In this document: one piece after another, positions 1 to 64,000 of the stretch
Layout of the letters: each line of letters starts with the position of its first letter
How positions within the stretch are numbered: position 1 is the first letter of the stretch
Virus record (IMG/VR): IMGVR_UViG_3300045988_166055
Coordinates: 79,505-143,504 of that record
Origin: a virus
Reading direction: 5' to 3' (one strand)
DNA: 64,000 bases
Program-made: the position numbers and the translations under genes
The notes under the pieces: model-generated
Database searches by the model: none
What the model saw: only the letters and a program-made list of their open reading frames with translations
What the model was told of the DNA's origin: nothing

Positions 1-166
1 AGTTGAATATCTTTCTCAGCTTCCAAATACAGAAGAAGGCGCTAAGAAAGCTGCAGATGTCTTTGTAAGATGCTATGAAAGACCTGCAAACATGGATTAT
101 CAATCTTCTAAGCGTCAAGGCTTTGCATCAGACTTCTGGAAGAAACTGACACCAATATTGAGGTAG
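1..166 (+). CDS. 3' end of a tail-associated lysozyme-like gene (5' part lies outside the window)
   Basis: The frame is open from the window edge to TAG at 164-166. The C-terminal ...VFVRCYERPANMDYQSSKRQGFASDFWKK resembles the end of phage tail-lysozyme domains. It sits directly upstream of the baseplate genes. Confidence 0.3.
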   Translation, partial: VEYLSQLPNTEEGAKKAADVFVRCYERPANMDYQSSKRQGFASDFWKKLTPILR

Positions 167-173
167 ATGAATT

Positions 174-473
174 ATGATAGTATACGGATACGCAATGAAC
201 TATCAATATACAAACGAGGGAACAATGCTCATTCAAGTAAGGATTCCTGCTATACATGGTCCTATGAATAAGAAGGAATACAAGGGTGCTAACATACGAA
301 ATTACGTTAATGAGGAAAACCTCCCTTGGTATCAATCATTGTTATTGCCTAACAATCCATTAAGAGGTCAAGTAGTTGCATTATCATCACTAAATGATAC
401 TCCAAATGATTTTCTTGTTCTAGGATTAACTGGTGGGCAGTATTCACCTGCAGGATTGAATACTATTGATTGA
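174..473 (+). CDS. baseplate hub/spike OB-fold protein (gpV / Mu gp45 / T4 gp5 N-domain-like)
   Basis: The pattern VRIPAIHG...LPW...P..G..V is typical of gpV-type baseplate spike proteins. It is followed by gp25-like and J-like genes. Confidence 0.45.
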   Translation: MIVYGYAMNYQYTNEGTMLIQVRIPAIHGPMNKKEYKGANIRNYVNEENLPWYQSLLLPNNPLRGQVVALSSLNDTPNDFLVLGLTGGQYSPAGLNTID

Positions 474-484
474 GGTGAATTAAG

Positions 485-922
485 ATGTATACAAATTCAT
501 TAGCTTGGCCGTCAATGTTTGATGTTGCTAGAAACAAAGTTTCTGTTATAGAAGATAATCAATCAGTTGTAAATAGGTCAAAGCTCTTAATATTAACTGA
601 TCCAACTGAGTTATATATGAATCCAAATTTTGGAGTAGGATTGAAAAAGTACTTATGGCAGTACAACACAGCCAATCAGAAAGAAAGAATAAAAGACGAT
701 ATAGTTTCTCAACTTAGATTACATGAACCGTGTTCAATTCCTGAAGAAACTCAGATTTCAGAAGGCCTCTTGTTTACAGGAACATCTGATGTAGAAACAA
801 CAAAAGATACTCAGCAGTCACTGAAGATGACTTTAGCAATAAAAACAACATATGGATCTACACTAAATATTGATACAGCTGATTTGCAATCAATAGTAGA
901 TTATTTCAATTCGTTGACATGA
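485..922 (+). CDS. baseplate wedge protein, gp25/gpW-like
   Basis: LLILTDPTELYMNPNFGVGLKKYLWQYN...IVSQLRLHEP matches the GPW/gp25 signature (I..IL.T..GE....P.FG..L....). Confidence 0.6.
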   Translation: MYTNSLAWPSMFDVARNKVSVIEDNQSVVNRSKLLILTDPTELYMNPNFGVGLKKYLWQYNTANQKERIKDDIVSQLRLHEPCSIPEETQISEGLLFTGTSDVETTKDTQQSLKMTLAIKTTYGSTLNIDTADLQSIVDYFNSLT

Positions 923-940
923 CGAAGGAGGATACATCAA

Positions 941-2824
941 ATGGCGGAAAATGGGCTCATAAGTTACACATCAAGAGATTATAATTCTCTTGTAAATGAA
1001 TTTTGGTCTTTGGTTCCAAAACTAACAGAACTTTGGAAACCCGAAGCTGATGCGGATCCAGGTGTTGTGCTTGGAAAGTATCTCGCTTCTGTTGCTGATA
1101 TGCTTGGTGTCAATCTAGACTTTATGGCGAATGAAGTATTTGCTCCTTCAGTTTCTCAACGAAAAAACGCTGAGAAACTTTTCAGTTTGATTGGATATGA
1201 ATTAGGATTCTATACAGCTGCAAGAACAGAAGTAACTTTCACAAATACTTCTAATGAAACAATGACAATTGATTTTGGATTCAACGGAAGTAACTTCTGC
1301 ACTCTTAACGCTTATACAGATATTACAAATCAATCTAGAGTAATAACATACAATATTCTCCCTCTTACAAATAAGTATGGTACAAAGGAAACAAGAAGTC
1401 AGCGAACTGTACTTACTGAAAATATAAATGTGTTTGTTGATTCAGATATTGTTCATCTTGATCCAGGCGAAAGCTGCACAAGAGTAGCAATAGAGGGAGA
1501 GCTTCGTAGTTATAGTGTTTCGGTAGAAAAAATAAAGTCAAGTAACTACATAATAAAGCTTCCGTCGCAGCACATTGATACAACAGCTATTTGGGTGAAA
1601 GCAAAGACAAGCCAAAATGCAGATGATTTCTTGTCTACTCAGTGGATTCAATGCAACAGCCCTGCAGAATTTATTCAGCCTGAACCTAGATTCTCAGTAA
1701 CATATGATAATTATTCAAATGCACAGATTCAATTCTCAAACTATCTTAACCAGCTTGAGAACTATGATAAAAACTGGATAACTATTTATTGGATTGACTG
1801 CTCAGGTGTAATTGGATGCGTAGGTGAAAATGTTTTACAAGATTTCATGCCTGCAAAATCTGGGCAATATATTGATAGCGACTCAGGTGAATTTTCTATA
1901 TCAAACTTATCAAATACTGTTGAGCTGCCTCATAGCTATACAGTAACAGGTAAGAGCCCTGAGACAGCTCGTGAAGCGTATTTCAACAGCAGAAACTATA
2001 TCAATACCTTTGACAGCTTAGTAACACTTCCCGACTTCAACAGATTTCTTAATAGAGAACCTGGAGTAGACTGCGGAGTTGTAATTGACTGTCAGAAAGC
2101 GCTTGAAATAAATCTTGCTATATACAATGATAAGAATCTAACAGATTCACAGAAGTCTAAGATGTATCTAACAAAGTATGATTTCCCTGAAGGAGATCCA
2201 ACACTTGATTGGAATTCAGTACTTGGGCTTGGGTTTGATCCATCTGATCCAAACAAGTTTGTATTTGCAACAAACTTCAAGAGGTACACAGCAATGTGCT
2301 TTGCAATACATAATGATTTCTTATCGAGTAATTACGGTTCAGGGCAGATGAATAACTCTCAGATAAAGAGGAAGACAAACTTCATTCAGTATAAACCGCC
2401 TATTCAGTTCATTGATAATGTTGTAAGAGATTACAAACCGCTGCAAGCAATGACAGTTGATCTTCAGTTTGGCTGGTTAAGAATATTTAACTTCTATATT
2501 GTTGGAACAATAACACCTAAGAAGTCTCTTGACAAGGATACAGCAGCTGTTATCATCAACAAGGTCAAAGAGAACCTTGCAATTTACTTCTCTCCAGCAA
2601 ATAGAAATATCGGAGTCAAACCTACACTAATGGAAATTATAGATGTAGTTGAAAATAGCGATTCTAGAATAAGACATTTTGATCCAGGCAGTGCAAAGAC
2701 ATTGGGCATTGTTTGGTCTGATTGTGACATTGAATATTTTAACTACATCAGCTTTGCTAGATATACACCAGATGTAGCATCAGCAATGGCAATAAGGATA
2801 AATCCTGAGTATCTAAGTAATTAA
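941..2824 (+). CDS. baseplate J-like protein (T4 gp6 / P2 gpJ family)
   Basis: The N-terminus (SRDYNSLVNEFWSLVPKLTELWKPEADADPGVVLGKYLASVADMLGVNLDFMANE) is the classic baseplate-J start. It is 627 aa with an AGGAGG RBS. Confidence 0.7.
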   Translation: MAENGLISYTSRDYNSLVNEFWSLVPKLTELWKPEADADPGVVLGKYLASVADMLGVNLDFMANEVFAPSVSQRKNAEKLFSLIGYELGFYTAARTEVTFTNTSNETMTIDFGFNGSNFCTLNAYTDITNQSRVITYNILPLTNKYGTKETRSQRTVLTENINVFVDSDIVHLDPGESCTRVAIEGELRSYSVSVEKIKSSNYIIKLPSQHIDTTAIWVKAKTSQNADDFLSTQWIQCNSPAEFIQPEPRFSVTYDNYSNAQIQFSNYLNQLENYDKNWITIYWIDCSGVIGCVGENVLQDFMPAKSGQYIDSDSGEFSISNLSNTVELPHSYTVTGKSPETAREAYFNSRNYINTFDSLVTLPDFNRFLNREPGVDCGVVIDCQKALEINLAIYNDKNLTDSQKSKMYLTKYDFPEGDPTLDWNSVLGLGFDPSDPNKFVFATNFKRYTAMCFAIHNDFLSSNYGSGQMNNSQIKRKTNFIQYKPPIQFIDNVVRDYKPLQAMTVDLQFGWLRIFNFYIVGTITPKKSLDKDTAAVIINKVKENLAIYFSPANRNIGVKPTLMEIIDVVENSDSRIRHFDPGSAKTLGIVWSDCDIEYFNYISFARYTPDVASAMAIRINPEYLSN

Positions 2825-2838
2825 GGAGGAATTGATCT

Positions 2839-3957
2839 ATGGACATGAAAAATGTTTCTGTCCCCGAAGTTTATAAGTCCAGTCAGGACTTCAGATTCTT
2901 CCTAGATTGGTTTGAAAAAGCACTAGGTCAGATAAAGTATGACACAGAAAATCTAATTGACTGCTTTGATCCACTAAGATGCAAAGAGGATCTCTTGTGG
3001 TTACTTGGTGACACCATAGGATTCAAATATGATGATAGATTATCAGCAGCATATAACCGTCTTGTTATGCTCTATTTCATGTCTATGATAAAGAACAAGG
3101 GATCTAAAGATGGAGTAACATTAGCTGCGGAAGTCAATCTTGCACAATTTAGTGTAATAAATTACGGGAAAGAAAAGGACATTCTTCAAAACAGACTGGA
3201 AGATACTTCTATTCCTGTAAATGCTGTTTATGTATCTAGCGATGTAGAAAATGGGTTCATTGATATAGTTTATTTTACATCAAACGATGTTCCAATTGAC
3301 GCTTGTATAGAGTATGTAAGGCCATTAGGTATGTACTGCTTCCAGCATTCAGGTGTTAGGTTCGACGGAAGAACAAAAATATCAATTGATGCAAGACTTA
3401 CAAATGAGAATGAGAAAAGTAAACTTTCTAACTTTGTTACTCATGTAGGACATTACAGTAGAAATGATTATGCAAGAATGCAGAAGATGAAAAACGAATA
3501 TCTTCACGAAGTTAACAAAGACGATAAAAGAAGGTACGCATGGTACCGAAATTCTGATGTTGAAGATAGACCAGATGAAGAAATTGATCCAGGGTACAGA
3601 TCTCTTTATTCGCTTCAGATGGCCAACAACGAACACATAGTTAAGTCACTGCTTGAACCTATATTTGGTCTAGGTAAGGAACCGCTCAAGGTAGAAACTA
3701 CTGTACCTGATAATTATGTTATAAGTAATGATGAGCCTCCTTACAATCTAAGATATGATAAAGATAAAGAAGAATCAGTTTCAAAGGATATTTATACAAT
3801 TGATCAAGATCGATCTGAAAATATCCTCAATCCTCGTCCTGCTGTAAGCCCTATAATGTCCGAGCTAGGTTCAGCAGTTTTCTTAGACGATGGAAAGACA
3901 TATCTTGTTAGGGATGAAAATGGAAACATAATTAAGAAAACACTTCCAGAAGAATGA
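2839..3957 (+). CDS. baseplate wedge/tail protein I-like (P2 gpI-like)
   Basis: CFDPLRCKEDLLWLLGDTIGFKYD resembles the gpI motif. Its position immediately after the J-like gene fits. Confidence 0.45.
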   Translation: MDMKNVSVPEVYKSSQDFRFFLDWFEKALGQIKYDTENLIDCFDPLRCKEDLLWLLGDTIGFKYDDRLSAAYNRLVMLYFMSMIKNKGSKDGVTLAAEVNLAQFSVINYGKEKDILQNRLEDTSIPVNAVYVSSDVENGFIDIVYFTSNDVPIDACIEYVRPLGMYCFQHSGVRFDGRTKISIDARLTNENEKSKLSNFVTHVGHYSRNDYARMQKMKNEYLHEVNKDDKRRYAWYRNSDVEDRPDEEIDPGYRSLYSLQMANNEHIVKSLLEPIFGLGKEPLKVETTVPDNYVISNDEPPYNLRYDKDKEESVSKDIYTIDQDRSENILNPRPAVSPIMSELGSAVFLDDGKTYLVRDENGNIIKKTLPEE

Positions 3958-3960
3958 TGA

Positions 3961-3978
3961 GAACCTTGTATCTTTATG
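3961..3978 (+). promoter_or_regulatory. class-2 promoter-like box (AACCTTRTAT family)
   Basis: GAACCTTGTATCTTTATG is intergenic, 14-40 nt upstream of the next start codon. It is one of 8 copies. Confidence 0.45.
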
Positions 3979-3991
3979 AATCTTAAAGGAT

Positions 3992-4246
3992 GTGATTTCA
4001 TTGGCTGAAGATATCAAACGGATGGGAAATGGTCCGTGGAAGGAAGCTTCAGATGAAGATGTAGCTAAAGACGAAAAAGGATTTACAATGCCAAATCTTC
4101 ACAGAAGATTAGATCCTCAACAGCCTACGTCTTTATATGAAGTAGCTCCCAGAGAATATCAAATAGGTGTATACGAAAAAGATTCATACAGAACAACAAC
4201 AATAAATACTCATGATGAAGAATCTGAGTATGATGAGATTCCATAA
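3992..4246 (+). CDS. hypothetical small protein (start uncertain: GTG 3992, TTG 4001 or ATG 4021)
   Basis: ORF track entry that follows a class-2 box. Confidence 0.4.
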   Translation: MISLAEDIKRMGNGPWKEASDEDVAKDEKGFTMPNLHRRLDPQQPTSLYEVAPREYQIGVYEKDSYRTTTINTHDEESEYDEIP

Positions 4247-4258
4247 GGAGATGATTAC

Positions 4259-5461
4259 TTGGATCAGCTTAAGAAAGTTGCAAAACAAATACCTATAAGA
4301 CACAATGTATCTATCCGAGTAATTGATCCTACTTCCGGAAATGTTGTATCCGAGCATACAGGTCACAATGCTGCAACTAATTCATTAGTTACCGGAATTG
4401 CTCACTACTTAAAGGGCGACGGTGTCCTTAACCAAGGGTATCATATGCTAAGTTCGTATGTCCCAATGTACATATCATTAGGTACAATGGGATTGATAAA
4501 TCAAGAATCAGATTCTGAAGGGCTTCCGTCAGGTCTAGGAGTTATAAGCTATAAAGATAAGTATCCAAATGATCCAGATCTAGAGGAAGCAAACAGATTT
4601 GTTGATTATCTAACACAGACTCCTGGATACGGTGCAGACGGATACGACCCAAATGAAAATAATGGTCGAGAATATCTAGGTCTAGGTCCTGTGTTCGAAA
4701 AAAGAGTGCATAAAGAAATAAAACAAGAAATCCTACAGATTGGTGATATAAACTTTGATGGTAAAGTAGACTATCAAGATGTTATGCTACTAGTTGATTA
4801 CAATTGCGGTGTTAAACAGCTTTCTGAAAAGCAACTTTTCGTTGCTCAAGCAGACGAAAACGGATCTGTATCTTGTGAAACTGTTCAGAAGGTAAAAGAT
4901 TGTGCAGAAGGAAAGATACTTCCATCCGAACTAGGTACAGCTATTTATCAGCCTAAGAGTGCTCCAACAGTAAATTGCGAGCTTATATCTGAATCATTTC
5001 CAAGAGCTAAAATTGCATTCAGAGATATTGTACCTGAAACGGAAGCAGAATTTCCTCAAACAGTTGATGTTGTGTATAGTGCAATGATATCTACAGGAGC
5101 ACTTTCGCAATTTAGAGAAACAGATAAGGATTATATCTACATTACAGAGGCTGGTCTTTGGTCTAAGCCTGATTGGTCAGACGGAGGCGACAACGGATTG
5201 CTTGCCGGTTACAGAATATCTCCTCCTAACTCTAACAATTGGAAGATGGCTGAATGGGATACACAGAGACATGTTTATTTTGATTCACCAGAATGCAAAG
5301 AAAACAGACGAATTCTAAAACAAAATATAATCAAAGTTAAACGAAATCAAATAGTACAAGTTGTGTGGAAGATACAGATAGGCGGAATGGATCAGCTTGG
5401 AGGAATAATGAGCCTGTACCCGCACTACTCACCGACTCTTAAATGGATAAATTGGGAATAA
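4259..5461 (+). CDS. virion (baseplate-proximal) protein carrying a dockerin-like module
   Basis: TTG start 8 nt after AAGGAG. Residues encoded at about 4742-4900 (GDINFDGKVDYQDVMLLVDYNCG...ADENGSVSCETVQKV) form a duplicated EF-hand-like dockerin type I pattern. Confidence 0.55.
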   Translation: MDQLKKVAKQIPIRHNVSIRVIDPTSGNVVSEHTGHNAATNSLVTGIAHYLKGDGVLNQGYHMLSSYVPMYISLGTMGLINQESDSEGLPSGLGVISYKDKYPNDPDLEEANRFVDYLTQTPGYGADGYDPNENNGREYLGLGPVFEKRVHKEIKQEILQIGDINFDGKVDYQDVMLLVDYNCGVKQLSEKQLFVAQADENGSVSCETVQKVKDCAEGKILPSELGTAIYQPKSAPTVNCELISESFPRAKIAFRDIVPETEAEFPQTVDVVYSAMISTGALSQFRETDKDYIYITEAGLWSKPDWSDGGDNGLLAGYRISPPNSNNWKMAEWDTQRHVYFDSPECKENRRILKQNIIKVKRNQIVQVVWKIQIGGMDQLGGIMSLYPHYSPTLKWINWE

Positions 5462-5464
5462 GGA

Positions 5465-5851
5465 GTGATAGATTTGAAGAAGGTAATACATGCTGCTGAA
5501 GAAGAATACAGTCAGATTCTATTTACTCCTTCATCTCTAGTTGATTTCTTAACTCAAGTAGACGAGCTTAAAGATGTCAACATAGGCGTAAATGATGACG
5601 GAGAAAATGTTTCAATCTCTATCGGGGATTCAACATATCAAATAAATCCTAAGTCAGTTACAAATATTGATGTATCTGATGATGATCTAGATCAAGCTTG
5701 TCAAGCGAACGAAAGTAATTATGACGAGCTTGAAGAGTCAGGTTCAATTGAAGTGAATGATTCAGTTGAATCGGGAATCATAAAACAGCTATTAAAGACC
5801 TTAGCAATAGGCGGAATAGTACGTTTAGCTGCTAAGGAATTGAAAAATTGA
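5465..5851 (+). CDS. hypothetical acidic protein
   Basis: GTG start after AAGGAG. It is 128 aa and its stop overlaps the next ORF. Confidence 0.5.
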   Translation: MIDLKKVIHAAEEEYSQILFTPSSLVDFLTQVDELKDVNIGVNDDGENVSISIGDSTYQINPKSVTNIDVSDDDLDQACQANESNYDELEESGSIEVNDSVESGIIKQLLKTLAIGGIVRLAAKELKN

Positions 5852-5862
5852 GGTATTGGAAT

Positions 5863-7248
5863 ATGAAAGATACTAGAAAGAAGATTGTATCTGATATAGA
5901 ATCAGAAAAGCCCAAGAACCCTGTCATTGGAATATTTGAAGGTGAGTGTGCTGATTCAAACATAACAAATGAGAATGGACTAGATATAACTAGACCTGTA
6001 TGGGAAAACATATTTAGTTCTGAATCGTATCAGCAAGCTATTGAACTTGGATGGTACATAGGATTCCTAGGACATCCCGATGATCCTGGATGTATGGACT
6101 TCCGAAATGCTTGTATTGTAATGACAGAAGGACATATAGATGATAACGGAAAAGTATATGGTAAATTTAATCTGATTGATACTCCTGTTGGTAGGACAGT
6201 TAAAACATTCATAGACGCAGGTGTAACATTCGGAATTTCTGTAAGAGGCGCAGGGGACATTGTAAACAATTCTGTTGATCCTGATACATTTGTATTTAGA
6301 GGATTTGACCTTGTATCGTTTCCTGCGTTTCCTGAAAGCATCCCTACTTTTACATCGATTGCAGCTTCTAGCGATGTAGAGTCCCAGAAGAAGTATAAAG
6401 CAATTTGTGCAGCAGTTAAAGAGAATCTACCTAACATTGATAGCTGCGAAGCTATTGATATTCTACAGTGTCAGTTTGCTGAACAGTCTGATGAATATAA
6501 AGCTTTAGAAGACAGAAAGAAAGAAATAAAAGGATGTAATTTAACTGACGATGATTTAAGTGAATGCGATGATGTAGACATTACAAAAGATAAAGTAGAG
6601 TCAATGACAAAACTTTATCTAGAACAGGTAGAAGCAAACAATCATCTGAAGAAAGAAAATCAAATTCTTTCAAGTAAATTAGCTTCAAACGAAATTGAAG
6701 CAAGACGAAAGATTTCTTCTATTAGTAGAATAACAGCAGATCAGATAAAATGTGCAACAGATGCAAAGGATGCTGCAGAGAAAAGATGCAAGCAATTAGT
6801 TGCAGCGTCAATCAGAATGAAAGAGACGATTTCGCAAGAAAGATCAAACAACCTTAAATATCTACAGAAGATAAGCGAAAGCAAGAATATTGTTGATTCT
6901 AAGGATTCTTTAATTTCTTCTCTAAAAACCAGACTCAATGAAACCGTCAATGCTTCTGCTAATGTAGAGAGAAGAACTTCAAACCTTGACGAACAGTTAA
7001 AGCGATCCAAGGCTGAAATAGTAGCTTGCAAAAAGATGCTTAAAGATTATCAGGATGCTTATGCAGAACTGTATTCGCAAGCAGTTGGAGCTGATCTTCA
7101 GAAGGTTAAAGTAACTGAATCAACAAGTGTAGCTTCACTTCGTTCTGCTATTACAAGCTCAATAAGTAGAAAACCATCCTCTATTAGAGAGCCTGAAGAA
7201 ATTGATGTAGATGATTGTTACTTTGACGATGACATGGTAACTATTTAA
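5863..7248 (+). CDS. prohead core protease (T4 gp21-like) fused to a coiled-coil scaffold-like C-terminal half
   Basis: GFLGHPDDPG and GISVRGAGD match the His and Ser motifs (GEL.HP / GVS.RG.G) of gp21-type proteases. The C-terminal 250 aa are heptad-rich. ATG 5863 has a GAGG RBS, and the gene lies just upstream of the capsid gene. Confidence 0.6.
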   Translation: MKDTRKKIVSDIESEKPKNPVIGIFEGECADSNITNENGLDITRPVWENIFSSESYQQAIELGWYIGFLGHPDDPGCMDFRNACIVMTEGHIDDNGKVYGKFNLIDTPVGRTVKTFIDAGVTFGISVRGAGDIVNNSVDPDTFVFRGFDLVSFPAFPESIPTFTSIAASSDVESQKKYKAICAAVKENLPNIDSCEAIDILQCQFAEQSDEYKALEDRKKEIKGCNLTDDDLSECDDVDITKDKVESMTKLYLEQVEANNHLKKENQILSSKLASNEIEARRKISSISRITADQIKCATDAKDAAEKRCKQLVAASIRMKETISQERSNNLKYLQKISESKNIVDSKDSLISSLKTRLNETVNASANVERRTSNLDEQLKRSKAEIVACKKMLKDYQDAYAELYSQAVGADLQKVKVTESTSVASLRSAITSSISRKPSSIREPEEIDVDDCYFDDDMVTI

Positions 7249-7279
7249 TTACAAATTTTATATAGGAGAGTGTTTCAAT

Positions 7280-8647
7280 ATGATCACTAAGCGTTCCACT
7301 GCTCCTGCCCGCAGACCTGTCACTGCCGGTCAGAGCATTACTTCTGGCGTTCGTAATCGTAACGCTTCCGCTATTAAGTCCTCAGTAAATCTTACTCCGT
7401 CACAGAGAATGTTCGCTAATCAGATCGCTCGTAACTGTAGAAAGCCTGGCGCTATCATGGCAGCTACAAATACATCAAACATCATGGCTCGTCCCGACTT
7501 CCTGGACCTGCTGCCTGTGTTTGTTCAGAAGCTGATTGTAACTGACATCTTCGGTTCCGTTGCGATGCGTTCTCGTCAGCAGCTGGTTCCTTACTTCAAG
7601 TTCATTGCTGAGAACACTAAGGGAGAGACCAAGTCTGGTACCGTTATGTCTTCTCCGTTTGCTAACCGCCAGGGCGTTGATCCTAACTTTACTGGTCGGG
7701 TAGTAAAGAACGAAGAGGTTGACGGTCAGCTGATGTATACTCCTGTTCTGCCTGGCACTGTTACCATTAAGAGCGCTCAGGGAGTATTCGTTGATAAGGG
7801 TGACGGCAAGCTGTACAAAGCCGATACTCAGGAAGAATCAGGAACCATTGATTATGCTACCGGCGAGATTGGCACCCTGACAGGTGACATGACTGCTACC
7901 TACCAGTACGACAATGAGACTGTTGGTCCTGACACCAATGGCCAGTACGGTGCTAAGATGGGTAAGGGTTACCTGCAGCTTGATGAGTTCAATCTGGTCG
8001 CTGAGGCCAAGGAGCTCGCTTGCTACTGGAGTATCTATTCTGCATTTGCTGCTCAGCAAGAATATGGTTCCAACATCGCTGACATGGCCAAGGAGGCCGC
8101 TGTTGGTGAGATCACTGCTGAAATCAACACCTCTTGCCTGGATATGCTGATGCAAGCAGCTTCTTACAAGCCTGCTTTCAACTGGGATGCTTCTCCTGTT
8201 CTGTCTGGTGCAGTTGTTCCTTCTGATTACCTGAACATGTTCAAGCTGAAGCTGGGTCAGGCTGCTGCTTCTATCTACCAGCAGACTCGCATGACTCGCC
8301 CGAACCGTCTAGTGGTAGGTACTACCGCAGCTGAGTACATCGGCATGATCAACGGCTTCAAGGGTGACAACATCGATGACACTGTTGGTCCTTACAAGTT
8401 CGGTACTCTTGACCAGTTCGAGATATATGTCAATCCTTCTTACGATCCTGATTCTTGGGTCATGTGCTGCAAGAGTAACGACATTAGAAAGAACACGGCT
8501 CTGTTCGGCGAGTATATGCCTATCACCAACACTGATGTGGTTGGTCTGGCTAACATGTCCGCGCAGCAAGGCTATGCCACAATGTACGCAAGCAAGGTCG
8601 TCAACCCTGCCACTTGCGTGAAGGGCAAGATCCTAGGCACTTTCTAA
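7280..8647 (+). CDS. major capsid protein
   Basis: The 455-aa ORF has markedly higher GC and strong codon bias, as expected for a highly expressed gene. It follows the protease/scaffold and ends at a strong terminator. The antisense and overlapping ORFs inside it are shadows. Confidence 0.7.
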   Translation: MITKRSTAPARRPVTAGQSITSGVRNRNASAIKSSVNLTPSQRMFANQIARNCRKPGAIMAATNTSNIMARPDFLDLLPVFVQKLIVTDIFGSVAMRSRQQLVPYFKFIAENTKGETKSGTVMSSPFANRQGVDPNFTGRVVKNEEVDGQLMYTPVLPGTVTIKSAQGVFVDKGDGKLYKADTQEESGTIDYATGEIGTLTGDMTATYQYDNETVGPDTNGQYGAKMGKGYLQLDEFNLVAEAKELACYWSIYSAFAAQQEYGSNIADMAKEAAVGEITAEINTSCLDMLMQAASYKPAFNWDASPVLSGAVVPSDYLNMFKLKLGQAAASIYQQTRMTRPNRLVVGTTAAEYIGMINGFKGDNIDDTVGPYKFGTLDQFEIYVNPSYDPDSWVMCCKSNDIRKNTALFGEYMPITNTDVVGLANMSAQQGYATMYASKVVNPATCVKGKILGTF

Positions 8648-8683
8648 TCCTTTTAAGGATACTAACTTCATCATTTATCACAG

Positions 8684-8715
8684 CCCGGTCTCGAAAGAGA
8701 CCGGGTTTATTTTTG
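8684..8715 (+). terminator. rho-independent terminator (GAAA tetraloop)
   Basis: CCCGGTCTC-GAAA-GAGACCGGG followed by TTTATTTTT. Confidence 0.85.
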
Positions 8716-8741
8716 TATTATTCTATATCATTTCTTTTTCA

Positions 8742-8757
8742 GAATCGTTATTGTAAT
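8742..8757 (+). promoter_or_regulatory. class-1 promoter-like box (ATCGTTAT family)
   Basis: GAATCGTTATTGTAAT, 17 nt upstream of ATG 8774. Confidence 0.55.
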
Positions 8758-8773
8758 TAAGAGGTGATACTAT

Positions 8774-10588
8774 ATGGGTGGACACATAAAGGTGCCGGAT
8801 AATGTGTTTAGAAAATGCGAAATTTGCGGAGATACATTTCATCCTAATACATATAGACAAAGAACATGTGGAAAGCCAAAGACAAAAACTTGTCCCGTTT
8901 GCGGAAAACAATTTGAATATTCATGCAAACCCGATTATATTAAAACCACTTGTTCAAGGAAATGCGCGGATATACTTGCTAAGAAAGTTAGAAACGACAA
9001 TTCGGAAAAGCTAACTAGAAAATGTGCATATTGTGGAAAAGAATTTACGCCTAAGACAAAAAAAGATATTTATTGTAGTGGCCCACACTACAAGAATTGT
9101 GAAGTATGCGGAAAAGAATTCGAGTTTGATGTAAGAGGATATTCTAACATAAAGACTTGTTCTAAAGAATGTAGATATAAATTATCATCTAGAAACAAAG
9201 ACATTGAATCTATGATTCGGAATCATAAGAAAACAATGACTGAAAAGTACGGTGTTGATCAACCTATGCACATTCCTGGAGTAATAGAAAAGATCAAGGA
9301 AACAAATCGAGAAAGGTACGGATCAGATTGGTATACGCAAACTTCGGAATACAAGAAATCAGTTGAAGAAACTTCATTATCCAGATATGGAGTAAAACAT
9401 TTTCTTTCAAGCGAAGATGTTAAGAATAAAAGAAGAGATACATGTAAAGAAAAATATGGATTCAGCAACTATGCTTTTCTTATGGTTGATCACCCTGAAA
9501 AACTTGAAAAATGGATTGAATTCAGAAAAGACGGAAAGAAGTACATATCAGAGAACTATTCAGAAAAGCCTACTAGAAATCAGCTATCAGAAGATTTAGG
9601 AGTATCATATTCTACTATTTCTCAAGAAATACGACTGAAGGGCTTAGATGATTATGTAATGTGTAATGTATCTTACATGGAAGACGAAATAGTAGACGAG
9701 CTGAGGAAACTGATTCCTGATGTTCAAATCATTCGAAGATGTAAGAATTTAATAACACCGTATGAATTAGATATTTATCTACCTGAATATGAAGTTGCAA
9801 TAGAATGCAATCCAACTTATACGCATAATTCGTCTACAAGTAGTTTCACAAATAAACCAAAGCCTATTAGATACCATCAAATGAAAACAGAAATGTGCGA
9901 AAGAAAAGGTGTATTTCTTTTTCATGTATTTGGTTATGAATGGTACAGCAGAAAAGAAATCCTACTTAGTATGATAGGTAATCTTTTAAGATGTAATAGA
10001 AATAGGGTATATGCTCGAAAATGCAAACTAATTGATGTTTCGTCTAATGAATCTAGATCATTCCTAGAATGTAATCATAGACAAGGAGAAGCGTCAGCAT
10101 CAATTAAGCTAGGACTAACTTACAATGACGAGTTAGTTAGTTTGATGACATTTGGAAAGCTAAGAGGAACAATTGGCACAGATAAATCGGATACATCTAA
10201 TTGCTGGGAATTAGTACGGTTTTGTTCTAAGTTAGGCACAAATGTTGTTGGTGGCGCAAGCAAGCTATTCAAATACTTTGTTGATAATTACAATCCAGAA
10301 GAAATAAGATCATTTTCAGATAGGGCTCATACAAAGGGAAATTTGTACTATAAATTAGGATTCCATGAATTGCGAAGATCTGACCCCGGGTATGTTTGGG
10401 TTGAACTTGCTACAGATAATCCTGTTAATAGAGTAACTGTACAGAAATCAAATATAAAATCCTTTCTTCATGATGATTCAATTGACCTTTCTCTTAGTGA
10501 ATCGGAAATAATGATTCAACACGGTTTCGTAAAGGTATTTGATTCAGGCACAATAACATGGCAGTTGAATAAACAAAAATCGTTATAA
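8774..10588 (+). CDS. free-standing homing-endonuclease-like protein (zinc-ribbon repeats plus nuclease-like C-terminal half)
   Basis: There are four CxxC...C..C zinc-ribbon units at the N-terminus and repeated (E/K)(R/K)YG modules. These are followed by ELDIYLPEYEVAIECNPTYTHNS (PD-(D/E)XK-like) and YARKCKLIDVS...NHRQG...VVGGASKLFKYF, which resembles phage Hef/Seg-type homing endonuclease relatives. The gene has its own promoter box and a much lower GC than the capsid gene it follows. Confidence 0.45.
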   Translation: MGGHIKVPDNVFRKCEICGDTFHPNTYRQRTCGKPKTKTCPVCGKQFEYSCKPDYIKTTCSRKCADILAKKVRNDNSEKLTRKCAYCGKEFTPKTKKDIYCSGPHYKNCEVCGKEFEFDVRGYSNIKTCSKECRYKLSSRNKDIESMIRNHKKTMTEKYGVDQPMHIPGVIEKIKETNRERYGSDWYTQTSEYKKSVEETSLSRYGVKHFLSSEDVKNKRRDTCKEKYGFSNYAFLMVDHPEKLEKWIEFRKDGKKYISENYSEKPTRNQLSEDLGVSYSTISQEIRLKGLDDYVMCNVSYMEDEIVDELRKLIPDVQIIRRCKNLITPYELDIYLPEYEVAIECNPTYTHNSSTSSFTNKPKPIRYHQMKTEMCERKGVFLFHVFGYEWYSRKEILLSMIGNLLRCNRNRVYARKCKLIDVSSNESRSFLECNHRQGEASASIKLGLTYNDELVSLMTFGKLRGTIGTDKSDTSNCWELVRFCSKLGTNVVGGASKLFKYFVDNYNPEEIRSFSDRAHTKGNLYYKLGFHELRRSDPGYVWVELATDNPVNRVTVQKSNIKSFLHDDSIDLSLSESEIMIQHGFVKVFDSGTITWQLNKQKSL

Positions 10589-10597
10589 TAATTGTAG
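10577..10597 (+). promoter_or_regulatory. class-1 promoter-like box
   Basis: AAATCGTTATAATAATTGTAG overlaps the stop codon of the preceding gene. Confidence 0.5.
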
Positions 10598-10640
10598 ATA
10601 GAAATGACTTATCAAAATTTATCGAAAGGAACAAAGTTTT

Positions 10641-11528
10641 ATGACAAGAGAAGAACAACTTTCTACTATTAAGCAGCTTCGTGATCTTACAGCAGATCTT
10701 GAATGGCAGCAGGATACACTTGATGAACTTGAATGGAGCAGCTACGATCCTCCTGTAAAGCCTGTTTTGAAAACATATACCAAGCCTGCATACCCTGAGC
10801 CAGAGTCTTCCATGAGGTTCAACTGGAAGGTTTTCAACTACTTTTGGGCTATTACAGCTCTTATTTTTCTTGGCATCTGTAAGCTGTTTGATACACCTAT
10901 TTTTCTGCTTCTTCACGTAGCTATTACCATTGGATACGTCATGAAGTATCGTGAAATGAAAAAGGCTGATGTTGAGAAAGTTAGAAACTCTGCTGAATTC
11001 AAAGCTAAGTTGAAGCAAATTGATGATGACTACGACAGTCTGGTTTATGCAGCTAAAGCGAAATACGAAAAGGATATGGATGAATGGAAGAATGATTTGA
11101 TGCCTAGATACGAGATCGACAAGGTCAAGTACGAAGCAAAGAAACGTGAAGATATTGCTAACTGCAAAGCCGCTATCACTCATGACAAGCGAGAAATTTC
11201 TCGTATTTATGGTGAGACTAAAATCCTTCCTACTGCTTACAGGTCTCTTCCTATTCTAGAATACATTGAAGAATTCATGGCTTCTTCTAACTTCGATGTA
11301 AATCGAGCAATTGAGAACTACGACAGAGAACAGCAGAGATGCATTGATGAAAAGAGGTTCCAGCAGGAGGTTTATTACAATCAGCTTCAGGAGCAAATGG
11401 TTGATGCTCAGGAAAGAGCAAACAGCATTGCAGATAGAGCTAGACGCGATGCTAACAGAGCAGATTTTGTTGCAGCTGTTCAGCGTCATAACACTAATAA
11501 GCATTTGAAGAGGATGGCTGAGAAGTAA
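10641..11528 (+). CDS. membrane-anchored coiled-coil protein, function unknown
   Basis: Contains a hydrophobic stretch (FNYFWAITALIFLGICKLFDTPIFLLLHVAITIGYV) followed by a charged helical C-terminus. Confidence 0.5.
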   Translation: MTREEQLSTIKQLRDLTADLEWQQDTLDELEWSSYDPPVKPVLKTYTKPAYPEPESSMRFNWKVFNYFWAITALIFLGICKLFDTPIFLLLHVAITIGYVMKYREMKKADVEKVRNSAEFKAKLKQIDDDYDSLVYAAKAKYEKDMDEWKNDLMPRYEIDKVKYEAKKREDIANCKAAITHDKREISRIYGETKILPTAYRSLPILEYIEEFMASSNFDVNRAIENYDREQQRCIDEKRFQQEVYYNQLQEQMVDAQERANSIADRARRDANRADFVAAVQRHNTNKHLKRMAEK

Positions 11529-11529
11529 T

Positions 11530-11922
11530 ATGAAGAGAGAGAAAGGTGTAAGACATTATTGGGAGATTACTCTTGGCACAGAGACATTTCAAGAAAAATA
11601 CAAAGGTGGAGTTTTATGGTACTTGAAACACGATTTTAGGGTACCTCCTCTGCATCCTACACTTCATAACTCATCTTTGGAATCATGGCTGAATGACATC
11701 AAAGATGGAAATGCAGAAAATGTACCAGATTGGCTTATAGAAAATGTCAAATTCGTAGAAAGTAAATCGTTCAAATGCGATGATTGTGGGAAGATTGTTT
11801 ATGAACCAAATCAAGCAATCATCATTCCGGGATACACATTACATTTCTGCTCATATAAGTGTGCTTGCGATTATGGCTTAGGTTGTTACAGACTTTCTGT
11901 TCAAGATGCACTTGATCTTTGA
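11530..11922 (+). CDS. hypothetical protein with C-terminal CxxC...FCSxxC zinc finger (TRASH/MYM-like)
   Basis: CDDCGKIVYEPNQAIIIPGYTLHFCSYKCACDYG. Confidence 0.5.
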   Translation: MKREKGVRHYWEITLGTETFQEKYKGGVLWYLKHDFRVPPLHPTLHNSSLESWLNDIKDGNAENVPDWLIENVKFVESKSFKCDDCGKIVYEPNQAIIIPGYTLHFCSYKCACDYGLGCYRLSVQDALDL

Positions 11923-11925
11923 TAA

Positions 11926-11944
11926 GAATCGTTATATTAAGTAT
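11926..11944 (+). promoter_or_regulatory. class-1 promoter-like box
   Basis: GAATCGTTATATTAAGTAT, intergenic. Confidence 0.45.
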
Positions 11945-11981
11945 CTAACATATCAAAACTTGAATACTAGAGGCTACTAAC

Positions 11982-12548
11982 ATGACAATTGCTTACTTTG
12001 AAGGAAAGAAATACACTACCTGCAAAGATTTAAGAAAAGCTGTATTTGAATGGTGTATTGAAAAAGACATTATTCTTCCTAGCGGATCCTCTATAGTAAA
12101 TCTTTGGAAACACTGGAAGATAACAAACAAATATATAGATGTTTTGTCTAGAATTGATATTGTAGATGATAGAGGTGAATTTAGACCCGATAGAATTAGA
12201 TATGTCATTGATGACAAATTCTTTGACAACACAAGCTCGCTGTATCGATATATTGATTTCTATCACAGAAGAGACATTGAGCGTGTTCGAGAAGAGAACA
12301 TCAATATGTATCTTTTCAATTCTAGATTTGATACAAGCAAAATGAATTTGAAGAACAAGGTTAAAGTAGTATTTCTTCCTAAAATTTATTGCCCTAAATG
12401 TCATAGAAAGATTTTCCTTGGTGAAAATGTATTTCACACAGATAAAATGTCTAACTATTGTTCGTATGACTGTTTACCTGAAGGTGAAAGATATATTCAG
12501 AGAATATTAAGAATGGAGGATTTGCTCTATGCCCCAGCGGTCGTATGA
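11982..12548 (+). CDS. hypothetical protein with C-terminal CxxC...CSxxC zinc finger (paralogous motif)
   Basis: CPKCHRKIFLGENVFHTDKMSNYCSYDCL. Confidence 0.5.
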   Translation: MTIAYFEGKKYTTCKDLRKAVFEWCIEKDIILPSGSSIVNLWKHWKITNKYIDVLSRIDIVDDRGEFRPDRIRYVIDDKFFDNTSSLYRYIDFYHRRDIERVREENINMYLFNSRFDTSKMNLKNKVKVVFLPKIYCPKCHRKIFLGENVFHTDKMSNYCSYDCLPEGERYIQRILRMEDLLYAPAVV

Positions 12549-12714
12549 ATATAAAGGTGTAACAATCTATCTTTATTACTATGGGTGTTTTCTTTTCTAC
12601 GCTGAAAAGAATAAATATGGGCTAAAGCACGGACGGTGGAAATGGATTAGTTTTTGCAATACAGATGAAGCGGAACAATTCATAGACAAGCATATAGATA
12701 CTTTCTGTTGGTGA
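12529..12714 (+). CDS. possible small protein
   Basis: 61-aa ORF that overlaps the previous stop. RBS GGAGGA lies upstream. Confidence 0.3.
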   Translation: MPQRSYEYKGVTIYLYYYGCFLFYAEKNKYGLKHGRWKWISFCNTDEAEQFIDKHIDTFCW

Positions 12715-12730
12715 ACCTTATATTTTTATG
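12713..12730 (+). promoter_or_regulatory. class-2 promoter-like box
   Basis: GAACCTTATATTTTTATG. Confidence 0.45.
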
Positions 12731-12817
12731 TGATAGGCGGGAGATACTATATCTTTCGTTGTATGATGAAGTTAATAAAAAACAAAGATCACATAAATCA
12801 TTTTGGAGGTTATCTAA

Positions 12818-13222
12818 ATGAGTTACAAGATTACTATTAAGTTCACCAAGCCTGTTAAGGTTGAAGCATCTATTCCTACTTATCCAATTGCCCCTGAATT
12901 TGTTCTGGGTCAGTCTTATGTGGATGAGAAGGCTTTCCGTGACCAGGCAGGCGATACCGCTTATTCCAAGAACATTTGGGAGAAGGGTGAGTTCCTGATG
13001 GCTCAGGACCTGTCTGAGTTCCTAGGTGAAGTTTCTGTCCATCCTGGTGTTGTTCTTGCTTGCAAGTCCGCTATTCTGGCTGCTGAGGCTGCCGAAGCTT
13101 CTTCTGGTGAGAATGCTGGTTATGAGTTCATAACTGATGACTACAAAGACAAGATGCTGTACGAAGAGATCGGTCGTGCTCTTGCCGGTCAGGGATTCGA
13201 GGTAACTGTCGACCCTACGTAA
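12818..13222 (+). CDS. abundant small virion protein (decoration-like), short isoform
   Basis: 134 aa with a GGAGGT RBS. GC and codon bias resemble those of the capsid gene. Confidence 0.6.
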   Translation: MSYKITIKFTKPVKVEASIPTYPIAPEFVLGQSYVDEKAFRDQAGDTAYSKNIWEKGEFLMAQDLSEFLGEVSVHPGVVLACKSAILAAEAAEASSGENAGYEFITDDYKDKMLYEEIGRALAGQGFEVTVDPT

Positions 13223-13899
13223 AGGGTCAGGTTGATATTTCAGCTTCTGACGGAGAGGATGCTATCCAGAAAGCCATTTCAGCTAATCCGTCAGGAGCTT
13301 ATATCAAGCTGGCCCAGAATGTCTACCAAGGTGGCATTCAGGCAGAAGCTGGATCAAACATCACTATTGATCTAAATGGACATGAGCTAAAATGCGTGCC
13401 TCCATTTGTCGGATCTGATAGTAGCTATTCAAACGGATTGAGATTCATGAAGGGTTCAAAAGTTCTAATTAAGAACGGAACTGTCAAAACATCTTCTCCG
13501 GAGTTAGCTATTCTTATTCAGAACTTCGCAGACGAGTTGATTCTAGATAATGTAACATTGTCTGGAAAGCTTTCTACTCAGTACATTCTATCAAATAACT
13601 TCGGAAATGTTGTTATGAAGAATGGAACTACTGTAAAAGCATCTGGTGGTCATGTAGCATTTGATGCTCATTACGGCTTATCTCCTGAATATGACGATGG
13701 TGTTACAGTAAATATTGCGGATGACACTGTTAAGATAATTGGACTTGTAGAATATACTAAGCAGGAAGGAAAGTCAGATGAAGATTTCCTATCAAGGACA
13801 CATATCTACATACCTGTTGGATATGACCTTACTGCTCCAGAGGGATACAAGTTCCAGTTAACAGAAGATAAAACAAGACAAGAACTAGTTAAAGCGTGA
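13213..13899 (+). CDS. -1 frame extension of the preceding gene encoding a beta-helix-like domain (candidate frameshift product)
   Basis: The -1 frame is open from 13141. It has no ATG, GTG or TTG until GTG 13396, which itself has no RBS. The translation from 13222 on is domain-like: KGQVDISASDGEDAIQKAISANPSGAYIKLAQNVYQGGIQAEAGSNITIDLNG... Confidence 0.5.
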   Translation, partial: PYVKGQVDISASDGEDAIQKAISANPSGAYIKLAQNVYQGGIQAEAGSNITIDLNGHELKCVPPFVGSDSSYSNGLRFMKGSKVLIKNGTVKTSSPELAILIQNFADELILDNVTLSGKLSTQYILSNNFGNVVMKNGTTVKASGGHVAFDAHYGLSPEYDDGVTVNIADDTVKIIGLVEYTKQEGKSDEDFLSRTHIYIPVGYDLTAPEGYKFQLTEDKTRQELVKA

Positions 13900-13921
13900 T
13901 AGAGAGGAGGCCTAGTAAGAT

Positions 13922-14632
13922 ATGACTATGGATGAAGTAACTGCTCAAGTTGGATTCTTACTAGGCTTTCCTACTAACGAGAATGTAGAAGAGGTTGATC
14001 TAAGGCAAGCAGTATTGATTGCATTTAGAGAACTAAAAAGATACATTCGTCAGTCAGTGGAAAAGACTGTCCCGTTTCAAACTAGAATAGACTTGCTCAA
14101 GCAAGATATCCATACAAACAAAGTTCTCAATGTTCAAGCTGCCTATCCTAGAATAGGCCTTACAATGAGTAACATAGACAGTGGTAATGTTTTCCAGGTT
14201 GCTGCCGCTGTAAACGCCTATAGTACGATAGGCAACACAAGTTCAATCAACATAGATCCTATAATGTCTGAACTTGCAATGGCTCAAGTCCGTAACACAA
14301 TTTCTACTGATTTTCAATGGAAATATGATCCGTATAATCAAGTAGTTTATGTTACGCACAGAGATCCATTACCTGCAATGGTAACTATACGATATGTTCC
14401 AGATTTGCAGGATGTATCAGAGATTCAAGGAACAACCTGGATTGACTACTTAGTCCGGATGAGCCTAGCATTCGCAAAAATATCGTTAGGCAGATCTCGG
14501 TCAAAATATACAATTGAGGGCTCTAATGTAACACTTGACGGTGATACACTTCTTCAAGAAGCTAACGCAGAGTTAGAAGCTATAAGAGGTGAACTTGAGC
14601 CTAAGAAAAGTAGACTTGTTGTTTTGAACTAA
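13922..14632 (+). CDS. virion structural protein (possible head-tail connector/adaptor)
   Basis: 236 aa with a GAGGAGG RBS, located in the structural gene neighbourhood. No diagnostic motif was recognised. Confidence 0.35.
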   Translation: MTMDEVTAQVGFLLGFPTNENVEEVDLRQAVLIAFRELKRYIRQSVEKTVPFQTRIDLLKQDIHTNKVLNVQAAYPRIGLTMSNIDSGNVFQVAAAVNAYSTIGNTSSINIDPIMSELAMAQVRNTISTDFQWKYDPYNQVVYVTHRDPLPAMVTIRYVPDLQDVSEIQGTTWIDYLVRMSLAFAKISLGRSRSKYTIEGSNVTLDGDTLLQEANAELEAIRGELEPKKSRLVVLN

Positions 14633-14657
14633 AATTTTATGAAAAGGAGTCTCTTAC

Positions 14658-15059
14658 ATGTTTGTTTCTAAGAAAAACACTAAGAAGGTAACTGCTAGCG
14701 ACGATCTGGATACCGAAGTGATTGAGCCCGAAATGGATGAAGATGTTGTCGATGACACTCCTGATGCTGATGAAGATGTAAATGTTGCCCCTGAGGCAAC
14801 TGATCTTCTATTTGAAGCAGAGGATGTAGCGCAGCTGGTTGCAGAAGTGACTGGTCAGCCTGTCGATGTTGACACAGCTGAAGATGGTAATTCTGTTGAA
14901 TTCACTGTCGGTGAAGATGTTTTCACTGTTACTGCTGAAGGTGACGAGGAAGTTCTGGAAGCTGTTCGAAAGCCACTGAAGAAAAAGAAGCCTGTGTCTG
15001 CTTCTACTAATAGAAAGCCTGCTGGTAAGACCGTTCGCAAGCTGCCTAGCAAGAAGTAA
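14658..15059 (+). CDS. bipartite acidic/basic protein (acidic N-terminal region, KKKK-rich tail)
   Basis: Higher-GC codon usage. The C-terminus is KKKKPVSASTNRKPAGKTVRKLPSKK. Confidence 0.5.
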   Translation: MFVSKKNTKKVTASDDLDTEVIEPEMDEDVVDDTPDADEDVNVAPEATDLLFEAEDVAQLVAEVTGQPVDVDTAEDGNSVEFTVGEDVFTVTAEGDEEVLEAVRKPLKKKKPVSASTNRKPAGKTVRKLPSKK

Positions 15060-15076
15060 GATAAATACTATGAAAA

Positions 15077-15120
15077 AAGAGCTGGTCGTGTCTTATCAAC
15101 ATTGATCAGCTCTTTGATTT
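15077..15120 (+). terminator. terminator-like hairpin
   Basis: AAGAGCTG(GTC)...(GAT)CAGCTCTT followed by TGATTT. The loop is long, so this is a weak call. Confidence 0.4.
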
Positions 15121-15139
15121 GTATGAAAGGATTGTTTGT

Positions 15140-16198
15140 ATGGAAAATGTAGAAGCTGGAATCATTGCTAAGCTACTTAAATCACTGCCCAAGTACTTAG
15201 GCAACGGAATCAATGAGGTAGTTAAGAGAGGAATCAAAGTAGAAGAGTCCAAGCCAGTTGATGGAAAGAATTATGACAGTGGTATCATCTTCGTAGCTAC
15301 AAGCGGAAAGGGCACTGTAATTAAGTGTAAGGTTGTACCCGTTCCTGAGAGAAAAGGTAGATTCAACATGTACATCAAGTCCAAGGATGGGAAGAAAGCA
15401 TCGTATCCTTCTATAAGTCAAGATCAGATGGATGATAAGATCACTGAATTCTTTGATAAGTTTTATGGTGAAGCTTTTGAAGATGCAGATAACAATGAAG
15501 ATGATTTCAACATGGAAGAGTTCAATGAGGATGAAGACGCAAAGAATCAGTCAGCTGATAACGATGACGCAAGTTCTTCTTCAAAGTTATTCATGAAGCT
15601 GTCTAAAGTTACATCGGGAACAGATTTTCATGTCAATCTAGAGTCTGTTATGGCGAACTATAACACAGTTTCAGCTCTTGCAGATATGACTGCAGTTGTT
15701 AACAACGATGACTTTGTTTCTCTTCTAAGCGAAACTCCTAAATGTTATGAAGTTACAACAGTTGATGGACAACTAGATGTAGCTGATAGTGAAGATATGC
15801 CACAATTCAATCCATTTGCTGAACTGCTGAAGGGATATTATGTAGCTACGCTGAATCTAGATTATCTTTCAACGAACTACTCTGGTAGCTCTATGAATAG
15901 ATTAGATCCATATTACATGTCAAGCGACATAAGATATTGGATTCACAATATTGTAACTATAGCAAAGGTGTCAGGTTGCTGCACACCTAATCCCATTGAC
16001 CTTCTTCAAGGGCAAGTAGGAATTGTTTGCGATCAAAACCAGCAAGGATCTTGCTGTATGAAATCTGTTCTAGAAACATTGCTTGCAACAATTGAGCTAT
16101 ATTATGCAAATTTTTCTCATGACATACAATCTATTCTAGATGATAACATAATCCAGATTAAGACATATATCATGAATATAGGAGTTGCTCAATGTTAA
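15140..16198 (+). CDS. hypothetical protein
   Basis: ATG 15140 lies 8 nt after AAAGGA. The ORF-track TTG 15119 is less likely. Confidence 0.5.
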   Translation: MENVEAGIIAKLLKSLPKYLGNGINEVVKRGIKVEESKPVDGKNYDSGIIFVATSGKGTVIKCKVVPVPERKGRFNMYIKSKDGKKASYPSISQDQMDDKITEFFDKFYGEAFEDADNNEDDFNMEEFNEDEDAKNQSADNDDASSSSKLFMKLSKVTSGTDFHVNLESVMANYNTVSALADMTAVVNNDDFVSLLSETPKCYEVTTVDGQLDVADSEDMPQFNPFAELLKGYYVATLNLDYLSTNYSGSSMNRLDPYYMSSDIRYWIHNIVTIAKVSGCCTPNPIDLLQGQVGIVCDQNQQGSCCMKSVLETLLATIELYYANFSHDIQSILDDNIIQIKTYIMNIGVAQC

Positions 16199-16237
16199 GA
16201 TAGTAATTCGTTTATTGCATAAAAGTATTTGAAAATT

Positions 16238-16286
16238 ACCTCCTTGAATCGTTATTGTATTTGATATACAATACCTTCAAGGAGGT
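16238..16286 (+). promoter_or_regulatory. RBS-sequestering hairpin with a class-1 promoter box (16246-16260) in its 5' arm and loop
   Basis: ACCTCCTTGAA at 16238-16248 is perfectly complementary to TTCAAGGAGGT at 16276-16286, which contains the SD of ORF 16293. GAATCGTTATTGTAT lies between the arms, as does a nested hairpin (ATTGTAT 16254-60 / ATACAAT 16266-72). Confidence 0.55.
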
Positions 16287-16292
16287 TAAAAT

Positions 16293-16775
16293 ATGAAAAC
16301 AGGAAATAGAACATATGGAAAACAATTTAGAACATATCAAGATTCTTCATGCGAAATCACAGATACTTCTATTCTTCACGAATACATAAATAATGGTTGT
16401 GGAGTAGTTACTCTTGAAAATCCTGAAACTAAAAAGTACAGAACATATGCTTTTAATCTTCCTAGATATGATAAGTTCAATGAACCTACCATCTTTGTTT
16501 ATGCAAGGATGCGAGACGATTGTTGGCTCTATGTAGGGATGATGAGAAAAGATGTATTCAGAGAAACTAGAAACTCTAACTTCGGTGTAGGCAATCCTGT
16601 ATACGAAGGTGCATTATACATTGTTCAAGTAGCGAATAATAGAAGAAAAAATACAAGAATGAAAATTTATCATTGCGGTGTTTGCTCTGTATGCGGAAGA
16701 AAACTTATTCAGCCTAAATCAATCAAATACGGTGTAGGCCCTAAATGCAGAAATAAGTTGAAGAATGAACAATGA
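16293..16775 (+). CDS. hypothetical protein with DUF6011-like C-terminal zinc motif
   Basis: CGVCSVCGRKLIQPKSIKYGVGPKCRNKL matches the C..CGR.L..P.S...G.GP.C pattern. Confidence 0.5.
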   Translation: MKTGNRTYGKQFRTYQDSSCEITDTSILHEYINNGCGVVTLENPETKKYRTYAFNLPRYDKFNEPTIFVYARMRDDCWLYVGMMRKDVFRETRNSNFGVGNPVYEGALYIVQVANNRRKNTRMKIYHCGVCSVCGRKLIQPKSIKYGVGPKCRNKLKNEQ

Positions 16776-17209
16776 GTTTCTATGAAGATAGTAAAAATTT
16801 CAAAGTATGGGTTGATAGATACAACGGAAATGTTTATAGAGCTGTGTATGAATTAGGCCAAGCTGCTGCAAAAAGAGTAAAAGACTGTAACAACAAAATA
16901 TCTAATGCAGAAGGAATTTCATGGGTACTAAATGGTCATAAACCTGATTATGAACATAGACGAGCATACTGGGATACAAAGAAAGCTATAATTGAAGAAT
17001 ATATTGCTACAAATTTGGAGCTCATTGATGACAAAAAAATTTGTAAATGTGTAAGGTCATCAGTTTGGAATAGCTTGAACCATAGATACCTTTTATATGA
17101 TTACAAAGGTGTTGACGACGAATCACGTAGGGCAAGAATAAGAATTCTTACCAAGTTAATTTGGTATGAAATAAAACCAAACTATAGAGAGGATGCTAAT
17201 GATGCCTGA
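16772..17209 (+). CDS. hypothetical protein
   Basis: ATGA start/stop overlap with the previous gene. Confidence 0.5.
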   Translation: MSFYEDSKNFKVWVDRYNGNVYRAVYELGQAAAKRVKDCNNKISNAEGISWVLNGHKPDYEHRRAYWDTKKAIIEEYIATNLELIDDKKICKCVRSSVWNSLNHRYLLYDYKGVDDESRRARIRILTKLIWYEIKPNYREDANDA

Positions 17210-17657
17210 AATAGAAAATCAAGCTACTGAAGTCAAGGAAAGAAAGAAACCGGGACCTAAACCGAAATCTAAAATCGAACCAATTGATCTATTTGAAACA
17301 AAGACCAATCCTGTAATCAATGAGAATTTAGAAGATAATGTTGAAGTAACTAACGAGATTGATTCCACTCCTGTTATTTCAGAACCTATCAAGGCTGAAG
17401 ATACATTGAAACCTATAGAAACCCCTCCTATCTACGAGAGACCTGTTGAACCGATTAGATACGAAATTATGTCTACATCTGGTAAAACAGTAATGGTCTA
17501 TAGAAACAAGAATTTCAAAGGAGTTGCTATTAGGTACAAAGGTGTCCTAAAGGTCATGAATGAAGTAGAAGGCGGTTACAAAGTTAACTACATGAATTCA
17601 GGATTTGGTTATTGTATAGGTTATGTCAAAGCGTCAGCCATCAACGCAATTAGATAA
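17193..17657 (+). CDS. hypothetical protein
   Basis: 154-aa ORF. The start is either ATG 17193 or ATG 17199. Confidence 0.5.
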   Translation: MLMMPEIENQATEVKERKKPGPKPKSKIEPIDLFETKTNPVINENLEDNVEVTNEIDSTPVISEPIKAEDTLKPIETPPIYERPVEPIRYEIMSTSGKTVMVYRNKNFKGVAIRYKGVLKVMNEVEGGYKVNYMNSGFGYCIGYVKASAINAIR

Positions 17658-17690
17658 TCTAGTTGCGAATAATATATGGAGGTATTAAAT

Positions 17691-17819
17691 ATGGACGAAA
17701 AGATTATTGATCAAATCAATCCAGAAACAACTGCTCCTGTGATTGAGAATGTTGATGACCTTCCCGAAAGTGCTGCTCAAGAGTTCACTGGAGGTAAGGG
17801 AGAAGAGGAGGCTGAGTAA
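17691..17819 (+). CDS. small acidic protein (42 aa), not in the ORF track
   Basis: ATG lies 7 nt after GGAGGT. Translation is MDEKIIDQINPETTAPVIENVDDLPESAAQEFTGGKGEEEAE, and its stop abuts the endolysin start. Confidence 0.45.
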   Translation: MDEKIIDQINPETTAPVIENVDDLPESAAQEFTGGKGEEEAE

Positions 17820-17820
17820 T

Positions 17821-19059
17821 ATGCCTAATTACACAAATAGCTCATTAGTTAACTACACTAAAATCAGCCCTATGCAGAGTGGAAGCAGAGTAAATTCCAG
17901 ATACAATCCTTCTGGTAAGATTACTGTTATCACTATTCATCATATGGCTGGTAACCTTTCTGTAGAAACTTGTGGAAATGTATTTCAGACAAGAGAAGCA
18001 TCCGCGAACTACGGTATTGGTTCTGATGGTCGTGTAGGAATGTATGTAGAAGAAAAGGATAGAGCTTGGACTTCTTCCAGTCCTTCAAACGATTATAAGG
18101 CAGTTACAATCGAGGTAGCTAACTGTGCATATGGTGATCCTTGGCCTGTTTCTTCTGCTGCATATGAGAAGCTGATCCTCCTTTGCGCAGATATTTGCAA
18201 ACGTAATGGAATTGATAAGCTGAACTACACTGGAGACACAACAGGTAACCTTACAATGCACTGCTGGTTTGCTGCTACTGCATGCCCTGGTCCTTATCTA
18301 AAGGCAAGATTCAGCGATATCGCAAATAGAGTAAATGCTATCTTAGATGCTTCAAAGCCTGATCCGACTCCTGTACCGTCAGGTAATCTAGCTGTTGGAG
18401 ATGTAGTTACCTTCGTAGGTGGTTCCCATTATTACAGCTCAGATGCGGCTTCTCCTGCATCTACAGATCTAAAGCCTGGTAAGGCTAAAGTTACAGCTAT
18501 TTACAAGAGCGGAAAGCATCCATATCACCTTATTCACACAGATAGCTCAACTTCTGTATATGGTTGGGTAGATGCATCAGCAATTAAGGAGCTGGAAGAG
18601 AAGCCGTCTACTCCGTCAACCGGTTCTTATGATGTTGGAGATGTTGTAAATTTCAAGGGTGGTAATCACTATTCAAGCGCAAATGCTTCTTCTCCTGCAT
18701 CTACCGGCCTAAAGGCAGGTCCTGCAAAGATCACGTATAAGGCTAACGGAGCACATCCTTATCACCTTGTTCATACAGATAATCAAACAAGCGTATATGG
18801 TTGGGTTGATGCTTCTCAGATCGAAGGCGCTTCTTCAGCACCTTCTGCCCCTTCTGTTGAAACATTCAATAAGGGAGATAAAGTAAAGATCAAGTTGTCT
18901 ACAACCAGATGGGTTGGCGGTGCGTCAATTCCTTCTTGGGTTAAGAATAGTCAGCTTTACATTTGTGGATTCAGAGATAGTGATCCTTGCGTCACAATCA
19001 ATTCTGATCTATCAGGTGTAACAGGTGTTCTTAAGACTTCCGATCTTTATCACAACTAA
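17821..19059 (+). CDS. endolysin: N-acetylmuramoyl-L-alanine amidase (Amidase_2/PGRP-like) with three SH3-like wall-binding repeats
   Basis: ITIHHMAGN...ASANYGIGSDGRVGMYVEE...TIEVAN. The repeat GDVV.F.GG.HY.S..AS.PAS..LK.G.AK.T....G.HPYHL.HTD..TSVYGWVDAS.I occurs twice, plus a third degenerate repeat. ATG 17821 follows a GGAGG RBS. Confidence 0.8.
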   Translation: MPNYTNSSLVNYTKISPMQSGSRVNSRYNPSGKITVITIHHMAGNLSVETCGNVFQTREASANYGIGSDGRVGMYVEEKDRAWTSSSPSNDYKAVTIEVANCAYGDPWPVSSAAYEKLILLCADICKRNGIDKLNYTGDTTGNLTMHCWFAATACPGPYLKARFSDIANRVNAILDASKPDPTPVPSGNLAVGDVVTFVGGSHYYSSDAASPASTDLKPGKAKVTAIYKSGKHPYHLIHTDSSTSVYGWVDASAIKELEEKPSTPSTGSYDVGDVVNFKGGNHYSSANASSPASTGLKAGPAKITYKANGAHPYHLVHTDNQTSVYGWVDASQIEGASSAPSAPSVETFNKGDKVKIKLSTTRWVGGASIPSWVKNSQLYICGFRDSDPCVTINSDLSGVTGVLKTSDLYHN

Positions 19060-19083
19060 TTAAGAACATCTGATGATATAAAG

Positions 19084-19116
19084 GCAGGGCATCGAAAGAT
19101 GCCCTGCTAATTTGTT
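19084..19116 (+). terminator. rho-independent terminator (GAAA tetraloop)
   Basis: GCAGGGCATC-GAAA-GATGCCCTGC followed by TAATTTGTT. Confidence 0.75.
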
Positions 19117-19118
19117 AT

Positions 19119-19139
19119 GAACCGTTATTATAATTGTAG
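19119..19139 (+). promoter_or_regulatory. class-1 promoter-like box (ACCGTTAT variant)
   Basis: GAACCGTTATTATAATTGTAG. Confidence 0.4.
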
Positions 19140-19183
19140 TAATTATTACTTACTGTATTTCAATAAATTAGGAGACAAATGAT

Positions 19184-19822
19184 ATGAAGAAAATGAGAAT
19201 TTCAGCGTTTGTTGTATTTATCATTGGAATGGTCGCTATTATTATTCATATGCTTACTTTGAACACATCTTCTAAGATGGAACCTAAAGATGTAACAGCT
19301 CCAAAAGAAGATAAGTTATCTACTGAAATAACTAATACTCCTGATAATGATTATCCGGTTGCGCAACTTGTAAATAATGAAAGTAATTTTAATTATTCAG
19401 TAAATAAATCGAAGTCTGAGTCAGAAATTGATGATATCATTGAACCATTTATCTTACTTACCGAAGAAGAAAAGCGAGACTTTTCTGCACTAGTTTATCT
19501 AGAAGCTGGAGGGGAGTCTTATGAATGCATGAAAACTGTTGCAAGCGTTATTGTTAACAGAATGATAAACAATGATCTTTCTCTTTACGATGTTATATAT
19601 GCTACTAATCAGTTTGAGCCTGCTGAAAATATTCCGTACACTGATCCTTCTGAAGAAGCAATACAAGCAGTGAACGAAATTGTTCAGAATGGTCCGTGCG
19701 TTCCTAAAAATGTAACTTTCTTCAGAGCAAGCTACTACCATAATTGGAGCGATCTTATTCAGCCTTACACCGTTATTGATAATACATATTTCTCTTACGA
19801 TGTTAGAATTGAGGTGGATTGA
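19184..19822 (+). CDS. SleB/CwlJ-family cell-wall hydrolase with N-terminal signal-anchor
   Basis: N-terminal transmembrane segment ISAFVVFIIGMVAIIIHML, then LVYLEAGGESYECMKTVASVIVNRM...ATNQFEP, the Hydrolase_2 pattern. Confidence 0.65.
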   Translation: MKKMRISAFVVFIIGMVAIIIHMLTLNTSSKMEPKDVTAPKEDKLSTEITNTPDNDYPVAQLVNNESNFNYSVNKSKSESEIDDIIEPFILLTEEEKRDFSALVYLEAGGESYECMKTVASVIVNRMINNDLSLYDVIYATNQFEPAENIPYTDPSEEAIQAVNEIVQNGPCVPKNVTFFRASYYHNWSDLIQPYTVIDNTYFSYDVRIEVD

Positions 19823-20178
19823 GATTGTTGTTCACTGTAATTGGTCCGGATGGGAATCCTAAGATGGTAACAGAATATCGTGAATGTATATACGATATAG
19901 AACAACTTGAGAGTATGGCTTCAGCAGGATGTAAATTCAAGTTGAATGATAAGCTAGTTTCTTTAAGTAATTTGAAGAAAGAGTTGGAATCTTCTTCTGA
20001 TAGTATTGAAAAGATTTCTACTAGTAGATCAATTATTCTTTGCTTGGAAACTGGAGATAAGTTCAATAAGCAATCAGAAGCTGCAAAAGCATTAGGAATT
20101 GATCCAGCATCAGTATCAGATAGTTTGAAAACAGGGCGGAAAAGAGCAGGATATACATTCACTCGTGTTGAGGTGTAA
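19819..20178 (+). CDS. small DNA-binding protein (NUMOD1-like HTH at C-terminus)
   Basis: FNKQSEAAKALGIDPASVSDSLKTGRKRAGYTF. The start is one of TTG 19819, 19825 or 19828. Confidence 0.4.
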   Translation: MRLLFTVIGPDGNPKMVTEYRECIYDIEQLESMASAGCKFKLNDKLVSLSNLKKELESSSDSIEKISTSRSIILCLETGDKFNKQSEAAKALGIDPASVSDSLKTGRKRAGYTFTRVEV

Positions 20179-20179
20179 T

Positions 20180-22015
20180 ATGATCAGCATTACTCAAGTA
20201 GGAAATCTCTACAACATTTCATTCAAATATGACCCAGAATTAGTAGATATGATCAAGAAGGTTCCGGGCAAGTCTTGGAACCCTGTTGAGAAATATTGGA
20301 CAATTGAAAAAAGCAAACTTGGGTTCTTCATGAATCAGATAAAGGGTACTAGATTTGAAAATCAAGTGAACCTTCAAAGTAATGAAGACATTGGAAAGAA
20401 TGACACTTTAGATAAAACTTCACATATTCCCAATATTGATATTTCAAATGTCCCATTCTATGTTAAGAATGGGTCAAAACCTTATCAGCATCAGCTTGAC
20501 TTCATGAAATACGCTATTGATAGACAGCAGAGAGGATACAGAAGCGGATTTCTTTGTGCGGATGAGCCTGGACTAGGAAAAACAATAGAGAGCATTAACC
20601 TCGCTATGTTCAATAGAAATTATAATAATTTCAATCATTGCCTTATCATATGCAACATAAACACATCTAAATATAACTGGGAACAGGAAGTATCTGAGCA
20701 CACAAACGGAAAAATGTTTGGATATCTCCTCGGGTCTAGAATGAAGAAGAAAAGAGGAACAAAAAAGAAAAGAAGGGTTGTATGCGGTACAAAAGAGAAG
20801 TATGAAGACCTGATGACTTTGCACATATATAGTGACGATAACGAACCTGAACTTCCGTATTTCATCATAATGAATGTAGAAACTCTTAGAATGAAAGAAG
20901 GGAAACGCTATCCTATTACAGAGAGACTGATTGAAATGATCAATTCAGGATTTATAAATATGATAGTTATTGACGAAATACATAAGAACATGTCACCTAC
21001 TTCTATTCAAGGAAAGCAGATTCTTAAAATAAAAGATAAAACAGGTTCTAGATGTATTTGGTTGCCGCTTACAGGTACACCTATTGTTAACAAGCCTACT
21101 GATGTCTTCTTACCAATGAAGCTTATAGACGCTCATAATTTTTCAAGCTACTACAAATGGTGTCAAGAGTTTTGCGTTTACGGTGGATATGGTGATGTTG
21201 AAATAGTAGCTTACAAGAATATTCCAAGAATGAAGATCATGCTTCAGCAAAATATGATCAGGCGCTTGAAGAAAGATGTACTAGACCTTCCGGATAAGAT
21301 TCATTTTGATATATTTGTAGAGAATACAAAATATCAAGAAAAGCTTGCTGACGAAGTAACTGCTGAGCTATATGCACACGCAGGAGAAATTTCTAATTCA
21401 ATGAACCCAATGGTGAAATTTTTGAAACTTCGTCAGGTGAATGGATCACCAGAATTAGTTGACCAGTCTTTGAAGGTGAACAGTCAGTATATCAAATATA
21501 ATGCTAAGCTTCAGAAGCTATTTGAATTGTTAGAAGAGATTCATGACCGCGGTGAAAAGGTAGTTATTTTTTCTAATTGGGTTGAACCTTTAAGGACCTT
21601 GTATAGATTCGTATCAACTAAATATAAAGTTTGTTGCTTTACAGGTACTATGTCTGAAGTAGAGAGGCAGAAACATAAGAGGGTTTTCTTAACAAACCCC
21701 GAGTACACTGTAATGGTTGGAACTATCGGTGCATTAGGAACAACCCATACTTTAACTTCTGCAAACAACGTTATATTCTATGATGAGCCTTGGACCTACA
21801 CAGACAAGCTTCAAGCAGAAGATAGATGCCACAGAGTAGGAACAAACTCATCTGTAAACATATATACATTGCTTTCAAAAGATACAGTAGATGAAAGAGT
21901 TCATGATATTGTATACGGAAAGAAAGATGTTGCAGGATACATTGTAGACAACAAACTTGATTTTAGAAACAATCCAGACCTTGTTTACAAATTACTTGGA
22001 AAAGATAAGGAGTAG
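20180..22015 (+). CDS. SNF2-family helicase/ATPase
   Basis: LCADEPGLGKT (motif I), VIDEIHKN (motif II), and a helicase-C region ...NVIFYDEPWTYTDKLQAEDRCHRVGT. Confidence 0.8.
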   Translation: MISITQVGNLYNISFKYDPELVDMIKKVPGKSWNPVEKYWTIEKSKLGFFMNQIKGTRFENQVNLQSNEDIGKNDTLDKTSHIPNIDISNVPFYVKNGSKPYQHQLDFMKYAIDRQQRGYRSGFLCADEPGLGKTIESINLAMFNRNYNNFNHCLIICNINTSKYNWEQEVSEHTNGKMFGYLLGSRMKKKRGTKKKRRVVCGTKEKYEDLMTLHIYSDDNEPELPYFIIMNVETLRMKEGKRYPITERLIEMINSGFINMIVIDEIHKNMSPTSIQGKQILKIKDKTGSRCIWLPLTGTPIVNKPTDVFLPMKLIDAHNFSSYYKWCQEFCVYGGYGDVEIVAYKNIPRMKIMLQQNMIRRLKKDVLDLPDKIHFDIFVENTKYQEKLADEVTAELYAHAGEISNSMNPMVKFLKLRQVNGSPELVDQSLKVNSQYIKYNAKLQKLFELLEEIHDRGEKVVIFSNWVEPLRTLYRFVSTKYKVCCFTGTMSEVERQKHKRVFLTNPEYTVMVGTIGALGTTHTLTSANNVIFYDEPWTYTDKLQAEDRCHRVGTNSSVNIYTLLSKDTVDERVHDIVYGKKDVAGYIVDNKLDFRNNPDLVYKLLGKDKE

Positions 22016-22021
22016 TGAATA

Positions 22022-22825
22022 ATGAAAATTACATCGGCAAAAAGAGATGATATTCTAAAGCGTAAATCTGAATACGACGCAGATAGAGCCAGCAGGCAGG
22101 CTAAGTATGACAAGCAGTATGAATCTTTCAGAGACGAAGATTGGAGTCGTCAGTCTAAGATAGTTGCTGACATTCGTGGAGCTATTGGAGATACATCTCT
22201 AAATATTGATATTGATGTAAGAAGCACATTTTCCGATAACTACGAAGTAGTTGTATCCGACGAAGATGATAAGTTCAACCCAGATAAATCACTTTCATGG
22301 AATTGGCGAGTTACTCTTGATAAAAATGGTGAGGTAAAGAAAGAGTCTTCTTCTTGGTCAGGACTGAAAGCAGTTACTGCTAAGAATCTGTCTAACCTTA
22401 AAGAGATTGTTAGAATTCTAGAAATTCTAAACAAGATTGACTTCAAGATGCTTCTTGAAGAAGTCACACCTCCTAACTATCAAGACTACATAACCGAGAA
22501 GAATCCTAAGTACGAAACAGCTCCCGATTTTGATAGAGAGCTTATGGAAGCTGATATTGAAGATTCTATTGGAGATCGAAAAGGTATTTTAGGAACAGGA
22601 AGTAAATTCTACCGTGGTAATGTTTATCATTTTATTATGAAGGAAACACCGTCCAGCTATACAATGTGGGACATTCCTGCATACTATGTAGAAACCAACG
22701 ACGGATCTCTATCTGATCTCTTTGAAAAGTATTCTGGAAAACGCAATGAATATAAGTATACTATGAGAAAAGATAAATTCTTTGAAACAATTGAACAACC
22801 TATTAAGATTGTAGATTTTAATTGA
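22022..22825 (+). CDS. hypothetical protein
   Basis: 267-aa ORF. Confidence 0.5.
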   Translation: MKITSAKRDDILKRKSEYDADRASRQAKYDKQYESFRDEDWSRQSKIVADIRGAIGDTSLNIDIDVRSTFSDNYEVVVSDEDDKFNPDKSLSWNWRVTLDKNGEVKKESSSWSGLKAVTAKNLSNLKEIVRILEILNKIDFKMLLEEVTPPNYQDYITEKNPKYETAPDFDRELMEADIEDSIGDRKGILGTGSKFYRGNVYHFIMKETPSSYTMWDIPAYYVETNDGSLSDLFEKYSGKRNEYKYTMRKDKFFETIEQPIKIVDFN

Positions 22826-22833
22826 GGTGAATT

Positions 22834-23061
22834 ATGAAGAAGCTAAGAAGAATTACAGCTGCTTCTGAGGATAAGATGTCAGAAGAATTAGACAATCAGA
22901 TTGACTCACTAAAAGACGATTTTGATTATGCTATTGATGGCTTGAGTAAGCTAGGAAGAATGGGTGTCAACGCGTCAAATGATGCAATGGCGATTGCTGA
23001 AAACTTTCACAATTCTCTTCAAACTATTATAAACGATATTGCTAATAAGGTGGTTGAGTAA
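22834..23061 (+). CDS. hypothetical small helical protein
   Basis: 75-aa ORF with a GAGGTG RBS. Confidence 0.5.
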   Translation: MKKLRRITAASEDKMSEELDNQIDSLKDDFDYAIDGLSKLGRMGVNASNDAMAIAENFHNSLQTIINDIANKVVE

Positions 23062-23062
23062 T

Positions 23063-24343
23063 ATGGCTAAAAGAACACACGGCACTCCAGAGCAATTCTT
23101 AAACGCTCTTGAAAACAAGATAAACGAACTTGGTGGATACGATGTAGACAGCGCAACTAACATATCTAACATTCCTTCAAAGCCAGAAATGAAGAATGTA
23201 AAGTCATCTGAAATGAACATTGACAAAGAGAGATATCTTCATAATCTGATCGGCGATCTAGAACTAGATCTTGAAGATTTAGTACAAGGATTTACTGCTG
23301 ACTACGAAGACGATAACCTGTATGTTACTGTTGAAACATTCGACGGAAATACTAGAGAGTACAAAGTCCCGTTTTCTGATCTTAACTGGGATTTCAGATC
23401 AATGGATACAGATGTTGCATATATTTCTGATCACATTGCAGAAGACTTAGATCTCGACCCTACTTCTGACTTAGATTATGACGAGGACGAAGATGTATAT
23501 GCTGAAGGATCTACTTGGGATGAGTTCATAAAAAATCTGGAAGAGAATAATGAAGTTAAAGTAGATGCAGCTTATCGGTATAAGTATACAGGAGACAAAA
23601 TCATCTTTTACAGAAATAACCAAGCATTTGAAGGCGAAGTAACTGAATATTTTAACGGAGACTATGAGCTCATGAAGTATAATGTTCACAAGATTAGATC
23701 TATAAAGAACTCTACTTCTGTAAATTCATCAAAAGAAGCTAAAGCTGAATATAAAGATAGAAGAGGGTATAAGTATACTGAGAAAGAACTTCGAAGAATT
23801 CTTGAAGATCAGCGTGACTTGTATCCAGGTGTTTCATACGAAAACTGGATAAAGACTAACATAGACGAGGGACAGTTGTTCCCAATAAAAGAAGCTATTA
23901 GCTTTGAAGAAAATGATGATGAAGTTATGTCTTCTAAAGATTACTTCATTAAACGAAATAATGATTACGAAAGAATTGAAGACAAAGTAGAGGCAGAGGT
24001 AATAAAGAAGCTGGAATCTCAAGGAGTAGACACAGATTCAACTGAAGCAGGATTCTTCCTAGATCGTGCTGTTGATCTGATAATGCAGCAGGATAATCCA
24101 GATGTTGAGTATTGGTGGAAGAAATTGATGAAGGAGTATAAGGAAGACGTTGACGAACTTCCTCATAGAAACAATAAGAAGAATTCCACTAATTATAATG
24201 ATAGAAAATATTTAGATCAAGATGGCGAAGAATATACAATGTCTGAGTTGAAAGAAATTTTCAAAAATGAGTATCATCCCGATATTTCATTTGATGAATG
24301 GATGAGTGAATCACTCGAAAATGGATATCTTTTCGAGTCTTAA
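23063..24343 (+). CDS. hypothetical acidic protein with internal repeats
   Basis: ATG 23063 follows GGTGG. YTEKELRRILEDQ...YENWIKTNIDEGQLF recurs as YTMSELKEIFKNE...FDEWMSESLENGYLF. Confidence 0.5.
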   Translation: MAKRTHGTPEQFLNALENKINELGGYDVDSATNISNIPSKPEMKNVKSSEMNIDKERYLHNLIGDLELDLEDLVQGFTADYEDDNLYVTVETFDGNTREYKVPFSDLNWDFRSMDTDVAYISDHIAEDLDLDPTSDLDYDEDEDVYAEGSTWDEFIKNLEENNEVKVDAAYRYKYTGDKIIFYRNNQAFEGEVTEYFNGDYELMKYNVHKIRSIKNSTSVNSSKEAKAEYKDRRGYKYTEKELRRILEDQRDLYPGVSYENWIKTNIDEGQLFPIKEAISFEENDDEVMSSKDYFIKRNNDYERIEDKVEAEVIKKLESQGVDTDSTEAGFFLDRAVDLIMQQDNPDVEYWWKKLMKEYKEDVDELPHRNNKKNSTNYNDRKYLDQDGEEYTMSELKEIFKNEYHPDISFDEWMSESLENGYLFES

Positions 24344-24346
24344 CTG

Positions 24347-24823
24347 ATGGGAAACGACGGCCTTGGAAAGAAAGCTGAACAAAAGCTTCGTGTTTGGTTA
24401 GATAGACCTGAAGATGGGTTCAGCTTTGAGAGACTTCCAGATCAGTTATCAGGGTTCTATGGAAGTAAAAATAAATGCGATTTCATAGTTTTCAAATCTC
24501 CATATATGATTTATCTAGAAAGCAAAAGTACTTGGGAAGATAGATTTGATTTTTCAATGATATCTGATTATCAGTATGAAAGCCTTTTAGATAGATCGAA
24601 AATAGAAAATGTTTTTGGATATGTAGCAATCTTATTTGCTACATACAAGAGATGCTTTCTTATTGATGTTAATCAAATAGCTAAACTAAAAAGCGAAGGA
24701 AAAAAATCTATCAACATAAATAAGATAGATAAGTGGAATTTCAAATATTCTGAGATTCCTACATTACCAAGCAAAAAGCAGCTACTTGATTATGTGGGAA
24801 ACATAGTAGATTTAATCAATTGA
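24347..24823 (+). CDS. RecU-like Holliday-junction resolvase (PD-(D/E)XK)
   Basis: GKKAEQKL...CDFIVFKSPYMIYLESKST...FDFSMISDYQYESL follows the RecU D...E.K and HQ-like layout. Confidence 0.5.
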   Translation: MGNDGLGKKAEQKLRVWLDRPEDGFSFERLPDQLSGFYGSKNKCDFIVFKSPYMIYLESKSTWEDRFDFSMISDYQYESLLDRSKIENVFGYVAILFATYKRCFLIDVNQIAKLKSEGKKSININKIDKWNFKYSEIPTLPSKKQLLDYVGNIVDLIN

Positions 24824-24839
24824 ACCTTATATCGTATTA
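24822..24839 (+). promoter_or_regulatory. class-2 promoter-like box
   Basis: GAACCTTATATCGTATTA, followed by AAGTATGTAAG, which resembles the 3' part of class-1 boxes. Confidence 0.45.
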
Positions 24840-24867
24840 CAAATAAGTATGTAAGGAGACGATTCAA

Positions 24868-25134
24868 ATGGGTTTTGAATTTGCAACATTCGCAGCAATT
24901 ACAGTTCTTGCTTATCTTGTTGGTATCGCCGTAAAGGCTTCTTCACTCGACAGCAAGTGGATTCCTGTAATTGTAGGTGCTTTCGGACTTATCGTTGGTG
25001 TAGCTGCTTTCTACATTGGAACTCCTGAGTTCCCTGCAAACGATCCTATTACTGCTGCTGCAGTTGGCGTCGCTTCTGGGCTTGCTGCAACTGGTATCAA
25101 CCAGGCGGTTAAGCAGCTATCAAGCAAGGAATAA
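24868..25134 (+). CDS. holin (SPP1/phage_holin_4-like, 2-3 transmembrane segments)
   Basis: 88 aa, with two or three hydrophobic helices and a charged C-terminus (KQLSSKE). The DSKWIPVIVG pattern is typical of this holin family. Confidence 0.55.
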   Translation: MGFEFATFAAITVLAYLVGIAVKASSLDSKWIPVIVGAFGLIVGVAAFYIGTPEFPANDPITAAAVGVASGLAATGINQAVKQLSSKE

Positions 25135-25234
25135 GCTGATACCATAGCGCCCAGTGGTGTCAGCCAGGCGTGTTCATGGTTTTCATAAAGTACCTCCTTT
25201 CTTTAGGGTAGGCAGGATCTCACGGTCCTGCCTA
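25135..25234 (+). terminator. tandem hairpins downstream of the holin gene
   Basis: GCTGATACCA 25135-44 pairs with TGGTGTCAGC 25155-64. TAGGCAGGA 25209-17 pairs with TCCTGCCTA 25226-34 and is followed by TTCCTATG. Confidence 0.55.
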
Positions 25235-25251
25235 TTCCTATGTTTACTTAA

Positions 25252-25267
25252 GAATCGTTATTGTAAT
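25252..25267 (+). promoter_or_regulatory. class-1 promoter-like box
   Basis: GAATCGTTATTGTAAT, identical to the copies at 8742 and 62193. Confidence 0.55.
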
Positions 25268-25290
25268 CATAAGAAAAGGAGGTATTCACT

Positions 25291-26187
25291 ATGGCAGCAA
25301 CTTATAAGCCGTTTTCTGAATTCAAATATTGGTTCATAAGAGATAATGAAGAAAATGTCAGTGTTTTCAGATCTTCTGATAAGAAGAAGATTGGATTCAT
25401 GACAATTGATCCATCCGATGTAGATGTTTCAATGACAAAAGATAACAAATGGTTTCTTCCTTATCACGAAGCAGTAGTATCTGATGACATCTCAGAAAAT
25501 GAAGTTGTTTGTTCCTACAATGACTGGATCAATCGTCCTGAGTACTTTGTAGGCTGTTATAATCAGCCTATCATTGACGGAATGAGCAACTATTCTAGAC
25601 GAGAGGTATACATCAATATCCTAAGAGGGTGCTGCTACATTAGAGTTTACAACAATGGAAGAGATCCGGACACATGTCAGGATGCTGTAGATAGAATTGT
25701 AGCTTGGCTTGACGAAACAGATTTCTTTACAGCACCCGCATCTACTCGATTCCACGAATCGTTTGAAGGTGGTCTTCTTTATCACACTTTGAAAGTATAC
25801 AATCAAATTGTTGATCTTATGAAAGTAACCAAGTTCAGCAAAGTTGGTGTTGCAAGTGCTGCTCTTGTAGCTCTTGTTCACGACTGGTGTAAGATCAACC
25901 TTTACTCTCCATATAAGAAGAATGTAAAGAATCAAGAAAACGGTCAGTGGGAACAGGTAGATGCATATAATAGAGGAAGTTACGAATTTCCTCATGGTCA
26001 GCAGTCTCTTGAAGTAGCAAGATGCTTCTTCAAATTCACCCAGGAGGAAAAGCTTGCAATTACTCATCATATGGGACACTGGTATTGTCATCCTTCAGAA
26101 GAGAGTTGCTTGCAAACATCAAATGAAAGATATCCGCTTGTTCATATGTTGCAGTTTGCTGATCAGCTAGCAATTACCTCTTACTAA
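25291..26187 (+). CDS. HD-domain phosphohydrolase
   Basis: RFHESFEGGLLYHTL ... LVHDWCK ... HHMGH ... FADQLA gives the H...HD...D arrangement. Confidence 0.6.
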   Translation: MAATYKPFSEFKYWFIRDNEENVSVFRSSDKKKIGFMTIDPSDVDVSMTKDNKWFLPYHEAVVSDDISENEVVCSYNDWINRPEYFVGCYNQPIIDGMSNYSRREVYINILRGCCYIRVYNNGRDPDTCQDAVDRIVAWLDETDFFTAPASTRFHESFEGGLLYHTLKVYNQIVDLMKVTKFSKVGVASAALVALVHDWCKINLYSPYKKNVKNQENGQWEQVDAYNRGSYEFPHGQQSLEVARCFFKFTQEEKLAITHHMGHWYCHPSEESCLQTSNERYPLVHMLQFADQLAITSY

Positions 26188-26199
26188 AGGATGATATAG

Positions 26200-26727
26200 A
26201 TGACAGACGCCCAGGAGAAGCTAATAGTTGATAATTATCAACTTGTACATGGATTTGTTCATAAGTATGGCCAATCATTTGGTCATGAATATGATGAATC
26301 TGTACAGATAGCTTCTCTTGGGCTTTGTTATGCAGCTCTAAAGTATGATGAAACAAAATCAAAGTTTTCAACTTATGCTTATCAATGTATGATGAGAGAA
26401 TTCTTGAAACTAGAAAGATTGAAGAAAGCAAAGCGGAGAGACTTCTCAACTATTTCAATTCAAACTCCTATTCAAAATGTAAAAGGTGAAGAGTCTGGTT
26501 GTCTTGAGGACATTATTTCATATGATGAATTAGGATTCCAAGAAATAGAAATAAAGGATCAAATCGAATACGCACTGTCTAGATTCAGTGGAAAACAATT
26601 AGAAATAGTTAAATATTTCATAGAAAACGGAAAATGTAATCAAAAGACTGTAGCTAAATTATTTGGAGTATCTCAATCATACATATCTAGAATACTTAGA
26701 AGGTTCAAAAATCTAATAGAATATTAA
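26200..26727 (+). CDS. phage-encoded sigma-70-family sigma factor
   Basis: Region 2-like YDESVQIASLGLCYAALKYDETKSKFSTYAYQCMMREF. Region 4.2 HTH: QKTVAKLFGVSQSYISRILRR. Confidence 0.75.
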   Translation: MTDAQEKLIVDNYQLVHGFVHKYGQSFGHEYDESVQIASLGLCYAALKYDETKSKFSTYAYQCMMREFLKLERLKKAKRRDFSTISIQTPIQNVKGEESGCLEDIISYDELGFQEIEIKDQIEYALSRFSGKQLEIVKYFIENGKCNQKTVAKLFGVSQSYISRILRRFKNLIEY

Positions 26728-26730
26728 TGA

Positions 26731-26748
26731 GAACCTTGTATACTCATG
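26731..26748 (+). promoter_or_regulatory. class-2 promoter-like box
   Basis: GAACCTTGTATACTCATG, immediately after the sigma factor gene. Confidence 0.5.
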
Positions 26749-26779
26749 AGTTAAGCTCTTGAAATAAGGAGGTATATTT

Positions 26780-27463
26780 ATGACCCTTTCTGAGGACATG
26801 AAGAAAATAGCCCAAGACGATATAGAAGAAATCATTGATTGGCTTGAAGATGATGGATACAAAGCCAGTTTAGTTTCAATGGAACTTGATCCTGATGAAA
26901 TTGAAATGGATTTGATTCAAAATGTAAAAGCTGTTTTCAGTGTAAACGGAAAAGAAATCCCGCTTAATTTTTATTATTCAATTAAGACGGAAGCAAAAGA
27001 AATCTACATAAATAGGTCGGATGACGAACTTGCAAACGCTTTGAAGGCAGCATCAGTAAATGTATCTGAATCTAAAAAAATTAAATCAAAAAATATTACT
27101 GCTGCTAAGATAACAGCTGCAGATGAAGATTTTGAAAGCGATGAATTTGACGAGTCTTTTGACGAGTCTACTTCTGAAGAAGATTCAGACAGCTTAGCTG
27201 ATAGTATTGACAGCATTTCTGACAAGGTTGACGATATGCAGGATACTATTGATGATGCTGAAGTCGAAGATGATATTGACATAGATATAGAAAATAATAT
27301 CGACAATCATTATATCGCTGAATGCGAAAGATGTCATGGTATATTTATTTCTTCCGTTGTTGAATCAGATCAGCAGCTTGAAAAAATTCATGGAACCTGT
27401 CCTCTTTGCGATAGAGATACCGATCAGTATCTAAAATGGACTGTCAAGAAGGTAGAAAAATGA
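26780..27463 (+). CDS. highly acidic protein with C-terminal zinc ribbon
   Basis: A long D/E/S-rich tract (DEDFESDEFDESFDESTSEEDSDS...) is followed by CERCHG...CPLCD. Confidence 0.5.
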   Translation: MTLSEDMKKIAQDDIEEIIDWLEDDGYKASLVSMELDPDEIEMDLIQNVKAVFSVNGKEIPLNFYYSIKTEAKEIYINRSDDELANALKAASVNVSESKKIKSKNITAAKITAADEDFESDEFDESFDESTSEEDSDSLADSIDSISDKVDDMQDTIDDAEVEDDIDIDIENNIDNHYIAECERCHGIFISSVVESDQQLEKIHGTCPLCDRDTDQYLKWTVKKVEK

Positions 27464-27639
27464 AGAGTAAAAAGAAAGGATTTTTAACTTGTGATATATG
27501 CGGAAAAGACTTCATAAAGGTTTATGATAGCATATATCAGTTTCCTTTCAAAGGTAAAATGTGTCACTTCTGTTCATATACATGTTATAGAGTTGGGCAA
27601 GCGACAAAGGAGAGATTGAAAAATGAAAAAGATGGTTAG
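27460..27639 (+). CDS. small CxxC...FCSxxC zinc-finger protein (third paralogue of the motif)
   Basis: CDICGKDFIKVYDSIYQFPFKGKMCHFCSYTCY. Confidence 0.5.
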   Translation: MKSKKKGFLTCDICGKDFIKVYDSIYQFPFKGKMCHFCSYTCYRVGQATKERLKNEKDG

Positions 27640-28027
27640 CTCATTCCGAAGTGCAATCAAAGCTGATTCAATGAATACAAAGATAACCCAAACTAATAAA
27701 ATTAGAATAGGCGGAAATAATTTCAGAGTGCATACAACAGAATACAATGATGCACCCGATGCCGATGTTATTCAATTATACAATGATTTCTGCGCATCCA
27801 TTTCCATGATTGCACCTTACGATGATGCAGATTACTTCTGGGCAACAATTACAAGAGGAACAATCAAGTATATTCGAGGCGGAAAAGTAAAAGAAATTGA
27901 TTACTACATGAACGCTGATGATATGGACATTGAAAACAATGAATGGGCAAACGAAATAATTGAACAGGTTTGTGTTAGACTGAATCAGTTAAATAAAAAC
28001 ATTGAACCTAGAATTATTCACAATTGA
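27623..28027 (+). CDS. hypothetical protein
   Basis: 134-aa ORF. Confidence 0.5.
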   Translation: MKKMVSSFRSAIKADSMNTKITQTNKIRIGGNNFRVHTTEYNDAPDADVIQLYNDFCASISMIAPYDDADYFWATITRGTIKYIRGGKVKEIDYYMNADDMDIENNEWANEIIEQVCVRLNQLNKNIEPRIIHN

Positions 28028-28037
28028 GGTGAAATTT

Positions 28038-28730
28038 ATGAAGATAATCAAAAAGAGAATATTCTGCTCATTTAACGGTGAGCCTGATCCTACAGGTCTT
28101 TCTGAAGGGTCATTGCGAGATGCACAGAAAGCAAAAACATGGCAAGAAGTTTACAAATTATTTGATAAAATTGTAGACAAATATATGCCTGATGCTGAAA
28201 AGATTGAAAAAGAAGTTTACAATCTTTATGAAAAGAATAAAGGCTTGAAACAGTATCAAGAAGCATATGATCATTGGATTGATGAAGCTGATTTATCTAT
28301 CGAAAACAATGAAGAATACGAAATAGAGAGCTCTGTAGATATTGATGAAGAAACAGAAGATCCTAAATGGATATGTCTTGATATTAAGCATGTAAGAGAT
28401 AGCGACGGAATGCTGACTGATTACGCTCTTTACACAACCAAAGACGAAGATAAATATATCTGCATGTTTGGAGATGCAGATGTATATGCTCCAGATGAGA
28501 TGTATGCAGATGCTGAATTTGATACTGAAGATGAAGCGCTTGAATGGTTTGAAAATTATGTTGGGCCTGGAGATGAAGATGATGAAGATGATATATACTC
28601 TTCAGAGGAAACTGATGGTGACGAAGATAATGATGATCTAGATCATCCTGATCAAGAGTTTGATTCCGCAGATACTTCAATAAATTCTTCTAAACTCCCA
28701 GCTGTGGGAGATGACATCATATTTATTTGA
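28038..28730 (+). CDS. acidic protein ending in the LD.P.QEF.S..TSIN..KLPAV motif
   Basis: ATG 28038 follows GAGGTG. The C-terminal motif is encoded at 28635-28706. Confidence 0.5.
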   Translation: MKIIKKRIFCSFNGEPDPTGLSEGSLRDAQKAKTWQEVYKLFDKIVDKYMPDAEKIEKEVYNLYEKNKGLKQYQEAYDHWIDEADLSIENNEEYEIESSVDIDEETEDPKWICLDIKHVRDSDGMLTDYALYTTKDEDKYICMFGDADVYAPDEMYADAEFDTEDEALEWFENYVGPGDEDDEDDIYSSEETDGDEDNDDLDHPDQEFDSADTSINSSKLPAVGDDIIFI

Positions 28731-28751
28731 GTGGGTAGTATGATAACGCCT

Positions 28752-28769
28752 TAACCTTATATCTTATTG
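28752..28769 (+). promoter_or_regulatory. class-2 promoter-like box
   Basis: TAACCTTATATCTTATTG. Confidence 0.45.
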
Positions 28770-28787
28770 GTTAAGGGGGAGATAATA

Positions 28788-29789
28788 TTGGTAGGTATAT
28801 ATAAAATACAAAACAAAATCAACGGAAAAATTTATATAGGACAATCGGTAGATATAAATAGTAGATTGCAGGATCATAGAAAAAACAGCAGTAATACATA
28901 TTTAAGAAATTCAATTAAAAAATATGGATTATCAAATTTTTCATTTGAAGTAGAAGAAATCTGTGATGAATCAGAATTAGATGAAAGAGAAAAATTCTAT
29001 ATAGAATATTATGATGCTACAAATCCTGACAAAGGTTATAATGTACAGCTAGGTGGAAAGATATCGGAAGCTGCTAGCGGAGAACATTATAGAAACTGGT
29101 TAAGTCAATTAGCTAAGAATAGAGCTTCATCGCCAGATTATAAGAATCCTGCAGAAGGTACAACTCTAATAAGTAAAGGCGACATTACTTCTAGATGTAA
29201 AGTATGCGATTTAGATAAATATCTATCAGAAGGTTGGATCATTGGACCTTCAAACATATGGAGGGAATCGCACAGACATTCGTCTAACATAGAATATTTT
29301 TCAAATCATAAATTTGTAGGGCCTAAAAACGGATTCTACGGTAAACACCATACAGAAGCTACAAAAGAAAAGATACGTAGAAATATGCCAGATACTGGTA
29401 AAGCTAACAGAGGAAAAAAATTATCTGAGGAGCAGAAGGCTAAGCTTAGAGGACCCAGACCTTCTATATCAGGAGACAAGAATCCTAACTATGGTAAGCG
29501 AGGAGAAAATTCTATAATGCATGGTCGAAGAGTAATAAACAACGGAGTATCTGAAAAACGAATAAATTCAAATGAATTAGATAAATACTTATCTAAAGGA
29601 TGGAGTTTAGGCCGTAAACCTTCTGTAAAAGATAACTTAAAACAAGTTGCTTCGAAGGCTAGTAACAATAAGAAGCTACTAAATAATGGGAAAATATGCA
29701 AATACTTCTATACCGATGAGGTAGAAAATAAAATTAAAGACGGTTGGAAAGTAGGTAGGTTAAATGAAAATATTGAAAATAACTGCTAG
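28788..29789 (+). mobile_element. GIY-YIG homing endonuclease (I-TevI-like, with NUMOD3-type repeats)
   Basis: VGIYKIQNKINGKIYIGQS...R...H, then KYG..NF, then repeated H.E..K.K(I/L) and NPNYGK modules. TTG 28788 lies 7 nt after AAGGGGGA. Confidence 0.8.
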
Positions 29790-31170
29790 TGTTGATGAAA
29801 ATGATGTCGAATTAGATAATCCTGAACAAGAATTTACATCAGAAAATACATCAATAAATAAGAATAAGCTTCCAGCAGTTTATCGCTTAATAAATATACC
29901 CAAATGGTCTGTAGGAATTGATTTTGGTGGTGGAAAATGGGACACCGCAGTAGAGCATATCCGAGATTTAGGTGCAACACTCTGTGTATACGATCCGTAT
30001 AACAGAACTGCTCAGCACAACAGAGAAATGCTTAAAACGCTAAAAGCAAACGGCGGAGCTGATTGGGCTGTAAATTCAAATGTTCTGAATGTTATCAAGG
30101 AGCAGGAAGCAAGACAAAGTGTTTTAAGAAACATTTCTAAGATAACTAAATCTGGAGCCCCTATTTATATTACAGTCTACGAAGGTAGAGGAGACGCAAA
30201 GGAAGGTCCAACAAAATCTGGTTACCAGCTTAACAGAAAGACTCAAGATTATCTAGAAGAAATTCAAGAAGTCTTCCCAGATGCAAAGAGAAAAGGTAAG
30301 CTGATCATTGCACATAATGTTCAGTCAGCAAGCTCTTCTACAAATGTTAATTCGTCCGAAAAAGTTCGCCCTATAGATGAATTAAATGAGGTAACAGATC
30401 AAATTAGAGACGACCTGATTCAGAAACTAGTTGATGTTATGTCAGGTACAACTTTTGGATTCTCTAGAAATGAAGCTATTGATTATTCAAGAGTAGATAT
30501 TAGATTTGACGACGATGAAAACAGGATTGAAGTTGAAGTTGGTGCAGAAGTTAGCTACGACGGTCTAATGCGAATTGCTCAAGAGCTTGATCCTATAATT
30601 CAATCGTATGATCAAGATGCTTACTTTGATGCTGAAGATGCAGGATTGCTTGTCGCAGTTATTCCATACGAGTCATTGAGAAAGCACATGAATGTTAATT
30701 CAGCTGTTGACGTTCCCGAACCTTCATTAGATCCTCCTGAATACGATGATCCTGAGGAAGGTGAAGAAACAGTTGAAGTTGAATGTGACATCAATCAACT
30801 TGAAATAACAGTTGACGAAGACGGATCATGGGAATATCAAAGAGATGATTTCCTTGACGAAATTCTTACTTCCGAGGATGAGCTTACTTCTGAAGAATAT
30901 GATGTATACATTCAGGACAGAAACGGCTTGATTGAAGACTTTGACTCAATTGTAGAGCCTAGCATCCCAGGAGTACCTGGAACTTATTTAATTTCTTGCC
31001 ATGTCAAAATGGTTTATGACGTAACAGGCGTAGAGATTGTACGTGAATATCAAGGTAAAGACGAAGACGGTGATCCTATAATTGATGAGGATTACTACAC
31101 CGGAAATGCTGATGTAGAGTTCAACAGAAATGAAAGCTACATAACAAACTTCTATTCAGAAGAAATCTAA
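29764..31170 (+). CDS. SAM-methyltransferase-like domain protein with acidic C-terminal half
   Basis: GIDFGGGKWDTA...CVYDP (motif I-like) and SNVLNVI...GAPIYITVYEG. The N-terminus repeats the LD.P.QEF.S..TSIN..KLPAV motif (29809-29880). The gene overlaps the end of the endonuclease gene by 26 nt. Confidence 0.45.
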   Translation: MKILKITASVDENDVELDNPEQEFTSENTSINKNKLPAVYRLINIPKWSVGIDFGGGKWDTAVEHIRDLGATLCVYDPYNRTAQHNREMLKTLKANGGADWAVNSNVLNVIKEQEARQSVLRNISKITKSGAPIYITVYEGRGDAKEGPTKSGYQLNRKTQDYLEEIQEVFPDAKRKGKLIIAHNVQSASSSTNVNSSEKVRPIDELNEVTDQIRDDLIQKLVDVMSGTTFGFSRNEAIDYSRVDIRFDDDENRIEVEVGAEVSYDGLMRIAQELDPIIQSYDQDAYFDAEDAGLLVAVIPYESLRKHMNVNSAVDVPEPSLDPPEYDDPEEGEETVEVECDINQLEITVDEDGSWEYQRDDFLDEILTSEDELTSEEYDVYIQDRNGLIEDFDSIVEPSIPGVPGTYLISCHVKMVYDVTGVEIVREYQGKDEDGDPIIDEDYYTGNADVEFNRNESYITNFYSEEI

Positions 31171-31178
31171 ATAGATAA

Positions 31179-31193
31179 GAATCGTTATAATCA
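31179..31193 (+). promoter_or_regulatory. class-1 promoter-like box overlapping a terminator stem
   Basis: GAATCGTTATAATCA. Confidence 0.5.
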
Positions 31194-31225
31194 GTGAAGG
31201 AGAAATTCTTCACTGATTATTTTTT
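31189..31225 (+). terminator. rho-independent terminator
   Basis: AATCAGTGAAG 31189-99 pairs with CTTCACTGATT 31208-18 and is followed by ATTTTTT. Confidence 0.7.
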
Positions 31226-31242
31226 ACGGAGGACACATCAAA

Positions 31243-31623
31243 ATGAAAAAATTCAGATCCGTACTTTCTGTAATCTTTGGAGTTATCTGTGCATTCAGTT
31301 TCTTTATCTGCATCAGCATAGATGCAGATCATCCTGATTGGTTCAAGTATCTCATGATTGGATTCATCACCTTTGTAGTGTCTTACTTCCTTGCAAGTTT
31401 CTTCTATAATCCTCATAAGTACATTCGTCATTTTTATGCTGCTTTCATGACAATTGCAATTAAAATTCAAATTCGTCGTAGACCTAATAGCAAACTTGCT
31501 TTAGGTGTGAAGGAAAAATTTTCCTTTAGGCATGGCGGTCATTATAATAAGAAAATCAACTACAAGAAGTTCTATCGTTATGCTCTTAGCTACTATGATA
31601 GAGATCATTTTCAGGAGGTATAA
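31243..31623 (+). CDS. small membrane protein
   Basis: Two hydrophobic helices: VLSVIFGVICAFSFFICISI and LMIGFITFVVSYFLASFF. Confidence 0.5.
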   Translation: MKKFRSVLSVIFGVICAFSFFICISIDADHPDWFKYLMIGFITFVVSYFLASFFYNPHKYIRHFYAAFMTIAIKIQIRRRPNSKLALGVKEKFSFRHGGHYNKKINYKKFYRYALSYYDRDHFQEV

Positions 31624-31628
31624 ATACA

Positions 31629-33233
31629 TTGAATCTTAATGAAGAGCAGAAGCTAGCAGTTGAATGCGATGATGATCTAATTTTATGCATGGCTGGAGCA
31701 GGGTCTGGCAAAACAACTGTTCTCATTGAAAGAATAAGCAGACTTTGTGAAAAAGAAGATCCAAAGAGTATTCTTGCTCTTACATTTACAAATGCCGCAG
31801 CATTTGAAATGAAGGACAGATATATAAGACGAAATCCTGGAAAGCTTGTACCAGAATTTAGAACATTCCACAGTTTCTGCTATTCTGTTCTTTGCACAGA
31901 TTATGAAATCCGAAATAAGCTTGGATATCATTCTGTTCCGAGCATATGCGACGAAGCAAAGATGAAGCGTATTCAGAATACTGTTTATCTTGAATTAGGT
32001 CTACATCTTTCTAAAGATGAATTAAATGGAAAAGTTAAACTTAGTCCAAAGAAAGAGCAAGAATATGCTCTTTATAAAAAGAGAATCAAAAAAGTAATGA
32101 AAGACGAAAACATAATCACTTTCGATGAATTGTCTTCGTCTATTTGTGATTTGTTCTTCAACGAAGACCAATTGACCAATAAATACAAAGATCGATTCAA
32201 GTATCTTCTTATTGATGAATTTCAAGATACAAGTCCGGAACAGTGGAAGTTTGCAACTTCGTTCAAACATTCTAAAATTTTTCTTGTCGGAGATGAGAAA
32301 CAGGCAATCTATTCCTTCAGAGGCGCTGACAGCTCTATCATAAAGATGCTTTCTGAACTTGATAATTGGACTCATATCTATCTTCCTAGAAATTATAGAT
32401 CAACAACGCAAATATGCAGTTTCGCAAATAAAATTGTTCGTCAGTCTGGTAGCAAACTGAAGATAGAACTGATTTCTGATAGGTCAGGACCTAGTGTTAC
32501 TGTTCTTCCTTCTACATCAAACAGATATTCTGAACCTATTGGAATAGATGATTTTGCTACTTTCTGCGAAATGAATAGAGAGCTTGAAGGAACAACAGCA
32601 ATTCTATGTAGATCAAACTCAGAAGTAGCAGAAGTTTGCAGAATGCTTGATGGTGCAGGACTAAACTATCTTACAGGTAAGAAGAACACAGACTACAAGT
32701 ATATTATTAAATCTGTAAAGGATAACGAATATCTAGCAGACTGGCTTGCTTCTTACTTGAATGCAGATAAATACGCTGATTTTATTCGTATTCAGTCAAT
32801 TGAAAATATGAGCAGAATTGATGTAATTGTAAATTACTTTTCAAATGTAAAGAAGATTCAAGATAGACTTAGAAAAGTGGTAACTATTAGAAAAGCGTTG
32901 AAAAACCCTTCTAGGTCAAGGATGTCTATGGCCGTCGATGTATTGACTATTTGTGGATTCAATCCCTTAGATAATCAAATTGAAGTAGACGAAAATTGTT
33001 CGTCTGACGAACTTTTTGAAGCAATTACAGCAGTGATTGAAGAGAAGATTGTATCAGATCTATATGTAGGAACAATTCACAGCTCTAAGGGGCTTGAATA
33101 TGACAATGTATTTCTTTTCAATGTGAACGACTATTCATTCAAATTGAACAAAGAGGATCAGTGGAATCTTTATTATGTAGGTGTTACAAGGGCAAAGACT
33201 AATCTTGTTATATTCAAAGGAGACGCATACTGA
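31629..33233 (+). CDS. UvrD/PcrA/Rep-family helicase
   Basis: TTG start. Motifs: CMAGAGSGKTT, LLIDEFQDTSPEQW, NYRSTTQI, VGTIHSSKGLEYDNVF. Confidence 0.8.
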   Translation: MNLNEEQKLAVECDDDLILCMAGAGSGKTTVLIERISRLCEKEDPKSILALTFTNAAAFEMKDRYIRRNPGKLVPEFRTFHSFCYSVLCTDYEIRNKLGYHSVPSICDEAKMKRIQNTVYLELGLHLSKDELNGKVKLSPKKEQEYALYKKRIKKVMKDENIITFDELSSSICDLFFNEDQLTNKYKDRFKYLLIDEFQDTSPEQWKFATSFKHSKIFLVGDEKQAIYSFRGADSSIIKMLSELDNWTHIYLPRNYRSTTQICSFANKIVRQSGSKLKIELISDRSGPSVTVLPSTSNRYSEPIGIDDFATFCEMNRELEGTTAILCRSNSEVAEVCRMLDGAGLNYLTGKKNTDYKYIIKSVKDNEYLADWLASYLNADKYADFIRIQSIENMSRIDVIVNYFSNVKKIQDRLRKVVTIRKALKNPSRSRMSMAVDVLTICGFNPLDNQIEVDENCSSDELFEAITAVIEEKIVSDLYVGTIHSSKGLEYDNVFLFNVNDYSFKLNKEDQWNLYYVGVTRAKTNLVIFKGDAY

Positions 33234-33562
33234 TGAATAACCCAACCGAAGATTTCTTGACAACAATATCAAAGAGATTATCATCTAGATCAGATTGTAA
33301 GAATGTTATGTATGTTGTTAGAATCAAAAGTAACACAGTGACAATGTTTCCAGATATATATGTATACAGAAGTAAGCACAACAGAAAGCCTGAAGATAAA
33401 ATGAACATACTATGTTATGTTCAGAATGTAGTTAAAGGACTTCATGTAAATTTAGAAGTAGACGGTGGAATCGTTATTGATGATGTAAATTTACAGGATG
33501 GTGAGTACATATATCAATCTTCTTTTGATAACAAAAGAAGAAAGTGGAGAAGACTTGTCTGA
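33233..33562 (+). CDS. hypothetical protein
   Basis: TGATG start/stop overlap with the helicase gene. Confidence 0.5.
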   Translation: MNNPTEDFLTTISKRLSSRSDCKNVMYVVRIKSNTVTMFPDIYVYRSKHNRKPEDKMNILCYVQNVVKGLHVNLEVDGGIVIDDVNLQDGEYIYQSSFDNKRRKWRRLV

Positions 33563-33579
33563 CACCTTAGGAGGAAAAT

Positions 33580-35364
33580 ATGAAAATTAAATCAGTTGAG
33601 ATCTGGGGAATGCACAATGTGTTGCACAAGAAGTATGACTTCAGTAGTGTAAACTATTTCTTCGGAAAGAATGGTTCCGGAAAAACAACTGTGCTGCAGG
33701 CTGTGCAGCTGGCGCTTCTCGGATACATTCCTGGAACAAATAAGAAGGCACAGGATATCTTTACACATAGCTGCGCGCCAGAGATGAAAGTTTCTCTGGT
33801 ATTTGACAATGGATACAATATCACTCGAAGCTACAAGAAAAACAAGCAGTCAGTAAAATCTGAAACAACTTGTATTCCTGATGGATTTGACCCTTCTGAT
33901 ATTCTAAAAGATATAGAATTGCCTGTTTTTAACTTTAGTTCCTTCCTCACAATGTCTCCAAATGCTATGAAGAATTGGTTCATTAAATTCTTGCCGTCTT
34001 CTGAAAATGAAGTAAACTGGAAAGATATTCTAGATGGATCAGAAGTAAGCTATGTAAATGACTCTCTTTATAGAGATGTTCTAAATTATGCGTCCGAGCT
34101 GCCTCCTGATATTGAAGGTGTTATTAAACTAAATGAATATATGAAAGCCTTACTTTCATTCAAACAAGCAGAGCAGAAGCGATATCAGTCTACTTTCTCT
34201 TCATTGGTTTACTATCAAGATTATGATGGACCAAACAATGAAAACGAAATTACTGATAAGATTGCGTCACTTCGTCTTACTAAGCAGAAGTATTTGAATG
34301 ATGTCTCTGCTTATAATTCTCAGCAGTATACTGAACGATGTCTTTCTGAATATTCAGACTTAAGCGATGAAATAAATAATGATGACGATTTTATTTCCTG
34401 CCAGTCTTCTGTACATGATCTTGAAAATAAACTAAGAGAAATCGATTCAAAAAAGTTTGAAATTGAGAGAGAGATCAATTCAAAGCGTCATGAATACGAC
34501 GAAGTAAACAAAGTTGCATCAACCGGAGGAATTTGTTCTTACACAAATGAAGTTTGCTCTTCTATTCAGCCAATGATAAACGGAATGAAAGAGCGTTCAG
34601 TAAGGTTGAAAGAAAGCATTTCTAATCTAAAAATTCAGCTAGAATCTATTTCTTATTCTAGAGTGTCTGTATGTAAAACTTTGAATGAAACAAAACAGAA
34701 AGTTGCGGCCATCATCAAGCGTTATGATGAAAGAGATACTATTCTTAAAAGCTACAATCCTGTAAGTAAGCCCGAAGATTTGGATATTTCTTTCATTGAT
34801 AATGAAATTGCAAGACTTGAGGAATGTATTGTTCAGTTGCGAGCAAACCTTCAATATGATAGAATTTCCGAAAATGTTAGCAGAGAAAAGATGGTCATGG
34901 AGCAAGACATTGACACACTAAAGAATTGGATCAATGCTACCGGGCCTAATGGAATTCAGGCAAGCTTGTCTGAAAAGCCATTCCACGATATGGAAATCAT
35001 TCTAAATGATTTCCTCCATACAATGTATGATCCAAACATCTCCTTCAAGTTTATTCTTGACAGCAAGAACAATAGTTTCGGATTTGGAATCATTCGTGAT
35101 AAACGATTCATCAAATTTGATACGCTATCAAGTGGTGAGAAATGCATTGTATCTATTGTACTTGCTACTGGGTTGATTAGCTGCAACAAATCTCAAATTC
35201 ATCTAATGCTTGTTGATGATGCGCTTGATCATCTAGATGACGAAAAAGCAGATATGTTCTTCAGCACACTCGCAAAACTTGGAGACACTCAGTTCATTCT
35301 TGCAGGTGTTAAAAAATGTAATGTTAATACCAGTGATAACTTCAAAATCACTGAAATAATTTAA
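33580..35364 (+). CDS. SbcC/Rad50-like recombination ATPase (T4 gp46 analogue)
   Basis: Walker A FFGKNGSGKTT, a long coiled-coil middle, signature LSSGEK, and Walker B LMLVDDALDHLD. Confidence 0.7.
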   Translation: MKIKSVEIWGMHNVLHKKYDFSSVNYFFGKNGSGKTTVLQAVQLALLGYIPGTNKKAQDIFTHSCAPEMKVSLVFDNGYNITRSYKKNKQSVKSETTCIPDGFDPSDILKDIELPVFNFSSFLTMSPNAMKNWFIKFLPSSENEVNWKDILDGSEVSYVNDSLYRDVLNYASELPPDIEGVIKLNEYMKALLSFKQAEQKRYQSTFSSLVYYQDYDGPNNENEITDKIASLRLTKQKYLNDVSAYNSQQYTERCLSEYSDLSDEINNDDDFISCQSSVHDLENKLREIDSKKFEIEREINSKRHEYDEVNKVASTGGICSYTNEVCSSIQPMINGMKERSVRLKESISNLKIQLESISYSRVSVCKTLNETKQKVAAIIKRYDERDTILKSYNPVSKPEDLDISFIDNEIARLEECIVQLRANLQYDRISENVSREKMVMEQDIDTLKNWINATGPNGIQASLSEKPFHDMEIILNDFLHTMYDPNISFKFILDSKNNSFGFGIIRDKRFIKFDTLSSGEKCIVSIVLATGLISCNKSQIHLMLVDDALDHLDDEKADMFFSTLAKLGDTQFILAGVKKCNVNTSDNFKITEII

Positions 35365-35381
35365 CAAGGAGAATATAATAA

Positions 35382-35837
35382 ATGGGTCTAGAAATTGGTA
35401 AATTTGTTGATGTAGAAGTAATTCGTATCATTGACAAGGGAGCAGTTGTTCGCCTAGAGGATGGACATACAGAGCTCATTCATCTATCTAAAGTTTCTAA
35501 CAAATTTGTTAGAGACGTAAACGACTATCTTGCTGTAGGAGATAGACTGAAAGCAGAAGTAGTCAAAGGAACATACAAGGAAACTGAACTGTCAATCAAG
35601 TATCTAGATCTGTCTCCTAAAAAGAAGGAAGAAAAAACTAACCAAAAGCCCGTTGAAAATGCTAAGCCTCAGAAATCATATAATCAAGCTAAAAAGGAGT
35701 CATTTCCTCAGATGAGCCTCGATGACATGATAAAGCAAAGCAACAAGCAGTTCGACGATAAGTTCAGAGGTAAGCGAGAGTTCACAAAGAAGAACAAGAA
35801 CTATCGAAAGAAAAAAAGACCTTACGAAGATGATTGA
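35382..35837 (+). CDS. S1 RNA-binding-domain protein with basic tail
   Basis: GKFVDVEVIRIIDKGAVVRLEDGHTELIHLSKVSNKFVRDVNDYLAVGDRLKAEVV is an S1 fold pattern. Confidence 0.65.
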   Translation: MGLEIGKFVDVEVIRIIDKGAVVRLEDGHTELIHLSKVSNKFVRDVNDYLAVGDRLKAEVVKGTYKETELSIKYLDLSPKKKEEKTNQKPVENAKPQKSYNQAKKESFPQMSLDDMIKQSNKQFDDKFRGKREFTKKNKNYRKKKRPYEDD

Positions 35838-36024
35838 GACCATATTTCTTCCTGACGGAAGCATAAGGTATACAAATAGCTGTTCAAATAAATTGTACAC
35901 AAGTTATGCTGATGCTAAAGTAAATGAGGAAGAAATGAAGCAAATAGATAATAGGCTGAGGAGAAAATCCTCAGCCAATATCTATATAAATAAAACGTTT
36001 GTAAAGAAAACAAGAGGTGTATGA
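35830..36024 (+). CDS. hypothetical small protein
   Basis: 64-aa ORF that overlaps both neighbours. Confidence 0.4.
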   Translation: MIETIFLPDGSIRYTNSCSNKLYTSYADAKVNEEEMKQIDNRLRRKSSANIYINKTFVKKTRGV

Positions 36025-37268
36025 TGTTTAATAAGTATCCTGAATTACGAATTGCATATGAAAAAGAATGCAGACGACAGGAACAAAACATAGAGTTCAT
36101 TGCTTCAGAAAATTTTGTAAGTATTGATATATTATCAGCCCTAGGAAGTGTATTTACAAACAAATATAGCGAAGGGTATCCAAAGTACAGAACTGAAGAT
36201 AAGGGAAACAAAGGAAGATACTACGGAGGGTGTCAATACATTGACGAAGTAGAAGATTTCTGTATTGAGCAATGGAAGAAAGTATTTCATTTAGATCATA
36301 AGATATCTGGATTGAATAAAACAAGTTATCATGTCAATGTTCAGCCTCATTCTGGTTCGCAAGCTAATATGGCTTCGTACATGAGTGTACTTAATCCTGG
36401 TGACACTATTCTGTCAATGAACCTAAACAACGGAGGGCATCTTACACACGGATCCTCTGTTAATTTCTCTGGAAAACTTTATAATGTTGTTTTCTATGAT
36501 GTAGATGAAAGAGGATACATTGATTATCTTGACATTGAAAAGAAGATAAAAGAGTTCAAACCTAAACTTGTTTTAGCAGGAGCAAGTGCCTATTCTAGAA
36601 CAATTGATTTTGAAAGGATATATAACATAATAAATATATGTTCGACTCATGATTACAGGCCGTATTTCATGGTAGATATGAGTCATATAGCAGGATTAGT
36701 TGCTACAGGTAACCATCCTTCTCCCTTTGGTTATGCAGATATTATAACTACCACAACACACAAGACATTAAGAGGGCCTAGAGGTGGTATAATATTTTGT
36801 GTAAATGACCTTGCAAAGAAAGTAGATAGTTCAGTATTTCCTGGTTGTCAAGGTGGTCCACTTCAGAATGTAATTCTTGCAAAGGCAGTATGCGCTTGTG
36901 AAGATTGCCAACCGGAATATTACAAATACATTGATAAAGTTGTTAGGAACGCAAATGCAATGGCCACCAGGTTCAAACAGCTTGGTTACGAAATAGTAAC
37001 AGGTGGAACCGATAATCACATGTTCTTGATTGACTTGTCTAAAACTCATCCTAATTTATCCGGTAGAAATGTTCAGGAATATTTAGACAAATTTAATATA
37101 ACCGTTAATAAGAATTGTGTACCAAATGAAAAACGAGGTCCTCAGCAAGCTTCAGGAATACGGATTGGTACACCTGCAATGACAACTAAGGGCTGGTCAG
37201 AAACGGATTTCATAATTTGCGCTGAGAAGATTGACGAGCTAATTAAACAGCTAAATAAGAATCGTTAA
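36021..37268 (+). CDS. glyA: serine hydroxymethyltransferase
   Basis: IASENFVS...TNKYSEGYP..RYYGGC.YIDEVE, and the PLP-lysine motif TTTTHKTLRGPRGG. Confidence 0.9.
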   Translation: MMFNKYPELRIAYEKECRRQEQNIEFIASENFVSIDILSALGSVFTNKYSEGYPKYRTEDKGNKGRYYGGCQYIDEVEDFCIEQWKKVFHLDHKISGLNKTSYHVNVQPHSGSQANMASYMSVLNPGDTILSMNLNNGGHLTHGSSVNFSGKLYNVVFYDVDERGYIDYLDIEKKIKEFKPKLVLAGASAYSRTIDFERIYNIINICSTHDYRPYFMVDMSHIAGLVATGNHPSPFGYADIITTTTHKTLRGPRGGIIFCVNDLAKKVDSSVFPGCQGGPLQNVILAKAVCACEDCQPEYYKYIDKVVRNANAMATRFKQLGYEIVTGGTDNHMFLIDLSKTHPNLSGRNVQEYLDKFNITVNKNCVPNEKRGPQQASGIRIGTPAMTTKGWSETDFIICAEKIDELIKQLNKNR

Positions 37269-37279
37269 TAAGTATGTAG
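37259..37279 (+). promoter_or_regulatory. class-1 promoter-like box (long form ending ATGTAG)
   Basis: GAATCGTTAATAAGTATGTAG overlaps the glyA stop codon. Confidence 0.5.
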
Positions 37280-37462
37280 GCAGACAACATCTGCTTACAA
37301 CCAGAAGAGAAGGGTCGCTACCTTCGGGAAGTGCTATTTTTGGGACGAGCACTCAGGCAAGTTGGTGGGTAGCCTTGCCAGTTAAAACTCATTTGTATCA
37401 AATCAGAAATGATTGTATTTTGACTTATCTAAAAGCTAAAGTTTTACGAACTAGAAAGAAGT

Positions 37463-37675
37463 TTGATGATATTGAAGTCTGAGTCAAATAAATACTACGA
37501 TCAGATTGATAAAGCTATCAAGTCATATGAACAGTTTAGACCTTGTCATCCTATGGGTCCTGATAAAATATGTGACAAGATTGATTGGTGCTGGAAATGG
37601 AGAAAAATTTCTGAAAATCAAATGCACAACCTGGTCGATAGAATAGTTTATCTTATGGACAATAACTTAGTTTGA
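37463..37675 (+). CDS. hypothetical small protein (TTG start)
   Basis: 70-aa ORF with a weak RBS. Confidence 0.35.
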   Translation: MMILKSESNKYYDQIDKAIKSYEQFRPCHPMGPDKICDKIDWCWKWRKISENQMHNLVDRIVYLMDNNLV

Positions 37676-37689
37676 TCTTATTTTAATAT

Positions 37690-37764
37690 TGGGGCGTAGC
37701 CAAGCGGAAAGGCAGTAGACTTTGACTCTATTATTCGCTGGTTCGAATCCAGCCGTCCCAGCCA
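37690..37764 (+). tRNA. tRNA-Gln (anticodon UUG)
   Basis: Hand-folded cloverleaf. Acceptor TGGGGCG/CGTCCCA, anticodon loop CTTTGAC, T-arm GCTGG-TTCGAAT-CCAGC, encoded CCA. Confidence 0.9.
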
Positions 37765-37965
37765 GTGGTCAATTAGCTATTGACTGATGTCAGAGTAATC
37801 AGCTAACCTGACAAAGAATGAAAATGATCGCTGAAAACTGCTACTAAAGGATTCGTCCTCATTATTCACCTTAAGATAGTGGCTAGTTATTTGTGGATTA
37901 CTAGTTGATGATGATTAGCGTGACAATCTAAGCGGTAAGCTGATGAATAGTTAGGAGGAACATAA

Positions 37966-38349
37966 ATGAAAATTCTTCGTCATCAAAACATAGAAGGAAT
38001 GGCGAGAGTTGGATTTACTTCAGATAGCTACGAAGTATACGTCAATACAGACGATGGTGGAAAAATTCCTCACTTTCATTACAGACTGAAAAATGATTGG
38101 AATAAGTTTCACACATGTATAAAAATTGAAAGTCCTGAATATTTTCATCATACAGGTAAAGAAAGCGTGTTGAATTCTAAACAAATTAGATCGCTCATTC
38201 GATTTCTTAAGTCATCTGTATCTCTATCACAATATAGTGAAAAATTTTCTAACAACTTTGAATTGATTATTTTTCTATGGAACATAAACAATTCGGATGT
38301 TATAGTTGATCCTGAAACAAAAATTCCTGATTACTATCAACTAAATTAA
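37966..38349 (+). CDS. hypothetical protein (DUF4160-like IPHFH motif)
   Basis: 127 aa with an AGGAGG RBS. Confidence 0.5.
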   Translation: MKILRHQNIEGMARVGFTSDSYEVYVNTDDGGKIPHFHYRLKNDWNKFHTCIKIESPEYFHHTGKESVLNSKQIRSLIRFLKSSVSLSQYSEKFSNNFELIIFLWNINNSDVIVDPETKIPDYYQLN

Positions 38350-38352
38350 ATC

Positions 38353-38373
38353 CAATCGTTATTAAGTATGTAG
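38353..38373 (+). promoter_or_regulatory. class-1 promoter-like box (long form)
   Basis: CAATCGTTATTAAGTATGTAG. Confidence 0.5.
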
Positions 38374-38536
38374 CAGCTAGTAAGCTGTAACATAAGGAGC
38401 TCACAATCCTGCCGAAATATCTTCTAGAATATTTCCGCACAATATAGAAAAGAGTGGGTGGCAAGGAATATGCCAGGAATGATTCTAAGCTTGACATGCA
38501 AGTACAACCGGGTGAGAAACTAGTCCCGGTAAATAT

Positions 38537-38611
38537 TGTCAATTAGTTTATGAGGTAAAACATTGTAGCTTAAGATACAATAAGTTGGTTCAATTCCAAC
38601 ATTGACAGCCA
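38537..38611 (+). tRNA. non-canonical tRNA-like gene with an 8-nt anticodon loop GCTTAAGA and a 3-nt variable loop
   Basis: Acceptor TGTCAAT/ATTGACA, D-arm GTTT/AAAC, T-arm GTTGG-TTCAATT-CCAAC, G73 and encoded CCA. The anticodon stem TTGTA/TACAA leaves 8 loop nucleotides. The most canonical reading is anticodon UAA on a short-variable-arm body. Confidence 0.5.
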
Positions 38612-38730
38612 TCGGTCATTGTTGACTGACGCCCACCGAATCTGCTATCTTAGATCATCAGTAGCAGATGCAGTTTTCTAGTTCTCTTTTCTGTTCATCG
38701 AACGTGTTGAAAATAAAGAGAATAATATAT

Positions 38731-38822
38731 GGCGCGATACCGAAGTGGTCATAACGGAGCGGTCTTGAAAACCGTAGGCGGTGATGAGCCGTCCGTGGGT
38801 TCGAATCCCACTCGCGCCGCCA
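38731..38822 (+). tRNA. tRNA-Ser (anticodon UGA)
   Basis: Acceptor GGCGCGA/TCGCGCC, loop CTTGAAA, long variable arm, G73, CCA. Confidence 0.9.
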
Positions 38823-39045
38823 TGCCTTTTCATTCAGCTGACATTAGATTGTCAAATTGATGAAAGTGAAACCAACTATGCTGGCAGGTTGTCGACGGGT
38901 TGAAGAGCCGTAGAGTCTAAACTATTCTCCTCTATTCTAGAAAGAGTCGGAAAGCTAGGCCCCGTAGTAGCAGCCGAAAAGTATCCTAAAACGATAGGCG
39001 TTAAAAAATGTTTTATAGGTGACAGCCCGGAAAGACGGGCATTCT

Positions 39046-39141
39046 CATCTGCTAGAACAATGGTAGTTCAGATAAGTTTATGCTTATTCCGTGTCTGTTG
39101 GTCAATCAGACATTATCTCGGTTCGAATCCGAGGCAGGTGA
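39046..39141 (+). tRNA. aberrant 96-nt tRNA-like gene A (giant extra arm; loop contains TAT; no encoded CCA)
   Basis: Acceptor CATCTGC/GCAGGTG, D-arm GAAC-AATGGTA-GTTC, T-arm CTCGG-TTCGAAT-CCGAG, A73. The anticodon arm is GATAAG-TTTATG-CTTATT (6 bp stem, 6 nt loop). The 28-nt variable region carries a GTCTG/CAGAC hairpin. Confidence 0.45.
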
Positions 39142-39473
39142 CAAATGTCTACTGGTCACCATCTACATACGACAATCAAAACTGCATAGGAGATGGAATT
39201 GGCAACGGCAGCCATGATAAGTGAAGCGATGTTCGAGTCATCAACCTGATCCTGTTCGACTCAGGCAGGGCATGGTGCAAAACTTATCAAGAGGAACTAA
39301 GTACCTGCCTCGCTTCGGATAGCAAAGAAGGCGTTAGTAGTAATCGAAAAACTACTCGCGGTTACAGGGAGGGAGCGGCGTTATAGGTAAACCTCCTGGG
39401 TGTTCTGCTATCGTGCACCTTAGAAAGGCGAAGCTTTTCAGTTAGGACTAATCCGGCCAGATAGCAAAAATAT
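39142..39473 (+). ncRNA. ORF-free structured spacer (candidate ncRNA)
   Basis: No ORF of 60 aa or more. Two T-arm-like hairpins are present (GATG-TTCGAGT-CATC 39228-42 and CCTG-TTCGACT-CAGG 39251-65), along with further GC-rich hairpins. Confidence 0.3.
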
Positions 39474-39547
39474 GCGGATATAGTGTAACGGTAACATGCG
39501 ACTCTTCCAAAGTCGTGTTGCGGGTTCGAGTCCCGTTATCCGCTCCA
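39474..39547 (+). tRNA. tRNA-Gly (anticodon UCC)
   Basis: Acceptor GCGGATA/TATCCGC, loop CTTCCAA, CCA encoded. Confidence 0.9.
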
Positions 39548-39565
39548 TAGAAGGAGGTGACAAAT

Positions 39566-39901
39566 ATGTCTGTTTATAAATGCCCAGTTTGCGGAGGAAG
39601 AGGATTTGTTACTTGCGGATTCTATTCAAGTCAAACATACGATGGAAGCTCGGTAACTAATTACAATTCAACTGAAGTTTGTAGAAGCTGTAATGGTAGA
39701 GGAATTATATTTGATGAATTCTTAGGATCAACTTCAAATAGTATTCATAGATATTGCAGTAATTGTGAAATGAACGATGGTATGGTGTATCCATCGTATC
39801 CTCCTAAATACAGATGTACTTTATCAGGTAATTTCAATGAAGGAACGCATACATGTAATCTAGATGATATTTTGTCAAAGGAAAATAACCAATCTGAATA
39901 A
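39566..39901 (+). CDS. DnaJ-type zinc-finger (CxxCxGxG x2) small protein
   Basis: CPVCGGRGFV ... CRSCNGRGII. ATG lies 9 nt after AGGAGG. Confidence 0.55.
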   Translation: MSVYKCPVCGGRGFVTCGFYSSQTYDGSSVTNYNSTEVCRSCNGRGIIFDEFLGSTSNSIHRYCSNCEMNDGMVYPSYPPKYRCTLSGNFNEGTHTCNLDDILSKENNQSE

Positions 39902-39945
39902 GTTGATAATCGGTAGGGCGCTGCGGTGTGCTTGACCGTGTTCTC

Positions 39946-39980
39946 CCGTCCGGGTGTTGGCGCATCCGGACGGCTTTTTC
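39946..39980 (+). terminator. rho-independent terminator
   Basis: CCGTCCGG 39946-53 pairs with CCGGACGG 39966-73 and is followed by CTTTTTC. Confidence 0.7.
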
Positions 39981-40028
39981 TATCTAGTAAATTATTAACG
40001 AATGATTAAGACTATTGACTTTTCATAA

Positions 40029-40049
40029 GAATCGTTATATAATATGTAC
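40029..40049 (+). promoter_or_regulatory. class-1 promoter-like box with an upstream TTGACT -35-like hexamer
   Basis: TTGACT-N17-TATATAAT geometry. The box is GAATCGTTATATAATATGTAC. Confidence 0.55.
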
Positions 40050-40096
40050 ATAAGTCAGCCAACACATCAAAAAGCTTCAAAGCTAAGGAGGAAAAA

Positions 40097-40411
40097 ATGA
40101 ACGGATACATTATCAAAGCTACATACCTCACAGGTCCGCATAAAGGAGCATCTTATTTCCTTCAAAAAGGCGGATATGTAACATCCGATCCCGATGACCA
40201 GTGGTCAGATAACTGCTACAAGACAGAAAACATCTGCAAGTCAATTTGCATGAAGCTTGAAAGAAGCAACATGGCTGAAAACGTAGTAGAGAAAAGAACA
40301 AGAGAGTATAGATCTCAAAAAGGGTACAATGTATCCGATTTCATGATCTACGAATTGATGAAATATGAACCGTATTTTGTCAAAACTGTTCACAATTCGG
40401 ATGTTTTCTAA
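40097..40411 (+). CDS. hypothetical protein
   Basis: 104 aa with an AAGGAGG RBS. Confidence 0.55.
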   Translation: MNGYIIKATYLTGPHKGASYFLQKGGYVTSDPDDQWSDNCYKTENICKSICMKLERSNMAENVVEKRTREYRSQKGYNVSDFMIYELMKYEPYFVKTVHNSDVF

Positions 40412-40424
40412 GGAGGTATTCACA

Positions 40425-40697
40425 ATGATCATCAATTCTCGTTTAGAAGCAAGGAAGTCTGTTAAGGATAACTTCGAGCTCGCTTGTAAATTTCAAATGA
40501 CAGTCATCAATGTCTTTCATAAGGACTTGATTACAGGTGAAATTGTTCTCACTGATATGTTCAGCCACGATAGTATTCAAGCCGTTACATGGAGAGACGA
40601 TTACCTTGAATCGTTAAAGAAGCTAGAGGTACCTTACATTTGCTATGTGGGAGATCATTTCACAGAATCATCTGGCTACTTAGACTTTGAGGAGTGA
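40425..40697 (+). CDS. hypothetical protein
   Basis: ATG 40425 follows AAGGAGG. The ORF-track start at 40365 is unlikely. Confidence 0.5.
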   Translation: MIINSRLEARKSVKDNFELACKFQMTVINVFHKDLITGEIVLTDMFSHDSIQAVTWRDDYLESLKKLEVPYICYVGDHFTESSGYLDFEE

Positions 40698-40702
40698 CAA
40701 TC

Positions 40703-40987
40703 ATGGATAGAAAAGTTTTTGAAGCTTTATCTTCTGCAAATAAATTGATCAACCATCAACTTGATTGTCAAAAGGCCGCTATTCCTGATATACAAAAAGC
40801 TATTGAAGAAACAGCGAAAGCTTTCAATATCACTTACAAACAAGGCCGCAGTGAAGGATTTGAATCCGAAACTATTGATGATATAGCAGAAATTTACGGA
40901 TATCTAATCGGAGCTAAAGGTGCAATTGAAGCGGTCATATCTAAGTTAGAAGGAGCAAAGAATATGATGTCTAATTTTGATAAATGA
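40703..40987 (+). CDS. hypothetical protein
   Basis: ATG 40703 follows GAGGAG. Confidence 0.5.
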   Translation: MDRKVFEALSSANKLINHQLDCQKAAIPDIQKAIEETAKAFNITYKQGRSEGFESETIDDIAEIYGYLIGAKGAIEAVISKLEGAKNMMSNFDK

Positions 40988-41135
40988 ATGAATACATGAA
41001 ACGAATAATCAAGAAATCGGCTGTAATCGGGATGGCTAAAGAACCGTCAAGAGGTGTTTTTAGATCGTTGATGGAGAAGTCCTGTCATTTCCTTTTTACA
41101 ATGACATAACTTCTCCCGGCGTTGCTAAATCCGGA

Positions 41136-41390
41136 TTGACTTACAACCACAAAAATTTGTGGCCTGATGTTAAACCTAAAGGATGCAATAAACCGTATAA
41201 TTACTACCCTCGTGGACGAGTAGAGCTAGGAAAGAAAAATTCTATCATATATGTAAATCCTAACTTCGATAAATATGATTTAGCAGAAGTTAGAAAGGAT
41301 TTTGGACTTATCAATGAGCCTAAAGTAGTATTTGATAATTCAGATCATTACAAATGTTATCTAGATGACGGATGGAAGCCAGATAAATAA
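41136..41390 (+). CDS. hypothetical protein (TTG start, weak)
   Basis: 84-aa ORF. A 41-aa ORF (40984-41109) precedes it, so this may be a disrupted gene. Confidence 0.3.
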   Translation: MTYNHKNLWPDVKPKGCNKPYNYYPRGRVELGKKNSIIYVNPNFDKYDLAEVRKDFGLINEPKVVFDNSDHYKCYLDDGWKPDK

Positions 41391-41411
41391 CAATCGTTAT
41401 ATAAAATGTAG
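41391..41411 (+). promoter_or_regulatory. class-1 promoter-like box (long form)
   Basis: CAATCGTTATATAAAATGTAG, 12 nt upstream of tRNA-Leu. Confidence 0.55.
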
Positions 41412-41422
41412 TAATCAAATTT

Positions 41423-41510
41423 GCTGGTGTGGTGGAACTGGTAAGACACTTTAGACTTAAAATCTAACGCATTAAGTTGTGTACGGGTTCGAATCCCGTC
41501 ACCAGCACCA
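41423..41510 (+). tRNA. tRNA-Leu (anticodon UAA)
   Basis: Acceptor GCTGGTG/CACCAGC, loop CTTAAAA, long variable arm, A73, CCA. Confidence 0.9.
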
Positions 41511-41543
41511 TTGTCACAGTCATCTTGATTGTGTGGATTGAAA
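41511..41543 (+). repeat. post-tRNA box, copy 1 (hairpin plus GATTGTGTGGATTGAAA)
   Basis: TTGTCACAGTCATCTTGATTGTGTGGATTGAAA. The 17-mer at 41527-43 is identical to 43048-64. Confidence 0.6.
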
Positions 41544-42539
41544 TAAGGGCATACGGAGAAAGTGGTCGTATAAACGTTGTGGTGATCAAGCAATGCCTGA
41601 AGTATCAACGTGACAGATCGGAGAGACGATCAAAAGCGAGGTTCGATTCAGGAAGGTTACAAAATGTATTCCATTTAGAACCGGGTTACGCTGTCTAAGT
41701 GGTTGCCCCTGATGGTCCGGTACGATTCCGGAGGGAATGATTGCTAGAATCATTCCTAACGCTTAGACCTATCTTTTCTATATAGCTGGCCACTATTCTG
41801 CCAATCGACGGATTGGATGAGGTTTCGACCATCAGATAAACGGCTGAAAATGTATAGGCGTTTACTGCTTAACGAAATGAAGCGGGCTGTTGTTCATCTC
41901 AGGATAAAAAGATGGCGTGCCAGCCGACATTGTTAGCCTATTTCGGTAGGTATTCGGTTAGAATAAGGAATGCTACTTATTCGGGAGCTAAATTGAATGT
42001 GCATCCTTCTGAAGTTGGAGTCTCGAAGATAACGGTTCTGAGAGATAGATGTTAAGTTAGTACTTAGCATTGAGGTTAAACTTGTCAGCTCCTAAAAGTT
42101 AATATCGAGCAAACTCACCATAAAGTGTTCTAGCTGCTAATCTAAAAGAGAATGAGATGATTAGAAGGATTGAGCGAATCTAGATGCTCGTTATTATATT
42201 TGCCATCTGCTGGTCCTACACAGCAGTGAGGATGGTAGGACATCCAATAACCAAGCAATCGGTGGAGATAGCGCCGGACACCTCGCCTGTTGAGGAGGGA
42301 ATTTGAACAAAAAGGTAAGATATGTTCACACCAGAACATAAGGGCATATGGAATGGTGAAAATACTTACTAAACCAATCTGCTAGGTTATCTGAGAGAAT
42401 GTCAGGATTTGAGGCAGATAAGTGATAGAATGCAGTACTCTCATTTGACTTTGAGAAGAACCTTTCATATTATCACTTAATGAGTTCTATGCGTTGCAAA
42501 CACTTCTCTCATTCGGGATAGAAAAGAAGGGTTAGACAT
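41511..42539 (+). ncRNA. candidate large structured ncRNA (about 1.03 kb) between tRNA-Leu and tRNA-Glu
   Basis: No RBS-preceded ORF. Exact long-range helices pair 41709-17 with 41827-35 and 42419-27 with 42471-79. A pseudoknot-type complementarity pairs 42213-19 with 42235-41. There are many local hairpins. Confidence 0.45.
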
Positions 42540-42614
42540 GGCGCCTTGGTCAAGTGGTTAAGACACGGCCCTTTCACGGCTGTAACATGGGTTCGAGTCC
42601 CGTAGGCGTCACCA
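42540..42614 (+). tRNA. tRNA-Glu (anticodon UUC)
   Basis: Acceptor GGCGCCT/AGGCGTC, loop CTTTCAC, CCA. Confidence 0.9.
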
Positions 42615-42705
42615 TCACATCCTATAGGATGTGTTAAGTGTGATATATGGTAACAGATTCCGACCTAAGCGCACGGGTCTTCTAGAGGCCTTCGGAATCG
42701 AATAT

Positions 42706-42781
42706 CCGGGTGTAGCTCAGATGGTAGAGCGCGTGGTTTGGGACCACGATGCCGCTGGTTCGAATCCAGTCACTCGGACCA
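42706..42781 (+). tRNA. tRNA-Pro (anticodon UGG)
   Basis: Acceptor CCGGGTG/CACTCGG, loop TTTGGGA, CCA. Confidence 0.9.
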
Positions 42782-42801
42782 TTTTTTCATTCAATTTTTA
42801 T

Positions 42802-42822
42802 TCATCGTTATATAACATGTAG
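42802..42822 (+). promoter_or_regulatory. class-1 promoter-like box (long form)
   Basis: TCATCGTTATATAACATGTAG. Confidence 0.5.
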
Positions 42823-42924
42823 GAGGCATCCATCTCGGATACAATACTACAACGTAGATAGAGAAAACATTTTCTCTGTAATGAGAGGTAAGATACTCTT
42901 GAAGTCGCCTAAAAAAATAAATTA
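42823..42924 (+). ncRNA. candidate small RNA (about 100 nt) between two class-1 boxes
   Basis: No start codon. It contains the hairpin AGAGAAAA-CA-TTTTCTCT and ends in an A-run. The next class-1 box begins at 42925. Confidence 0.3.
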
Positions 42925-42945
42925 GCATCGTTATATATCATGTAG
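42925..42945 (+). promoter_or_regulatory. class-1 promoter-like box (long form)
   Basis: GCATCGTTATATATCATGTAG, 11 nt upstream of tRNA-Thr. Confidence 0.55.
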
Positions 42946-42955
42946 CATAAAATAT

Positions 42956-43031
42956 GCTGGATTAGCTCAGTTGGCAGAGCGCGTGATTTGTAATCTCGAG
43001 GTCAAGGGTTCGAGTCCCTTATCCAGCTCCA
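42956..43031 (+). tRNA. tRNA-Thr (anticodon UGU)
   Basis: Acceptor GCTGGAT/ATCCAGC, loop TTTGTAA (one U-U mismatch in the stem), CCA. Confidence 0.85.
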
Positions 43032-43064
43032 TTGCCACAATTTATTAGATTGTGTGGATTGAAA
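43032..43064 (+). repeat. post-tRNA box, copy 2
   Basis: TTGCCACAATTTATTAGATTGTGTGGATTGAAA. Confidence 0.6.
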
Positions 43065-43123
43065 CCATCTCATCTCCTTCCTGATCCAGTTTCTGGTCTG
43101 GATAAACAAAACCGGGTAAATAT

Positions 43124-43219
43124 CCTGCCTTAGCATAACGGTAGTGCAACCGGCCTATACCCGGCATAAGGCTCTAGATTGGGGCAAGATCTCGGTTCGA
43201 ATCCGAGGGGCAGGACCAT
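43124..43219 (+). tRNA. aberrant 96-nt tRNA-like gene B (giant extra arm; loop CCTATAC; CCA encoded)
   Basis: Acceptor CCTGCCT/GGGCAGG, D-arm GCAT-AACGGTA-GTGC, and a T-arm CTCGG-TTCGAAT-CCGAG identical to gene A, with A73. The anticodon stem CCGG/CCGG carries loop CCTATAC. The variable region is 25 nt. Confidence 0.45.
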
Positions 43220-43412
43220 TAGCGCCCATACAAGCTTAAAAGTATGGTGAGGAATCAAGTTACTCAAGTTAGGTCAGCTTGACATCCAACAGTAAGGACC
43301 TACGACAGGTGAGAATGACGGATTAGTCCTTTCTTGAATAAACAGAACCTGACCCATTGGCGCCGAGGGTGAACGCTGCTTGAAGGTAAAGAAAGGCAAT
43401 AAAACTTTACAT

Positions 43413-43489
43413 GGGAGCATAGCTCAGTTGGTTAGAGCGCATGACTGTTAATCATGATGTCGAAGGTTCAAGTCCTTCTGTTCCCGCCA
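43413..43489 (+). tRNA. tRNA-Asn (anticodon GUU)
   Basis: Acceptor GGGAGCA/TGTTCCC, loop CTGTTAA, CCA. Confidence 0.9.
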
Positions 43490-44036
43490 GCGCCTATATC
43501 AGTCTAGGTCTTGAAAGGATATAGAGACCAATGAATTATCTTTTTAGAAAGGTGATTTATCTGATGAAAAGAGATCATCAACTCTCGGCGAATTAGAACT
43601 TGACGAATTTGTCTTTTGACAAAAAGAAGCAGCAGGTTCGTCTCTGCGCTTAATCTACTGAACTGCAATGTTGATGTAAGCGGTAATTAGGTTCCCAAAC
43701 CAATTCAGGGAGATTAAGAAAAAGTTTGCTTATTTAGTAGAAAGAGGGTTGGAGGGGCACAGCAAGTAGAATAAAAGGACCTATCCAGAATGCCAGGATT
43801 GACACCATAAAATGCTGTCAATGAGAGCATCAGTATTAGACCACGGTGAAGCGATGTGATGATGATAGGAATTGGGACTATCTAATCTCATCTAATGCCG
43901 ATATACATCTGGTTGTGTAGGTAGGCAACAAATTTGAAAGCTATAACAGGATGTGCTAAGGAGTAGAAGTAATAACCTCTGTCTACTGTGTATTTCTGCT
44001 AAATAAGTTCAACTTTTTTATTAAGGGGTTTGAAAA
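43490..44036 (+). ncRNA. ORF-free structured spacer (about 550 nt), second candidate large ncRNA
   Basis: No ORF of 60 aa or more on either strand in the track. Interleaved helices 43494-500/43518-24 and 43507-11/43525-29 give pseudoknot topology. Hairpins lie at 43608-13/43618-23 and 43798-804/43816-22. Confidence 0.35.
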
Positions 44037-44252
44037 ATGAAAACAATCACTTTTATCTGTTATGATAAATATCCAAAAACAACAAAAAGGTCTCACATTT
44101 TTAAGAAGCGTTTTTCTTCGTTAGCAGATGTTGCTAAATTCTTGAAAGTTTCAAATAAAATCTATTTGCAAAATCCGATGAACGAATTTTCAAAAGACGA
44201 ACTAAGAATTCTTTCAATGAAAGTTCGATCGTTAAATAAAATGAAGGTGTAG
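44037..44252 (+). CDS. hypothetical small basic protein
   Basis: 71 aa with a GGGG RBS-like stretch upstream. Its 3' end overlaps tRNA-Lys by 10 nt. Confidence 0.35.
   Translation: MKTITFICYDKYPKTTKRSHIFKKRFSSLADVAKFLKVSNKIYLQNPMNEFSKDELRILSMKVRSLNKMKV
44226..44246 (+). promoter_or_regulatory. degenerate class-1-like box
   Basis: CGATCGTTAAATAAAATGAAG matches the 41391 box at 17 of 21 positions. It runs into tRNA-Lys, so function is doubtful. Confidence 0.25.
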
Positions 44253-44318
44253 CTCAGTCGGTAGAGCACCTGCCTTTTAAGCAGGGTGTCGGGAGTTCGA
44301 ATCTCCTCACCTTCACCA
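44243..44318 (+). tRNA. tRNA-Lys (anticodon UUU)
   Basis: Acceptor GAAGGTG/CACCTTC, loop CTTTTAA, CCA. Confidence 0.9.
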
Positions 44319-44324
44319 AAATAT

Positions 44325-44409
44325 GCACCTGTGGTGGAACTGGCAGACACGCTTGACTTAGGATCAAGTGCCTTCAGGTTTAAGGGTTCGAGTCCCTTCA
44401 GGTGCACCA
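44325..44409 (+). tRNA. tRNA-Leu (anticodon UAG)
   Basis: Acceptor GCACCTG/CAGGTGC, loop CTTAGGA, long variable arm, A73, CCA. Confidence 0.9.
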
Positions 44410-44414
44410 TATAT

Positions 44415-44491
44415 GGAGGATTAGCTCAGCTGGTTAGAGCGCTTGCTTTACACGCAAGAAGTCGCAAGTTCGAATCTTGCATTCTCCACCA
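44415..44491 (+). tRNA. tRNA-Val (anticodon UAC)
   Basis: Acceptor GGAGGAT/ATTCTCC, loop TTTACAC, CCA. Confidence 0.9.
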
Positions 44492-44497
44492 TTATTT

Positions 44498-44574
44498 GGC
44501 CAAGTAGTTCAGTTGGTTAGAACGCCAGCCTGTCACGCTGGAGGTCACGGGTTCGAACCCCGTCTTGGTCGCCA
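44498..44574 (+). tRNA. tRNA-Asp (anticodon GUC)
   Basis: Acceptor GGCCAAG/CTTGGTC, loop CTGTCAC, CCA. Confidence 0.9.
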
Positions 44575-44740
44575 TTGTTGGTTTTACTATTTTATCAATG
44601 TCAGAACGGGGCGAGTCCGTTCAAGTCGCTCAAATCGGGTTGGCCACCAGGAGAGTCAGATTAAAATGGGTTGAGGCGGAGAGTTGGAAAGCCTAGTAGC
44701 TACATTAGGCATGCATAGTGTAGCTACCTCAAAAAAATAA

Positions 44741-44815
44741 GGGTCCGTATTTCAATGGGAGAAAGCTTCCTTTGCACGGAAGAAGTTGCGTGTTCGAGTC
44801 ACGTCGGATCCACCA
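44741..44815 (+). tRNA. tRNA-Ala (anticodon UGC)
   Basis: Acceptor GGGTCCG/CGGATCC with the G3:U70 identity pair, loop TTTGCAC, CCA. Confidence 0.9.
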
Positions 44816-44936
44816 TTTGAGACTTCAGACAAGTTGGTTAGAATGTCTGATTAAACGACATACAATGAGACGATACCAAGACTTTAGTTCGTTACAGAGC
44901 GGTGACTGAATGTCAAATCCCTTATGTCATTTATCT

Positions 44937-45013
44937 GGGCCTTTAGCTCAGTTGGTTAGAGCATCCGGCTCATAACCGGATCGTCCCGGGTTCGAATCCC
45001 CGAAGGCCCACCA
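44937..45013 (+). tRNA. tRNA with anticodon CAU (elongator Met or lysidine-Ile2)
   Basis: Acceptor GGGCCTT/AAGGCCC has 1:72 paired, so it is not an initiator. Loop CTCATAA, CCA. Confidence 0.85.
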
Positions 45014-45168
45014 TAATTGGTACAACACGACTGTAACGGCTCCCGCGGTTTAGAGTTGTATCCCGTTTCTTAGTTGAAGCGTGTAGTGTCAAGAGAGCCT
45101 ACCAGACGAGCCATATGGGCACCACCTAGCGGTGAAAAGATATGTGGGACGATCGTCAATTATTATAT

Positions 45169-45245
45169 GCCTCAGTAGCTCAGTTGGATAGAGCAACTTC
45201 CTTCTAAGCAGTAGGCCACAGGTTCAAGTCCTGTTTGAGGTGCCA
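45169..45245 (+). tRNA. tRNA-Arg (anticodon UCU)
   Basis: Acceptor GCCTCAG/TTGAGGT (two G-U pairs), loop CTTCTAA, CCA. Confidence 0.8.
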
Positions 45246-45319
45246 GAAAGCACATTAAATAACGTGGAATAAAACTGGAGGTTGTGATGGGACGTTGAGC
45301 CTCCTTTACAAAACAATAA

Positions 45320-45388
45320 GATGCTTTACGCCAGTTGGTAGACGACTCTTGTACAGAGAAGACGCTGGTTCGAATACAGCAAGCATCA
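45320..45388 (+). pseudogene. degenerate tRNA-like element (shortened anticodon arm; no CCA)
   Basis: Acceptor GATGCTT/AAGCATC, D-loop AGTTGGTA, T-loop TTCGAAT. Only 19 nt lie between the D and T arms (CTCT-TGTAC-AGAG). Confidence 0.35.
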
Positions 45389-45594
45389 AAAGCTGCTCTG
45401 ATTGGGTCCGTGCTTGATACTAAGTTGCAGGAACATAAAGGCCTGCACGCTAATCTTCATCACCCAAAGAAGAAAAAGGACAGCAGTAAAAAATCTGTCA
45501 AAGATCAGATAAGACAGAAACTGCATCGAGCAAGTAGAGATAGCGCTGTCTTGAAAGCTCAAAAATATCCTATCTGCAGTAGGATATTAAATCT

Positions 45595-45620
45595 AGCCCT
45601 CCGTGACAACACGGAGGGCT
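45595..45620 (+). terminator. strong hairpin without U-tract
   Basis: AGCCCTCCGTG-ACAA-CACGGAGGGCT, immediately upstream of a class-1 box. Confidence 0.4.
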
Positions 45621-45627
45621 TCACTAT

Positions 45628-45646
45628 GAATCGTTATAGTACATAT
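45628..45646 (+). promoter_or_regulatory. class-1 promoter-like box
   Basis: GAATCGTTATAGTACATAT. Confidence 0.5.
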
Positions 45647-45669
45647 ATCGATACAGGAGTGATATCAAT

Positions 45670-45849
45670 ATGGATCAAAAGGAATCAACTATTCAGAATA
45701 ACATAAGGACACAATCAAAACTCATACAAGACTACATAGAAAAAGTAAGACAGCAAAAGAAAGAAATTGAAATGCTTCAATCCGAAATAGATAGGCTTAC
45801 CTTTATCATTCAAGACTATCAATGTATGATGATTGTTAATAAGAGGTGA
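45670..45849 (+). CDS. small coiled-coil protein (59 aa), not in the ORF track
   Basis: ATG lies 8 nt after GGAGTG. Translation begins MDQKESTIQNNIRTQSKLIQDYIEKVRQQKKEIEMLQSEIDRL... Confidence 0.45.
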   Translation: MDQKESTIQNNIRTQSKLIQDYIEKVRQQKKEIEMLQSEIDRLTFIIQDYQCMMIVNKR

Positions 45850-45854
45850 AATAA

Positions 45855-47771
45855 ATGAGTTTCAATGCACTTGAAAAGAAAATAAAGGAGAATGCGCAGA
45901 AATACTATACAGATGGGTCTCAGTCAATGACAGACTCAGAATTTGATTCTGCAGTAAGCGAACTTAAAAAGTCAAAACCCAATTCAGAATTATTTACAAC
46001 AGGTTGGGGATATGATCCAAATGAAAACAATTCCGGAAAGAAGTTCAAACATAGATACGGACTAGTTGGATCATTAGATAAAGTTCATAATTGGGACGAA
46101 CTGCAGAAAGATCTTAGAGACAGAGAAATAATTGCATCATTGAAGCTTGATGGACTAAGCGTAGTTCTATATTATGTTGACGGCAAACTTGATCAAGCTC
46201 TTACTCGCGGCGACGGAAAAATTGGAATTGACATCACTGACAAGGTCTTGTTCATCAATTCTAGACTGAAGCAAATTGATAAGACATTTACAGGAGGCGT
46301 TAGAGGAGAAATCTTGATGTCCTTCCCCGCGTTTGAAAACTATGCTAAAGATCATGAAGACGCGAAGAATCCTAGAAATACTACTGCGGGTCTTATAAAT
46401 GCAAAAGAAATTTCAACAGATCTAAGACTTCTAGACATTGTTTTCTACAAAGTAGTTGGATGTAATGAAGACAGATTCGATGACTATGTTGATATGCTGA
46501 ACTACATTGAATCTCAGTTCTATCCTTATGTTGTAGATTATGAGAATGTTTCTCTAATGGAGAACGCAATCATGTACAGAATGAATGATCTAAGATCAGT
46601 ATGGTATGGCCACTACCCTGCAGATGGAATTGTGCTTGCAAGAAATGATCTAGGTAGACTTACTACAAATGAAACTGGAAATATGAATAGCGATGAAACA
46701 AACGAAACAATCTATACATTTGTTTCACAAGCATTCAAATTTCCTGCTGAAACAAAGGAAGCAAAAGTAGAATGTGTTGAATGGTCTTTGAGTAAAACAA
46801 AATACCTCATTCCAAAAGTGAAGATTGAACCTACTCAGCTTTCAGGAACAACTGTTCAGTATACGGCAGGATTCAATGCTGATTACATTATGAATAGCAA
46901 GATAGGTCCAGGAGCGGTAGTTGAAATATGCAAGTCAGGAGAAATAATCCCTGATATTCAAAGTGTTGTCAAAACTTCCGATGAAGTTAAGATGCCTACA
47001 ATTTGCCCTTTCTGCGGAGAATATCTTGAATGGAAAGGTGTACACCTATTCTGCCCTAACAATGATTGCAGACATTTTAAGATGACTGATTTGCTTATTT
47101 GGTGTTCAAAACTTGTTCCAATTGATGGACTTGGAGATAAAATAAGAGAAAAATTCTTCACAGAAATTTATGGAGAAGAATACTGCACTGTCGATCAAAT
47201 AATGAAATATCCTGTATTGACCCGTGCAAAGGTACCTGACATTGACAAAGGAAAGCAATATCAACTATTTAGAGATTCTATACTAGCGCTTTTCAGAAAT
47301 AAATTTAACATCGTTACTGTTCTTGAAGCTCTTAATATTCCAAGACTTGGACATGAAACAGCAAAGAAACTGTCTAAGTATCCAGATTTTATCAAGAAAC
47401 TTGCAAACAATGATGAAAATACCTTCATAAACCTTCATTCATTCATTGGAAATGCAAACGCAGATTCTATCAATGAGCATAGAGAAAAGTTCATGCGTAT
47501 CAATTTCCTGTTAGATAGAGATGGAATTGATTGGAATGTGACAGAATCTTCTAATATAAGAGTTGCAATAACAGGTAAACTATCATGTAAGCGAGCGGAT
47601 TTTGAGAAAGAGCTTGAATCAATTGGAATCTCAGTTGGTTCAATAAATAATGAAACAAAATACTTGATTACTGATGACCCTAATAGTTCTTCAGAAAAGA
47701 ATAGAAAGGCAGACAAATTAGGAATTAAAAAGATAACAGAGGCAGAATTTAGAAAAATTTTCAGAATTTAA
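45855..47771 (+). CDS. ligA: NAD-dependent DNA ligase
   Basis: Adenylation motif SLKLDGLS, zinc finger CPFCGEYLEWKGVHLFCPNNDC, an HhH region, and a C-terminal BRCT-like VAITGKLS...KYLITDD. Confidence 0.85.
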   Translation: MSFNALEKKIKENAQKYYTDGSQSMTDSEFDSAVSELKKSKPNSELFTTGWGYDPNENNSGKKFKHRYGLVGSLDKVHNWDELQKDLRDREIIASLKLDGLSVVLYYVDGKLDQALTRGDGKIGIDITDKVLFINSRLKQIDKTFTGGVRGEILMSFPAFENYAKDHEDAKNPRNTTAGLINAKEISTDLRLLDIVFYKVVGCNEDRFDDYVDMLNYIESQFYPYVVDYENVSLMENAIMYRMNDLRSVWYGHYPADGIVLARNDLGRLTTNETGNMNSDETNETIYTFVSQAFKFPAETKEAKVECVEWSLSKTKYLIPKVKIEPTQLSGTTVQYTAGFNADYIMNSKIGPGAVVEICKSGEIIPDIQSVVKTSDEVKMPTICPFCGEYLEWKGVHLFCPNNDCRHFKMTDLLIWCSKLVPIDGLGDKIREKFFTEIYGEEYCTVDQIMKYPVLTRAKVPDIDKGKQYQLFRDSILALFRNKFNIVTVLEALNIPRLGHETAKKLSKYPDFIKKLANNDENTFINLHSFIGNANADSINEHREKFMRINFLLDRDGIDWNVTESSNIRVAITGKLSCKRADFEKELESIGISVGSINNETKYLITDDPNSSSEKNRKADKLGIKKITEAEFRKIFRI

Positions 47772-47784
47772 GGAGGATTATTTA

Positions 47785-48726
47785 ATGGAACTTATTGAGC
47801 CTAATGTAGAAATGATTACGGAAAGAGATATCTACAAACGAATTGAACTTGCGGGGAGAACCTGCTATAAGTCAGAAGACAAAATTAAAGAAGACTCAGC
47901 AAAAAAGTTTGTTAAAGCTATGATTAAGAGTAATCATACTGCTATGCTGGAGCATGCGTCACTGGTATTTCAAGTAGATTCATATTTTGTTTGGGAAAAA
48001 ATTAAGAGATGTAATAGAAGATATCTGAATCTAACTGAATGCTACGTTCCTACAGGATACAACAACCAAGAAAGACGGCTTCTTGTTTCAGGTAACATTC
48101 GAGCTATCAACGAATCCGAAAATCCTTTTCTGCTTAAAGCTATGGTAAATGCAGGATACGGTGACGCAGTATATGGTGACCCTACAGTAGAAAAGGATAG
48201 GGAATACGATGTAGATGCTAGAGTTGTCAATCTCATTGATCTTGAAAATATTCAGAGAGAAGAGATCTTGAATCACTACTATCCTTCTTTCAGATTAATT
48301 ACAGATAGGGCAGTAACTCATGAGATGGTTCGTCATCGTCCCGCAAGTTTTGCTCAAGAATCTCAGAGATATGTAAACTATGAAAAGAAAGGTGGAGTTC
48401 AGTTCATTAAACCTTATTGGTTTGATTCAGCATCTGCTACTGAAAAGATTTCGTTCAAATTTTCTTTGCAGAATTCTGAAGGAATTTACAAGGAGCTAGT
48501 TGAATCCGGTCTGAAGCCGCAGGAAGCAAGAGGAGTTCTTCCTAATGCTACAAAGACAGAAATTGTTATGACAGCTCCCATGTATGAGTGGCAGCATTTT
48601 CTTAATCTTAGATTTTTTGGAACAACTGGAACACCTCATCCTGATATGAAGAACATTGCAAGATACATCTATAACTATCTGAAAGATGATGAACTTGTAA
48701 ATAAATATGGAACAATTGTCCTATAA
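47785..48726 (+). CDS. thyX: flavin-dependent thymidylate synthase
   Basis: ThyX signature HEMVRHRPASFAQESQRYV (RHR..S....S.RY). Confidence 0.85.
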   Translation: MELIEPNVEMITERDIYKRIELAGRTCYKSEDKIKEDSAKKFVKAMIKSNHTAMLEHASLVFQVDSYFVWEKIKRCNRRYLNLTECYVPTGYNNQERRLLVSGNIRAINESENPFLLKAMVNAGYGDAVYGDPTVEKDREYDVDARVVNLIDLENIQREEILNHYYPSFRLITDRAVTHEMVRHRPASFAQESQRYVNYEKKGGVQFIKPYWFDSASATEKISFKFSLQNSEGIYKELVESGLKPQEARGVLPNATKTEIVMTAPMYEWQHFLNLRFFGTTGTPHPDMKNIARYIYNYLKDDELVNKYGTIVL

Positions 48727-48759
48727 TTACAACTAAATTGTAAACAGAAATCACCTTCT

Positions 48760-48777
48760 GAACCTTGTATACATCCG
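48760..48777 (+). promoter_or_regulatory. class-2 promoter-like box
   Basis: GAACCTTGTATACATCCG. Confidence 0.5.
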
Positions 48778-48800
48778 AACCAGGTCAGGAGGTGATTTCT

Positions 48801-49034
48801 ATGTGTAACAATTGTTTTCTTGAAATTCCGGATACATGTATGAAAATTTTTGAAGGATCAAAAGTTCGATTAGGTAGATTTGAAACTCAAGTTTGGGTTT
48901 TACATCATGGATGGTATACATGTAATGGAAATAGACCACACTGTGGGTGGTATTTTGTTAACTTAGATAATCCTTCAATGATAAAACCTGTATCATTGCC
49001 TGATTTATACGATATATATTTAGTAGAAAACTAA
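48801..49034 (+). CDS. small GW(Y/F)-motif protein
   Basis: ATG follows AGGAGGTG. G..V.L.RF.TQVWVLHHGWYT..G....GWYF matches the N-domain of the next gene. Confidence 0.5.
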   Translation: MCNNCFLEIPDTCMKIFEGSKVRLGRFETQVWVLHHGWYTCNGNRPHCGWYFVNLDNPSMIKPVSLPDLYDIYLVEN

Positions 49035-49055
49035 ACCTTGAAAGGGGTGAACGAA

Positions 49056-49676
49056 TTGAACTACATTTCCGTTCCTGGTACCGGAACAAAACTTTTTGAT
49101 GGTACAGTAGTTGCGTTAGCAAAATATCCAGGAACAAAATGGATTGTTCGACAAGGATGGTTCTCTTACCAAGGACAACAACGAAATGGATGGTATTTCT
49201 GTTCAATTTCTACTCAGACGACGATACCTGTTAGCAACGAAGACCTTTTGACGGTGACGGTTATTTCATCTGACGGATGCGGATGTTGTCCCCCTACTCC
49301 ATGCCCTCCGACACCATTTCCTCCTGGTCCGCCACCAATGGGCAATCCATTCAGCGATAAGGATAAGTTCCAAGTAGATAGATCATTTATATCTGTTGAC
49401 ACAATTGCTGAACGTGATTATCTTCTTCAAAACCAGCTTATTCCAGATGGTAAAATTGTCAAAGTTAATCAGACAAAGCAAGGTAAAATGTATTTCACCT
49501 GGAATCAGGTTCTTTCTCAATGGGAGGAAGAAACCTTTGGTATTAACACAGATAAATTCGTAACCAATGAAGGGCTTGAAACAAAGATTACTGAAACAAT
49601 TAAGTCAAGCGACGAAGTTAAGACAGTAATAAAAGAAGTCTCTCAAGCAGATATTCAATGGAATCAATTAAATTAA
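49056..49676 (+). CDS. paralogous GW(Y/F)-domain protein with a Cys/Pro-rich linker
   Basis: GT.V.LAKYPGTKWIVRQGWFS..G....GWYF, then CGCCPPTPCPPTPFPPGPPP. The start is TTG 49056, or 49038. Confidence 0.5.
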   Translation: MNYISVPGTGTKLFDGTVVALAKYPGTKWIVRQGWFSYQGQQRNGWYFCSISTQTTIPVSNEDLLTVTVISSDGCGCCPPTPCPPTPFPPGPPPMGNPFSDKDKFQVDRSFISVDTIAERDYLLQNQLIPDGKIVKVNQTKQGKMYFTWNQVLSQWEEETFGINTDKFVTNEGLETKITETIKSSDEVKTVIKEVSQADIQWNQLN

Positions 49677-49690
49677 GGAGTGAAGAATAA

Positions 49691-51190
49691 ATGGCCAAAG
49701 TTCTATTTAGTTATGGCATAAAAGCTAACTATCTAGCTCTATCTGCCAAGGATGAAAATACACTGTATTTCATCACAGACAGCCAGGAAATCTTCAAAGG
49801 TAATCATCTAGTAGCAGATAAAACAAAGCTGAATGTTTCCTTTTTGGACGCTATTCCTACTGCTGAAACGTCTGTTCCTAACGTCCTTTATGTAGCTACC
49901 GTTGGCGGTAAGACTACAATGTGGATCAAGGACGGCGATTCAATTGTTCAGACAGGCGGTGGAGAAGCTACTGAAATTGCCGACGGCGTAATCACTATTA
50001 GTAAGTTCGCTGACGGAACAGTTGCTAAGACTCTTGATGCCGCATCTGATACTACTATTCCTACTTCTAAAGCAGTTGCAGATGCTATTGCAAATGCTGT
50101 CAAGGGGCTTGACGGTGCTTTTGTTGATGTATCGGCTGAAGCTGCTCCAGAGGGAAGCACAGGAACAGTTATTAAGTTTACCGCTAAAGACGGATCTGCT
50201 AAACAAGTAACTGTTGCAGATATCTTCCTTGCAAGCGCAACTTATGACAATGCTACTCATAAGCTGAAGCTTACTCTAAATGACGAAGCTTCTTCTATTG
50301 TAGAAGTAGATCTTTCAGATATAATTGGAAATTCTCTTTCTGATGTAATTGTAGGACAGGATGAAGAATTCACAGTAGAACTAGGACCAGGAGGCACTCT
50401 TGGTGGATTCAAGACAGGCGACAAAGTATCAACGGATATGACAGCTGAAAATATTGTCAAGAAGCTTCTTATGAAGCAAGTACCTCCTACTTATACACAG
50501 CCCTCTGTTTCTATTTCAAACAACGGCGGTTCTTCCGCTGGTGAATATGAGATTGGTTCTACTGTAACTCCTAAGCTTAGAGCTACATTTACAAAGAATG
50601 ATGCAGGCGATCTTACTTCTATTCAGTTTAAGAAAGCCGGAACAGATGTTGGCGATGCAGCAACCGCTTCTCCTGCTGATTACACAGAAGCTGCATTTAA
50701 TCTTAGCTCTGCTGTTTCTTATTTTGCAACTGTTTCTTATGGAGAAGGCGCAATTAAGAAAGATAACCTGGGAGACGATTATCCAACAGGTCACATCGAA
50801 GCAGGCTCTAAGAATACAAGTAACTTTACATTTACTCCTTACCGTCAAGGTTACTTCTGCGGTTATACAGTTGACACCGCTACGCTTACTTCTGACGGTA
50901 TCAGAAACCTTCAGCAGAATAAGGGTGGAGCTTATTCAGCAGGTACTGTAAAAGTAACTGTAAAGGCAGGAGCAAAACGAGTTGTAATTGCTGCCCCTCT
51001 TGCAAATAAGGGAATTACAAAGGTTCTGAACGAATCCGCGCTAAATGCTGATGTTACTTCTACCTTTGTTAAATCTACTGTTGATGTTGAAGGCGCAAAC
51101 AACTACGAAGCTGCTACTTACAATGTTTGGACGTTCATCCCAGATGTAGCTTATGGCCAGGATGCTATCCTTGCTGTAACATTCGGTTAA
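49691..51190 (+). CDS. tail fibre / receptor-binding protein paralogue 1
   Basis: N-terminal YG.KANYLALSAKDENTLYFITDSQEIFKG module, A/T/G/S-rich beta-type sequence, higher GC. Confidence 0.55.
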   Translation: MAKVLFSYGIKANYLALSAKDENTLYFITDSQEIFKGNHLVADKTKLNVSFLDAIPTAETSVPNVLYVATVGGKTTMWIKDGDSIVQTGGGEATEIADGVITISKFADGTVAKTLDAASDTTIPTSKAVADAIANAVKGLDGAFVDVSAEAAPEGSTGTVIKFTAKDGSAKQVTVADIFLASATYDNATHKLKLTLNDEASSIVEVDLSDIIGNSLSDVIVGQDEEFTVELGPGGTLGGFKTGDKVSTDMTAENIVKKLLMKQVPPTYTQPSVSISNNGGSSAGEYEIGSTVTPKLRATFTKNDAGDLTSIQFKKAGTDVGDAATASPADYTEAAFNLSSAVSYFATVSYGEGAIKKDNLGDDYPTGHIEAGSKNTSNFTFTPYRQGYFCGYTVDTATLTSDGIRNLQQNKGGAYSAGTVKVTVKAGAKRVVIAAPLANKGITKVLNESALNADVTSTFVKSTVDVEGANNYEAATYNVWTFIPDVAYGQDAILAVTFG

Positions 51191-51215
51191 TCTAAGAAAG
51201 GAGTGAAATTGAATT

Positions 51216-52793
51216 ATGGCAGTTATCAAAAAAGATAATTCCTACATGGAGTTTCCTCTTCAGATAAGCCGGCAGTACGGTGGTCCTATTGATAGATACT
51301 CAGTATTCTATTCAATGGAAGACGCTACTAAGTATGCTACTACCAGCCCTCTGTCTTATGTAGGTCAGATTATTTCTGTTGTAGACGAAGCTGCTCAAAA
51401 TGCTACAGCTTATCAGATTTCAAATACAGCAGGTGACCTTGTCGAAGTAGGTAAGGGAGCTAATAAGCCGATGCTCTTCGTTGCTGACGAATCTGCTATG
51501 CTTGCCTTGCAAGACATCGAAGTTGGTCAGCAAGTTTATCGTGAGGACAAGAAAACCATTTGGATCTTCAAAGGTGGCGACGCTTCTAAGCTTTCTAACT
51601 GGGTTGAGTCTGCTGCACAAAATGATACAGTTTGGAACGGCACAACCAACAAAGTTGTATTCTACTCACTGACTCAGCAACAGTATGATGCAATTGGTTC
51701 AAAGGATTCAAATACACTATACTTTGTCTCTGATTCTGGTAAGGTTTACAAGGGATCAGCAGACATGACAAAATCAGTAATTGTTACTGATTCTGTTCCT
51801 GCTGTCGCTGATGCTATTCTAGATAAGCTTTACATCGACTCCGCTTCCTTTGAAGCTAAGATTACAGTTGATGGAAGCAATTGGATCATCCTTTCTCCAG
51901 GCTACCTTACAGACGGAGCTAACTGGGCGAGTGCAGATTCTAAGAAATTTGCAACAATTGGCCTGATCAAGAAGGGGATCAGCTCAGCTGTTGAAGCTAT
52001 TTCACTCAATACTACTTTTGATGGTACTTCTGGTACTGTTAAAGTTGGTGAAGGACAAGGAGCTACTCTTACAGGAATTGCCCATGGTATAGCTTACGAC
52101 TCTTCTCTTTTGAAGATCACAATTCCTCAGTACGGCAGTGAAGATCTTGTCATCAATATTCCTAAAGAGAAATTCGTTACTGCTGGTAAGTATTACGAAA
52201 ACTATCCCGAAACAGATCCTACTCATCACAAGGTAATTGTCCTTACAATCGACAATCAGGATGATCCGGTTATCATTCCGGCTGAAGCTCTTGTAAACAT
52301 TTACACTGCTGACAATACTGCAAAGAACCTTGTTGTTACTGTTTCCGATGACAACAAGATTTCTGCTCAGTTAATCATTGATACAGCAAGCGGCAATGCT
52401 TTAAGATACAGCGATGCAGGATTCATGGTTGACATTTCTGGTAAGCTCGACAAGCTGTCAGGAGCTCTGGGTCAGAAACTGCTTATCAGTAATACAGATG
52501 GTACAATCACTGAAAGTGGATATGGAATCCAGACAGAGGGAGATATAACAGATTCTACTTCTGATCTAGCTGCAAACAAAGTTATCTATGACGCACTTGC
52601 TAATAAACTAGATGCTGTTGCAGGAACTGAAAACAACATTGTTGTATTCGGTGCTGGCAAATCAATCAAAGATTCTGCAAAAGCTGTTGGTGGAGACAAA
52701 CTTAAGGCTACAGTTGATGCTAACACAGTTGCTACTGAGGCTGCTGTTAAAGCTGCAATTGACGAAGCTCTTGAGTGGTCGACTATCGGATAA
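51216..52793 (+). CDS. tail fibre protein paralogue 2
   Basis: Carries the internal module YSLTQQQYDAIGSKDSNTLYFVSDSGKVYKG and fibre-like composition. Confidence 0.55.
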   Translation: MAVIKKDNSYMEFPLQISRQYGGPIDRYSVFYSMEDATKYATTSPLSYVGQIISVVDEAAQNATAYQISNTAGDLVEVGKGANKPMLFVADESAMLALQDIEVGQQVYREDKKTIWIFKGGDASKLSNWVESAAQNDTVWNGTTNKVVFYSLTQQQYDAIGSKDSNTLYFVSDSGKVYKGSADMTKSVIVTDSVPAVADAILDKLYIDSASFEAKITVDGSNWIILSPGYLTDGANWASADSKKFATIGLIKKGISSAVEAISLNTTFDGTSGTVKVGEGQGATLTGIAHGIAYDSSLLKITIPQYGSEDLVINIPKEKFVTAGKYYENYPETDPTHHKVIVLTIDNQDDPVIIPAEALVNIYTADNTAKNLVVTVSDDNKISAQLIIDTASGNALRYSDAGFMVDISGKLDKLSGALGQKLLISNTDGTITESGYGIQTEGDITDSTSDLAANKVIYDALANKLDAVAGTENNIVVFGAGKSIKDSAKAVGGDKLKATVDANTVATEAAVKAAIDEALEWSTIG

Positions 52794-52808
52794 AATTTTC
52801 ACTATCAA

Positions 52809-52828
52809 CCCTCCGCTTCGGCGGAGGG
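52809..52828 (+). terminator. UUCG-tetraloop hairpin (attenuator-like, no U-tract)
   Basis: CCCTCCGC-TTCG-GCGGAGGG. Confidence 0.4.
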
Positions 52829-52866
52829 TAGATATACAATTAACTTAAATTTTTAGGAGTGATTTT

Positions 52867-54210
52867 ATGCCCGCAATTAAAGGTGTTGTAGATTTTAAGT
52901 ATGGTCTGCAATCGGCTTATTCACAAGCAGTCAAAGATCTAAATACTCTTTATTTTACTACTGATACTCAGAGACTTTTCGTTGGTGAAACTGAGTACAC
53001 TCGTCCCGTTGGTCATGGTACTTCCCTTCCCGGAGATTTCATGCCGCCAGACTCTCTATTCGTTGTAGAGAATGGTACTGCTCGTTCCCTTTACTACAGT
53101 AAAGACGGTGAATCATGGGATCTTATTTCTCGTCTGCCTGCTTCTATTACTGCTGGTGTAGTAGGTGCTAACGCTGGTGGTCAGCTTGATTTTGGAGCAA
53201 CCATCAAGATTCCTAAGGTAACTTATGATGATAGAGGCAATGTAACTGATGCTGAAGATGTAACTGTTAAGCTGCCTGCTAAGCCTTCAGATATTAAGAA
53301 CACAGTTACTGTTAGTGGCACCGGCAACGCTGTAACGGCTGCTGAATTTGATACAGCTGGTCATGCCCTGACCCTTACAAAGGGTGAGACATTTGCTACA
53401 AAGAAAGAGCTGACAGATGCCATCGGTAAAATCACATCCTTTGAGATTGATTCTAATGGTGGTAATGGATATGCATCACTTGCAGCTCTGAAACAGGCGC
53501 ACGCAACTGGTACTGCTGGCGTATTTTATCTAGTTGTCAATCCAGATTCAACTGATAGTAACGCCTTTGTCGAATACTTCTGGACTGGTACTGCCTATGA
53601 AATGGCTGGCAAGTTCGGAGAAGTTGATCACAGCTCACTTGCTACAAAGAAAGAGCTTACTGACGGCCTTGCTGAGAAGGTTGACAAGACAACTACTGTC
53701 AATGGTCAAGCACTTAGCGGTAATGTTCAAATTGATGACATTACTGGCAATGCTGGCACAGCTACTAAGCTGCAGACAGCTAGAAAAATAAACGGCGTAA
53801 ACTTCGATGGTAGTGAAGATATCACAATTGATGTTGGTCCTAACACTCTTGCCAGTCAGACTGATGTCAATATCGCTACTCCTGCTGATGGTCAGTCTCT
53901 TGTATATGATGCTACTTCAAAGAAGTGGATCAACAAGAAGCTCGCTAAGGCAGATGTTGGTCTTGGTAACGTCAATAACACAGCAGATAGCGAAAAGGTA
54001 GTTAAGTCTGCTGGTGCTCTGACAAATGCTCGTACTATCGCCCTTTCTGGAGATGCTACAGGTTCAGTCAGCTTCGATGGTTCTAAGGATGTAACAATCG
54101 AAGTTACTGGAGTTAAGGCTGCTGCTGATGGTGAAGGTAACAACATTGTTGCTACTTATGCTACTAAGGAAGAAGCAGCTGCTGCTGTTCTGACTTGGCA
54201 GTCAATCTAA
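52867..54210 (+). CDS. tail fibre protein paralogue 3
   Basis: N-terminal FKYGLQSAYSQAVKDLNTLYFTTDTQRLFVG. Repeated (A)TKKELTD segments. Confidence 0.55.
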   Translation: MPAIKGVVDFKYGLQSAYSQAVKDLNTLYFTTDTQRLFVGETEYTRPVGHGTSLPGDFMPPDSLFVVENGTARSLYYSKDGESWDLISRLPASITAGVVGANAGGQLDFGATIKIPKVTYDDRGNVTDAEDVTVKLPAKPSDIKNTVTVSGTGNAVTAAEFDTAGHALTLTKGETFATKKELTDAIGKITSFEIDSNGGNGYASLAALKQAHATGTAGVFYLVVNPDSTDSNAFVEYFWTGTAYEMAGKFGEVDHSSLATKKELTDGLAEKVDKTTTVNGQALSGNVQIDDITGNAGTATKLQTARKINGVNFDGSEDITIDVGPNTLASQTDVNIATPADGQSLVYDATSKKWINKKLAKADVGLGNVNNTADSEKVVKSAGALTNARTIALSGDATGSVSFDGSKDVTIEVTGVKAAADGEGNNIVATYATKEEAAAAVLTWQSI

Positions 54211-54267
54211 CCAACTAAGATATGCGGGGTTAATTGAAATAAGTAAATTAGCTCCGCATTATTTCTA

Positions 54268-54285
54268 GAATCCTTATATAACAAT
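54268..54285 (+). promoter_or_regulatory. class-2-like box (ATCCTTATAT variant)
   Basis: GAATCCTTATATAACAAT. Confidence 0.35.
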
Positions 54286-54290
54286 GAGAG

Positions 54291-54680
54291 GTGATTGTAG
54301 TGGCCAATAAAACGGAAGATGTAATTTTTAGAAGAGGTCCGGCGGCTACAATGCCCCAAGAAAAACACTCCGGAACTCTTCTAGTTGAATCAGACACAGG
54401 TAATGTATTTGTAGATGATTCTGATGAAGTAAGAGTTCAGCTAACTGATACATCAAAAATATCAAGACACGGTGACAAGTTCGACAATGATGTTGAACTT
54501 GATTTCCCTTCAGAAACAGAAGGAAAATCTTCTAAGTTATCAAGTGATAACATAAATTTCAAAAATGGTGAAAACTTTGCTAAATTCGACAGTAACGGAC
54601 TTGATGGTAGCGAACAAGTCATTGATAATATACGAAAAAAGTTAGATGTTCCTGATCATTTCGTTTGGGAATCTATCTAA
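54291..54680 (+). CDS. short fibre-like protein with Mtd_N-like N-terminus
   Basis: VIFRRGPAATMPQEKHSGTLLVESDTGNVFVDD resembles the FRGG......G....DTD.....DG tail-fibre N-terminal module. The likely start is GTG 54300. Confidence 0.45.
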   Translation: MIVVANKTEDVIFRRGPAATMPQEKHSGTLLVESDTGNVFVDDSDEVRVQLTDTSKISRHGDKFDNDVELDFPSETEGKSSKLSSDNINFKNGENFAKFDSNGLDGSEQVIDNIRKKLDVPDHFVWESI

Positions 54681-54707
54681 TCAAAATATGAAAGGATTGA
54701 TTCTTAA

Positions 54708-55223
54708 ATGGATCATGTTATTGATTTAGACATAGTGATTTATATTTGCACGTTGATCGCTTCTATTTCTGGAGCATCTATAGTAATTGGAAAAGCGATA
54801 AAGAAATCAGTCTCATCTGCAGCAAAAGAAATAATAGATGAAAGACTGAAGAAGTCAGATGAAGAGCATAAAAAATCCATAGACGAAATGGAAGACAGAA
54901 TGAACAAGAAAATAAATGCCCTTCAGAATTCTGTAGATACGCAAATATCCGAAATTCGTACGCAGCTTGATGAGCTAACAAAGTCACAAAATGATGTTAA
55001 CAATAAAATGAAATCAGCTCTACTTGCTAGTACACGAGATAGAATAAATCAAGCTCATGACTACTATATGCGAAAAGAGTTCATTGGCACACACTCATTG
55101 TACATAATTGAACAGTTATATGAATCTTACAAGGAGCTTGGAGGTAATAGCTTCATATCTGATCAGATGAAGGATATCCATAGCTTAGAAGTAAGAAGCG
55201 CTGAAATGAGTATTAAAGATTAA
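54708..55223 (+). CDS. membrane-anchored coiled-coil protein (XhlA/BhlA-like architecture)
   Basis: N-terminal transmembrane segment IVIYICTLIASISGASIVIG followed by a heptad-rich region. Confidence 0.35.
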   Translation: MDHVIDLDIVIYICTLIASISGASIVIGKAIKKSVSSAAKEIIDERLKKSDEEHKKSIDEMEDRMNKKINALQNSVDTQISEIRTQLDELTKSQNDVNNKMKSALLASTRDRINQAHDYYMRKEFIGTHSLYIIEQLYESYKELGGNSFISDQMKDIHSLEVRSAEMSIKD

Positions 55224-55246
55224 GTCTTCGAGAGGAGATATTTTAT

Positions 55247-56323
55247 ATGCCAACTGCAAAGAATGAAGTTAAACTAAAATTTGGTACTAAGGCCAAATAT
55301 ACATCCGCTACAAAAAATGCCGATACAGTATATTTCATTACTGACACTAATCAAATTTTTGTAGGCTCATCACTAGTTTCTTCTAAATGCTATTATGTAA
55401 CAGCTTCTCCTGTAGCTTCAAATTACGGAGTTGGAGATGTTGTAGTTTGGAAAATTTCAGAAAACAATGCAAACATATGCGTAGTTAATTCATCTGGAAC
55501 ATTTGACACTTTTTCTATCTCCATTCCAAATGATGAAATAACAGCAAACACAAATGCAAGACATTCGCATACAAATAAAGAAATACTTGATGCTATATCT
55601 GGAACTCCAATACAAGTAGTAGCTCAGACGCTTACAGATGAGCAGAAAACACAAGCACGGACCAATATTGGAGCTCTTGGAACAGTTGTACCTAATCCTA
55701 CCAATGATAACGATGCTGCAAACAAAGCATATGTTGACTCAAAGATAGCATCAGGAGGAGTTACCGTTGACCCTTCACTTTCTGACACATCAACTAATCC
55801 TGTTCAGAATAAAGTTGTGAAAGCTGCAATTGACGGAAAATCTTCAGTAACAATAAAATCCTGGACGGCTGATGATGTGGGGGGGGTTGATGTAACACTT
55901 GCTTCTGGAACTACTTATATCATTGACAGCCAAAGTTTAGAAGCAATTGAACAAAATATAGAAGCACCAGACGGAAAAATTATAATTGAGCTTCCGTCAG
56001 CAATACTGGCTGACAACAATGGTTACAGCATTATACAAGAACCTACAAAGCTCTATTTAGGATACGGTTATGACAATATTGGAAATAAAAAGATATATAT
56101 ATCTAAATTTGATCCAACCAATTTGCTAGGATCCGATATTATTAGTATTGAATTCTCTTTTCCATATATATTGTATTTTTTAAATGATGTTTATGGAGAC
56201 GGTGAAAAAATGTTTTTGTTTGAATCAATTGGTTCTCATTCTGAAATAAATTATGCTCAAGTAAAAATACTTTCAGATGTAACAGTATCAAGTAAGCAAA
56301 AACAAATGCTTTTCGAAGCATAA
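55247..56323 (+). CDS. tail fibre protein paralogue 4
   Basis: N-terminal LKFGTKAKYTSATKNADTVYFITDTNQIFVG. Confidence 0.5.
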   Translation: MPTAKNEVKLKFGTKAKYTSATKNADTVYFITDTNQIFVGSSLVSSKCYYVTASPVASNYGVGDVVVWKISENNANICVVNSSGTFDTFSISIPNDEITANTNARHSHTNKEILDAISGTPIQVVAQTLTDEQKTQARTNIGALGTVVPNPTNDNDAANKAYVDSKIASGGVTVDPSLSDTSTNPVQNKVVKAAIDGKSSVTIKSWTADDVGGVDVTLASGTTYIIDSQSLEAIEQNIEAPDGKIIIELPSAILADNNGYSIIQEPTKLYLGYGYDNIGNKKIYISKFDPTNLLGSDIISIEFSFPYILYFLNDVYGDGEKMFLFESIGSHSEINYAQVKILSDVTVSSKQKQMLFEA

Positions 56324-56334
56324 ATAAAATAAAT

Positions 56335-56363
56335 TCCCGGTGCAGAAATGCACCGGGATTTTT
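56335..56363. terminator. bidirectional rho-independent terminator between convergent genes (GAAA tetraloop)
   Basis: TCCCGGTGCA-GAAA-TGCACCGGGA flanked by an A-run on the 5' side and TTTTT on the 3' side. Confidence 0.8.
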
Positions 56364-56375
56364 ATTTCATAATAT
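56364..56375. repeat. left copy of a 12-bp inverted repeat flanking the minus-strand cassette
   Basis: ATTTCATAATAT. The reverse complement occurs at 58069-58080. Confidence 0.4.
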
Positions 56376-56450
56376 CATCTCTAGCTACTTGTTGAATGAA
56401 TGTTAACCATGAACGTATAGTTAAAGTTAATATTGGTATTATTATCACTT

Positions 56451-57236
56451 TTAGCTTCTATTATTTGTATTTCCTATATTCCAAGAATTATATTTCCATC
56501 CATTATTGTATATGAACGGAATTCCATATAAGAACTTTTTTCCGTTATAAATTCTAGCCGGTTCAATTTGCTTCGTTGAAACATGTGTTTGGCTAGCCGA
56601 AGTTCCTACTCGAAATTCACACTTATTAGTTGTTGCTGTTCCTCCTGTTGAATCATTAACAACACAATAAGCATAGGTATTATCATAGGAACTATGGGAA
56701 AGTGTCCCTGTCAAACTCTTAGAGGTTCCAACAACTGTAGATCCTTTATACCATTTATAGGTATATCCAGTTCCTCCTGATGGGTTACAAGTTAGCGTAA
56801 AGTTATTCCCATCATAACCAGCTATGAATTCTGGAATAGGCTGAACAGATATAACATTTACGCTTGGAGGAGGTGGATCAATCTGAGGAAATGTTATTGT
56901 ACCTGAAACTGAGAGAGAATATGGGGTGTAAGTAGTCTCATTTTCAGAACACCACATAGCAGATACATCAAGAGAAGTAGCAGAGGTATCGTATACTTTT
57001 ACAGTTTTACTTCCAATAGTGTACCAACCAGCGGAGCTAAAATTATATGTCTGATAAGTTTTTTCTCCTTGGATGATATAGTAAGCGCTATGTGTATTTC
57101 CATTGTAAGAGTATCCTGTTGCATCATATACTTTTAAGGTCAAAGTAATTGTAGTAGCTGAAGCTGACTGACTATATGAATATTCAAGCCTTGCGTACCA
57201 ATTTTTTGAGGATTTTGGGCCATCAAAATAACTCAT
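56451..57236 (-). CDS. Ig-like-domain protein, distal partner of the minus-strand fibre
   Basis: LTCNPSGGTGYTYKWYKGSTVVGTSKSLTG...YAYCVVNDSTGG is an Ig-like pattern. Its start lies 11 nt after the stop of the upstream minus-strand gene. Confidence 0.5.
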   Translation of the reverse strand: MSYFDGPKSSKNWYARLEYSYSQSASATTITLTLKVYDATGYSYNGNTHSAYYIIQGEKTYQTYNFSSAGWYTIGSKTVKVYDTSATSLDVSAMWCSENETTYTPYSLSVSGTITFPQIDPPPPSVNVISVQPIPEFIAGYDGNNFTLTCNPSGGTGYTYKWYKGSTVVGTSKSLTGTLSHSSYDNTYAYCVVNDSTGGTATTNKCEFRVGTSASQTHVSTKQIEPARIYNGKKFLYGIPFIYNNGWKYNSWNIGNTNNRS

Positions 57237-57247
57237 TTACTCACCTC

Positions 57248-57949
57248 TTACGCAGTTCTCTTCCAAATATATATACTTAGATAAGGAGGCATATTGTTGT
57301 GGGAATTTCCCCCGCCAGTAGTGCCCGTCAAAGTGTTACGGCTAACATCAAATGCTGCTGTTGAATAGGGATAATATCTTCCGCTTCCGCTTTGCGTTCC
57401 CATGTCGCCTACGGTAAATGCATTCTTTGCATTGGTGATAAAGCCAAAGTATCCTGACTCGTTGGCCGGGTTATGTCCGTGGCTTGGCATCTCCTCTGTC
57501 GTCAGGGTATGACTGGCTTCGCCGCCTTGACTCCCCGCAGGATAACTACTACTCATTCCAAGTAAGAATTTGCCTTGAATCTGCTCCCAAGTTCCTCCAA
57601 AGAGCGTCCCAGGATTTGTACTATTTACATTCATATAAATAGAACCGATTGGATAAACATTATCCAAAACAAAGTTAGTCCCAACTGTCTGGAAAAACAA
57701 CTGATTGATATCTGGGCTACTAGGTAAAGTAGAGCCATAATCGGTACCAGAAGTAAGCTTTATACCCTTTGTAGTAAGGGTACCTGTCATAGTTCCGCCA
57801 GAAAGCTGTAAGTAATTAGCTGAATCATCTTCTTCAACTAAATAAATCTCGTCATCGTTTATCAATCCTTGTGTTTTCATCTTTTCAAAAATTGATTTAG
57901 TAGGGACTTTATTTATGACGAAATTGGTAACATGTTTTTCTGTAGGCAT
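57248..57949 (-). CDS. tail fibre protein with phage tail-collar domain
   Basis: GGEASHTLTTEEMPSHGH and GGGNSHNNMPPYLSIYIWKR are tail-collar (MdpB-like) motifs. The N-terminal module ends DDEIYLVEED. The ATG at 57949-57947 follows GGAGGT. Confidence 0.7.
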   Translation of the reverse strand: MPTEKHVTNFVINKVPTKSIFEKMKTQGLINDDEIYLVEEDDSANYLQLSGGTMTGTLTTKGIKLTSGTDYGSTLPSSPDINQLFFQTVGTNFVLDNVYPIGSIYMNVNSTNPGTLFGGTWEQIQGKFLLGMSSSYPAGSQGGEASHTLTTEEMPSHGHNPANESGYFGFITNAKNAFTVGDMGTQSGSGRYYPYSTAAFDVSRNTLTGTTGGGNSHNNMPPYLSIYIWKRTA

Positions 57950-58068
57950 GAAAATACCTCCAATTTTCATTAAGATTATCAATACTATGTAAGGTAAACC
58001 CTTTAGAGAATGATAATAAGCTTGTTTTCAAATAAAAATCATTGTTCAATTGTGAATAAAATAAATCT

Positions 58069-58080
58069 ATATTATGAAAT
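58069..58080. repeat. right copy of the 12-bp inverted repeat
   Basis: ATATTATGAAAT. Confidence 0.4.
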
Positions 58081-58097
58081 CTAATAGATAGGGTCCA

Positions 58098-58115
58098 GGA
58101 CCTTGTATACATTCA
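58098..58115 (+). promoter_or_regulatory. class-2 promoter-like box
   Basis: GGACCTTGTATACATTCA. Confidence 0.5.
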
Positions 58116-58153
58116 ACATTAAGAATTTTACCTTATTTAGGAGGTTGAAATAA

Positions 58154-59782
58154 ATGCCTAGACAAATTTGGAATGAAGGTCGTGTACAAGGCTATTCTGC
58201 ATATGAAATATATCTAAAACAAGCTCTTTCTGATAATCCCGATTTACAACCTGCTACTGAAAGAGAGTGGTTAGCTTCAAGTATAGCTTGCGGATCTTCT
58301 ATGGTTGTTAAGATCCCAAAAACGAGCAACGATGCTGGATATTTAGACATTTCTCTTCCTGAAAATTCTAAGCTATGCGCAGCAAATGTAATATTTGCTA
58401 ATTTGTTTTTAGGTGATTGCGAATACGATGTTAATAGTTATTTTGCAAAACGAGTAATTAACTATGGATTCTGCATAAGCAACACATTGAACTTTCACCC
58501 TGATACAAACGGAACGCAGATACCTACTACTGACGACGATATATCATTAGAAAGCGTTCTTTCCTATTCCGAGGCGTACAACAAGATAATTGATGGTGTA
58601 GTCATTCAACCAGGTAAATGGAAAGAAACAGGCGACGAAGCAGGGCAATATATGGACCTATCTCCGGATATGTCTAAATCGCCTTTCATAAGAATCTTCT
58701 ATTCTGGAAAGATTGAATCTACTATACAAATAATGCTTACTGGGTTCACGATTAGATCTGTTATTTCAGGAATTTGTGGAATAGACGGAAGCTACAATGC
58801 TACATCCCCTCAAGATGGTACATTCTTGGGCCCAGCTCAGTTTCCTTGGGCAGCTAAAATAATTTTTAGCCAAAGCACTGCAACATCAATCTCTCTAAAT
58901 ATGTCAAATTACATACGACAAATAAAGGGAGAAAATGCTATTTCTAAATTAAGTGGCAAATCATTAGTTGATATGGAAACATGCGACCCAAGTATTTTCT
59001 ATTCATCAAAACAGCCTGATGCAAAAATTTATTTTGATTCTTGCAATCTTGACTCTCCTGACGGAAAAGGAAATATTCTAACAATCCACTCAAAATCAGA
59101 CAAGTATTCTCCTGCAATATACGCAACTAGATATGATCCAGATAAGGAAAAGTCATTATCTCCTTTCAATGTTGTAGGTAAAGGAGCTGTTCAGATGTTT
59201 GATGATTCTACATCTGACGCTGATATGAAAGGATATGAGAAGACATATCCAGGTACATTCGCACTAAGACGAAAGGATGACGGATCTGTTGAAACTCTAA
59301 ATGAAAACAATGATGTTGTACCTGTTGCGAGAATAGATTACAAGGAGCTTTCTTATTCAAATCTATCTCCAAATGACAAAAAAGCAAAGGGAGTAGTTAC
59401 ATCCGTTGGAAACAAAAAATCCTTATCGATTTCTTTATCAGATGATGACACTGATAGCCAACTAACTATAAGTGATGACGGGACAAGCAACGGAAGCATT
59501 GGATCAACATCATTCAATAAGGGAGCAATGAATAAACTTTCTCCAAGTTCTTCAAATATAACACCTGCATACATCCTAGAAGCTACTGCAAATAACAAGT
59601 CAATTGATATTCTAGGCGATAGAATGAAAGCCCTCAAGGCTGGATTAGAAAAAGAAACATCTGCAGGTAATTTAGGATACATTCAGTTACCTAATGGATT
59701 AAGATTATACATTTCAGCTACTAAACCAACTGCAAATGATGTGCCTGTTGGATCTATTGGAATAGGCTGGACAGAGGAGTGA
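58154..59782 (+). CDS. virion/tail-fibre-associated structural protein
   Basis: 542 aa with an AGGAGG RBS, located in the fibre module. No diagnostic motif was recognised. Confidence 0.4.
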   Translation: MPRQIWNEGRVQGYSAYEIYLKQALSDNPDLQPATEREWLASSIACGSSMVVKIPKTSNDAGYLDISLPENSKLCAANVIFANLFLGDCEYDVNSYFAKRVINYGFCISNTLNFHPDTNGTQIPTTDDDISLESVLSYSEAYNKIIDGVVIQPGKWKETGDEAGQYMDLSPDMSKSPFIRIFYSGKIESTIQIMLTGFTIRSVISGICGIDGSYNATSPQDGTFLGPAQFPWAAKIIFSQSTATSISLNMSNYIRQIKGENAISKLSGKSLVDMETCDPSIFYSSKQPDAKIYFDSCNLDSPDGKGNILTIHSKSDKYSPAIYATRYDPDKEKSLSPFNVVGKGAVQMFDDSTSDADMKGYEKTYPGTFALRRKDDGSVETLNENNDVVPVARIDYKELSYSNLSPNDKKAKGVVTSVGNKKSLSISLSDDDTDSQLTISDDGTSNGSIGSTSFNKGAMNKLSPSSSNITPAYILEATANNKSIDILGDRMKALKAGLEKETSAGNLGYIQLPNGLRLYISATKPTANDVPVGSIGIGWTEE

Positions 59783-59786
59783 TACA

Positions 59787-61004
59787 ATGCCTCAGCTAAG
59801 TTATTCGTGGCATCAAGATGAATGGTCTTATAGCGCTGAAGGTGTGCTAAAGAAAATAGGCACATTCACAAACAATACAAGCAAAAAGATAAAAATTTCT
59901 TCAGTTGAATTATACCTTGGAACGCTTAGAGGCTATGTAAACTCTGGAACAGTATTTACAGGTAACGGAGGTTCAATAGATACTTATATCCAACTCGGTG
60001 GCAATGAATCAGATACTAAAACTGTTTCAAACGTGTGCGGAACTGGAGGTAGTGGAGATAACATATGGGCAGATACAAACAGCTGTCAAAAATACACTTT
60101 TACTATTTCCCCAATAACATTATCAGTTGGGTCATCTGCTGATCTATATATAATGACTCCTTCTCTTTCTGAAGGGAGTACCGGAAAAGTTCTTGTTATG
60201 CAGAAGTCTACCGGTAGAGCAAACTATGAAGAAATCCAAGATACATTTACTATAACATACAATGCTAATGGATATGGAACAGCGCCCTCAGCGCAAACTG
60301 GGCAGCTACCATTAAAAGTAAAGTCAGGTCCAACAGGATATGACCCAGATTTGTATCTGTTTAATTATTGGAATACAAAATCAGATGGTACAGGTACAAC
60401 ATATACTGTTGGATCTTCATACAACAATCAATCAAATATTACATTATATGCAATATGGAGTTACGGATCTTGCTATTTAGCGAACGGAGGAATAATTTAT
60501 CAATCACCGGGGCTCCAATACCCAGAAGGAGCTTCGTTTGAAAAAGACATAACATGGTCAACAGCTTACACTAGAAAGGTCTTTATACCTTCAAATGATG
60601 TATGGCAGGTAGACTTCAATCAAGAAGAAACAGGTGAAATTTTTCAATACTGGGCAGATAGCTCAGACGGATCTGGTAATAAGTACTATCCTGGAGATCA
60701 ATATACTATAAGCGGTGGTCATAAGTTTTACGCTATATCAAATTTACCAAATTATACTGTCAAATGGTTTGATGGATATACAGATAAAGTATTAAAAACT
60801 ATGACAGTTAAGCAAGGAACTACAATACCAAAATCTGACTATCCTCCAGAACCTGTTAGACAAGGTTACAAATTTGCTGGATGGTACGGAGATACAACAA
60901 ATATTAGAGGAAATTTGAATGTTATCGCTATGTGGGGAGATTCGCCTGTTTGGATAATGACAACAGATGGATGGAAGAAATACATCCCAAAGGAGAATAA
61001 GTGA
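59787..61004 (+). CDS. adhesin-like protein with Listeria-Bacteroides (Flg_new) repeats
   Basis: FTITYNANGYGTAPS...YLFNYWNTKSDGTGTTYTVGSSY...ITLYAIW and YTVKWFDG...VRQGYKFAGWYGDTTNIRGNLNVIAMW. Confidence 0.55.
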   Translation: MPQLSYSWHQDEWSYSAEGVLKKIGTFTNNTSKKIKISSVELYLGTLRGYVNSGTVFTGNGGSIDTYIQLGGNESDTKTVSNVCGTGGSGDNIWADTNSCQKYTFTISPITLSVGSSADLYIMTPSLSEGSTGKVLVMQKSTGRANYEEIQDTFTITYNANGYGTAPSAQTGQLPLKVKSGPTGYDPDLYLFNYWNTKSDGTGTTYTVGSSYNNQSNITLYAIWSYGSCYLANGGIIYQSPGLQYPEGASFEKDITWSTAYTRKVFIPSNDVWQVDFNQEETGEIFQYWADSSDGSGNKYYPGDQYTISGGHKFYAISNLPNYTVKWFDGYTDKVLKTMTVKQGTTIPKSDYPPEPVRQGYKFAGWYGDTTNIRGNLNVIAMWGDSPVWIMTTDGWKKYIPKENK

Positions 61005-61008
61005 TTTT

Positions 61009-61770
61009 ATGGGCTGGGAATACTACAACGGAAAACCACAATTCTATTCATATCCTAACTATGTATTCAATACTAGTGCAAGCAAAGTATATTTGAAAAA
61101 CGGAGTAGACTCCGGTACTGGGTCGCTTCATTATTGGTCATGGCAGACAGGTTCACTTTTCAAAGATAATGATATCGTTATAAAATATACAAACGATACA
61201 GAAGGCGCTATAAGATTAAAAAGTTACAGAATAAAGACAACAGCTTGTGATTCAGGTGGATTAAGCTACTGGGCTTGGGGAGGATTAGTTGAAACACCAT
61301 GTGTAGGATATGGAGGAACTTACTACACATATGTTAATGTAACAAATGACAACGGAAAGACATACGAAAGTTCATCTGTTGTGAATGTAAATGTTCCAAA
61401 TCTTTCAAAAACAAACATGAATTACAGAGGAAGCGATGCCACGCACAGTGCGTCATTTGGAAACCCTCCCCAATATCCTGAAGGTCAACCTGGTGGAATG
61501 ACAGGAAGAATATTTGAATTAACTGATTGCCCTGCAATTCAACCTGGCGGATATGCGTATGTTCATCTTGGAGTCGGTCATTTTAATGACCCTTCAACTG
61601 ACCCAATATCTACTGTTATACGATTCAAGATGGATCCAGGTGAAATGGAAGTAATTGCAGAGCCTGCAGAAAATCCTGTTATCTGGAGATTTGGCGAAGA
61701 CAAGGATTGGCATCTAGTTAAAACACTGTTTAAGATGACTTCGTCAGGCTGGGAGCAGATAGATAATTGA
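61009..61770 (+). CDS. hypothetical structural protein
   Basis: ATG 61009 follows AAGGAG. Confidence 0.45.
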   Translation: MGWEYYNGKPQFYSYPNYVFNTSASKVYLKNGVDSGTGSLHYWSWQTGSLFKDNDIVIKYTNDTEGAIRLKSYRIKTTACDSGGLSYWAWGGLVETPCVGYGGTYYTYVNVTNDNGKTYESSSVVNVNVPNLSKTNMNYRGSDATHSASFGNPPQYPEGQPGGMTGRIFELTDCPAIQPGGYAYVHLGVGHFNDPSTDPISTVIRFKMDPGEMEVIAEPAENPVIWRFGEDKDWHLVKTLFKMTSSGWEQIDN

Positions 61771-61779
61771 GGTGATCAA

Positions 61780-62190
61780 ATGAAAATAGAATGTAAATCT
61801 AATCAATCTTTGTCAGCTAATCAACAAGTAAATAGAGTAGGAAAATTTCTATATAAACATATTGATGGTGCTTTTAACTACAAAAAATCATCAAACATGT
61901 ATGATGTATACATGACAATTTTATATCAGCTTCCTGTTGAGAGCCAAGATAAGTCAAAAGGAGAAGAATTCAATGATCTTCACGAAATGACTCTTGATAT
62001 CAATGTAACAACATATCTGAATAAGGTTAGAATAAACATAATTGAAATGACTCCTGAAGAAAAAACAATAGGATACGATTTATACGAACCTGAGAAGCTT
62101 GAAGATTTAGTTAAGGCGAGCGAAATTATACTGAAAAAAATTCATAAAAGAATATCTAGAGAATTTAGAGAATACGAATTTCTATTTTGA
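61780..62190 (+). CDS. hypothetical protein
   Basis: 136 aa with a GAGGTG RBS. Confidence 0.5.
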   Translation: MKIECKSNQSLSANQQVNRVGKFLYKHIDGAFNYKKSSNMYDVYMTILYQLPVESQDKSKGEEFNDLHEMTLDINVTTYLNKVRINIIEMTPEEKTIGYDLYEPEKLEDLVKASEIILKKIHKRISREFREYEFLF

Positions 62191-62192
62191 TT

Positions 62193-62208
62193 GAATCGTT
62201 ATTGTAAT
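62193..62208 (+). promoter_or_regulatory. class-1 promoter-like box
   Basis: GAATCGTTATTGTAAT. Confidence 0.55.
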
Positions 62209-62225
62209 TGAAAGGATGGTGAGCA

Positions 62226-62717
62226 TTGAAGAAATTGATAAGACATGACGATTCAATTCTATGCATGGCTAACGTTAGAGGAAAAGACATAGCGAACCCA
62301 GGACCATTGAACTTTTCTTTCTATTTCTCATCCGGAGCTGGATACCCTCATGAAATTAGAGTAAAGCCCGTGTTTAACCCTGAAAAGCTTCTAAAGAGCA
62401 AAGTAGGTAACCTAAAATTATGTGACGATTGGGAGTATCTGCATGGCGTTGATGATGATCATGTAGATAACAAAGATATAAGAAAGATGATAGCCTTCTT
62501 CAAAAAGTACATTGTTCTTTTTTGCATGGTTTGGGATGAGCAGATGCAAGAAGTAACTTTGCAACATTACTTTGAAGGGCAAGCTGATTTCAACGAATTG
62601 CTTGAAGATATTGATTTTTATCCTAAATACAAAAATAAGATGAATAATATTCATGACGTAGAGGAACTTGAGACCTTCTGCAGAAAAAACAATCTGGTTA
62701 ATTTCTACGGAAACTAA
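62226..62717 (+). CDS. hypothetical protein (TTG start)
   Basis: 163 aa. RBS AAAGGATGG. Confidence 0.45.
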   Translation: MKKLIRHDDSILCMANVRGKDIANPGPLNFSFYFSSGAGYPHEIRVKPVFNPEKLLKSKVGNLKLCDDWEYLHGVDDDHVDNKDIRKMIAFFKKYIVLFCMVWDEQMQEVTLQHYFEGQADFNELLEDIDFYPKYKNKMNNIHDVEELETFCRKNNLVNFYGN

Positions 62718-62750
62718 AACAACATGGTCAACACTATGATGATATATAAT

Positions 62751-62803
62751 ACATGTGTTTTGTAAATTTCCTGAAACCCACATGTAAAACAAAAATAAAG
62801 GAG
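62751..62803 (+). promoter_or_regulatory. preQ1-I-riboswitch-like pseudoknot leader sequestering the yhhQ SD
   Basis: P1 pairs ACATGTG 62751-57 with CACATGT 62779-85. Loop TTCCT 62768-72 can pair with AGGAG 62799-803 (the SD). GAAACC lies just 5' of the P1 3' strand. An A-rich tail AAAACAAAAATAA lies between P1 and the SD. Confidence 0.4.
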
Positions 62804-62813
62804 AAATATACAT

Positions 62814-63563
62814 ATGAATAAACTAAAACAAATCATTGTGACAGAAGCAAAGGACTACAAAATCCTTCTAAGAAACGCTCCAACTGTTACAATGATTTTC
62901 TTTACTCTCAGCGTAGTTCTGATGAACATTTTTGCACAAAAAGAACTGCTAAATATTGAATACCTTGCTCTTGACTGTGGATTCCTTCTGTCTTGGATGA
63001 GTTTCCTTTGCATGGATATGCTTACAAAGAGATTCGGAGCAAGATCAGCTATCAAGCTTTCGTTGTTTGCAGTTTTCATGAATCTTATCTGTTCAGGAAT
63101 TTTCTTCATTGTTTCAAGAGTTGGAAACAATTGGAGCGTTTTCTACGATTTCAATGATAGTATGGCGAATGATGCAGTGAACGGAGTCTTTGGTGGAACA
63201 TGGTATGTACTAGTAGGATCAATGACTGCATTCATCGTCTCTGCTATTGTAAACGCTATTCTAAACGATGGAATTGGAAAGCTTATCAAAAAGAAGAATT
63301 TCTTTGAATATGCAATGAGATCATATGTTTCTACAGCTATCGGTCAATTTGTAGATAATTTTGTTTTTGCTACAATTGTTTCTAAAGTTTTCTTTGGATG
63401 GACATGGATTCAAGTTGTGTTTTGCTCGCTTGCAGGCGCAGCAGCTGAACTTCTTTCTGAGGTTGTATTCAGCCCTGTAGGATTCAAAGTTTGCAAGCGA
63501 TGGGAAAAAGAAGAAGTAGGAAAAGATTACATAGATTTTACTAAGGAGGCTGCTAAGACTTGA
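62814..63563 (+). CDS. yhhQ: queuosine-precursor (preQ0/preQ1) transporter, YhhQ/VUT family
   Basis: Polytopic membrane protein with ...YVSTAIGQFVDNFVFATIV... typical of DUF165/YhhQ. Confidence 0.7.
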   Translation: MNKLKQIIVTEAKDYKILLRNAPTVTMIFFTLSVVLMNIFAQKELLNIEYLALDCGFLLSWMSFLCMDMLTKRFGARSAIKLSLFAVFMNLICSGIFFIVSRVGNNWSVFYDFNDSMANDAVNGVFGGTWYVLVGSMTAFIVSAIVNAILNDGIGKLIKKKNFFEYAMRSYVSTAIGQFVDNFVFATIVSKVFFGWTWIQVVFCSLAGAAAELLSEVVFSPVGFKVCKRWEKEEVGKDYIDFTKEAAKT

Positions 63564-64000
63564 TTGTAATTGTTACAGGTTCGTCTAATGGCATTGGTCG
63601 TGAAACAGCTAAGAAATTTCTTGACAATGGAGATATTGTTCACGGAATTGACATTAGTCCTGAATATGATAAGGAGTATCTACAAACTAAAGTAGGAAGA
63701 TATTTTCATCATGTAGCAGATGTAGGAAAGTTTGAACAGCTTCCTACCCTCTACGATCCATCTATTCTTATCAATAATGCAGGATGTCAGAACGGTCCTG
63801 ACGATATCAGAACAAATCTTATTGGTGTAATGAATTGCACAAAGAAGTATGCTCTGTCAAACAGAAAGATCAAATCTGTTGTAAACCTTGCATCAGTTTC
63901 TGCTCACAATGGTTGCGAATTTCCTGAATACACAGCGTCTAAAGGTGGAGTCCTATCTTATACTGTTTGGACAGCCAAACAAATTGCAAAGTATCAAGCA
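63560..64000 (+). CDS. short-chain dehydrogenase/reductase (3' end outside the window)
   Basis: TTG start 10 nt after TAAGGAGG. Motifs VTGSSNGIG (TGxxxGxG), NNAG, and YTASKGG (YxxxK). Confidence 0.7.
   Translation, partial: MIVIVTGSSNGIGRETAKKFLDNGDIVHGIDISPEYDKEYLQTKVGRYFHHVADVGKFEQLPTLYDPSILINNAGCQNGPDDIRTNLIGVMNCTKKYALSNRKIKSVVNLASVSAHNGCEFPEYTASKGGVLSYTVWTAKQIAKYQA

Follow-up and report, generated by a model that had tools for sequence, protein, structure and literature searches.

Putative programmed -1 ribosomal frameshifting in the head/neck module of an uncultured T4-like gut phage

In a window of 64,000 nucleotides (the whole stretch of DNA analysed, positions 79,505 to 143,504 of IMG/VR record IMGVR_UViG_3300045988_166055), two overlapping reading frames, designated UP and DN, were found that point to programmed -1 ribosomal frameshifting within the head/neck genes of a T4-like phage; judged from the sequence, this reading has a probability of about 75%. 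The phage is an uncultured T4-like gut phage of ~150 kb, the host of which is probably a gut Firmicute. Frameshift extension of a phage protein is a known strategy; here, the protein family is new and the slip site is unusual. The locus comprises the following features:

7280..8647, + strand: gene of the gp23-like major capsid protein (MCP; PF07068, E = 4e-21)
12805..12810, + strand: Shine-Dalgarno (SD) sequence GGAGGT, 7 nt 5' of the UP ATG
12818..13222, + strand: UP, 0-frame ORF of 134 aa with stop TAA 13220-22; would give the default product, a small abundant protein of the head/neck module
13210..13216, + strand: putative shift site C_GAC_CCU, aligning column for column with A_AAA_AAC of the L001/L003 relatives
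13216..13899, + strand: DN, the part of the predicted trans-frame product that is read in the -1 frame (227 codons plus TGA); modelled as a beta-solenoid domain
13217..13223, + strand: spacer ACGUAAA of 7 nt, including the rare Thr codon ACG and the UP stop TAA 13220-22
13222..13395, + strand: DN segment free of ATG, GTG and TTG, under purifying selection in the -1 frame all the same
13224..13315, + strand: predicted extended hairpin of 92 nt with covariation; putative frameshift stimulator
13922..14632, + strand: T4 gp13-like neck protein gene, the conserved 3' neighbour (PHROG head-tail adaptor match; PF26809 Phage_T4_gp13 on orthologues)

Reading-frame layout

Analysis of the reading frames confirmed the layout proposed in a preceding sequence-only reading, with a 134-aa ORF at 12818-13222 that stops at TAA 13220-22 and a -1 frame in which TGA 13138-40 is followed by an open stretch extending from 13141 to TGA 13897-99 (252 sense codons). 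In DNA of 38% GC, an open frame of this length is far more than chance gives, and it is also conserved and under purifying selection. The -1 frame had been described as devoid of ATG, GTG and TTG over 13141-13395, and GTG 13396 was indeed the first such codon; it has no SD, as that reading had stated, while an SD of at least 4 nt is present at 42 of the 54 ORF starts in the window. DN is positioned in the -1 frame, overlaps UP and has neither a start nor an RBS of its own for its conserved N-terminal part. The predicted UP-DN fusion amounts to 133 + 227 = 360 aa, with the junction between ...GFEVTVDP and YVKGQVDISASDGEDAIQK. A promoter and terminator scan revealed no terminator-like site between UP and DN, with promoter-like sites at chance level, and an Rfam scan of 12700-14000 returned just one sub-threshold miRNA match, likewise at chance level.

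Expression and neighbourhood of UP

In a codon test comparing MCP-like with rest-of-genome usage, UP scored +0.29 per codon, the MCP +0.45 and DN -0.32, and 47 of the 48 other ORFs were negative. The capsid-like codon bias previously ascribed to UP was thereby reproduced, with UP being the sole ORF besides the gp23-like capsid gene to have it. MCP-like usage in UP and not in DN fits a major and a minor product. UP, which has a strong SD, lies between the gp23-like MCP gene and the gp13-like neck gene, and its family, with proteins of 112-157 aa, is conserved. Synteny and codon bias together suggest that UP is a virion protein. No match for UP was obtained in Pfam or PHROGs, and a profile search against PDB sequences yielded nothing meaningful; the AF2 model of UP alone, calculated from a diverse alignment, had a pLDDT of 73 and found no match in the PDB with Foldseek.

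Selection on DN and its predicted fold

The start-less segment 13222-13395 showed a dN/dS of 0.00-0.15, equal to that of the rest of DN (0.06-0.15), and amino acid conservation of DN extended up to the UP stop. Two substitutions, ACG to ATG and CCC to CCT, change the amino acid in the 0 frame and leave it unaltered in the -1 frame. The arrangement is conserved in diverged orthologues and the trans-frame part is under purifying selection.

The AF2 model had a pLDDT above 90 over DN, with values of 79-97 from fusion residue 131 onward, and confidently predicts DN to be a beta-solenoid forming a separate domain. Submitting the DN model to Foldseek gave PDB top matches that were nearly all beta-helix proteins, including PL3 pectate lyases, pectin methylesterases and tailspikes (E = 0.1-3, TM at most 0.44), and a BFVD search gave a similar picture. 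The beta-helix-like character claimed for DN is suggested by the model and by the nature of these matches, but every match had an E value of 0.1 or higher. Pfam and PHROGs gave no Beta_helix match for DN, only a sub-threshold NPCBM, and a profile search against PDB sequences returned nothing meaningful.

Conservation of the arrangement among relatives

The junction was compared across a set of ~26 distinct sequences, the window among them, in which DN identity reached a minimum of 41%. DN was in the -1 frame of UP in every locus with both genes, the overlap ranging from 16 to 82 nt. A classical heptamer, absent from the overlap in the window, is present in most relatives, either as A_AAA_AAC (L001-3, L018, L031-35) or as A_AAA_AAA (L004, 5, 16, 17, 24, 25), and L030 has a G-run at the aligned shift position. 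These heptamers and the G-run are located at the aligned position, 0-1 codon 5' of the stop, in X_XXY_YYZ phase. Since the overlap common to all relatives is as short as 16 nt (L003), holding little beyond the heptamer, the shift is confined to the last ~4-5 codons. With a shift in these final codons, the whole carrier would be retained and a separate domain appended.

All 31 close UP clusters encode proteins of 127-135 aa that end at the same place, so that no in-frame UP-DN single ORF exists among them; no UP homologue carries DN in frame, and DN is absent from all 25 profile-search sequences inspected. A conserved independent start with SD for DN was not found in any relative. The comparison with orthologues proposed in the earlier reading thus yielded a conserved overlap and a conserved -1 ORF, and the two outcomes speaking against a frameshift, an in-frame single ORF and an RBS and start belonging to DN, were looked for and not found. 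Searching the region, UP and DN by blastn and tblastn against 50,697 GenBank phage records gave no match, and a degenerate DNA pattern scan of viral contigs added no loci to those already collected. Distant relatives (P0051, P0068) have a Big_2 Ig-like domain in frame on UP at the same genomic place, which suggests that UP is a carrier for display domains.

Shift site in the window clade

The stretch 13211-13222 reads GAC CCT ACG TAA, with CCC at 13213-15 as the overlapping -1 codon, and a tRNA-Pro(UGG) is encoded at 42706-42781, all as described before. Direct reading of the overlap 13141-13222 also bore out that it contains no X_XXY_YYZ heptamer. The candidate site C_GAC_CCU has the same position relative to the UP stop as the homopolymer runs of other relatives. 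At this site, re-pairing is possible only for tRNA-Pro, from CCU 13214-16 to CCC 13213-15, and impossible for a P-site tRNA-Asp. We infer the exact shift site and its efficiency, since the window clade has C_GAC_CCU with only tRNA-Pro able to re-pair. The suggested CCU to CCC slip fits the window clade, but the sister clade includes 8 clusters with CUU and 3 with UCU in place of this CCU, with DN still under selection. Because these replacements are tolerated while DN stays selected, Pro re-pairing is inessential in the sister clade and is not the whole story.

Three other routes into the -1 frame were considered and rejected. ACG is rare (29 of 767 Thr codons), but as a hungry codon it is not required as a conserved stimulator, with ATG taking its place in L068 and the sister clade. 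A slip further 5' in the 82-nt overlap, e.g., from GGA to GGG at 13192-95, is at odds with a TGA at this place in the -1 frame of the sister clade and with the confinement of the shift to the final 16-22 nt in the relatives. Bypassing of the T4 gene-60 type does not apply, the sole downstream ACG (13250-52) being in the 0 frame and -1 conservation beginning 5' of the stop.

Downstream hairpin

The predicted hairpin at 13224-13315 is composed of three helices (13224-30/13309-15, 13232-38/13301-07 and 13242-54/13287-99) and has an MFE of -48.5 kcal/mol (z -6.09), a stability equalled by 0 of 200 shuffles. It starts 7 nt after the slip position, counted from CCU, in the window clade and likewise in the L001/L003 clade, which is within the 5-9 nt expected downstream of a shift site; in the sister clade, the main stem is at +8, and a start at +8 was found in three clades. 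Across relatives, 85.9% of cells were paired versus at most 46% with the partner slid. Double changes were found in 8 pairs, and compensatory changes occur between clades. The outer helix is 96% paired, being weakened by single-sequence changes in L008 and L013, and 7 pairs of the inner helix are altered on both sides. Most members of the sister clade have not retained the inner helix, and in distant clades (L031-35, L016/24) the downstream structure is weak (predicted z about -1 to -2).

Proposed mechanism and alternative explanations

According to the frameshift reading, most ribosomes would terminate at TAA 13220-22 and yield an abundant, structural UP of 134 aa. A minority, stalled against the 92-nt hairpin 7 nt further 3', would slip back by one base in the final UP codons, most likely through movement of tRNA-Pro from CCU 13214-16 to CCC 13213-15, and would then read the -1 frame to 13899, giving a rarer protein of 360 aa. 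Its N-terminal UP part would place this form in the same assembly site as plain UP, and the C-terminal beta-solenoid would serve as an accessory display module, probably for glycan binding; for the slip codon, the efficiency, the location in the virion and the function of DN, this scheme gives presumed assignments. A tentative and rather doubtful extension of it is that the shift is determined mainly by the large conserved hairpin and the 7-nt spacer before it rather than by a slippery sequence, that an ancestral A-rich heptamer was lost in the window clade, leaving C_GAC_CCU, and that turnover of the shift site tunes how many virion subunits bear the domain relative to plain ones.

Translation of DN as a separate protein, from a non-canonical start or by termination-reinitiation just past the UP stop, is unlikely. 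A candidate start is ATT 13237, with the SD-like AAGGG (13222-26) ~11 nt 5' of it; the window, sister and L001/L003 clades all have AAAGGG behind the stop, with in-frame ATT or ATA codons close by, and L004 has a GTG overlapping the stop. However, the near-cognate codons lack positional conservation, none preceded by an SD exists in several clades (L031-35), and the GTG of L004, also without SD, directly follows A_AAA_AAA. Such a start would also leave the in-phase heptamers of the relatives without a role, and both the -1 conservation (P-Y-V-K-G-Q) and the synonymous-only changes begin 5' of the stop. It is even harder to maintain that DN begins at GTG 13396 as the 167-aa protein of the ORF track. 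This codon is the first canonical start, and gene callers and the UniProt record of 'Siphoviridae sp. ctgN495' use comparable internal starts (150-aa product), but the starts called in relatives are at differing, non-homologous positions. Besides the missing SD, the 58 codons 5' of GTG 13396 experience purifying selection equal to that on the remainder of DN, align with all homologues and belong to the confidently modelled fold (pLDDT 79-97 from fusion residue 131).

A change of frame by slippage of RNA polymerase on a homopolymer, instead of by the ribosome, is very improbable as well. RNA polymerase is known to slip on long A/T runs (review PMC5009743), and stretches of 6-7 A are present at the site in relatives, but the CCC of the window clade and the CCCC, CCC or CC of the sister clade are too short; moreover, the runs of the relatives are always in X_XXY_YYZ phase, which is relevant to ribosomes and not to the polymerase, and a hairpin after a 7-nt spacer is a ribosomal signature. 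A single-base frame break between two conserved coding parts does look like an assembly or sequencing indel, or like a decaying pseudogene of a once-fused gene. Nevertheless, an indel as the cause, which the earlier reading had wanted checked, was set aside, since the identical -1 break recurs in dozens of independent assemblies from various samples and clades; with all 31 close UP clusters ending at one place and an intact DN under purifying selection (dN/dS 0.0-0.15), this explanation retains next to no probability.

Comparison with known systems

Frameshift isoforms of capsid proteins have been described for gene 10A/10B of T7/T3 and the major head protein of Lactobacillus phage A2 (PMC5009743), as well as for the Listeria phages A118/A500 (Cps, -1) and PSA (Cps/Tsh, +1) (PMC5009743). 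As proposed for UP-DN, the frame in these phages is shifted close to the 3' end of a structural gene with high expression, which gives a minority, C-terminally extended isoform with an extra folded domain; the Listeria phages use a proline codon beside the stop or a structure, as would UP. In-frame and frameshifted add-ons coexist in this group, and here UP bears Big_2 in frame in distant relatives and, putatively, DN by -1 shift. In contrast to these systems, UP is a 134-aa carrier without recognisable fold and not an MCP, DN is predicted to be a beta-solenoid of ~225 aa and not Ig-like, the lineage is T4-like, the window clade has no heptamer, and the cassette is known from sequence alone. 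SPP1 gp17.1* is a further phage structural protein with a frameshift-appended C-terminal display domain; among such domains, Ig-like ones are the commonest case.

The canonical bacterial -1 cassettes such as those of dnaX and IS3/IS911 combine A_AAA_AAG, a spacer and a 3' stem-loop (PMC5009743). Similarly, in the UP-DN relatives A_AAA_AAC or A_AAA_AAA is followed by a 7-nt spacer and a stable predicted 3' hairpin, of which the window retains spacer and hairpin. Unlike dnaX and IS3/IS911, the window has C_GAC_CCU as its site, an unusually long hairpin (three helices over 92 nt) and a 0-frame stop within the spacer; no conserved upstream SD-like stimulator was established for UP-DN.

In the lambda tail assembly chaperone gpG/gpGT, as proposed for UP-DN, a small ORF is left by a conserved -1 shift close to its end, with a fixed ratio of short to long product. 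Tail assembly chaperones are absent from virions. Assignment of UP-DN to this type was rejected, as the cassette is located between the capsid module and the neck gene and not between tail tube and tape measure, and the codon bias of UP is of the kind seen in abundant virion components.

A possible functional analogy exists with T4 Hoc/Soc and fibritin (wac), accessory surface proteins displaying a binding domain. In T4, wac is directly upstream of gene 13, and this position resembles that of UP-DN beside the gp13 homologue. No sequence or fold similarity between Hoc, Soc or fibritin and UP-DN was found in Pfam, PHROGs, PDB profile and Foldseek searches.

Significance

If the frameshift reading of UP-DN holds, the annotation of a whole uncultured gut phage family would be corrected; records of relatives, among them the UniProt/BFVD entries of 'Siphoviridae sp. 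ctgN495', present UP and a truncated DN as hypothetical proteins unrelated to each other. The strategy of a carrier protein with an optional display domain would be extended to T4-like phages and to a beta-helix module. The beta-helix module of DN is also found in Firmicute cell-surface proteins; by virtue of this sharing, DN is a candidate for mediating adhesion to glycans of the host or the mucosa. The window clade and its relatives further provide a naturally graded set of shift sites, each placed before the same conserved putative stimulator, namely A_AAA_AAC, A_AAA_AAA, the G-run, U_UCC_CCU/CUU/UCU and C_GAC_CCU, which, should the shift be driven by the hairpin, would constitute a natural series for -1 frameshifting with minimal or no P-site re-pairing.

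Junction layout and genomic setting

UP, the 0-frame ORF of 134 aa, is followed by DN, a −1 frame ORF ending at TGA 13897-99. The −1 frame is closed at TGA 13138-40 and thereafter open through the DN stop; GTG 13396 is its first ATG, GTG or TTG and is devoid of a Shine-Dalgarno (SD) sequence, as opposed to 42 of the 54 ORF starts in the window. UP terminates with the codons GTC GAC CCT ACG TAA, giving CCC as the −1 codon at 13213-15, and no X_XXY_YYZ heptamer is contained in the overlap. The sequence-only reading, which had proposed a −1 frameshift extending UP with a beta-helix-like domain, was accurate in all its sequence statements (ORF, stops, no start before GTG 13396, no heptamer, tRNA-Pro). 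A TTG-initiated ORF of 47 aa (13232-13375) in the UP frame, directly past the UP stop, is most likely spurious, as it is not conserved and relatives close this frame within a few codons.

Features of the window
941-2824: baseplate-wedge-like gene
5848-7248: prohead protease (Peptidase_S77)
7280-8647: major capsid protein (MCP), gp23-like, E = 4e-21
12818-13222, + strand: UP, 134 aa; GGAGGT SD 7 nt before the start; stop TAA 13220-22
13224-13315: predicted extended hairpin, 92 nt; helices 13224-30/13309-15, 13232-38/13301-07 and 13242-54/13287-99
13922-14632: head-tail adaptor; orthologues match PF26809 Phage_T4_gp13
42706-42781: tRNA-Pro(UGG)
51-54 kb: tail fibre genes

Because of the flanking protease, MCP, gp13-like, baseplate-wedge-like and tail fibre genes, UP and DN are placed in the head/neck module of a T4-like phage. 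Identity with the tail-chaperone pair G/GT was rejected, the genomic position being wrong. Just past the gp13-like gene, a very acidic ORF of 133 aa (14658-15059) without a family match has the second-highest MCP-like codon bias among the non-MCP ORFs (+0.08); its product may likewise be abundant in the head or neck.

The GC content of the window is ~37%, and nearly all of its genes are on the + strand. ARAGORN located 17 tRNA genes grouped in one block at 37.7-45.2 kb. Among them are a tRNA at 38537-38611 whose two-base anticodon '(ta)' was left undetermined and a tRNA-Ile(TAT) of unusual length (95 nt; 43124-43218), which may be mis-called or interrupted by an intron or insertion.

Comparative analysis of the reading frames

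Nothing similar to the region, UP or DN was found among 50,697 GenBank phage records; the relatives are contigs of 113-166 kb from human-gut and other metagenomes. A relative of 94-96% identity, 'Siphoviridae sp. ctgN495', has T4-like gene content despite its label, and is represented in UniProt/BFVD by two separate uncharacterised proteins, A0A8S5UCN0 and A0A8S5UCI6; its DN entry is cut to 150 aa by an internal start, as is L068:2130-2582.

Using the conceptual 360-aa UP-DN fusion as query, matches covered the DN part only (eight of 198-240 aa and one of 527 aa), the called starts of the eight differing and lying at non-homologous positions. The search with UP yielded 31 clusters, every one of 127-135 aa. 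Profile searching across 1.84 billion representatives added 31 relatives, nearly all of 112-157 aa, and DN was present on 0 of the 25 sequences inspected. No single in-frame UP-DN ORF was found among the orthologues.

A total of 73 loci was fetched, and the stop-to-stop ORFs of the first 57 were scored with UP and DN HMMs. Wherever both genes were present, DN was in the −1 frame relative to UP with an overlap of 16-82 nt, a layout shown by about 26 distinct junction sequences (window included) at identities down to 41% for DN and 25% for UP. In most relatives, a correctly phased classical slippery heptamer lies 0-1 codon upstream of the stop; the smallest overlap (L003, 16 nt) holds essentially the heptamer alone.

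Junctions of relative loci (0 frame; heptamers in square brackets)
L001-3: GT[A AAA AAC] GCA TAA
L018: TC[A AAA AAC] GCG TAA
L031-35: TC[A AAA AAC] + stop
L004/16/24: AC[A AAA AAA] TAG
L005/17/25: AC[A AAA AAA] GCA/TCA + stop
L030: CTG GGG GAA TAA

This pattern is characteristic of conserved programmed −1 frameshifting. An assembly indel as the cause of the split reading frame is ruled out by the recurrence of the −1 layout and of the heptamers across relatives. Separate initiation of DN was also considered. The start-less segment 13222-13395 has a dN/dS (Nei-Gojobori) of 0.00-0.15 against close relatives and 0.14 against L028 of the sister clade, equal to the remainder of DN (0.06-0.14); it aligns with every homologue and forms a confident part of the DN domain in the AF2 model. 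These results make it untenable that DN is translated from GTG 13396 alone. Near-cognate starts (ATT, ATA) occur in DN at positions that are not conserved, and are absent from several clades. We consider the UP-DN frameshift in the window itself computationally well supported, with a probability of about 0.75, and place our confidence for the whole UP-DN family higher.

Putative shift site in the window and sister clades

In the window clade (comprising the window plus L008-13, L021, L026 and L068, its relatives at 95-98%) the junction reads GAC/AAC CCT ACG/ATG TAA, and in the sister clade (70% relatives) TCC CCT ATG TAA. Both align column for column with A_AAA_AAC of L001/L003, the third clade, with C_GAC_CCU (window) and U_UCC_CCU (sister clade) as the heptamer equivalents. 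The change ACG to ATG is synonymous in the −1 frame (Tyr) and replaces Thr by Met in the 0 frame; likewise, CCC to CCT in L023/L067 is synonymous in the −1 frame (Pro) and replaces Pro by Leu in the 0 frame. Both changes are compatible with a shift located no further downstream than C_GAC_CCU.

The slip of tRNA-Pro from CCU to CCC, as put forward in the sequence-only reading, is the sole re-pairing possibility at C_GAC_CCU in the window. The penultimate codon varies across 28 sister-clade clusters (CCU in 17, CUU in 8, UCU in 3). Between sister-clade loci differing at the codon aligned with window 13214-16 (L014/L015/L022/L028 versus L023/L067 versus L066), DN remains strongly constrained by purifying selection (dN/dS 0.00-0.13). 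Pro re-pairing is therefore dispensable in the sister clade, and by itself fails to explain the polymorphism. There, the shared U_UCC could re-pair to UUC via a G-U pair, or re-pairing requirements may be loose.

Predicted downstream RNA hairpin

The predicted hairpin at 13224-13315 starts exactly 7 nt past CCU and has a minimum free energy of −48.5 kcal/mol (z −6.09), with none of 200 dinucleotide shuffles being equally stable. The equivalent hairpins of L001 and L003 (−39 and −45 kcal/mol; z −8 and −10.6) start exactly 7 nt past A_AAA_AAC, and the main stem of the sister clade likewise starts at +8. In a gap-free alignment of 16 sequences from three clades, 85.9% of the hairpin cells were paired versus at most 46% with the 3' partner slid, and the outer helix was paired to 96%. 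Eight pairs were changed on both sides, e.g. CUGACGGA:UCCGUCAG in the window versus CUUAGGUG:CACCUAAG in L001. The inner helix is missing from most sister-clade sequences, and one outer pair is weakened in each of L008 and L013. Stable extended hairpins are also predicted for L005/17/25, L018 and L004 (z −3 to −5), whereas the most divergent clades (L031-35, L016/24) show no clear hairpin.

The hairpin lacks a trailing U-tract and matches no Rfam family, and a scan revealed no terminator-like site; conceivably, the hairpin also, or instead, affects mRNA stability. An Rfam match to the plant miRNA MIR844 at 13894-13980, covering the DN stop and the start of the gp13-like gene, was judged to be due to chance, its score being far under the gathering cutoff (25.5 versus 70 bits).

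Proposed mechanism and comparison with known systems

According to the proposed mechanism, the majority of ribosomes would stop at TAA, yielding UP, and a minority would shift by −1 in the final UP codons with the hairpin base at the mRNA entrance. The slip in the window would most plausibly be that of tRNA-Pro from CCU to CCC, either in the A site during translocation or in the P site, with the rare ACG and the stop codon located after the slip site. The long product would comprise 133 + 227 = 360 aa and may be incorporated into virions.

The working principle would be that of T7/T3 gene 10A/10B, phage A2 and the Listeria phage capsid/tail isoforms (PMC5009743), and the UP-DN relatives have the anatomy of the canonical bacterial −1 programmed ribosomal frameshift cassette. 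Unlike in the named phage systems, the carrier UP is small, without a recognised fold and from a T4-like phage, and the appended DN is a predicted beta-solenoid. The window clade further differs from these systems and the canonical cassette in lacking a heptamer, and the UP stop codon lies inside the spacer. The most unusual aspect is the turnover of the putative shift sites before one conserved putative stimulator, the hairpin.

The UP and DN proteins

The capsid-like codon bias ascribed to UP was borne out: with +0.29 per codon, versus +0.45 for the MCP, a next highest value of +0.08 and negative values for all others, UP is the sole strongly MCP-like ORF of 50 besides the MCP. DN scored −0.32, a contrast consistent with UP being abundant and its extension seldom translated. 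UP is a core gene; in relatives without DN, it sits between the MCP and gp13-like genes or just upstream of the latter (L071-73). Its α/β fold was modelled at moderate confidence, and the model had no match in the PDB.

In two distant homologues, UP is extended in frame by a Big_2 Ig-like domain, namely in P0051 (L070:216-887; 23.8 bits, above cutoff), encoded directly upstream of a gp13-like gene, and P0068 (21.4 bits, just under cutoff). UP is therefore regarded as a carrier that receives various display domains, some joined in frame and others through frameshifting, a pattern described for Ig-like domains on phage structural proteins in the Atkins review (PMC5009743). The linker between UP and Big_2 in P0051 and P0068 is acidic or Pro-rich.

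The AF2 model of DN (pLDDT >90) consists of stacked short strands. Its top Foldseek matches are nearly all right-handed beta-helices (PL3 pectate lyases, pectin methylesterases, phage tailspikes), but none is significant (E ≥ 0.1). A DN-like domain sits at the C-terminus of P0009, a tail-fibre-like protein with a Phage_tail_C motif, and others are embedded in large surface proteins of bacteria that bear SLH, CWB2 or Beta_helix domains. This suggests DN to be a surface-exposed, probably glycan-directed module, and the host to be a Firmicute. In the large ORFs of L037, L040, L041 and L056, DN-like domains, sometimes repeated, are part of proteins of 770-1490 aa bearing SLH, CWB2, Listeria-Bacteroides repeat or Beta_helix domains; there are hints of an exchange of DN-like domains between phages and Firmicute cell-surface proteins.

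Follow-up and report, generated by a model that had tools for sequence, protein, structure and literature searches.

The anticodon of a tRNA is normally read both by the synthetase and by the ribosome, and it is because of this coupling that lysidine is needed for AUA decoding in most bacteria. The anticodon of the major tRNA-Ile, GAU, is the main identity element for IleRS. In phages such as T4, the tRNA sets supply decoders of A-ending codons, and AUA is covered by a tRNA-Ile(CAU) that depends on TilS, for which the pairs C4-G69 and C5-G68 are determinants. A tRNA-Ile(UAU) is found in Mycoplasma mobile and in lactic acid bacteria; that of Lactobacillus plantarum, in work attributed to Tomikawa et al. 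2018, was reportedly without isoleucine charging. With the E. coli IleRS, charging of a UAU tRNA is about 360-fold poorer than that of its lysidine counterpart (PMC3575796), and IleRS reads G34, A35, and U36 via dedicated residues (bioRxiv 10.64898/2026.02.03.703510). The modified base t6A37 is a strong determinant for bacterial IleRS (PMC9976931), and B. subtilis tolerates a tRNA-Ile1 G34U suppressor (PMC13602947). Our search of the literature, which covered sources other than Tomikawa 2018 and Uesugi 2022, did not bring up any account of a natural tRNA that has two anticodon arms.

The window, by which we mean the whole stretch of 64,000 nt that was analyzed, comes from an uncultured tailed phage with an AT-rich genome. 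Its genes include those for a baseplate wedge protein, a major head protein, an endolysin, helicases, SbcC, RecU, a sigma factor, an NAD-dependent ligase, and a thymidylate synthase. The major capsid protein shares only 25–28% identity with its counterparts in the Herelleviridae-like phages of Bacillus, Listeria, and Streptococcus. The following tRNA array is present:

37690–45391, + strand: phage tRNA array, with 17 ARAGORN genes, element A, and one more tRNA-like gene

The array is flanked by an SHMT gene and an NAD-dependent DNA ligase gene, and nearly all of the 17 ARAGORN tRNAs are decoders of A-ending codons. The flanking gene labeled methyltransferase in PHROGs was considered as a possible tRNA enzyme, and this was rejected since the gene is SHMT, with a Pfam SHMT match at 3.6e-137. 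Among the window ORFs that were scanned, which include all but a few of those of at least 150 aa, there is no synthetase or tRNA-modifying enzyme. As a separate observation, the conserved tRNA at 38537–38611 has an extra 5′ G plus a canonical 7-nt loop, with a covarying stem, and it can be drawn with an 8-nt anticodon loop.

A sequence-only reading of this DNA had singled out two members of the array, here called A and B, as twin aberrant tRNA-like genes with giant extra arms. Both elements are where that reading placed them, on the + strand, and sequence and fold bear out the arms it described. The identical 17-nt T arm that it pointed out, CTCGGTTCGAATCCGAG, occurs in the window only in A and B, even when 2 mismatches are allowed (0 expected by chance), and the identity extends to a block of 20 nt in full. 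The variable region of 25–28 nt, with a hairpin inside, is also as described, being 28 nt long in A and 25 nt in B. The label of twins is nevertheless not supported, for the two genes share only the T-arm block and the type of D loop. The layout of B is as follows:

43124–43218, + strand: element B, tRNA-Ile-type gene of 95 nt that encodes its CCA and has A73 and a tandem pair of anticodon-type arms (ARAGORN, Rfam, family model)
43124-30/43208-14, + strand: acceptor stem, 7 bp
43133-47, + strand: D arm, 4-bp stem and 7-nt loop
43150–43164, + strand: hairpin 1, CCGG/CCUAUAC/CCGG, with the anticodon UAU at 43156–43158
43171–43185, + strand: hairpin 2 (the “extra arm”), GCUC/UAGAUUG/GGGC, with GAU at 43177–43179
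43186–43190, + strand: linker AAGAU, 5 nt, last base U48, equivalent to the class-I variable loop
43191-207, + strand: T arm, 5-bp stem
43215, + strand: A73, followed by the encoded CCA at 43216-18

Since it is called by both ARAGORN and Rfam, B is a real tRNA. ARAGORN, one of the checks that the sequence-only reading had suggested, calls B as Ile(tat) and does not call A; the Rfam tRNA score of B (RF00005) is 44.7 bits, above the gathering threshold of 29, and a covariance model built on its family, R1, gives 117.8 bits. The proposal of an unusual UAU tRNA is supported for B, in which UAU is invariant across the family; for A there is neither an ARAGORN nor an Rfam call. What had been taken for a giant extra arm in B is a 4-bp hairpin with a 7-nt loop centered on GAU, a GAU-type anticodon arm that had gone unnoticed, and not a class-II arm. 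B therefore has two isoleucine anticodon arms in tandem, a canonical UAU arm and then a GAU arm. The architecture of the family is D arm, 1 nt, UAU arm, a linker of 3–9 nt (usually 4–6), GAU arm, a 5-nt variable loop, and T arm.

Scanning viral loci with the conserved anticodon-arm motif CCGGYTTATACCCGG gave at least 120 loci. Among the matches listed, a tRNA(UAU) of at least 88 nt is present in 83 fetched loci, and the region ahead of the T arm is 23–29 nt long in 52 distinct sequences in tRNA context, with only about four distinct sequences having a normal 5-nt loop there. Again among the matches listed, a B-type tRNA is the sole tRNA at 12 fetched loci, and a separate tRNA-Ile(GAU) lies beside the B-type gene at 16 of the 83. 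DNA pattern scans place B in many IMG/VR contigs from different samples, and relatives fetched via the neighboring SHMT gene have it in the same slot. By BLAST, the family is found in the cultured Lactobacillaceae phages LpeD, Lpa804, ENFP1, and 3-521, in Semele, Bacchae, Bromius, Iacchus, and Dionysus, and in the temperate Latilactobacillus sakei phage TMW 1.1393 P1, a prophage. In GenBank the gene has no annotation in LpeD and Lpa804 and is a 91-nt tRNA-Ile in ENFP1 and 3-521; an aberrant B-type copy in Semele is labeled tRNA-Tyr. The family has thus been overlooked or mislabeled in existing annotation. For a cellular origin, a scan of genome contigs with the extra-arm motif gave 116 matches, and none of those inspected lay in a tRNA context; the pattern was too degenerate, and these matches are treated as chance.

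The structure of B was counted over 16 and then 21 distinct variants (alignment A2). With 21 variants, 96% of the cells are paired and 17 of 25 pairs have changed on both sides (9 of 25 at 16 variants), values reached by 0 of 500 shuffles; slid registers come nowhere near. RNAalifold independently returns the same five helices, and all five covary. An alignment of homologues had been named as the check that could expose decaying pseudogenes through random substitutions in the stems, and the stems of B, that of the extra arm included, instead keep their pairing with abundant covariation; B is not a decaying pseudogene. TAT, A73, and C38 are invariant in the 21 variants. The T stem has 5 bp, with pair 49-65 covarying (C-G, G-C, A-U), and pair 13-22 of the D stem is kept in 18 of 21. 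With respect to the E. coli set of IleRS identity elements outside the anticodon (PMC9976931), which may differ from that of the host enzyme, A73 is invariant, C29-G41 is found in 20 of 21 variants, and C4-G69 and U12-A23 are not conserved. The A73 noted earlier in both window copies is therefore a fixed feature of the B family; on the side of A it is confined to the window, since six relatives of A have G73.

Hairpin 1 lies one nucleotide and an A.C mismatch 3′ of the D stem. Its TAT is invariant in 21 of 21 distinct A2 variants and in every other family sequence that was parsed, and one variant has a compensatory change of C28-G42 to A-U. The loop, of canonical 7 nt and in the normal position, follows the pattern Y32, U33 or C33, UAU, R37, C38. 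The replacement of the universal U33 by C, pointed out earlier for B, is real in the window copy but is a minority state in the family, being present in 5 of 21 distinct variants, with U33 in the rest. The size of the hairpin is fixed and canonical, as is its 1-nt junction to the D stem, and the same arm is the sole anticodon arm in the normal-length tRNA(UAU) genes. Given the prevalence of U33, the purine at 37, the fixed size, the canonical 1-nt link, and the use of this arm in normal-length tRNA(UAU) genes, hairpin 1 would be the likelier decoder of the two. A pairing of the AUA of linker 1 with the UAU loop was also considered and rejected, as the linker is not conserved.

Hairpin 2 behaves differently. 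Among the matches listed, it has 4 bp and a 7-nt loop in 56 of 58 distinct long variants, and the center of the loop is GAU in 53 of 56, GAC twice, and GAA once. The 56 distinct variants of this list have 21 different stem sequences, and all four stem pairs have changed on both sides; as four pairs were the selection criterion for the parse, only this covariation counts as evidence. The base at 32 is invariably a pyrimidine and that at 38 a purine, while A33 is found in 48 of 56 variants and U37 in 41 of 56, with G34, A35, and U36 kept (all among the matches listed). The loops are CAGAUUA (33 variants), UAGAUGG, UAGAUUG (the window type), UAGAUAA, CUGAUUA, UUGAUAA, and CUGAUAA, the last of which, present in three members (L233, L241, and L258), is the exact anticodon loop of bacterial tRNA-Ile(GAU). 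The length of the hairpin ranges from 4 to about 8 bp, with L313 and L314 at ~8 bp. The linker on its 3′ side has 5 nt in nearly all members among the matches listed, and by our reading of the sequences its last base covaries with D-loop position 15, as A15-U48 or G15-C48. The body of L233 and L241 is a bacterial-type tRNA-Ile, and deleting hairpin 1 from L241 in silico leaves a sequence whose best E. coli matches are genes with a tRNA-Ile annotation. Hairpin 2 mimics the tRNA-Ile(GAU) anticodon arm and is not a class-II variable arm. Because G34, A35, and U36 are kept, with the usual A33 and U37 and a stem of ~8 bp in two variants, its pattern of conservation would fit recognition rather than decoding. 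A second anticodon is not a general rule in phage class-I tRNAs with extra arms, an idea that we rejected because those of Pro, Glu, Gly, Asn, Cys, Lys, and Thr have short loops.

In the phage, ATA accounts for 319 of 14,799 codons (2.2%) and for 30% of isoleucine codons. The window proteins were aligned to relatives and their codons compared. Sites with ATA change to ATT/ATC 52 times, to Val 18, to Leu 14, and to Ser once; ATT and ATC have the same substitution spectrum, and CTA, TTA, and CTT change mainly to other Leu codons. AUA behaves as isoleucine, not as Leu or Ser, in the phage genes, and a Leu or Ser recoding of AUA is rejected by this test. The array also includes the following gene:

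44937–45013, + strand: tRNA(CAU) of the tRNA-Ile2 type, with C4-G69 and C5-G68 (E. coli matches)

The best E. coli matches of this tRNA are full length, ~78% identical, and annotated tRNA-Ile, so that it may be assigned by its sequence to the tRNA-Ile2 type, a conventional TilS-dependent AUA decoder. The earlier suggestion that an AUA decoder is missing from the array can therefore be set aside.

The second element, A, is a different case:

39046–39141, + strand: element A, tRNA-like gene of 96 nt, CCA not encoded (fold; no ARAGORN or Rfam call)
39046-52/39134-40, + strand: acceptor stem (fold)
39055-69, + strand: D arm (fold)
39071-88, + strand: hairpin 1, GATAAG/TTTATG/CTTATT, 6-bp stem and 6-nt loop UUUAUG
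39091–39113, + strand: hairpin 2, 7 bp, with the 9-nt loop UUGGUCAAU centered on GUC
39117-33, + strand: T arm (fold), with A73 at 39141

A folds into a clean cloverleaf with an extra hairpin (MFE -32 kcal/mol, z = -4.15, 0 of 200 shuffles as stable). The 6-bp stem with the loop TTTATG, as first described, is present, though a 5-bp stem with an 8-nt loop, G+UUUAUGC, is equally valid. ARAGORN does not call A, and there is no Rfam match at E<=1 in a 9-kb search or at E<=10 in a 131-nt search; A is below the 29 bits of RF00005, and R1, the B-family model, gives it 51.5 bits, barely above generic tRNAs (up to 49 bits). Copies of A come solely from one phage species, namely from 4 IMG/VR and 2 ENA contigs whose nucleotide sequence is ~95% identical to that of the window; at position 73 only the window has A, and all six relatives have G. 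Among the copies, 2 of 96 columns vary, versus about 4.5–4.8% in the flanks, a difference that is not significant; the stems are intact, and the single stem change in these near-identical copies is U-A to U-G. In three sister loci (L004, L005, and L027), the exact slot of A, with conserved flanks, holds a 77-nt CAU tRNA. Searches for relatives of A with a canonical loop, by the extra-arm plus T-loop pattern and, in metagenomes, by the D-arm plus first-hairpin pattern, returned only the same phage species; the D-arm pattern alone returned only ordinary tRNA-Asn and tRNA-Ile(GAU) genes, and blastn-short with A only the T-arm block common to B.

An analogous case is the aberrant B-type copy of Harbinvirus, which adjoins an intact tRNA-Ile(UAU). 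In this copy the loop has 5 nt (AAUAC, AAUAU, or UAUAC), GAU is gone, and there are marks of decay, namely loss of G18 in Bromius and mismatches in the T stem and extra arm in Bacchae. Because A is confined to one species, lacks an encoded CCA, varies at position 73, sits in a slot that has a different tRNA in sister phages, and has non-canonical loops, and in view of the Harbinvirus parallel, the likeliest reading is that of a non-decoding relic, or of an atypical sibling of B, in a swappable tRNA slot, although a special function is possible. One such function would be that of a special decoder, in which the 8-nt first loop (G+UUUAUGC) would serve quadruplet reading or frameshifting and hairpin 2 would give an Asp-like identity. 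The same design, an extra 5′ G plus a canonical 7-nt loop, recurs in the conserved tRNA at 38537–38611, whose stem covaries; GUC is at the center of the second loop, G73 is found in 6 of 7 copies, and G10 in the relatives; and the variation in A is limited to those 2 of 96 columns. Nevertheless, we regard this as very unlikely. With copies from one species alone, the element offers no covariation; it has no encoded CCA, its position 73 varies, sister phages hold a different tRNA in the slot, and the analogous Harbinvirus copies have decayed.

What, then, might the two arms of B be for? The explanation to which we give about even chances is that B is a functional two-arm phage tRNA built on an isoleucine body, with the labor split between the arms, and that A is its non-decoding or decaying sibling. 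The split of labor is something that we infer from the two loops. Between its D arm and T arm, B has two anticodon-type stem-loops, on what would be the body of an isoleucine tRNA. Since IleRS reads G34, A35, and U36, and since the E. coli enzyme is biased ~360-fold against UAU, it is proposed that the UAU arm decodes and that the GAU arm is a handle for IleRS. The UAU arm would then read the phage’s abundant AUA codons without TilS, and the GAU arm would supply the recognition that bacterial IleRS withholds from U34 tRNAs and so lead to charging with isoleucine. Either hairpin might stack under the D stem at a three-way junction, and hairpin 2 might take the canonical position of the anticodon arm during charging, so that the IleRS pocket would read GAU. 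In this full form, a two-headed tRNA that IleRS charges via the GAU head and the ribosome uses via the UAU head for AUA, with either hairpin able to stack under the D stem, the proposal is possible but doubtful. In members with two canonical loops, AUU and AUC might be further codons for the GAU head. Several points speak against the favored explanation: most GAU loops have U37, so that no t6A37 is possible there; three members have lost GAU (to GAC or GAA) and kept the UAU arm; normal-length tRNA(UAU) genes that have no handle share the same arm; B. subtilis tolerates tRNA-Ile1 G34U (PMC13602947); the tRNA-Ile(UAU) of Lactobacillus plantarum reportedly does not receive isoleucine; and the window’s own B has C33 in hairpin 1.

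There is a minor chance that the roles are reversed, the GAU hairpin being the working anticodon arm of an ordinary tRNA-Ile that reads AUU and AUC, and the UAU hairpin an accessory insertion at 26/27, e.g., a module for protection, regulation, or protein binding. In L233 and L241 the tRNA is indeed like a bacterial tRNA-Ile(GAU) with the exact CUGAUAA loop and an inserted hairpin, the 5-nt linker after hairpin 2 equals an ordinary variable loop, R15-Y48 covariation included, B comes to a normal tRNA length once ~20 nt are subtracted, and A, too, has a TAT-centered first hairpin, on a different body. It is the loops that weigh against this reversal: A33 in 48 of 56 and U37 in 41 of 56 GAU loops (among the matches listed) are non-canonical for decoding, and hairpin 2 varies in length, whereas hairpin 1 has a canonical loop and 5′ junction and is the sole anticodon arm of normal-length relatives. 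The same lack of U33 and purine 37 in most GAU loops makes it improbable that both arms decode, with either hairpin stacking under the D stem to give one tRNA for all three isoleucine codons. Both 7-nt loops do combine Y32 with a purine at 38, in some members both are fully canonical (YUUAUAC and CUGAUAA), and, among the matches listed, a B-type gene is the only tRNA at 12 fetched loci; yet 16 of 83 loci on the same list also hold a separate tRNA-Ile(GAU), and such an arrangement has no structural precedent.

Whether A, B, or both act outside translation, as decoys or baits for host tRNA-targeting nucleases or for tRNA-binding regulators that recognize isoleucine loops, must also be weighed. 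B displays two isoleucine anticodon loops on one RNA, A combines non-decoding loops with an intact body, and the tRNA-Ile(UAU) of Lactobacillus plantarum is said to be uncharged. Most allo-tRNA(UAU) species have been suggested not to be used for translation (PMC5389517). Nevertheless, A73 is invariant in B, its CCA is encoded, and its acceptor and T arm are canonical; the gene often lies beside other decoders, in arrays that match the A-ending codon bias of the phage. We know of no nuclease specific for tRNA-Ile, and a decoy role appears unlikely. The sequence-only reading had listed, besides a decoy role, the possibility of mis-charging or recoding; in the form considered here, B would be charged with Leu, given A73 and the long arm, or with Ser, and would recode AUA as nev-tRNA-Ile(UAU) or allo-tRNA(UAU) do. 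A long extra arm, A73, and a UAU anticodon are combined in B, and precedents exist (PMC3333845 and PMC5389517). The substitution spectrum of ATA does not agree with this: ATA exchanges with ATT/ATC exactly as isoleucine codons do and makes up 2.2% of codons. Moreover, B has a class-I D arm and a 7/5 acceptor/T configuration with T-stem covariation, and its extra arm bears an isoleucine anticodon and is not of the Leu or Ser type. We therefore regard recoding as highly improbable.

Were the split of labor between a UAU and a GAU arm to prove true, B would be the first natural case of a tRNA whose identity for the synthetase and whose decoding reside on two separate anticodon arms, and a natural uncoupling of identity from decoding. 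[quoted passage not shown] The question lends itself to direct experiment, since cultured Lactobacillaceae phages and an inducible L. sakei prophage have the gene.

How does B relate to the tRNAs already described? The tRNA sets of phages such as T4 use a CAU tRNA for AUA, and the array of the window has both a CAU tRNA and B. Loops of 8 nt in the anticodon arm are known from frameshift suppressors and from the yeast mitochondrial tRNA-Thr1; A and the tRNA at 38537–38611 can likewise be drawn with such loops, although that of A may close to 6 or 4 nt. Like the class-II tRNAs (Leu, Ser, and Tyr), B has an extra stem-loop between the anticodon arm and the T arm. Class-II arms, however, have loops of 3–5 nt and short 3′ linkers and go with a 3-bp D stem, whereas in B the loop, of 7 nt, resembles that of an anticodon arm, and a complete variable loop of 5 nt comes after the hairpin. 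With its 4-bp D stem, 7-nt loop, pair 13-22 in 18 of 21 variants, and UAU anticodon, B does not belong to class II, and the earlier remark that a type-I D arm together with a long extra arm fits no standard class holds for B.

The long extra arm and the UAU anticodon are features that B has in common with the nematode nev-tRNA-Ile(UAU) (PMC3333845). The nev-tRNA is eukaryotic, derives from tRNA-Leu, and is charged with Leu (PMC3333845), whereas B has a tRNA-Ile-like body, a class-I D arm, and a GAU extra arm. B does not fit the nev-tRNA type, as the body without hairpin 1 best matches genes with a tRNA-Ile annotation and AUA behaves as isoleucine. With allo-tRNA(UAU), B shares the long extra arm and the origin in metagenomes, UAU being the predominant anticodon of allo-tRNAs (PMC5389517). 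Allo-tRNAs have an 8/4 or 9/3 acceptor/T configuration, a Sec-like D arm with a long stem and a tetraloop, and G73 or U73 (PMC5389517); B, by contrast, is 7/5, with a 4-bp D stem, a 7-nt D loop, and A73. Since the T stem of B has 5 bp and covaries, the configuration is 7/5 and not that of an allo-tRNA, and membership in that group is rejected on this ground together with A73. The closest likeness is to the bacterial tRNA-Ile(UAU) of Mycoplasma mobile and lactic acid bacteria, with which B shares a UAU of the unmodified type for AUA, A73, and independence of TilS. Both would face the same problem, in that a standard IleRS disfavors U34 (PMC3575796). As described in sources other than Tomikawa 2018 and Uesugi 2022, the bacterial tRNA is an ordinary class-I molecule and the adaptation lies in IleRS or in the ribosome, whereas in B it would lie in the tRNA itself, as a second hairpin with a GAU loop.

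The spacers on both sides of A, the 96-nt two-hairpin tRNA-like gene, are unusually conserved, with about 4.5-4.8% variable columns versus 14.6% over all spacers. A hairpin lies just upstream of A, and in relatives its stem has changed in a compensatory way, to GCTCG/CGAGC and GCCTG/CAGGC.

39025-39040, + strand: hairpin GCCCG-GAAAGA-CGGGC, 5 nt upstream of A
39098-39106: 9-nt loop UUGGUCAAU of A's second hairpin

The central triplet of the UUGGUCAAU loop is GUC, the Asp anticodon; G73 occurs in six of the seven copies of A, and G10 is present. GUC, G73 and G10 are Asp identity elements. The Asp-like features of A may be a coincidence.

A second gene of the array also has a non-standard anticodon loop.

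38537-38611, + strand: conserved tRNA, reported by ARAGORN as "???(ta)"

Its anticodon loop has 8 nt (G+CUUAAGA), which a G.A closure would reduce to 6 nt, and is invariant across relatives, while the stem carries double compensatory changes (UUGUA/UACAA to UCAUA/UAUGA). Position 73 is G, and the gene encodes CCA. In its "extra 5′ G" design, this tRNA matches A.

Within the array, tRNA genes are altered or replaced among related phages.

45320-45391, + strand: tRNA-like gene with no encoded CCA, found by Rfam only (35 bits)
L004 17656-17740, L027 3887-3971, L038 304-388: 85-nt tRNA(UGU) of sister phages

ARAGORN calls the L027 homologue of the first gene tRNA-Tyr(gta) and the L004 homologue tRNA-Cys(gca); therefore, the anticodon has been switched on one body. 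The 85-nt tRNA(UGU), whose D loop is enlarged and whose extra arm is 13 nt long, stands in place of the normal 76-nt tRNA-Thr(UGU) at 42956-43031 of the window, and this replacement is another cassette swap inside the array. Homing endonuclease genes fit such cassette-like exchange in tRNA arrays; HNH genes adjoin the tRNA of B type (two anticodon-type arms) in LpeD, Semele and 3-521.

8774-10588 and 28767-29789, + strand: homing endonuclease genes, HNH-type and GIY-YIG/NUMOD3

Other features of the window are as follows.

36021-37268, + strand: serine hydroxymethyltransferase gene
41713-41886, + strand: Rfam match to RAGATH-36 inside the tRNA array, at 44.7 bits (E = 1.3e-6) below the gathering score of 70
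47785-48726: thymidylate synthase

The gene at 36021-37268 is labelled "methyltransferase" (phrog_9968) by PHROGs; its Pfam match is SHMT, with 457.6 bits.

Unusual tRNA genes recur in other phages.

L007 6725-6801 and 8818-8894; L014 and L016 8818-8894; L165 4272-4343; L036 2251-2326: tRNA(CUA), amber-suppressor-like, and tRNAs with 4-base anticodons in the ARAGORN reading
L166 1501-1589; L170, L171 and L172 about 601-690: B-type gene whose first loop has 5 nt, Harbinvirus (Semele, Bromius, Bacchae, Iacchus)
L167 1415-1659: row of three tRNA-like genes without annotation, temperate phage TMW 1.1393 P1 of L. sakei

LpeD and more distant relatives carry both the tRNA(CUA) gene and tRNAs for which ARAGORN gives 4-base anticodons (tttt, tttg, ttgt), that is, 8-nt loops. 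The Harbinvirus B-type gene is labelled tRNA-Tyr in the GenBank entry for Semele and is unannotated in Bromius, Bacchae and Iacchus; in Bromius, its 3′ half is duplicated about 190 nt downstream. The L. sakei phage trio, partly overlapped by a CDS annotated "hypothetical protein", comprises an 8-nt-loop tRNA, a two-armed tRNA(UAU) and a 68-nt tRNA-Ile(GAU).

Follow-up and report, generated by a model that had tools for sequence, protein, structure and literature searches.

The spacer described here occupies 1,029 nt (41511-42539) of the window, the 64,000-nt stretch of viral DNA that was analysed, and is housed in a phage array of 17-18 tRNA genes where ARAGORN places tRNA-Leu(UAA) on one side and tRNA-Glu(UUC) on the other. 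The original prediction, made from the sequence alone, described it as an ORF-free, heavily base-paired candidate for a giant ornate non-coding RNA, and all of the sequences quoted there were recovered at their coordinates. The spacer is indeed devoid of coding potential: no stop-to-stop frame on either strand exceeds 79 amino acids, compared with 82 ± 20 in shuffled sequences, each frame contains at least 17 stops and no coding remnants were seen by frame analysis of both strands.

A phage promoter-like box (ATCGTTATATAAAATGTA) lies 12 nt upstream of the tRNA-Leu gene. Placed at 41391 in the original prediction, it proved to be a genuine repeated motif (ATCGTTATAWNNNATGNA; 41393-41410), with nine copies on the + strand where 0.11 would be expected. 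No copy was found between 41411 and 42803, the next being at 42804, and the spacer is thus without an internal box. No significant terminator was found in the spacer. A single transcription unit is plausible because the box is repeated nine times, never inside the spacer, and a significant terminator is absent. The box is presumed to be the start of this unit and would act as its promoter, and the 5′ end of tRNA-Glu would set the 3′ end of the spacer RNA through cleavage by RNase P.

Table 1 Features of the spacer and its flanks (positions are those of the window).
Feature	Position	Strand	Basis or remark
Phage promoter-like box ATCGTTATATAAAATGTA	41393-41410	+	12 nt upstream of tRNA-Leu; repeated motif
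tRNA-Leu(UAA), CCA encoded	41423-41510	+	ARAGORN; Rfam tRNA 59.5 bits
Leader	41511-41633	+	Post-tRNA hairpin first; remainder in this phage and one relative
Box A AAGCGAGGTTCGAT	41634-41647	+	Conserved 5′ element of extended RAGATH-36 unit
Variable hairpin TCAGG...CCTGA	41648-41712	+	Between box A and T-loop-like hairpin
RAGATH-36-like core	41713-41886	+	Rfam RF03104; within-clade compensatory changes
Linker	41887-41956	+	Small covarying hairpin GCCUA-UUUC-GGUAGG, ~41936-41950
Domain D2	41957-42102	+	Covariance model R2; uncatalogued
Hairpin/linker H	42103-42198	+	Clade-specific
Module B	42199-42370	+	Covariance model R1; absent from Rfam
B helix P2	42207-12/42221-26	+	Covarying
B helix P3	42230-33/42242-45	+	
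B kissing loop L2/L3	42213-19/42235-41	+	6/6 pairs covary
B helix P4a	42250-52/42261-63	+	
B helix P5	42281-84/42295-98	+	Conserved loop GCCYGUUGAG
B helix P6	42304-08/42324-28	+	
B loop-tail pseudoknot	42314-19/42365-70	+	Duplex energies
B invariant 3′ block CCAGAACAUAAGGGCAUAUGGAAUGGU	42331-57	+	
Module C	42371-42539	+	Clade-specific 3′ tail abutting tRNA-Glu; includes stable hairpin 42419-42479
tRNA-Glu(UUC)	42540-42614	+	ARAGORN and Rfam

The MFE of 41634-42539 is well below that of shuffled sequences on the + strand (z −3.93, none of 20 shuffles as good), with a weaker excess on the − strand (z −2.66). The excess is uneven, as the leader (z −0.16), the 41887-41956 linker (0.03), H (0.06) and 42482-42539 (+1.0) all fold at shuffle level. 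Homologues were drawn from a comparison set of about 150 viral and metagenome loci, and G-U pairs are frequent in the helices that covary among them. Four of the six helices proposed from the sequence are backed by compensatory changes. The one thought to close a junction (CTGATGGTC/GACCATCAG) is refuted: the clade has a second haplotype in which the 5′ arm stays the same but the 3′ arm is GGCCGCCGT, and the GACC of the 3′ arm is part of a local UUCG hairpin that covaries from GGU-UUCG-ACC to GGC-UUCG-GCC. The evidence supports reading the + strand of the region as a structured, non-coding RNA that is conserved in evolution and lies within a phage tRNA operon.

Large orphan RNAs of still unexplained biology, GOLLD and ROOL, are known from phage tRNA arrays, and the spacer had been proposed to belong to one of these classes or to be a new large phage RNA. 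Membership of either class was not borne out. The GOLLD model gave no match in the window at its gathering score, nor at E ≤ 10 in 41350-42720 with permissive filters; ROOL likewise gave none at the gathering score or at E ≤ 10, and neither model matched any of 26 related loci at the gathering score. The other models named in the original prediction (HEARO, group I and II introns, RNase P RNA and tmRNA) found nothing at E ≤ 10 on 1.4 kb apart from a chance-level match to permuted tmRNA (15 bits, E 1.6) overlapping the 3′ end of tRNA-Leu. The spacer does have the context of GOLLD, a large RNA beside tRNA genes in a phage or prophage; context alone does not define membership. A blastn search of GenBank phages, set for distant matches, found only the tRNAs and nothing for the spacer outside them, and the literature searched holds no mention of RAGATH-36 or of any conserved block of A or B.

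Module A, comprising box A, the variable hairpin and the core, is an extended RAGATH-36 unit. The core consists of a CCGG-UACGAUU-CCGG hairpin, a second hairpin, CUAACGCUUAG, a long stem and a 3′ hairpin with an ACGAAA loop. It scores 44.7 bits against RF03104 (E 1.9e-7 on 1.4 kb, 1.3e-6 on 9 kb), below the gathering score of 70, as do the clade relatives L003, L013 and L017. Among loci found with the same motif there are genuine RAGATH-36 copies (73-136 bits). The alignment nevertheless runs the full length of the model (positions 1-128), with four non-canonical pairs and one enlarged insert, the long stem carrying 55 nt where the model has 20. The consensus helices are there as a full set, and all of the conserved blocks are present (UGG, GGUACGAUUCC, CUAACGCUUAG, GAAA, GCG and the ACGAAA loop), with GAAA in the long stem as in the family. 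The CCGG/CCGG helix (41717-20/41728-31) of the original prediction is part of the RAGATH-36 consensus, as is GGAATGATT/AATCATTCC, which also shows compensatory changes in relatives; such changes also confirm CCAATC/GATTGG. Between the clade haplotypes, the long stem and the hairpins change in a compensatory manner. By a flank criterion set here and not by Rfam, the unit has box A upstream and D2 downstream, both of which it shares with genuine members of the family. It differs from them in its low score and larger insert, and in lying in a tRNA operon with further RNA modules behind it. The segment 41713-41886 is thus a divergent RAGATH-36 RNA with extensions that Rfam does not record.

Upstream of the core, GCGAGGTTC occurs within 130 nt in 73 of 74 distinct units, the window copy being at 41636. 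The AAGCG of box A may pair with CGCTT at 41760-41764, as it does in the MFE structure (41634-38/41760-64); both sides are invariant. The variable hairpin lives up to its name in sequence and in length, as all 51 distinct segments (17-102 nt) have a closing helix of at least 4 bp, for which 44 different stems are used; 69% of segments reach 5 bp or more, compared with 29% of shuffles.

Downstream, D2 follows the core in 55 distinct RAGATH-36 units, the window included, and is an uncatalogued domain 3′ of most RAGATH-36 cores, with no match in Rfam. It is made up of a hairpin with a conserved GAAUGCUA loop, a conserved AUGUGCAUCCUU junction, nested helices and GAGGUUAAAC. RNAalifold on a MAFFT alignment missed the long-range helices owing to register shifts, and a realignment with a covariance model was used in its place. 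Model R2 scores 78.2 bits on the window (E 1e-13) and has 78 matches in other loci. Of its 28 pairs, 27 change on both sides and 88% of cells are paired, although here and below the homologues are related, so that counts overstate independent events, and covariance-model alignments lean towards the modelled helices. The covariation score is 0.487, compared with 0.161 for shuffled and at most 0.108 for slid alignments. The 3′ end of D2 elsewhere lies directly against the 5′ end of a tRNA, as would be expected if it were set by RNase P. The Rfam model, with its 128 positions, covers neither box A nor D2, and the natural RAGATH-36 unit appears to be ~300-470 nt long.

By comparative sequence analysis, module B is a new RNA family of ~170 nt with covarying helices, a kissing loop and a loop-tail pseudoknot; Rfam holds no match to it. 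Model R1 scores 149 bits on the window (E 5e-51) and finds 45 further loci, giving 46 matches. Over the 25 pairs counted, pairing holds in 98.3% of cells and both sides change in 18 pairs, with a covariation score of 0.528 compared with 0.135 for shuffled and at most 0.06 for slid alignments. The CTGCTG/CAGCAG hairpin of the original prediction is P2, which covaries among 43 distinct homologues. Its loop, GTCCTAC, does pair with GTAGGAC as proposed, and all six pairs covary even though they lie outside model R1 and are hence exempt from its bias; the geometry, however, is that of a kissing loop and not of an H-type pseudoknot, because GTAGGAC sits in a hairpin loop of its own (GGAT 42230-33/ATCC 42242-45). 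The loop-tail pseudoknot of P6 was assessed by duplex energies, the longest complementary run being too noisy a measure, and the duplex of a copy with its own partner averages −6.8 kcal/mol, compared with −3.0 for foreign pairings. The window contains all the elements of the family, namely P2, P3, P5, the kissing loop, the P6 loop-tail pseudoknot, GGAC..GCCCGUUGAG and CCAGAACAUAAGGGCAUAUGGAAUGG, with a single substitution in the P5 loop (GCCUGUUGAG). Invariant blocks of 27 and 33 nt are kept across unrelated phages. For P1, both UGCC/GGCA and GCCA/UGGY can form; neither covaries, the bases being invariant.

Like several classes of ribozyme, B is compact, doubly cross-linked by tertiary pairings and endowed with long invariant junction sequences, and motifs of the self-cleaving and RAGATH kind known from phage intergenic regions (twister-sister/RAGATH-4, RAGATH-16, pistol and HDV-like) share loci with RAGATH-36 or B. 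It differs from the known ribozymes in that no ribozyme model matches any part of the spacer. Nearly all B copies found so far come from phage tRNA arrays of the rumen and gut; among bacterial genomes (one per species), only three short MAG contigs carry it. A tRNA on the same strand lies within 1.5 kb of 44 of the 45 copies.

This association raises the question of whether B, together with C, serves tRNA-Glu(UUC) as a 5′ leader in cis, aiding or controlling its maturation, stability or timing, instead of acting in trans. Glu(UUC) is the next downstream tRNA in 13 of the 31 copies outside the clade, set against a background of 6.7% (binomial p 4e-8, uncorrected for shared ancestry), and the upstream neighbours differ. 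The linkage could simply reflect inherited gene order. Other tRNAs (Asn, Ile, Met, Leu, Tyr, Lys, Cys and others) come next after a majority of the copies, the distance from B to tRNA-Glu ranges from 41 to 995 nt and in the mosaic relative L097 the tRNA that follows B and C, 280 nt away, is tRNA-Gln. A T-box-like leader was considered and rejected: pairing of the 3′ UGGY with the NCCA of the tRNA shows no covariation with the discriminator base, the tRNAs next to the UGGC variants (L138, L140, L155 and L158) ending in ACCA or UCCA, and the Rfam T-box model had no match in the spacer region. A cis-acting leader is consequently very unlikely.

The modules are distributed separately. B stands alone between tRNAs in many unrelated viral contigs, two of which (L044 and L067) have the order tRNA-Leu(UAA), B, tRNA-Glu(UUC) with no A. 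A with D2 also occurs alone: what comes next is a tRNA in 15 units, an RBS with a start codon in 23 and neither of these in 17. Only in the clade of this phage are A and B adjacent, and C is found only there and, together with B, in L097, where the pair lies at another position without A, D2 or H. Phage relatives at a greater distance, reached through the neighbouring methyltransferase at 60-65% identity (L027-L036), lack all modules. Within the clade, whose pattern is mosaic and recombining, the order A-D2-H-B-C is invariant in all of the genomes seen (about 12), and the modules could therefore work together there. As far as sequence comparison reaches, the 1-kb gap is a chain of separately distributed RNA modules, each predicted to fold. 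The proposal of a new large phage RNA was accordingly right only in part, as the 1,029 nt are such a chain and not one homogeneous structure.

The hairpin at the start of the leader also follows tRNA-Thr (41485-41543 is 80% identical to 43006-43064), and the leader is shared with L015/L023 only, other clade members having a mini-module AATGCT..GTGCATCC in its place. An internal duplication relating the leader to the 3′ domain through a common ATAAGGGCATAYGGA was rejected (local alignment score 41, shuffles 36 ± 5). The linker shrinks to ~25 nt in distant loci, and one pair of its hairpin (240/253) changes from GC to CG in A2. H occurs in every clade member, at 97-100% identity, and nowhere else; a weak terminator-like match and a weak sigma-70-like one lie within it, but neither exceeds chance expectation. 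In C, variation is too low for a covariation test, and the hairpin TAAGTGATA/TATCACTTA (42419-42479) of the original prediction, although very stable (z −3.95), is neither backed nor refuted by covariation because its sequence never varies. H and C are conserved in the clade, which an explanation by separate modules does not account for.

Shuffle-level folding of the leader, the linker, H and the last 58 nt, replacement of the leader and 5′ insert in close relatives and the mosaic clade pattern are what would be seen if the region were non-functional, a residue of decayed mobile elements, pseudogenes or tRNA spacer with chance hairpins. For the region as a whole this is barely credible, given the dozens of compensatory changes that highly diverged loci show in A, D2 and B, the invariant 27-nt and 33-nt blocks of B in unrelated phages and the absence of coding remnants. 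In the case of A, D2 and B, covariation largely refutes it, while the leader, H and parts of C may be such remnants.

In contrast to a chain of modules, the spacer may form one giant multi-domain RNA of ~0.9 kb (41634-42539) that acts as a unit, resembling GOLLD and ROOL and possibly an RNA-only multimer, of which RAGATH-36 with D2 and B would be domains. Size, phage origin and tRNA neighbourhood match those RNAs, which are large and lie beside tRNA genes in phages and prophages (PMC5737381); the spacer shares with them an origin in phages or prophages from the gut or rumen, a probable co-transcription with tRNAs and, in its kissing loop, a counterpart to the kissing-loop-type contacts described for them (PMC12286853). 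In addition, all clade members share a collinear, uninterrupted block of 830 nt, H is nearly identical across them and neither a promoter box nor a significant terminator interrupts the region. The spacer differs, however, in having no sequence or structure match to either RNA, and it does not resemble one conserved architecture, consisting of independently occurring modules and unstructured linkers: A with D2 and B each stand alone in many other phages, B and C have moved without A in L097 and the linkers fold at chance level. RNAalifold on the clade alignment proposed long-range pairs joining the 5′ and 3′ ends and, further in, GGUCCGGU (41714-21) to GCGCCGGAC (42271-79). Both were rejected for want of compensatory changes, and the second is also at odds with the conserved T-loop-like hairpin of RAGATH-36, which it would destroy. 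A single giant RNA is thus somewhat unlikely.

The analysis establishes RNA-level structure, conservation and separate distributions for A, D2 and B, together with the lack of coding potential, and the spacer is probably an array of structured non-coding RNA modules, separate from one another but transcribed together, within a phage tRNA operon. In such an array, the extended RAGATH-36 unit would be followed by D2, linker H, B and the tail C. Transcription would run from the box through tRNA-Leu, the spacer, tRNA-Glu and tRNA-Pro, and host tRNA-processing enzymes would cleave the product at both ends of the spacer. A 3′ endonuclease would act behind tRNA-Leu and RNase P at the start of tRNA-Glu, freeing an RNA of up to 1,029 nt. 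The compact, tertiary-locked domains A with D2 and B would persist as stable RNAs and may act in trans during infection. In the tRNA gene cluster of phage T4, the species 1 and 2 RNAs are small stable non-tRNA RNAs that are freed by tRNA-processing enzymes, and the modules would resemble them as stable non-tRNA RNAs embedded in a phage tRNA operon.

A bolder proposal is that B would be a new functional class, catalytic or binding a ligand or tRNA, with an action linked to phage tRNA arrays and above all to tRNA-Glu(UUC). In this clade, it would be fused with the extended RAGATH-36 unit to give an ornate RNA of ~0.9 kb, which would fold or assemble into a single particle and add a third type of giant phage RNA to GOLLD and ROOL. 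This proposal is unlikely to hold. The size of B makes it suitable for crystallography, cryo-EM and screens for ribozyme activity or ligands. RAGATH-36 as catalogued is only the core of a longer conserved RNA, with a 5′ box, a variable hairpin and the ~140-nt D2, and the Rfam model can be extended. The shuffling and concatenation of modules between tRNAs suggests a possible route by which giant 'ornate' RNAs may arise in evolution.

The spacer between tRNA-Leu(UAA) and tRNA-Glu(UUC) (41511-42539) is best read as an array, within a tRNA operon, of structured ncRNA modules that are independent of one another: an extended RAGATH-36 (A, comprising box A, a variable hairpin and the core) with a second domain (D2), a ~170-nt module (B), and clade-specific linkers (H, between D2 and B, and the tail C). 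The source is clearly a large uncultured phage. Its 17-18 tRNA genes form a + strand array (37.7-45.4 kb), and the surrounding genes encode a prohead protease, a tail tip protein, helicases and a NAD-dependent ligase with ~32% identity to Bacillus, Listeria and Streptococcus phage ligases.

Coordinates of features in the window; E-values of the covariance models R1 (for B) and R2 (for D2) are rough
Feature	Position	Strand	Detail
ATCGTTATAWNNNATGNA box starts	10579, 31181, 38355, 40031, 41393, 42804, 42927, 44228, 61174	+	motif repeat
tRNA-like gene	38537-38611		ARAGORN 'tRNA-???', anticodon 'ta'; Rfam tRNA 44 bits
GC-rich, ORF-poor gap	38823-39473
Exact second copy of ATCTCGGTTCGAATCCGAGG	39115-39134
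CACAnTn..GATTGTGTGGATTGAAA after tRNA-Leu	41515-41543		hairpin-plus-tail
CACAnTn..GATTGTGTGGATTGAAA after tRNA-Thr	43036-43064		hairpin-plus-tail
Box A	41634-41647		GCGAGGTTC at 41636
Box-to-core hairpin	41648-41712
RAGATH-36 match (RF03104)	41713-41886		44.7 bits, E 1.9e-7
D2	41957-42102		R2, 78 bits, E 1e-13
H	42103-42198
B	42199-42370		R1, 149 bits, E 5e-51
C	42371-42539
Hairpin in C	42419-42479		very stable, z -3.95
tRNA-Glu/tRNA-Pro spacer	42615-42705		91 nt; z -1.98
tRNA-Ile(UAU)	43124-43218		95 nt
Second ORF-poor gap	43490-44242		~750 nt

The original prediction was of a giant ornate ncRNA, and the sequence strings it quoted were all found at their coordinates. The spacer is indeed non-coding, with a longest stop-to-stop frame of 79 aa (82 ± 20 in shuffles) and at least 17 stops per frame. 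Compared with shuffles, the region 41634-42539 folds 3.9 sd better on the + strand and 2.7 sd better on the - strand; the leader, the A-D2 linker, H and the last 58 nt of the spacer fold at shuffle level. Membership of GOLLD or ROOL, which had been suggested, was not borne out: these families, HEARO, group I/II introns, RNase P and genuine tmRNA gave no Rfam matches at E ≤ 10 in the 1.4-kb region. Only tRNAs reached the gathering score when the window was searched against Rfam 15, and the single meaningful match in the 1.4-kb region, RAGATH-36, is full-length, falls under its gathering score of 70 and has a 55-nt insert versus 20 in the model. Matches of the spacer to GenBank phage records were confined to the tRNAs, and the literature searched made no mention of the modules, including RAGATH-36.

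Relatives were gathered by a RAGATH-36-core motif search and by searches with neighbouring genes. Box GCGAGGTTC is present ≤130 nt upstream of the core in 73 of the 74 distinct units, drawn from both viral and metagenome contigs, and the hairpin between them ranges from 17 to 102 nt with 44 different closing stems. The AAGCG of box A may pair with the CGCUU of the conserved CUAACGCUUAG, as predicted in the MFE fold; both sides are invariant, partly owing to the way the loci were found, and ACGC/GCGU is an equally possible alternative. Several box-A loci have genuine RAGATH-36 matches (73-136 bits), and twister-sister, RAGATH-16 and pistol motifs are found there too. Among the matches to self-cleaving ribozyme models, those to twister-sister (RAGATH-4) and RAGATH-16 are ~2.5 kb upstream of the RAGATH-36 copy in four loci (L007, L008, L009 and L020), and one to pistol is in the tRNA array of another (L016, 5521-5590). 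The same four and L002 share a further conserved 5' extension ~100 nt upstream of box A, apparently covarying (e.g. CGCCGC..GGCGGCG versus CCGAA..UUCGG), and in these five the RNA that includes RAGATH-36 may extend further still. Most clade members (L022, L021, L026, L024, L013, L017, L003) carry a short, mini D2-like module, AATGCTRC..GTGCATCCTT..GGAGG, ~150 nt upstream of the core, where the window has a unique leader; L012 has two of these motifs in tandem.

D2 is a second conserved domain downstream of the RAGATH-36 core in distant loci, and was found 78 times with R2, including a few copies apart from RAGATH-36; a search for an Rfam counterpart gave none. Both-side changes occur in 27 of 28 modelled pairs, 88% of cells are paired, and the covariation score is 0.487 (0.161 shuffled, at most 0.108 with partners slid), in sequences that share phylogeny and are not independent. 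The 55 distinct RAGATH-36 + D2 units divide into 15 directly adjoining a tRNA, 23 with an RBS and the start codon of an unrelated ORF next downstream, and 17 with neither. A unit with such varied neighbours does not depend on its context and is unlikely to be a gene-specific riboswitch.

The whole element is carried by a clade of about a dozen close phage contigs and three metagenome contigs, with nucleotide homology from 41710 through to tRNA-Glu. Its 5' 200 nt are swapped for other sequence in most relatives, and in some relatives an insertion, either several kb long or a tRNA-Gly, separates tRNA-Leu from the element. The clade alignment is a mosaic of 2-3 haplotypes per segment; 19 of its base pairs change in a compensatory way, and these changes back the predicted hairpins at 41734-56 and 41801-16. 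The helix proposed to close a junction around them (41709-17/41827-35) is refuted, because its 3' arm varies without compensation and its GACC lies in a covarying local UUCG hairpin.

A 15-mer from the 3' part of B led to unrelated viral contigs sharing the ~170 nt of homology, and a second pattern to 45 loci; collecting homologues by exact-match patterns biases which positions appear invariant. R1 found 45 other copies. Over the 25 pairs counted in its alignment, 98.3% of cells are paired, 18 pairs change on both sides, and the covariation score is 0.528 (0.135 shuffled, at most 0.06 slid), here too in sequences that share phylogeny; P1 is ambiguous, with no covariation. Alignments fitted by covariance models lean toward the modelled helices; the L2/L3 kissing loop lies outside R1 and had no part in fitting the alignment, and 6/6 of its pairs covary with 97% of cells paired. 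In the window this is GUCCUAC (42213-19) with GUAGGAC (42235-41), for which the predicted pairing stands and the H-type pseudoknot form does not; elsewhere it is CUGCAC/GUGCAG, GCUGUCA/UGACAGC or CUGACA/UGUCAG. The P6 loop pairs with the tail 3' of the invariant CCAGAACAUAAGGGCAUAUGGAAUGGU block (GGUAAG 42314-19/CUUACU 42365-70 in the window). Own loop-tail duplexes average -6.8 kcal/mol versus -3.0 ± 2.4 for foreign combinations, and 24 of 35 P6 loops have their own tail among the best 10%.

No Rfam family similar to B was found with the window, 12 other loci or an isolated copy at E ≤ 10. Among 185,579 species genomes B was present in only three short MAG contigs and is therefore essentially a phage element. 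A same-strand tRNA lies ≤1.5 kb from 44 of 45 distinct copies, and the next tRNA downstream is Glu(UUC) in 13 of the 31 copies outside the clade (background 6.7%). B is possibly a leader of tRNA-Glu, and shared ancestry could lie behind part of the linkage; a T-box-like mechanism was tested and found to be without support. One B locus (L101) has an HDV-like ribozyme match (CPEB3 model, 6260-6347) 170 nt after B, and another phage contig with a B copy (L064) has tmRNA and group I intron matches (12249-12700 and 3037-3355).

Other parts of the tRNA array also contain unusual features. The tRNA-like gene has an irregular anticodon loop and is kept in five relatives (L003, L011, L015, L019, L097). 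The tRNA-Ile(UAU) is of unusual length, and the second copy of its T-arm 20-mer, in the GC-rich gap, could be a tRNA fragment or other RNA element. The second gap is ~90% conserved in L097, a mosaic relative, and had no Rfam match at E ≤ 1, while the tRNA-Glu/tRNA-Pro spacer has two stable hairpins and is 98% conserved in the clade. The CACAnTn hairpin-plus-tail may signal 3' processing or termination. Unusual tRNAs are also present in related phages (L027, L034, L036 at 6725-6801 and 8818-8894, L097 at 3054-3130), namely a CUA-anticodon tRNA (amber suppressor, 'tRNA-Pyl'-like) and tRNAs with 4-nt anticodons (tttt, cagg), which hints at recoding or frameshift suppression in this phage group.

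A is next to B, and H is present, in this clade only. C is found in the clade and in L097, where B and C, 94% identical to those of the window, lie between a methyltransferase gene and tRNA-Gln with A, D2 and H missing, and two further loci (L044, L067) have tRNA-Leu(UAA), B and tRNA-Glu(UUC) without A. It is possible that in this clade one RNA of ~0.9 kb works as a unit; the array of independent modules is the better supported. The promoter-like box ATCGTTATAWNNNATGNA has nine + strand copies in the window (0.11 expected), most of them immediately 5' of a tRNA or small ORF; one precedes tRNA-Leu by 12 nt and the following copy comes after tRNA-Pro. As the spacer contains no such box, and no terminator above chance, it is probably co-transcribed with the three tRNAs, and would then be freed by tRNA-processing enzymes, a release proposed from the established action of RNase P and RNase Z.
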